Shown piece after piece: positions 1-15,752 of a stretch of DNA of 15,752 nucleotides. The position numbers and the translations under genes were made by a program. The first letter of the stretch is position 1, and every line of letters starts with the position of its first letter. The notes below the pieces were generated by a model. It was not told where the DNA came from. It did no database searches and saw only the letters and a list, made by a program, of their open reading frames with translations. The stretch covers positions 1 to 15,752 of the forward strand of contig JAEOTE010000047.1 in assembly GCA_016839945.1 (NCBI GenBank), in the 5' to 3' direction. Origin of the DNA: Candidatus Heimdallarchaeota archaeon. Lineage in GTDB: Archaea; Asgardarchaeota; Heimdallarchaeia; Heimdallarchaeales; Heimdallarchaeaceae.

Positions 1-1056
1 ATTGCTATGAAGGAAGATTTTGATCCCGGAACATTATTACCCTTCTATCTAATAATTCGAACAAACGAAACAAATGGTATTCTCAACTCTAGTTTTTATC
101 TCAACTCAATTACGCTCCTAACGCGACTTTCAAGTGAAACGGAATTAAACAATAATAGTTTTACATCAATAGTGAAAGCTGGTGACTTTTGGATAGATTT
201 CACTTTGGCTCTACCATTTTTGTTTAATGTTTCCGCAAGTTATGATTCTTCTTTAGGTGTAATGTACAGATATATTTTCGATAGATACACTAATGTTGAG
301 AATTCGACAACAATGATAGAAATTCAAACTCCTTTTGATCCATGGGGAGATGATGCTGAGGAATTTATAAGAGAAGCTAGAACCATTTTGAAGGAATTTG
401 AAGATGAAACTGGATATGATGTACATTTAGCAGGAGGATCAGCTTTTATGTTAGATGCAATCGATGAAGTATACAGATTTTTTCCACTTATGATCATTAT
501 AACAGTAATCGTTGTCTATGTCGTCATAGCTATTATGTTTAAGTCAATCTTCATTCCTCTTAGATTGATTTTAACAATAGGATTAACAATGTCATGGATT
601 TATGGTCTTGGAGTCTTTGTTTTCGAAACTACATATTTTGATAATATAATACCTGCACTGAAAGGTGTACAAGGATTTTATTGGATAACTCCTATAATGT
701 CATTAACAATTATACTAGGCTTAGGACTCGATTATGACATCTTCATTTTGAGTAGAATAAGTGAATTTAGAGATAAAGGTTTCACAGAAAAAGCTTCAAT
801 TCACAAAGCATTATTCAAAACAGGAAACATAATCTCATTTGCAGGTATAATAATGGCAATAGCTTTCTCTGGATTGATGTTTTCAAGAGAAATGGTTCTA
901 AATCAGTTTGGATTTATGTTGTGTGTTGCAGTTCTAATTGACACTTTTATAATTCGAACAATTTTAGTTCCAGCCATAATGAGTCTAGCATCGCAGTGGA
1001 ACTGGTGGCCTGCGAAAAAACCTGAACCAACCAAAGATGAGAATCATATTGAATGA
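1..1056 (+). CDS. MMPL/RND-family transporter, C-terminal part (5'-truncated by the window)
   Basis: The frame is open from position 1 (ATT GCT ATG...), so the true start is upstream. It has an extracytoplasmic segment followed by about six TM helices, with MmpL-type motifs GLGLDYDIFILSRISE, DTFIIRTILVPAIM and C-terminal WNWWP. Confidence 0.9.
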   Translation: MAMKEDFDPGTLLPFYLIIRTNETNGILNSSFYLNSITLLTRLSSETELNNNSFTSIVKAGDFWIDFTLALPFLFNVSASYDSSLGVMYRYIFDRYTNVENSTTMIEIQTPFDPWGDDAEEFIREARTILKEFEDETGYDVHLAGGSAFMLDAIDEVYRFFPLMIIITVIVVYVVIAIMFKSIFIPLRLILTIGLTMSWIYGLGVFVFETTYFDNIIPALKGVQGFYWITPIMSLTIILGLGLDYDIFILSRISEFRDKGFTEKASIHKALFKTGNIISFAGIIMAIAFSGLMFSREMVLNQFGFMLCVAVLIDTFIIRTILVPAIMSLASQWNWWPAKKPEPTKDENHIE

Positions 1057-1098
1057 TTTTCTTTCTCTTATTTTTTCAATAAAAAAGAAAGGAAGGAG
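1057..1098. terminator. Bidirectional oligo-T terminator region between convergent genes
   Basis: A T-rich tract (TTTTCTTTCTCTTATTTTTT) on + is followed by an A-rich tract (AAAAAAGAAAGGAAGG, T-rich on -), lying between the MMPL stop and the DASS stop. Confidence 0.6.
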
Positions 1099-2949
1099 TT
1101 AGAAATACACTAGTCCAATCAATTTCCAGAAGAATGGTAACACGAAAGAAAGAAGCAGTAATCCAAATATATCAACTATTGATCCTATTTTTGCCATTTC
1201 TCTGACAGTGTATTTGTTCGTACTATAGGCTATCATTGTTGGAGGAGTTCCTTGTGGTAGCATAAAGTCTACACTTGAACCAATTGCTGCTACAACAGCT
1301 AAGAGTACTGGATCTATTCGAAATAGTAAACCAAGTGGTATAACAAGTGGAACAAGAATTGAAGCTGAACCGGTATTTGAAGCCATAAAAGTCAATATTA
1401 AAGCTACAACTGCTATAAGAGCTATGAAAAGTATATTACTAGCAATATTCAGATTTTCCAGAGAGAAGGCTATTAAATCTCCTGCACCTGATTCCGTTAG
1501 AATTACTCCTAGAGTTAAACCTCCACCGAATATAAGAATAGCATTCCAATTTATATCATTAATATCTCTTCCTTTAAGAACAGTGCTTTTCTCGAATACT
1601 GCAGGAATGAACAACAAAACAGCTGCTATTATAGCTACGATAGATGATGAGAAAGTTGGAAATAAATTGTTCTTAATTACTCCTTCTAAAAACCATAAAA
1701 TAAGAGCAAGGATAAATACTGATAGAACATAGATTTGTTTCTTATTTAGTTTTCCAGTGTTATCTAATTCTTTCTTTACAGCTGTTTTAGCAATTTCTAT
1801 ACTTTCCTTAGGGACTTGAGGTTTGAAAACTATCCAGAGATAAACCCATATTAAAGGTAGCATTAAAATCACAATTGGTAATCCAAAAACAAACCATTGA
1901 GTAAATGTGATTTGAACACCAGCATATTGACTTAACAACGCTATTGCAATTGGATTTGCTGGTGTTCCAATAGCTGATCCTATTCCACCCAGTGATGCAC
2001 TATAAGCAATTCCCAGAATCAAAGCTTTTGAATATCTATCGATTTTTTCTTCTTCTATTTCTTTGTTAACCTTGAGTTTATCAGTTACAGCAACAGCTAT
2101 AGGAATCATTGTTGCAGCAGTAGCAGTGTTACTCATAAACATGGATAAAATCGCTGTTACTATCATCATTAGCAACATTAGTATTCGAGGATTATCTGGA
2201 CTTATTCTCACAATATTTAGTGATATCCACTTATCTAAACCTGTTTTATTCATTGCCTTTGAAATAATAAATCCTCCAAGAAAGAGGAAGATAACTGGTT
2301 CTGCAAATGGAGCCAATAACCCTTTTGCACTAAGACTAAGAAATATTACTCCTGCAATAGGAATCAATAGACTTGTTGCCACTAATGGTATTGCTTCCAT
2401 TACCCAAAGGATACCAACTACAAACAATAAAGATAGAACAATATTTGTCTTATATGGTAATCGAAAAGTGAAAGTAACCCATCTTTGATCTCTATAATCT
2501 TTCCTGAGACTTGATGCAGGTAAAGTAAGATTAATTCCTTCACCTTCAGGATCAGCTTGACTTTCAATTTCAAGACTGAAATTTCCAATTTGAGGTAAAG
2601 GATCAACTGTACTATTTGTTTCATCAAAAATAGTTGCTCGAACAATAAGTTGCTTGTTATAACCTTTTTGGATTTTAGGACTATAAGCTATCCAAAGAGT
2701 AAGATTATTTCCTAAATCAAATGATTCAAGAGCTTCTGGATGTGTTGTAGAATTTATCAGTTCAAATGAAAAGTGATAAGTAGAATTGTATTGATTTTCA
2801 CCATTATCATAATAATAATTCAATACCACGTTATGATTGATATCATCACCTGCAGTACCTCTAACAGTTGTCATTGGAATCACTATAGCTGCAACCAAAA
2901 GTGCCACAGTTACTCCAATTTTGATTATATCTTGTTTTGAAATTTCCAT
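1099..2949 (-). CDS. DASS/SLC13-family sodium:(di/tri)carboxylate or sulfate symporter with an N-terminal inserted extracellular domain
   Basis: Family motifs LWVMEAIP, FLFLGGF, two SNT motifs (SMFMSNTAT, FMASNTGS), IGTPAN, INWNAILIFGGG and GTPPT; many TM helices. SD-like GAGGG lies at 2958-2962 on the minus strand. Confidence 0.92.
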   Translation of the reverse strand: MEISKQDIIKIGVTVALLVAAIVIPMTTVRGTAGDDINHNVVLNYYYDNGENQYNSTYHFSFELINSTTHPEALESFDLGNNLTLWIAYSPKIQKGYNKQLIVRATIFDETNSTVDPLPQIGNFSLEIESQADPEGEGINLTLPASSLRKDYRDQRWVTFTFRLPYKTNIVLSLLFVVGILWVMEAIPLVATSLLIPIAGVIFLSLSAKGLLAPFAEPVIFLFLGGFIISKAMNKTGLDKWISLNIVRISPDNPRILMLLMMIVTAILSMFMSNTATAATMIPIAVAVTDKLKVNKEIEEEKIDRYSKALILGIAYSASLGGIGSAIGTPANPIAIALLSQYAGVQITFTQWFVFGLPIVILMLPLIWVYLWIVFKPQVPKESIEIAKTAVKKELDNTGKLNKKQIYVLSVFILALILWFLEGVIKNNLFPTFSSSIVAIIAAVLLFIPAVFEKSTVLKGRDINDINWNAILIFGGGLTLGVILTESGAGDLIAFSLENLNIASNILFIALIAVVALILTFMASNTGSASILVPLVIPLGLLFRIDPVLLAVVAAIGSSVDFMLPQGTPPTMIAYSTNKYTVREMAKIGSIVDIFGLLLLSFVLPFFWKLIGLVYF

Positions 2950-2972
2950 CTAAATGTCCCTCTTATTATATT

Positions 2973-3863
2973 TTAATAAAACTCCTTTGTAATTACCTCA
3001 ATTTGTTCATCAGTCAATTCCAATGGTGAATGAGCTGGAATTATACCTTGATTTAGAGCAAAATCTCTTTCTTCATATGTGGTTTTGTGTTCTATTTGGT
3101 AAAAAATTCCTATAGGTAATTTATCCTTAACAACAAGCTGATTTGCTAATTCTAAAGCACTATGGAAATCCTCTTTGTCATGTCCAGATTCCTCAACTTT
3201 GTAAACTTTATCTCTAAAGTAATCAAAGGTTTGATTACGGTTGAAAGTTATACATGGACTAAAAACATCAACATAAGCAAAACCTCGATGATCAATCGCT
3301 TCCTTTAGAAGCCAAGTTAAATGCTTTAAATCACCTGAAAAACCTCTACCAACAAATGTAGCACCAGCTGAAAGAGCTACAGCTACAGGATTGATTGGAT
3401 TTTCAATTGAACCTCTAGGTGTTGTTCTTGTAAGAGTTCCAACAGGTGTAGTTGCACTAGCTTGACCAGTAGTTAATCCATAAACAAAATTGTTTGAAAC
3501 AATTGTGATTATATCCACATTACGCCTACACGAATGTAAAAAGTGATTACCTCCAATACCATAAACATCACCATCTCCAGCATAAACTAGAACTGTTAGT
3601 TTTGGATTTGCTAATCGAATTCCTGTAGCTACTGGAATCCCTCTTCCATGAACTGTCTGTAATCCATAAACATTCACGAAATTAGGCATGTGAGAAGCAC
3701 AACCAATACCACTTACTAAAACAACCTCTTCTGGGGGTATTTCTAGATCAACTAAAGCTTGTCTTATAGCTCTATATTGACTGAAGTTACCACATCCTGG
3801 ACAAAATGTAGGTCGAAAATTACTTTCATAATCTTTTATTTTATAATTAAAACTGTCACTCAT
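2973..3863 (-). CDS. korB: 2-oxoacid:ferredoxin oxidoreductase beta subunit (TPP-binding)
   Basis: Motifs FCPGCG, SGIGCAS, HGR, TPP-binding GDGD...GGNH...NN, YGLTTGQ and SPCITFN. It overlaps the alpha-subunit stop by 4 nt (ATGA). Substrate specificity is not certain. Confidence 0.93.
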   Translation of the reverse strand: MSDSFNYKIKDYESNFRPTFCPGCGNFSQYRAIRQALVDLEIPPEEVVLVSGIGCASHMPNFVNVYGLQTVHGRGIPVATGIRLANPKLTVLVYAGDGDVYGIGGNHFLHSCRRNVDIITIVSNNFVYGLTTGQASATTPVGTLTRTTPRGSIENPINPVAVALSAGATFVGRGFSGDLKHLTWLLKEAIDHRGFAYVDVFSPCITFNRNQTFDYFRDKVYKVEESGHDKEDFHSALELANQLVVKDKLPIGIFYQIEHKTTYEERDFALNQGIIPAHSPLELTDEQIEVITKEFY

Positions 3864-5608
3864 TCCTTAATCACCTCTTTAACCTTCGCTACGATTTGCG
3901 AAGGAATTATTGGTTCTCCATCATATCTCAAAAGTTTGTGTCCTATATTTACTCCTGTTTTCATTCTGATGAAATCATGCATTTGCCCAGTGAAATTCTG
4001 TTCAATAATCAAGGTCTTTTTAGCATCCTTCAATATCTCTTCAATCTCTTCGGAATGAAATGGTGAAACGTATTTTATATGAAGATGATTTGTTTTTACT
4101 CCATCCTCTTCTAACTTCATCATAGCTTCTTTAACAATATTCTTAGTTGAACCCCAGGAGACTAATGTTATCTCTGAATCTTTAGATCCTTCCAATGTTG
4201 GTACTTTAAATTCTTTGATAATATAATCTAATTTTCTCATTCTTTTTTCCATCATAGCTTCTCTTATAGGAAGCGTCTCTGGAAGTCCTGCAAGAGTTGA
4301 AGCTAATGATGTTCCCTCTTCATTTCTTTCACTTGAACCTGTGAAAAACATTCCATTTTTTGTTCCAGGAACAGTTCTTGAAGTCACTCCTGTTTCAGTA
4401 TCTAGAGAGTATCTCTTAAAATCATCTGGTGGCTTATCTAAGATTTGAAAACGAGGATTTTTTCTTTTCATATCTAATTTTCTTATTGTTGCAATCTGTT
4501 CTGATAAATAAAGATCCATCAAAACTATAACTACTACTTGAAACTTCTCTGCAATCTCTAGAGCTTCAATTCCAGTATCGAAAGCATCTTGAATTGTACC
4601 TGGAGCAATTATTACTTTTGGGAATTCTCCTTGACTTGCTCCATAAACTTGAAACAAATCAGCTTGTTCTGTTTTTGTTGCCATACCTGTACTAGGACCA
4701 GCGCGCTGTGAATTAATAACAACCAAAGGAATTTCTTCAATAGCAGCCATTCCTATTATCTCTGTCATCAAAGCAAAACCTCCACCTGATGTTCCAGTTG
4801 CAGATCTAGCACCACAGAAAGCTGCACCCACGGCCATTCCTACAGCTGCAATTTCATCTTCTGTCTGTTTAACAATCATTCCCAATTTAGGTAAGTGTTT
4901 AGTAAGATAATGGACTAGACTTGTTGCTGGAGTCATTGGATACCCACTATAGAATTTGAGTCCAGCTGAAAGCATCCCCAAGGCTAAAGCTTCATTCCCA
5001 CCAATAACCATTTGTTGAGCTTTCTCATACTTATGTTTCTCCCAAATCGCTAACCAACCTTTTTCTTCTGCATATTCCAATCCTTTTTCCAAGGCTTGGA
5101 AATTTGATTCAATTACTTTTTCTCCCTTACTTCCAAATTGCTCAACAATTACTTCCTTGATAAGTTCGTCATCTAATCCTAGTAGATAACTAATAGCACC
5201 AAAGCCTACAATATTTTTTAATACTCTTAGTTTTGAAATTTCTTTAGTGATTGAGCCTAAAGGCATCCCTAAATCAATAATCTCTTCTGGATACTCAAAC
5301 TCCTTCAAGTCAATTGACTCATTATCATAAATTACCATAGCTCCAATGTTCACTAATGGTTTGTGAATCTTTGCAACATGTTTGTTTAGAAGGACAATGA
5401 TATTGGCATTTTCTCCTGGTGTTAAAACTTCATCTTGAGAATATCTTATTTGGTACGAGTTATAACCTCCACGAATAACAGATTGATAACTACGGAATCC
5501 TAAGACATTGAAATTATGTTTTTTAAGGATTTTACTAAACAGTAAACCGAGAGATACTAAGCCGTCTCCAGCAGAACCTACAAATCTAATAACACTTTCT
5601 TGTTTCAT
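3860..5608 (-). CDS. korA: 2-oxoacid:ferredoxin oxidoreductase alpha subunit (gamma-alpha fusion)
   Basis: N-terminal gamma-like domain (GSAGDG, IRGG), then GNEA, YPMTPA (YPITP-type), EDEIAA, TSGGGF, QRAGPSTG and EQNFTGQ. Length of 582 aa is typical of two-subunit OFORs. Confidence 0.93.
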   Translation of the reverse strand: MKQESVIRFVGSAGDGLVSLGLLFSKILKKHNFNVLGFRSYQSVIRGGYNSYQIRYSQDEVLTPGENANIIVLLNKHVAKIHKPLVNIGAMVIYDNESIDLKEFEYPEEIIDLGMPLGSITKEISKLRVLKNIVGFGAISYLLGLDDELIKEVIVEQFGSKGEKVIESNFQALEKGLEYAEEKGWLAIWEKHKYEKAQQMVIGGNEALALGMLSAGLKFYSGYPMTPATSLVHYLTKHLPKLGMIVKQTEDEIAAVGMAVGAAFCGARSATGTSGGGFALMTEIIGMAAIEEIPLVVINSQRAGPSTGMATKTEQADLFQVYGASQGEFPKVIIAPGTIQDAFDTGIEALEIAEKFQVVVIVLMDLYLSEQIATIRKLDMKRKNPRFQILDKPPDDFKRYSLDTETGVTSRTVPGTKNGMFFTGSSERNEEGTSLASTLAGLPETLPIREAMMEKRMRKLDYIIKEFKVPTLEGSKDSEITLVSWGSTKNIVKEAMMKLEEDGVKTNHLHIKYVSPFHSEEIEEILKDAKKTLIIEQNFTGQMHDFIRMKTGVNIGHKLLRYDGEPIIPSQIVAKVKEVIKE

Positions 5609-5654
5609 TATTTCTCATCAAGGTTTTAGCGCTATTAGCTCAACATAATGCTTG

Positions 5655-5663
5655 TTTATAAAA
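5655..5663 (-). promoter_or_regulatory. Putative TATA box for the korA-korB-DASS operon
   Basis: Minus strand reads TTTTATAAAC about 47-55 nt upstream of the korA ATG, implying a short leader. Confidence 0.4.
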
Positions 5664-5756
5664 TGTTTGAAATGTCATAAAATAGATAGCTGGTAATAAA
5701 ATAAAACACTGAGTTCTATAAATAAGAACACAATGTATTTTATAATTGAACATATT

Positions 5757-5775
5757 AAAAAAGGAGAAAAGAAAA
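5757..5775 (-). terminator. Oligo-T terminator after the AEC permease gene
   Basis: Plus strand AAAAAAGGAGAAAAGAAAA gives a T-rich tract just downstream of the minus-strand stop at 5789. Confidence 0.5.
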
Positions 5776-5788
5776 CTTAGTTTTTTTA

Positions 5789-6745
5789 TTAAACTGATTG
5801 TTGCCACCATACCAATAGAGCTATTTCTGCAGGTAAGAACAGTAGTGCAATAATCGTTAATAATGCTATATATCTACTTGTTAGAAGTTCATCTAATCCA
5901 AAGTACTTTGCATAAGCTGAATTAGCTACAGCTGGAGGAGACATACTTTGCACAATTGTTGGTATTTTTGTTACTAAGGGAATTGGTAAAAAAACAATCA
6001 TCAATGTGGTTAACAATCCCCCTCCAAAACGAGTAAAAATTCCCCTGAATAATGCAATTTCTTTCCATTCTTCTTTTTTTGGAAGCTTAAATCCTAATCC
6101 TACAATGATTAGCATAATTACCATTGTCCCATCTCGGAAAATATCCATAGCTAACATAGCACTTGTATCAAATTGACCAATTGAAAATCTTAAGATCAAA
6201 CCAATAATCATCCCTATAGTTGGAGGAAAGAGTACTAAATCTTTGATTATTTTCATTATTGACCTATGAGAATTAGTACCATAATGAATTCCTAGATAAA
6301 CACCAAAGCTGTTTCGATATATCATCTGAGCGATTAAAAATAAAGAAGCTGCAAGCAAACCTTCTGCTCGTAATTCTTCTGGTAGAATTCCAATTATAAT
6401 TGGGAATGGATAAAAAAGTCCATTCATAAATCCTGTTGAACATAATTCTGCACCTTTTTGGTCTTGAGGAATATCTTTTTTCCTAATAATTATCCAATCC
6501 AGTATCATAGATACTAACATTGAAACAGCTGCAATTAGAACTATATACCACCAATTAACATCACTAAAAGACTCGATGTTTAAACTTACAAAAATCAGTA
6601 ATATTGGAGTTAGAATGTTCATTCCCACAAATAAAAGCCATTTCCCAGCTTTCTCTGCATGAGGCCATTTTTGGAGAAAAAATCCTCCAGCTATACCAGC
6701 ATAAATAACGACTACTCGTATTGTTAGGTCCACCAAATAATGCAT
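5789..6745 (-). CDS. AEC (auxin efflux carrier)/Mem_trans-family permease
   Basis: 318 aa with about ten TM helices. It shows the family pattern LTPILLIF, GFMNGLFYPFPII, FPPTIGMIIG, LIIVGLG and SPPAVANSAYAKYFG. Confidence 0.8.
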   Translation of the reverse strand: MHYLVDLTIRVVVIYAGIAGGFFLQKWPHAEKAGKWLLFVGMNILTPILLIFVSLNIESFSDVNWWYIVLIAAVSMLVSMILDWIIIRKKDIPQDQKGAELCSTGFMNGLFYPFPIIIGILPEELRAEGLLAASLFLIAQMIYRNSFGVYLGIHYGTNSHRSIMKIIKDLVLFPPTIGMIIGLILRFSIGQFDTSAMLAMDIFRDGTMVIMLIIVGLGFKLPKKEEWKEIALFRGIFTRFGGGLLTTLMIVFLPIPLVTKIPTIVQSMSPPAVANSAYAKYFGLDELLTSRYIALLTIIALLFLPAEIALLVWWQQSV

Positions 6746-6766
6746 TGAAGTTAGAGAAATTAAACT

Positions 6767-6775
6767 CTTAATAAA
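6767..6775 (-). promoter_or_regulatory. TATA-like box (leaderless layout) for the AEC gene
   Basis: Minus strand TTTATTAAG lies 22-30 nt upstream of the ATG at 6745, preceded by purine-rich AAAG. Confidence 0.55.
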
Positions 6776-6798
6776 TCTTTATTTGTAGAAAATCAATT

Positions 6799-6813
6799 AA
6801 AAAAGGAAGAAAA
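6799..6813 (-). terminator. Oligo-T terminator after the 644-aa orphan gene
   Basis: Plus strand AAAAAAGGAAGAAAA lies directly beyond the minus-strand stop at 6815. Confidence 0.5.
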
Positions 6814-6814
6814 C

Positions 6815-8749
6815 TTACTCTGAATAAACATCAGAAATATACTTCAGAGTATTTGAATAGAAAGGGTATTTTTCTTTTTCAGAAATATCTTTGGTAATAA
6901 GAAGTTCAGATAGATTTTGAGTCATTTGTAGTATAATAGTTGGAGCTGTTGTTTCTATTAGTGGTCGTCCTCTTATTAACATTCCTTGAAGAGAAGTATT
7001 GTATTTTGTACAAACATTTGCTATTGTTGTACTCTCTTCTTTCAACTTAATTGGAGATTCTATTTTTTCACCTATCCACTTCCAAGAACCTTCTTGTGTT
7101 ATACTTATCAACCAAACTAAAACAGCGAAACCATAAAGGGATGAGCTACTTCCATATAAGATATATTTGTTAATAAAATCGAAAAGTTGAGCAAGAGTAT
7201 TGAGGTTTGCTTCATCAGTTTCAAAAAGTTGAGTAGATAAAATGAAGTCTTTCTGAAAATCACTTAAGATTGTTTTATATTTTTCTTCTATTTTCAAGAA
7301 ATTATCTCTTTCATCCTTCATTTCTTCATAATCTTTGTTGATTGTTTCCATTTTTTCAATAATTTTATCGAGCGGAGTTTTTTTCTCAGTTCGAAGTCTT
7401 AGAGATTTAATGTATTTATCTAGCTTTTCATGTATTTCTTTCTGTTTTGTTTCCAAATCCTCATCAGTCATTTCTATTTCTTCTTCTGTTGCGTCTTTCC
7501 CTTGCATTGCGAGATTAGTTTGTTTCTGCCACTTCAATCCTTCTTTGATTATTGTAGGAGATAAAATTTTCTCAATAGATTTGGCAAGTAAATACTTTCT
7601 CTCTTTCAGGACTTTACTTTTCGAGCTAACAATGGAAAGGTAGAAGGAAAACGCATTTGGGATTATATTGTATGGATCAAGTTGTCTATTTCCTTGCAAG
7701 GCTTGAAAACTTAAATCTTTGTCAACCCATTCAGTTAATCCTCCTGCTATCATCGAAAATGGAGGATTGAATGTTGTAAAGAGAGGAATAGATGTGTAAA
7801 TGTTTGCCATAGAAATAAGGATATCATGATATCCGAAACTCAATGTTTTTTTGTATTTCTTAAAAATTAATTGTTTATCTTCAAACAAGAACTGCATAGA
7901 AAGATAGTGAAGAATATGCTTGTTTAAACTAGCTTGAGATAAAGTATCAGCTTCAAAATCCTCTCCTTGTTGAAGAGCATTTAATATTGCAGCATTGGAT
8001 AGAACCTCTGCTCTCTCAGCATCCTCTGAAATATCTTTAACAGCTTCTTTGTCTTCAGGATACATTTTTTCTAAAACTTGATGAATCCAGTGTACAATAT
8101 AGTTGAAAAGATAAGGTGCTTTTCCAATTATTTTTCTCCATGTAAACCATTTCTCGATTCTATTACTCACTAATTCAGAAATTTTGTTTAGGTCTTCATC
8201 TTTCACTTCTCTTGTTGAATACCTCATAGGAAAGATAGCTATTGGTTTTTTATCCTTAAAAACCAAATCTTCAACATCTCTAATTATTGTACTAAATACT
8301 AGTTCTAAGTCTAGTAAACAATATCTAGATATTACCTTGGATTCCTTATGATAATCATAATGAAATGCTGAATTTTTAAGGAAGTTAGTGCTAAAAAATT
8401 GAGTAAAAAAAGGTTCAAAGAAACTCTTCCCTTCTTCATCTAATTCTTCAAATATTCCATCCTTCTTGGATATCTCTTTGATATAATAATCAATCAAAAA
8501 TGATCCAAAAGCAGTTTTTTCTAAATCAGGATTATTCAAGTAATATTCTACTGCTTGAATAGATTCTTTAGTATTTTTCTTTATTTTCTTCAAATCAATA
8601 TCTTCTGGTAATTCAATCAATTGTTTGTTTCTATCTCTAGGAACTAAATGCTTTCCTTCTTTTTCAAAACCTAATACTTTTCTTTTTTCTATTAATCCAA
8701 AAGTAATTGATGAATTTTGCAAAGTTCCTTTATACAAAACTACGTCCAT
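6815..8749 (-). CDS. Hypothetical protein (644 aa, soluble, largely helical, with a central coiled-coil)
   Basis: Long ORF filling the gap, with SD-like GAGGA upstream of the ATG and a terminator tract downstream. It has an E/K-rich heptad segment at about residues 420-500. I recognised no family motif. Confidence 0.8.
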   Translation of the reverse strand: MDVVLYKGTLQNSSITFGLIEKRKVLGFEKEGKHLVPRDRNKQLIELPEDIDLKKIKKNTKESIQAVEYYLNNPDLEKTAFGSFLIDYYIKEISKKDGIFEELDEEGKSFFEPFFTQFFSTNFLKNSAFHYDYHKESKVISRYCLLDLELVFSTIIRDVEDLVFKDKKPIAIFPMRYSTREVKDEDLNKISELVSNRIEKWFTWRKIIGKAPYLFNYIVHWIHQVLEKMYPEDKEAVKDISEDAERAEVLSNAAILNALQQGEDFEADTLSQASLNKHILHYLSMQFLFEDKQLIFKKYKKTLSFGYHDILISMANIYTSIPLFTTFNPPFSMIAGGLTEWVDKDLSFQALQGNRQLDPYNIIPNAFSFYLSIVSSKSKVLKERKYLLAKSIEKILSPTIIKEGLKWQKQTNLAMQGKDATEEEIEMTDEDLETKQKEIHEKLDKYIKSLRLRTEKKTPLDKIIEKMETINKDYEEMKDERDNFLKIEEKYKTILSDFQKDFILSTQLFETDEANLNTLAQLFDFINKYILYGSSSSLYGFAVLVWLISITQEGSWKWIGEKIESPIKLKEESTTIANVCTKYNTSLQGMLIRGRPLIETTAPTIILQMTQNLSELLITKDISEKEKYPFYSNTLKYISDVYSE

Positions 8750-8780
8750 ATAGATTCCTCACATGCATCATCATAAACAT

Positions 8781-8796
8781 AAAACTCTTAAGTTTT
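8781..8796. promoter_or_regulatory. Divergent promoter core with a symmetric TATA-like element
   Basis: AAAACT-CTTA-AGTTTT inverted repeat overlapping CTTAAG (8787-8792), 25-30 nt upstream of the + ATG at 8817, within a 67-bp divergent intergenic region. Confidence 0.45.
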
Positions 8797-8816
8797 TATT
8801 TTTTGCATAAAATTGA

Positions 8817-9335
8817 ATGAAGAAGGAAGATGTAATAAAAATCTTAGTCGAAGATCACAAAAAAATGGAAACTGTTGTAAGTTTATTAACCAAAGAAGAA
8901 ATGCTGAAGATACGAGTTTTAGATGTATGGAGCATTAAAGATGTTATAGCTCATCTTTCTGCCTGGAATCTCGAATTAACAAAATCTATTGATATTATTT
9001 TAAAGAATGAAGAATTATGGTTCCTTAATACTGGTGATAAAGAATTTAACAAAATTCAAGTCACTAAGAGGAAATCCTATTCACTTGATGAAATAACTGA
9101 AGAATGGCACAAATCTTTCAAATCCCTGATTGATAGAATAAATGATCTATCAGAAAATGAATGGAACTTTCAATCAAACTTCTATTGGGGAAGTAAAGCC
9201 GATTATGGAAAATATCCTGTAACTGTAAAATCACTTTTTGAGTACAAATATAAAGGAGAGAGCCATGAAGGAGGACACGCTAAACAGATAGAAGAATACT
9301 TTGATAGAGATGATTGCTCTTGTCAAATCTACTAG
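8817..9335 (+). CDS. DinB/YfiT superfamily four-helix-bundle protein (ClbS/DfsB, DUF1706-like)
   Basis: N-terminal WSIKDVIAHLSAW motif and C-terminal HEGGHAKQI (HxxxH) form the His metal-binding triad; length 172 aa. Confidence 0.85.
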   Translation: MKKEDVIKILVEDHKKMETVVSLLTKEEMLKIRVLDVWSIKDVIAHLSAWNLELTKSIDIILKNEELWFLNTGDKEFNKIQVTKRKSYSLDEITEEWHKSFKSLIDRINDLSENEWNFQSNFYWGSKADYGKYPVTVKSLFEYKYKGESHEGGHAKQIEEYFDRDDCSCQIY

Positions 9336-9385
9336 TCTAAGAAATGTCTCATCTGAATGTTTAAATTCTCTTTATAATCGTATTC

Positions 9386-10690
9386 ATGTTCATGATACTT
9401 CGTAATTATTTATCAAATAAAGGACAAAATATTGATGAAAAAATAGATCTTTCAGCTGGTACTTTAGCATGGAACCTTAGAGCCAAGAAGAGATCTAGAG
9501 AATTTGAAGGTTTTATTGATGCAACAATAGGGAGTGGGTGTGATAATGAAGGATCACTTCTAACAATGCCTACTTTAGTTGAAGAATTCAATAACTTATC
9601 AGGAAACCAATTATTCAGATATTCCCATTTACGTGGTATGTCTGATTTTGTTCATGCTTGGAAAAAAGACACAATGAAAAGTTTTCCTAATCATCTTGTG
9701 GAAAAGACTGATCAATATTCAACTTTGCCCATAACATCCATTGGTATAACTGGAGGATTGTCAATTGTAGGTGAAGCATTTTTTAATCCTGGCGAAGCTT
9801 TACTCGTTCCAAATTCAAGATGGGGAAACGTTGATAATGTTTTTCTTAAAAATCAACAATTACGAGGTATCAATTATAACTTATTAGATGAGAATGGGAA
9901 CCTTAATTTCCTTGATTTATCTGCTCAAATAAAAAGAGCATCAATCGAAGAGGAGAAACTCGGAATATACCTCAATTTTCCAAATAATCCATCTGGAATA
10001 AGTCCAACGTTTGAGCAATTAAAGCATCTACAAGAAACCCTTTCAGAGCTATCAAAACCAACAATTGTTATTCTGGATGATGCTTATGAAGGATTTGTGT
10101 ATGAAGAAAACACAATTAATCATTCACTCTTTCCCCATCTAGTAGGATTGAATGAAAACGTAATAGTAGCTAAAGTTGATGGAGCATCCAAAAGGTACTG
10201 TGCCTATGGAGCAAGACTAGGACTTGTAACTGTTGGATTTGGTTCTGAAGTTGAGGATCAAGAAAAATTTCAAGTTAGAGAATTATTAGCTAAAATTGCT
10301 AGATCAACTACTTCTTCTCCCCCTAGAGGAATCCAAGAAGCTCTACTAAACATTTTTACAGATGAAAAGAAAAATGAACAAATTGAAAAAGAGAAAAAAC
10401 ATGTTTTTGAGGTTCTTAAAAATAGATATTACAAAATTAAGAAACTATCTGAAGAAAAAGAAAGTAAAATACTCTTGCCTGCTAAATTTAATTCCGGTTT
10501 CTTCAGTTATTATCTAATAAAAACTCATCAATCAGCAGTAGAAATTGGATCCAAACTTTTAGAACGAGGTTTAGGAACAGTTCCATTCGTTAATAACGAG
10601 AATGGATTAAATGGCATAAGAGTTGCATATTGCTCAATTGCTGACGAAGATATTTCTAAAGCCATAGATATCTTATATTCTACTTATTAA
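9386..10690 (+). CDS. PLP-dependent aminotransferase class I/II
   Basis: Motifs DATIG, GITGGL, WGN, NFPNNPSG, DDAYEG, KVDGASK...GARLG (PLP lysine), NSGFF and IRVAY. The start could alternatively be the ATG at 9392. Confidence 0.92.
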   Translation: MFMILRNYLSNKGQNIDEKIDLSAGTLAWNLRAKKRSREFEGFIDATIGSGCDNEGSLLTMPTLVEEFNNLSGNQLFRYSHLRGMSDFVHAWKKDTMKSFPNHLVEKTDQYSTLPITSIGITGGLSIVGEAFFNPGEALLVPNSRWGNVDNVFLKNQQLRGINYNLLDENGNLNFLDLSAQIKRASIEEEKLGIYLNFPNNPSGISPTFEQLKHLQETLSELSKPTIVILDDAYEGFVYEENTINHSLFPHLVGLNENVIVAKVDGASKRYCAYGARLGLVTVGFGSEVEDQEKFQVRELLAKIARSTTSSPPRGIQEALLNIFTDEKKNEQIEKEKKHVFEVLKNRYYKIKKLSEEKESKILLPAKFNSGFFSYYLIKTHQSAVEIGSKLLERGLGTVPFVNNENGLNGIRVAYCSIADEDISKAIDILYSTY

Positions 10691-10710
10691 AAAAGAAAAA
10701 GAAAAAAAAG
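10689..10710 (-). terminator. Oligo-T terminator for the plsY-like gene (convergent junction)
   Basis: Plus strand AAAAAAGAAAAAGAAAAAAAAG lies between the convergent stops at 10690 and 10713. Confidence 0.55.
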
Positions 10711-10712
10711 GA

Positions 10713-11447
10713 TTATTTAAGAGCTTCATCAGCTTTTCCTTTGAATATTTTCCAAAGTTTCATTCTTGATGCTTCACCGCTTCTTATCTTGTCAAAGTTA
10801 GCTTTTTGTCTAGTTATTACTACAATTGTTGTTGCAAACATTGCAATCATTGTTACTAAACCAAACGTGGGATCCGTTATTGTATTTGGATCTGCTACCA
10901 TTCCCATTGGAGATAAGAACCAAGGCCACCAGAAGAATATAACTCCCATGACAATGAAACTGACAATATAAGTAATAGAGCTATAGAAGCAAACCATACT
11001 TAATCCAAAGAATGAAACAAGCCATAAAGGTAAGAATACAGGATTGAAAAATATCATTGATCCTAATGTTGAAGCTACACCTCTACCTGCGTGGCTAAGT
11101 AACCATATACACCAGTTATGTCCAAGAATTGCAGCTGGTCCTGCAAAAGTAATAACCCATGCATCACTGTGTCCAACTGTATAAGAGATAATAACAGCTA
11201 TCCACATTGCAAAAAATCCTTTCAGTATATCCAATATAGCAACAACAATTCCTGCAGTATAAGCTATGCTATTTGGCTTCTCTTTGTGTTGAAAAGCTCT
11301 AACAACATTTCTTCCACCAACATTTTTAGATCCTATAGTACGTATATCTAATCCTCCTAAGAAGATTTTAACAGTAATAAAAGCGAATGGAATGGAACCT
11401 AGAAAATAACCAATTGCTGTTGCCCAAATGACATCAACTGTTATCAT
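10713..11447 (-). CDS. plsY: Glycerol-3-phosphate acyltransferase PlsY-family protein (divergent)
   Basis: Motifs GYFLGSIP, DIRTIGSKNVGGRNVVR (motif 1), DILKG, AAILGHNW, AGRGVAS (motif 2) and RQKANFDKIRSGE (motif 3-like); multi-TM protein. Confidence 0.85.
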   Translation of the reverse strand: MITVDVIWATAIGYFLGSIPFAFITVKIFLGGLDIRTIGSKNVGGRNVVRAFQHKEKPNSIAYTAGIVVAILDILKGFFAMWIAVIISYTVGHSDAWVITFAGPAAILGHNWCIWLLSHAGRGVASTLGSMIFFNPVFLPLWLVSFFGLSMVCFYSSITYIVSFIVMGVIFFWWPWFLSPMGMVADPNTITDPTFGLVTMIAMFATTIVVITRQKANFDKIRSGEASRMKLWKIFKGKADEALK

Positions 11448-11468
11448 AACTGCAATTTTTTCAAGCTT

Positions 11469-11477
11469 CTTTAAAAA
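11469..11477 (-). promoter_or_regulatory. TATA-like box (leaderless layout) for plsY
   Basis: Minus strand TTTTTAAAG lies 22-30 nt upstream of the ATG at 11447, preceded by AAAG. Confidence 0.55.
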
Positions 11478-11585
11478 CTTTGTTCAGTCTTTATTAGTGC
11501 TAAGATTAACAAAAAATGCATTAAAAATATTATTGATTTCATAATGCTAAGTATTGCTTAAGGCATAATTATTTATAGTATTATC

Positions 11586-11600
11586 AAAAAGAAAAAAGAG
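11586..11600 (-). terminator. Oligo-T terminator after the recombinase gene
   Basis: Plus strand AAAAAGAAAAAAGAG lies immediately beyond the stop at 11604. Confidence 0.5.
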
Positions 11601-11603
11601 ATT

Positions 11604-12353
11604 TTAGCTGTAGAAGTCGTCTTCCTCTCTAATCTCAATATCTCCTTCTTTAATCACAGGTTCTACTTGATAGACTATTTTACCTTTCCAGAAATACTCA
11701 CCAGTTCTGTAAATAGGATTTTTCCTAAGGTAAGCTAAAGTGCTTCTAGGGATATCATACTTATTACTGATTGTTGACATAGTGACATTATCTTCAAACA
11801 TCTGGAAAATTTCAACTAGTTTTGGTCTTACTTCTTCATCAACAATAAGTTTACCATCTTCGATTTTGTAACCGTAAGGAGGACGGCTCATTATTTTTTG
11901 GTCTTGAATCCTTCTTTTTATACCGTACATGCGTTTAGCTCTGTACTTTTTCAACTCTTCTTCTCCAAGAAGATCATAGATTCTAGTAACCAGCATTTCA
12001 TCAGATTCTTCTGTTGCTCTGATTTCTACACCCATTGTTCTAAGAAGTACCGATGAATATCCAAGCATGTCAACTTCTCTGGAGATCCTATCTCTTGTTT
12101 GTACCCAAACTTCTCTTACTGGATTTTCTGGATGGTCTTTTAGAGTTTCAGAAATGAAATTCATCATCTCTCTAAAACCTGGTCTTTCTTCCACGTGACT
12201 ATCGCCTGAAACATCTTCATCAACAAAAGTTTGCATAATATGTCTATAGCCTATTGATTGTATTTTCTTATTTATAACATCTACTTGAGTGTCTTTTCCC
12301 GTTTCTTGATCTGCGGTACTAACTCTAACATAAGTAACTACATTAATATGCAT
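11604..12353 (-). CDS. Serine recombinase (resolvase catalytic domain plus compact recombinase DNA-binding domain)
   Basis: YVRVST (catalytic Ser), DEDVSG, ERPGF, TRDRISR, a long helix E, PPYGY and NPIY..G...EPVI. There is no C-terminal zinc-ribbon or coiled-coil region. Confidence 0.9.
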   Translation of the reverse strand: MHINVVTYVRVSTADQETGKDTQVDVINKKIQSIGYRHIMQTFVDEDVSGDSHVEERPGFREMMNFISETLKDHPENPVREVWVQTRDRISREVDMLGYSSVLLRTMGVEIRATEESDEMLVTRIYDLLGEEELKKYRAKRMYGIKRRIQDQKIMSRPPYGYKIEDGKLIVDEEVRPKLVEIFQMFEDNVTMSTISNKYDIPRSTLAYLRKNPIYRTGEYFWKGKIVYQVEPVIKEGDIEIREEDDFYS

Positions 12354-12373
12354 AGTTGTAAGAAGGTCCCTCC

Positions 12374-12382
12374 TTTTTATAA
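12374..12382 (-). promoter_or_regulatory. TATA-like box for the recombinase gene
   Basis: Minus strand TTATAAAAA lies 21-29 nt upstream of the ATG at 12353. Confidence 0.5.
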
Positions 12383-12468
12383 CGTATTGTAATATTTAGA
12401 TGATATACGCTCTAAGAATGTTTTTGTCGGATATAGTATCATATCTGTGAAATAGAAGTAAACAAAGG

Positions 12469-12476
12469 TTTAAGAA
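12469..12476 (+). promoter_or_regulatory. TATA-like box for the SDR gene
   Basis: TTTAAGAA lies 22-29 nt upstream of the ATG at 12498, preceded by purine-rich AAACAAAGG. Confidence 0.5.
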
Positions 12477-12497
12477 CGGAATATTAAGAAAAAACCA

Positions 12498-13289
12498 ATG
12501 AATATCGTAATTACTGGAAGCTCACAAGGGATAGGTTTTCAGCTAGCTAAAGAATTCTTAAATCATGGGGATAAAGTAGTTATTTCCTCTAGTAATGAAG
12601 ATAGAATAAATAAAGCAATAGAGGATTTAAAATCGGAATTTCCAGAAGAAAATGTGAATGGAATTGTATGCAATGTTACAAATCCAGACAATATTAGAAC
12701 TTTAGTGGATTTTTCTTTAGATAAGTTAGGATTTATTGATATTTGGATAAATAATGCAGGAACTACCGGATTTGAATATGATAAACACATCAATATCTCA
12801 GATAAAGCGATTGAAACAGCTGTAAAAACAAATATGTTAGGAACCTTATTTGGTTCTCGAGAAGCTCTCAAAGTATTGTTAAAACAAGGAAAAGGAAAAA
12901 TTATCAATTTAGGTGGATATGGTACTAATGGAATGGCTTCTCCAAACTTAGCTTCCTATGGAGCAACTAAGAGCTCAATTCCTCAACTTACAAAAACTCT
13001 AATCAAAGAAACAAAGAACAAAAAAATTGGTGTCCATATACTCCTCCCAGGGATGGTTTTAACTGATCTTCTACTGAAAAACGCTGATGCAAGAGCTAAA
13101 AAGTTTTTCAACATAACTGCAGAAAAACCTGAGACAATAGCTAAGAAACTTGTACCAAAAATCAGAGAGATAAAAGGAACTGGGAAGAAAATCAAATTCA
13201 ATAGTTCGTTAAAATTTTTCTGGATAATGATGACAGCATGGAGACGTAAAAATCGTTTCTTTGATGATGAAGGAAATCCTGTAGATTAG
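12498..13289 (+). CDS. Short-chain dehydrogenase/reductase (classical SDR, NOL/NYC1-like subfamily)
   Basis: TGSSQGIG Rossmann motif, IDIWINNAG, catalytic YGATK and PGMVLTDLL. Its stop overlaps the convergent GT-C gene's stop (TTAG, 13286-13289). Confidence 0.92.
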   Translation: MNIVITGSSQGIGFQLAKEFLNHGDKVVISSSNEDRINKAIEDLKSEFPEENVNGIVCNVTNPDNIRTLVDFSLDKLGFIDIWINNAGTTGFEYDKHINISDKAIETAVKTNMLGTLFGSREALKVLLKQGKGKIINLGGYGTNGMASPNLASYGATKSSIPQLTKTLIKETKNKKIGVHILLPGMVLTDLLLKNADARAKKFFNITAEKPETIAKKLVPKIREIKGTGKKIKFNSSLKFFWIMMTAWRRKNRFFDDEGNPVD

Positions 13290-14938
13290 AATTCTTCTAT
13301 TTCTTTTTTCTTACTATTTCTTCTGAAAACTCTTCTATAGAATCTTACAATTCTCAAATATGCAGATTTAAAGAAAAATTTGATATCTTCCTTCAATATT
13401 CGATAATTCTCTTTTTTAATCAAACTCTTGTAAAAATCTAATGGTATAAAGAATGAGATAAAGAATGTTAACCCTAATAATATCGTTGGGTGCATGAATC
13501 TGATTGTTATCATTATGAACCAATTTATTCCATAAACTGCAACCATACAAACTAAGAAAGAGAAGCACAACGCAACAAAGTAGAGAGTTTCTTTTGATAA
13601 AGAGAAAAACAAAACATCTTCAGATTCACTTGCATCATTATTCTGGATGATTATTCCTCTCTTTTTATCAATGCTTTTCTTTAGCTTTATTAGTCCTCGA
13701 TTAACAAACAGAAGAGAGAATAGTATCAAGAATGGTGATAGGAATATATCATAATACTTGAAAATACCTCTTGCCATGAAAACGTGGATTATAAGTAATA
13801 ACCATGTTAAATAGCTGATAAATACAGTCTCATCTTTACTTATTTTTTGAGCATTAAAATGACCTACGAGTAAAGCTACTCCATAGAAGAGGATAAATGG
13901 TATCATTGGAATATTGATGTACATATAAACATTAGCTAAGAATTTTGATCCTAGATGAAGAATGGAATGTGCTAAAGTAACTCCATGCCTAATCCCTTCT
14001 TCCGTCAATGTAACATACCATAAAGATCGACCCGCAGCAAAAATTCTTCCAACATACAAATGAGGTGTTAAGAATATCCACGGTATAGCTAATAACAGAT
14101 TCGAGAAAAGAAAAGGTCTTAGGAATTTTTTATACGCAAATGAAAGATCATGATTCTTCCAGAGAATTGAAAATAAAGGAATCAAGAAGAAAAGAGGTAT
14201 TTGTTTCGATAAGAATGCTATTGTAAGAAAATAAGCTGATAGTCTATATTTTTCTCGAAGAAAGAAAATTAACATTACTAATGTAAAAAAAGTCATTTGT
14301 GGTCCATTCAGATGAACCGAATCTATGTACAATAAATTAACTGGCAGGAAGATGTAAGCAAATGCTGCAATTAATCCAATTATGTGTCTTCTAATTTTTT
14401 TATCTTTGAAATCTTTTAAACATAGAATCAGAATGTAAATCATAACTACTGATAAAGCATCATAAGTTAATGCAGTCCATTTTACTGATTTCTGGAGTAA
14501 AAACTCTCTAGCTAGATTTGGTTCAAAAGCACTTACGAACAATGATGTAAAATATAAACTATAGATAAAAATAGGACCATACAAGTAATAATCCAATTCT
14601 CCTTCAGTTCGAGCATAAGGATTCCATCCATCATAACGAAAAGCTTCAAGAAAGCTATCATAATAATAAATCGAGTCTTGGTAAATCTCAAAATACCATA
14701 TAACTGGTCCTTTTTCAGTCATATGAGTATAGCTAAAAGACCATTGTACTTCATTAAATATTCTTTCTCCAATAATGTCTTTCAGATACATAGCTAAAGA
14801 AAATAATGCTATAGAGATAATGCATATCAATAAAATTTCAAAATTGATATATCTTCTATGATCTCTAATAATAAAGCCAAAATCAATTCTCTTTTCTTTG
14901 CGTAATGTTGACATGGAGATGTTTGAAGTTATTATCAC
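13286..14938 (-). CDS. GT-C fold polytopic membrane glycosyltransferase (GT87/PIG-M-like mannosyltransferase type)
   Basis: First TM is followed by a luminal loop with an acidic motif (YQDSIYYY), NPYAR and YLYGPIF; KQIPLFFLIP follows; more than ten TM helices. The annotated GTG start at 14938 may be wrong: the ATG at 14914 has a TATA-like CTTAAAA about 28-35 nt upstream. Confidence 0.72.
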   Translation of the reverse strand: MIITSNISMSTLRKEKRIDFGFIIRDHRRYINFEILLICIISIALFSLAMYLKDIIGERIFNEVQWSFSYTHMTEKGPVIWYFEIYQDSIYYYDSFLEAFRYDGWNPYARTEGELDYYLYGPIFIYSLYFTSLFVSAFEPNLAREFLLQKSVKWTALTYDALSVVMIYILILCLKDFKDKKIRRHIIGLIAAFAYIFLPVNLLYIDSVHLNGPQMTFFTLVMLIFFLREKYRLSAYFLTIAFLSKQIPLFFLIPLFSILWKNHDLSFAYKKFLRPFLFSNLLLAIPWIFLTPHLYVGRIFAAGRSLWYVTLTEEGIRHGVTLAHSILHLGSKFLANVYMYINIPMIPFILFYGVALLVGHFNAQKISKDETVFISYLTWLLLIIHVFMARGIFKYYDIFLSPFLILFSLLFVNRGLIKLKKSIDKKRGIIIQNNDASESEDVLFFSLSKETLYFVALCFSFLVCMVAVYGINWFIMITIRFMHPTILLGLTFFISFFIPLDFYKSLIKKENYRILKEDIKFFFKSAYLRIVRFYRRVFRRNSKKKEIEEF

Positions 14939-15028
14939 ACTTTTTTAAGATTTGCTAGCTAAATTCAAAAAACAAAAGTGTTTATATGAACAAAATTACC
15001 TTTTGAAGAGTAATATTTATTTTATTAC

Positions 15029-15074
15029 TTCTTGCAAGAATTTAATTATTGCAGAAACCTAATTCTTATAAGAA
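15029..15074. promoter_or_regulatory. Pair of 12-bp palindromes TTCTT-N2-AAGAA (putative operators); the second overlaps the TATA box
   Basis: TTCTTGCAAGAA at 15029-15040 and TTCTTATAAGAA at 15063-15074 are both perfect palindromes. CTTATAAG (15065-15072) is 25-32 nt upstream of the ATG at 15097. Confidence 0.6.
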
Positions 15075-15096
15075 GAATCTTATGTGCTAAGCGTAG

Positions 15097-15752
15097 ATGA
15101 AAGAAGAAGTCGACTTGAATGTACTCCTTGATAATCTACCTTTTGGAGTATCTGTTCAGACAATAGATAGAAAAATCATTTATGAAAATGATAAAATGAA
15201 AGAATTAGTTGGGTCTTATCTAAACAGACAATGTTACAACCGTTGGCATTATCTAGAAAATAGAGGAAAAGAACCTTGTCCCGACTGTCCAGCTGCAGTT
15301 GGTTTTAAAGATTCAGAATTTCATAAAATTTTCAGAAAAACTGTCAGCGAAGGTGGAGAAGATATTTATGTTGAGATACAATTTGTTCCAATTCCAAATG
15401 AAGAAGGTGAATTGGAAAAATATATCGAAATAATATCAGAAGTTGATCTTGAAGATAAAGCGAGAGTTTTGTCACAACAACCTCTGGATTTAGTTTTGAA
15501 TCAAGTCCAAGTTTCTATCATTCAGTTTGGAGATTTAGGAGGGGAGATAATTACAACAGATAATCTCAATTTTGTTAAAGAAGACGAGCTTGAGGATTTT
15601 CTAGTTAAAGTTACTGTCTATATCTTTAGTGGATTAATTCAAGGTTTTGATGACCAAGAAGGTCTTTTTGGTCCTTTACCAGTTCTAGATAAGACTAATT
15701 ATGAGATGCTTGCACATGTGTTCAAAATAGAGAATAAAAATGCTACTGATCC
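15097..15752 (+). CDS. PAS-domain protein with a C-terminal uDENN/longin-like domain (3'-truncated by the window; not in the ORF track)
   Basis: My translation, open to the window end: MKEEVDLNVLLDNLPFGVSVQTIDRKIIYENDKMKELVGSYLNRQCYNRWHYLENRGKEPCPDCP...YVEIQFVPIPNEEGELEKYIEIISEV (PAS pattern), then VQVSIIQFGDLGGEII...YIFSGLIQG...GLFGPLPV...MLAHVFKIENKNATD. Confidence 0.8.
   Translation, partial: MKEEVDLNVLLDNLPFGVSVQTIDRKIIYENDKMKELVGSYLNRQCYNRWHYLENRGKEPCPDCPAAVGFKDSEFHKIFRKTVSEGGEDIYVEIQFVPIPNEEGELEKYIEIISEVDLEDKARVLSQQPLDLVLNQVQVSIIQFGDLGGEIITTDNLNFVKEDELEDFLVKVTVYIFSGLIQGFDDQEGLFGPLPVLDKTNYEMLAHVFKIENKNATD

Follow-up and report, generated by a model that had tools for sequence, protein, structure and literature searches.

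PlsY proteins (PF02660) are small, monomer-sized integral membrane proteins with a seven-helix fold, known from the Aquifex aeolicus structures 5XJ5-5XJ9. In the Aquifex enzyme (aaPlsY), S35, R45, K104 and N180 clamp the phosphate of glycerol-3-phosphate (G3P), S142 and H177 are ligands of its 2-OH, H92 and the backbone of residues 104-107 hold the phosphate of the acyl-phosphate, and T41 is a ligand of the acyl carbonyl (PMC5700162). His177 lies 5.4 Å from the reacting 1-OH of G3P, its pKa is calculated at 4.4, and the authors describe catalysis as substrate-assisted and independent of a protein base (PMC5700162). The mutants H177A, H177Q, T41A and K104R retain 6.5%, 1%, 4.8% and 25% of the activity, respectively, and E189A is fully active (PMC5700162). 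PlsC enzymes (PF01553) have an unrelated fold, an HX4D motif and a thioester donor. Homologues of both PlsY and PlsC are on record in Asgard genomes (Coleman 2019, PMC6431249; Manoharan 2019, PMC6737245; PMC9385802; PMC13400652; Villanueva 2017, as cited in PMC6431249), where their function is described as unresolved (PMC6431249, PMC6737245, PMC9385802, PMC13400652). Whether Asgard archaea are able to form fatty-acyl ester glycerolipids is a central question for the replacement of an archaeal membrane by the eukaryotic one. The gene described here shares with the homologues found in Asgard metagenomes (PMC6431249, PMC6737245) that it is a bacterial-type glycerolipid acyltransferase gene in an Asgard genome.

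We analyzed a window of 15.7 kb, which is an entire contig of the assembly GCA_016839945.1 (3.0 Mb in 186 contigs, estimated to be 88% complete with 2.35% contamination). The PlsY-type gene occupies positions 10713-11447 of the reverse strand as an ATG-started frame of 244 aa that is open throughout, in agreement with the preliminary description of the locus, which had called the gene intact. The product matches PF02660 (G3P_acyltransf) from position 1 to position 163 of the 164-position profile, with E 1.9e-31 and 109.8 bits (cut-off 24.1). This is the sole family returned by the Pfam scan, and the protein is not a member of PF01553 (PlsC). Its score of 113.8 bits against TIGR00023, the PlsY equivalog model for glycerol-3-phosphate 1-O-acyltransferase, lies under the cut-off of 137.2. 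By sequence search, aaPlsY (5xj5) is the only solved relative (E 7.5e-14), and the E-values for PF02660 and 5xj5 place the original observation, which held up as a whole, far beyond chance. An AlphaFold model built from an 85-sequence alignment reached a pLDDT of 94.6 and a pTM of 0.90. When searched with Foldseek, the model matched five PlsY chains only (5xj5-5xj8; target-normalised TM 0.78-0.80), the next match having an E-value of about 1, and it displays the seven-transmembrane PlsY fold. Judged by its sequence, the product is an intact and strongly conserved member of the PlsY-type membrane acyltransferase family in a Heimdall archaeon. It shares with aaPlsY the Pfam family, the seven-helix fold (TM 0.80) and the small, monomer-sized build, and differs from it in its low identity (about 25-30%), some 45 additional residues, the archaeal host and the lack of a PlsX partner.

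To compare the active sites, we mapped residues onto 5xj5 by sequence alignment (HMMER), and used the model for comparison at the level of the fold. The motif strings quoted in the preliminary description proved exact (GSKNVGGRN at residues 39-47, HAGRGVAS at 119-126 and RQKANFDKIRSGEA at 213-226). Motif 1, GSKNVGGRNVVR (residues 39-50; 11298-11333, reverse strand), has S40, N42 and R50 at the positions of aaPlsY S35, N37 and R45, and G45 and R46 in place of A40 and T41. Motif 2, LGHNWCIWLLSHAGRGVAS (residues 108-126; 11070-11126, reverse strand), keeps the equivalent of H92 (H110) and the G-[KR]-G-V-A loop, with A120 at the position of G102. In motif 3, RQKANFDKIRSGEA (10770-10811, reverse strand), Q214 stands for H177, N217 corresponds to N180, K220 to R183, and E225/A226 lie at x-E189, so that the final Glu is one position over. 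The acceptor phosphate clamp is therefore preserved (S40, R50, N217, and R122 at the position of K104, where the clade has K or R), and so is the hole for the phosphate of the acyl-phosphate (invariant H110, and a loop that reads A-G-R-G-V-A here and GG[KR]GVA in the clade). The residues that contact the reacting ends of the substrates are replaced. The hydroxyl of T41 gives way to R46 (codon AGA, 11310-11312, reverse strand), and both 2-OH ligands are exchanged, S142 for Y160 (codon at 10968-10970, reverse strand, read from an ungapped HMMER block and from alignment A1) and H177 for Q214 (codon CAA, 10806-10808, reverse strand).

The His-to-Gln replacement in motif 3 was thus correctly recognized at the outset; its interpretation as the loss of a catalytic base is outdated, since the Aquifex structures put this His on the 2-OH of the acceptor and the catalysis is substrate-assisted (PMC5700162). 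As the motif-3 His is a ligand of the 2-OH, its loss argues for an altered acceptor pose and not for altered chemistry. Two further changes in the active site, T41 to R and S142 to Y, were absent from that description and travel with the His-to-Gln change. The altered glycine-rich loop is present in this protein (HAGRG), but it is either lineage-specific or conservative: the G102 to A change is shared only with the three closest relatives and position 104 varies between K and R across the clade, so motif 2 is not rewritten in the subfamily. The shift of the terminal Glu is likewise real and of little importance, since the E189A mutant of aaPlsY has full activity; together with the 25% activity of K104R, this gives both the Glu shift and the K104 to R change little weight. 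Given how poor the H177Q and T41A single mutants of aaPlsY are, an unchanged canonical reaction is unlikely.

We surveyed the residue pattern among about 250 full-length homologues. The product of 10713-11447 belongs with 37 near relatives that are 52-87% identical to it (type A). A second group of eight proteins (type B), about 40% identical to type A, includes a second copy in the same genome, on contig C175. Counts by alignment column gave a common pattern for types A and B, S-x-N-x-G-G-R-N..R / H / GG[KR]G / Y / Q..N..K..G-E-A, and Arg occupies the T41 position in every sequence of both types. H92, the glycine loop, S35, N37, N42, R45 and N180 are kept and invariant throughout the subfamily. 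In the Q-type block of A1, 29 of 30 rows have Tyr at the S142 position, and the remaining row (P0126) is a sequence that keeps His177; outside that block, Ser is found in 52 of the 55 rows. Every type A and type B sequence has Gln at the position of His177, as do the Q-type sequences of two neighbouring families (f2 and f3). Our literature search, which was not exhaustive, returned no description of a Gln-type subfamily or of the T41R/S142Y/H177Q pattern.

In a maximum-likelihood tree of 110 sequences, all 27 rows with Gln fall in one group (SH-aLRT 84), so a single His-to-Gln change suffices and, as had been proposed for checking, the change does define a clade. Within this group types A and B are supported at 99 and 100, respectively, and two Gln-type sequences from neighbouring families join them. 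The neighbour of the whole group consists of paralogues from another family, which share Arg41 and are variable at position 177. The type A gene is under strong purifying selection, with a dN/dS of 0.021 at a dS of 0.49 against the nearest relative and of 0.08-0.2 in other pairs (0.08 coming from another close pair). The subfamily is also narrow. Among 1.8 billion representative proteins only four matched with E < 1e-30, and the whole subfamily amounts there to a handful of 50% clusters, of which all those that we traced are Heimdallarchaeial. Types A and B are confined to Heimdallarchaeaceae; weaker Gln-type relatives occur in f2 and f3, and none in a third neighbouring family. As far as these sequence collections go, the Q-type subfamily is found only in Heimdallarchaeia, at the level of the order.

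Proteins with a PF02660 domain are present in 72 of 83 Heimdallarchaeia genomes, often in several copies. Heimdallarchaeaceae usually carry three, namely types A and B, which score about 110 bits each, and a third copy (type C) at about 175-180 bits. Type C keeps H177, N180, R183, G-x-E189 and K104, and in the tree it clusters with the PlsY proteins of bacteria. It shares with the product of 10713-11447 the Pfam family, the host lineage and the length class, and differs from it in having His instead of Gln at position 177 and in its higher score. A further family (f7) has 4-13 PlsY copies in each genome, and position 177 in them is highly variable (Y, L, M, N). PlsY in Heimdallarchaeia is therefore a diversified family, composed of a canonical copy and of paralogues with a rebuilt acceptor pocket, and not one borrowed bacterial enzyme. 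Outside Heimdallarchaeia, Asgard PlsY proteins are mainly open frames of about 405 aa with a different architecture. Type C was found neither in the GCA_016839945.1 assembly, where the region ends at a contig end, nor in the closest relative of this genome. A different genome of the genus is syntenic with this one up to about 450 bp from the contig end of C95 and again inside C99, so an assembly gap may hide the gene, and we do not take type C to be truly absent from this genome.

We propose that the Q-type subfamily arose by duplication beside canonical PlsY. The preliminary description had spoken of a neofunctionalised PlsY with a different acceptor, donor or chemistry. Gln paralogues under strong purifying selection beside a canonical copy in most relatives are the classic setting for neofunctionalisation, and this part of the proposal stands; changed chemistry is not supported. 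We infer the probable substrates from the two phosphate sites. Because both are kept, the type A enzyme, with its phosphate hole (H110 and the G-R-G-V-A loop) and its acceptor phosphate clamp (S40, R50, R122 and N217), would most likely transfer the acyl group from an acyl-phosphate onto a phosphorylated acceptor of the glycerol type. Three residues of the reaction centre are swapped together and then stay fixed, H177 to Q214 and S142 to Y160 at the 2-OH and T41 to R46 at the acyl carbonyl, and the joint replacement of both 2-OH ligands and of the carbonyl ligand suggests that the pose or the identity of the acceptor differs. We give about even chances to this prediction, in which the protein would be an active acyl-phosphate-dependent acyltransferase that holds its acceptor differently or uses a different molecule.

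To see where the substrates could come from, we searched the genome for the partners of PlsY. As already reported for the window, where a profile scan detected neither plsX nor plsC, no match to PlsX (PF02504) or PlsC (PF01553) was found in the 88%-complete genome, and the PlsX-PlsY-PlsC pathway was not recovered. The genome-wide check that the preliminary description had suggested also failed to find gpsA, and it did find G1P dehydrogenase: a bona fide EgsA is encoded (435.9 bits against a cut-off of 413), as is GGGPS. The C-domain of GpsA is missing from this genome, and GpsA from all 83 Heimdallarchaeia genomes; matches to PF01210 were discarded as generic Rossmann matches that lack this specific domain. 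A bona fide glycerol kinase, GlpK, is present (698.8 bits against a cut-off of 590), and we therefore rejected an unavailability of G3P as an argument for G1P as the acceptor.

The absence of plsX may be explained by an expanded system of the fatty-acid-kinase type. The genome encodes 15 DegV/FakB proteins, one of which scores 249.6 on TIGR00762, and two Dak2 proteins (213 and 227 aa) that score 233 and 244 bits with the FakA/YloV N-domain as opposed to 38 and 30 bits with DhaL; DhaK was not found in the genome. The number of DegV genes tracks the PlsY copy number, with 9-18 copies in Heimdallarchaeaceae, 5-23 in the family that has 4-13 PlsY genes and 0-5 elsewhere. The same association is detectable within a genus in which PlsY is patchy (11 of 22 genomes), as DegV (10 of 22) and Dak2 (9 of 22) both occur only in PlsY-positive genomes. 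In the many-copy family, canonical PlsY lies in a same-strand Dak2-DegV-PlsY string, for example at 63849-66403 of contig C6 in genome G072, and the string recurs in G071, G078 and G079. These gene distributions support a PlsY system in Heimdallarchaeia that is probably fed by fatty-acid kinase, and the acyl-phosphate for the Q-type enzyme would be supplied by the two FakA-N-like kinases and the 15 DegV/FakB carriers instead of PlsX. FakA-like proteins in Heimdallarchaeaceae consist of the N-domain only, and neither a central nor a C-terminal FakA domain was identified in the genome. In Staphylococcus aureus, the FakA N-domain is inactive in the absence of the central domain (PMC9136124), and the single-domain form of the Heimdallarchaeal proteins counts against our main reading.

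The distribution of PlsC-family genes runs in the opposite direction. Across the 83 Heimdallarchaeia genomes, PF01553 is found in none of the 44 genomes of families with several divergent PlsY paralogues, as compared to 38 of 39 in families with zero to two copies. In particular, the families with 2-13 PlsY paralogues give 0 of 31 genomes for Heimdallarchaeaceae (two of them closed), 0 of 1 for f2 and 0 of 12 for f7, and the families with zero to two copies give 11 of 12, 22 of 22, 2 of 2 and 3 of 3. PlsC-family genes and a Q-type copy are found together in f3, and the complementarity between PlsC and the paralogues rests on roughly two or three independent lineages. The PlsY family is thus tied by gene distribution to a large system of fatty-acid carriers and kinases, and is inverse to the PlsC family. 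Our literature search, within the same limits, yielded no report of a link between Asgard PlsY and DegV/FakA or of an inverse distribution of PlsC.

The step in the pathway we infer from this complementarity. Since PF01553 is absent where divergent PlsY paralogues abound, our preferred specific reading is that these paralogues supply the second acylation. In lineages devoid of PlsC-family enzymes, the Q-type proteins would acylate the free 2-OH of a lyso-glycerophosphate, which could be 1-acyl-glycerol phosphate or the prenyl ether GGGP. This proposed role, deduced from the complementary gene distribution, is all that the product of 10713-11447 would have in common with PlsC. We hold the reading tentatively and at a low probability, because few independent lineages carry the complementarity and because f3 has both kinds of genes. 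Moreover, types A and B have the same active-site pattern, and two enzymes for one step would need a separate explanation. If extended to a complete pathway, Heimdallarchaeaceae could make diacyl or mixed prenyl-ether/acyl-ester glycerophosphates with acyl-phosphate as the donor at both positions. Free fatty acids, derived from a polyketide/fatty-acid megasynthase cluster or from the environment, would pass to DegV carriers and on to the FakA-like kinases; canonical PlsY would then act at position 1 and the Q-type enzyme at the 2-OH. Such a pathway is speculative and we consider it rather improbable as a whole. If true, it would mean that the PlsY fold has a new activity that replaces PlsC, and that the archaea closest to eukaryotes have a concrete route to ester lipids. 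In any case, the Q-type proteins are defined and come with predictions that may reveal either a new activity of the PlsY fold or ordinary archaeal enzymes.

The three substitutions might also offset one another so that the usual reaction still proceeds, which weighs against a changed acceptor. In this main rival reading, the protein would be an ordinary glycerol-phosphate 1-acyltransferase isozyme, in which T41R, S142Y and H177Q compensate for each other and lysophosphatidic acid is formed from acyl-phosphate and G3P, G1P or both, perhaps with a preference for G1P or for certain acyl chains. The intact phosphate clamp and phosphate hole fit with an isozyme of this kind, and the genome can make both acceptors, G1P through EgsA and G3P through GlpK. 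If type C is truly missing here, some paralogue must carry out the first acylation. Bacterial PlsY takes G1P and G3P indifferently (PMC13400652), which shows that the pocket is tolerant and, by the same token, makes an enzyme dedicated to G1P less plausible, since this seems needless if canonical PlsY is not stereospecific. A preference for acyl chains would be expected to alter the hydrophobic groove and not the polar pocket. An isozyme also leaves the absence of PlsC-family genes unexplained, and does not account easily for three residues at the reacting ends of the substrates that changed and have since stayed fixed in two paralogues, with a canonical copy also present in most relatives. 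We therefore regard the isozyme as possible but on balance doubtful.

A more radical departure would be a PlsY-fold protein that has given up acyl-phosphate transfer and acts as a binding or regulatory protein, as a pseudoenzyme, or as an enzyme with another phosphorylated donor or with an acceptor other than a lipid, for instance a sugar phosphate. The score under the cut-off of the PlsY equivalog points in this direction, and so does the finding that H177Q alone nearly abolishes the activity of aaPlsY (PMC5700162). Up to 13 PlsY paralogues per genome with varied residues at position 177 suggest a family that radiates to diverse substrates, and the type B gene lies in a divergent pair with a phosphomannomutase gene. 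Against this stand the invariant H92, glycine loop, S35, N37, N42, R45 and N180, which are hard to explain unless phosphate-bearing substrates occupy both sites, the strong selection, and the copy number that tracks the DegV fatty-acid carriers. Taken together, these data make the loss of acyl-phosphate transfer improbable.

The main prediction of an active acyl-phosphate-dependent acyltransferase concerns an archaeal protein, and the Asgard host suspected in the preliminary description was borne out. The closest named relatives of the protein are from Heimdallarchaeaceae and Ca. Heimdallarchaeum aukensis, and 29 of 30 Heimdallarchaeaceae genomes, including two closed single-contig genomes, encode an orthologue with 51-67% identity. 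The gene order around the locus (aminotransferase, DinB-like gene, 644-aa gene, oxidoreductase) is common to other Heimdallarchaeaceae contigs, and the GC content is even along the whole contig. Named relatives, orthologues throughout the family, common gene order and the EgsA and GGGPS genes of the same genome together show that the Asgard context is real. That the archaeal context is an artefact, created by a bacterial gene whose contig was mis-binned or a contaminant, is hardly credible and was rejected, because the typically bacterial occurrence of PlsY and a bin of 186 contigs with 2.35% estimated contamination are outweighed by the orthologues in nearly all family genomes, two of them closed, the matching gene order, the uniform GC content and the traced 50% clusters, all Heimdallarchaeial. 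The assembly is missing an SSU rRNA gene, and an Rfam scan of the window returned no match.

We also looked at the neighbours of the gene as a possible clue to its function, and dropped them as such, since those of neither type A nor type B give a link to lipids. In the window, a class I/II aminotransferase gene (9386-10690, forward strand) is convergent with plsY, a pairing that is seen with type A plsY in three other contigs. A serine recombinase (resolvase), identified by profile matches, lies directly upstream of plsY (11604-12353, reverse strand); relatives have further genes, one of them for a GNAT, between plsY and a resolvase. The conserved neighbours of type A are only the convergent aminotransferase and, often, an Eis-like GNAT, and those of type B are the divergently paired phosphomannomutase and a methyltransferase. 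Type A adjoins an ACC/megasynthase cluster only in Ca. H. aukensis, and in the present genome this cluster is on another contig. Directly 3' of the plsY stop codon, a T-rich run (10691-10712, reverse strand) may serve as an archaeal oligo-T terminator, and the AT-rich spacer of 156 nt upstream of the gene (11448-11603, reverse strand) contains a putative TATA-like element, TTTTTAAA, about 30 nt before the ATG.

A genome-wide profile search detected 15 genes of the DegV/FakB family of fatty-acid carriers in the source genome, an archaeal genome of 3 Mb, including those at C62:59430-60293, C105:19487-20317 and C82:68658-70451 (C, contig). Relatives within the host's own family, Heimdallarchaeaceae, carry between 9 and 18 copies. 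One DegV/FakB gene is divergently oriented to egsA, the G1P dehydrogenase gene (C62:58227-59294), and three others lie on contig C82, approximately 11-16 kb from a bona fide glycerol kinase gene, GlpK (C82:56355-57830). Since GlpK is encoded, sn-glycerol-3-phosphate can be made in this genome, though without GpsA.

The same genome encodes two stand-alone Dak2 proteins of 213 and 227 amino acids (C73:23042-23683 and C109:5490-6173, corresponding to L012:1381-2022 and L013:1408-2091 in the extracted loci). Both match the N-terminal kinase domain of FakA/YloV far better than DhaL, and a search of the genome found no DhaK. Their counterparts in other Heimdallarchaeial families are longer, with open frames of around 330 amino acids. 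In another Heimdallarchaeial family, Dak2, DegV and PlsY genes form a string on the same strand, and the PlsY is the canonical His-type (G072:C6:63849-66403; G071:C106:10103-12633; G078:C192:6823-9353; G079:C88:3084-5640; G, comparison genome). The genomes of this family hold 4 to 13 PlsY paralogues each. Across the 83 Heimdallarchaeial genomes scanned, families that hold several divergent PlsY paralogues gave no match to the PlsC family (PF01553) in any of their genomes. In families that carry zero to two PlsY copies, nearly all genomes have a PF01553 match.

In Ca. H. aukensis (CP084166.1), the gene of the divergent Gln-type paralogue, type A plsY, immediately adjoins a cluster that encodes a biotin-protein ligase, an acetyl-CoA carboxylase carboxyltransferase and giant KS-AT-ACP-KR megasynthases resembling PUFA and polyketide synthases (L014:8768-16729). 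The corresponding cluster of the source genome (C29:12759-19537) and type A plsY are on separate contigs. Immediately upstream of plsY, the window contains a serine recombinase gene (11604-12353, minus strand). On the contigs of relatives, a GNAT (Eis-like) gene sits between plsY and a similar resolvase; the closest relative has a small ORF there as well, and larB/larC/larE-like genes past the resolvase. This comparison suggests a local deletion or rearrangement. In one relative, a co-oriented gene of 487 amino acids with no Pfam match on record (L017:8455-9918, plus strand) lies 82 bp upstream of type A plsY. Three further ORFs of the window have no match to Pfam or NCBIfam: one of 644 amino acids that is syntenic in relatives (6815-8749, minus strand), one of 550 (13286-14938, minus strand) and one of at least 218 (15097-15750, plus strand).

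Beyond Heimdallarchaeia, PF02660 (PlsY) occurs mostly in open frames of about 405 amino acids, often three or four in tandem, as in another Asgard family (G204:C6:56828-62954; G149:C106:5555-8769). This points to a PlsY architecture that is fused or extended.
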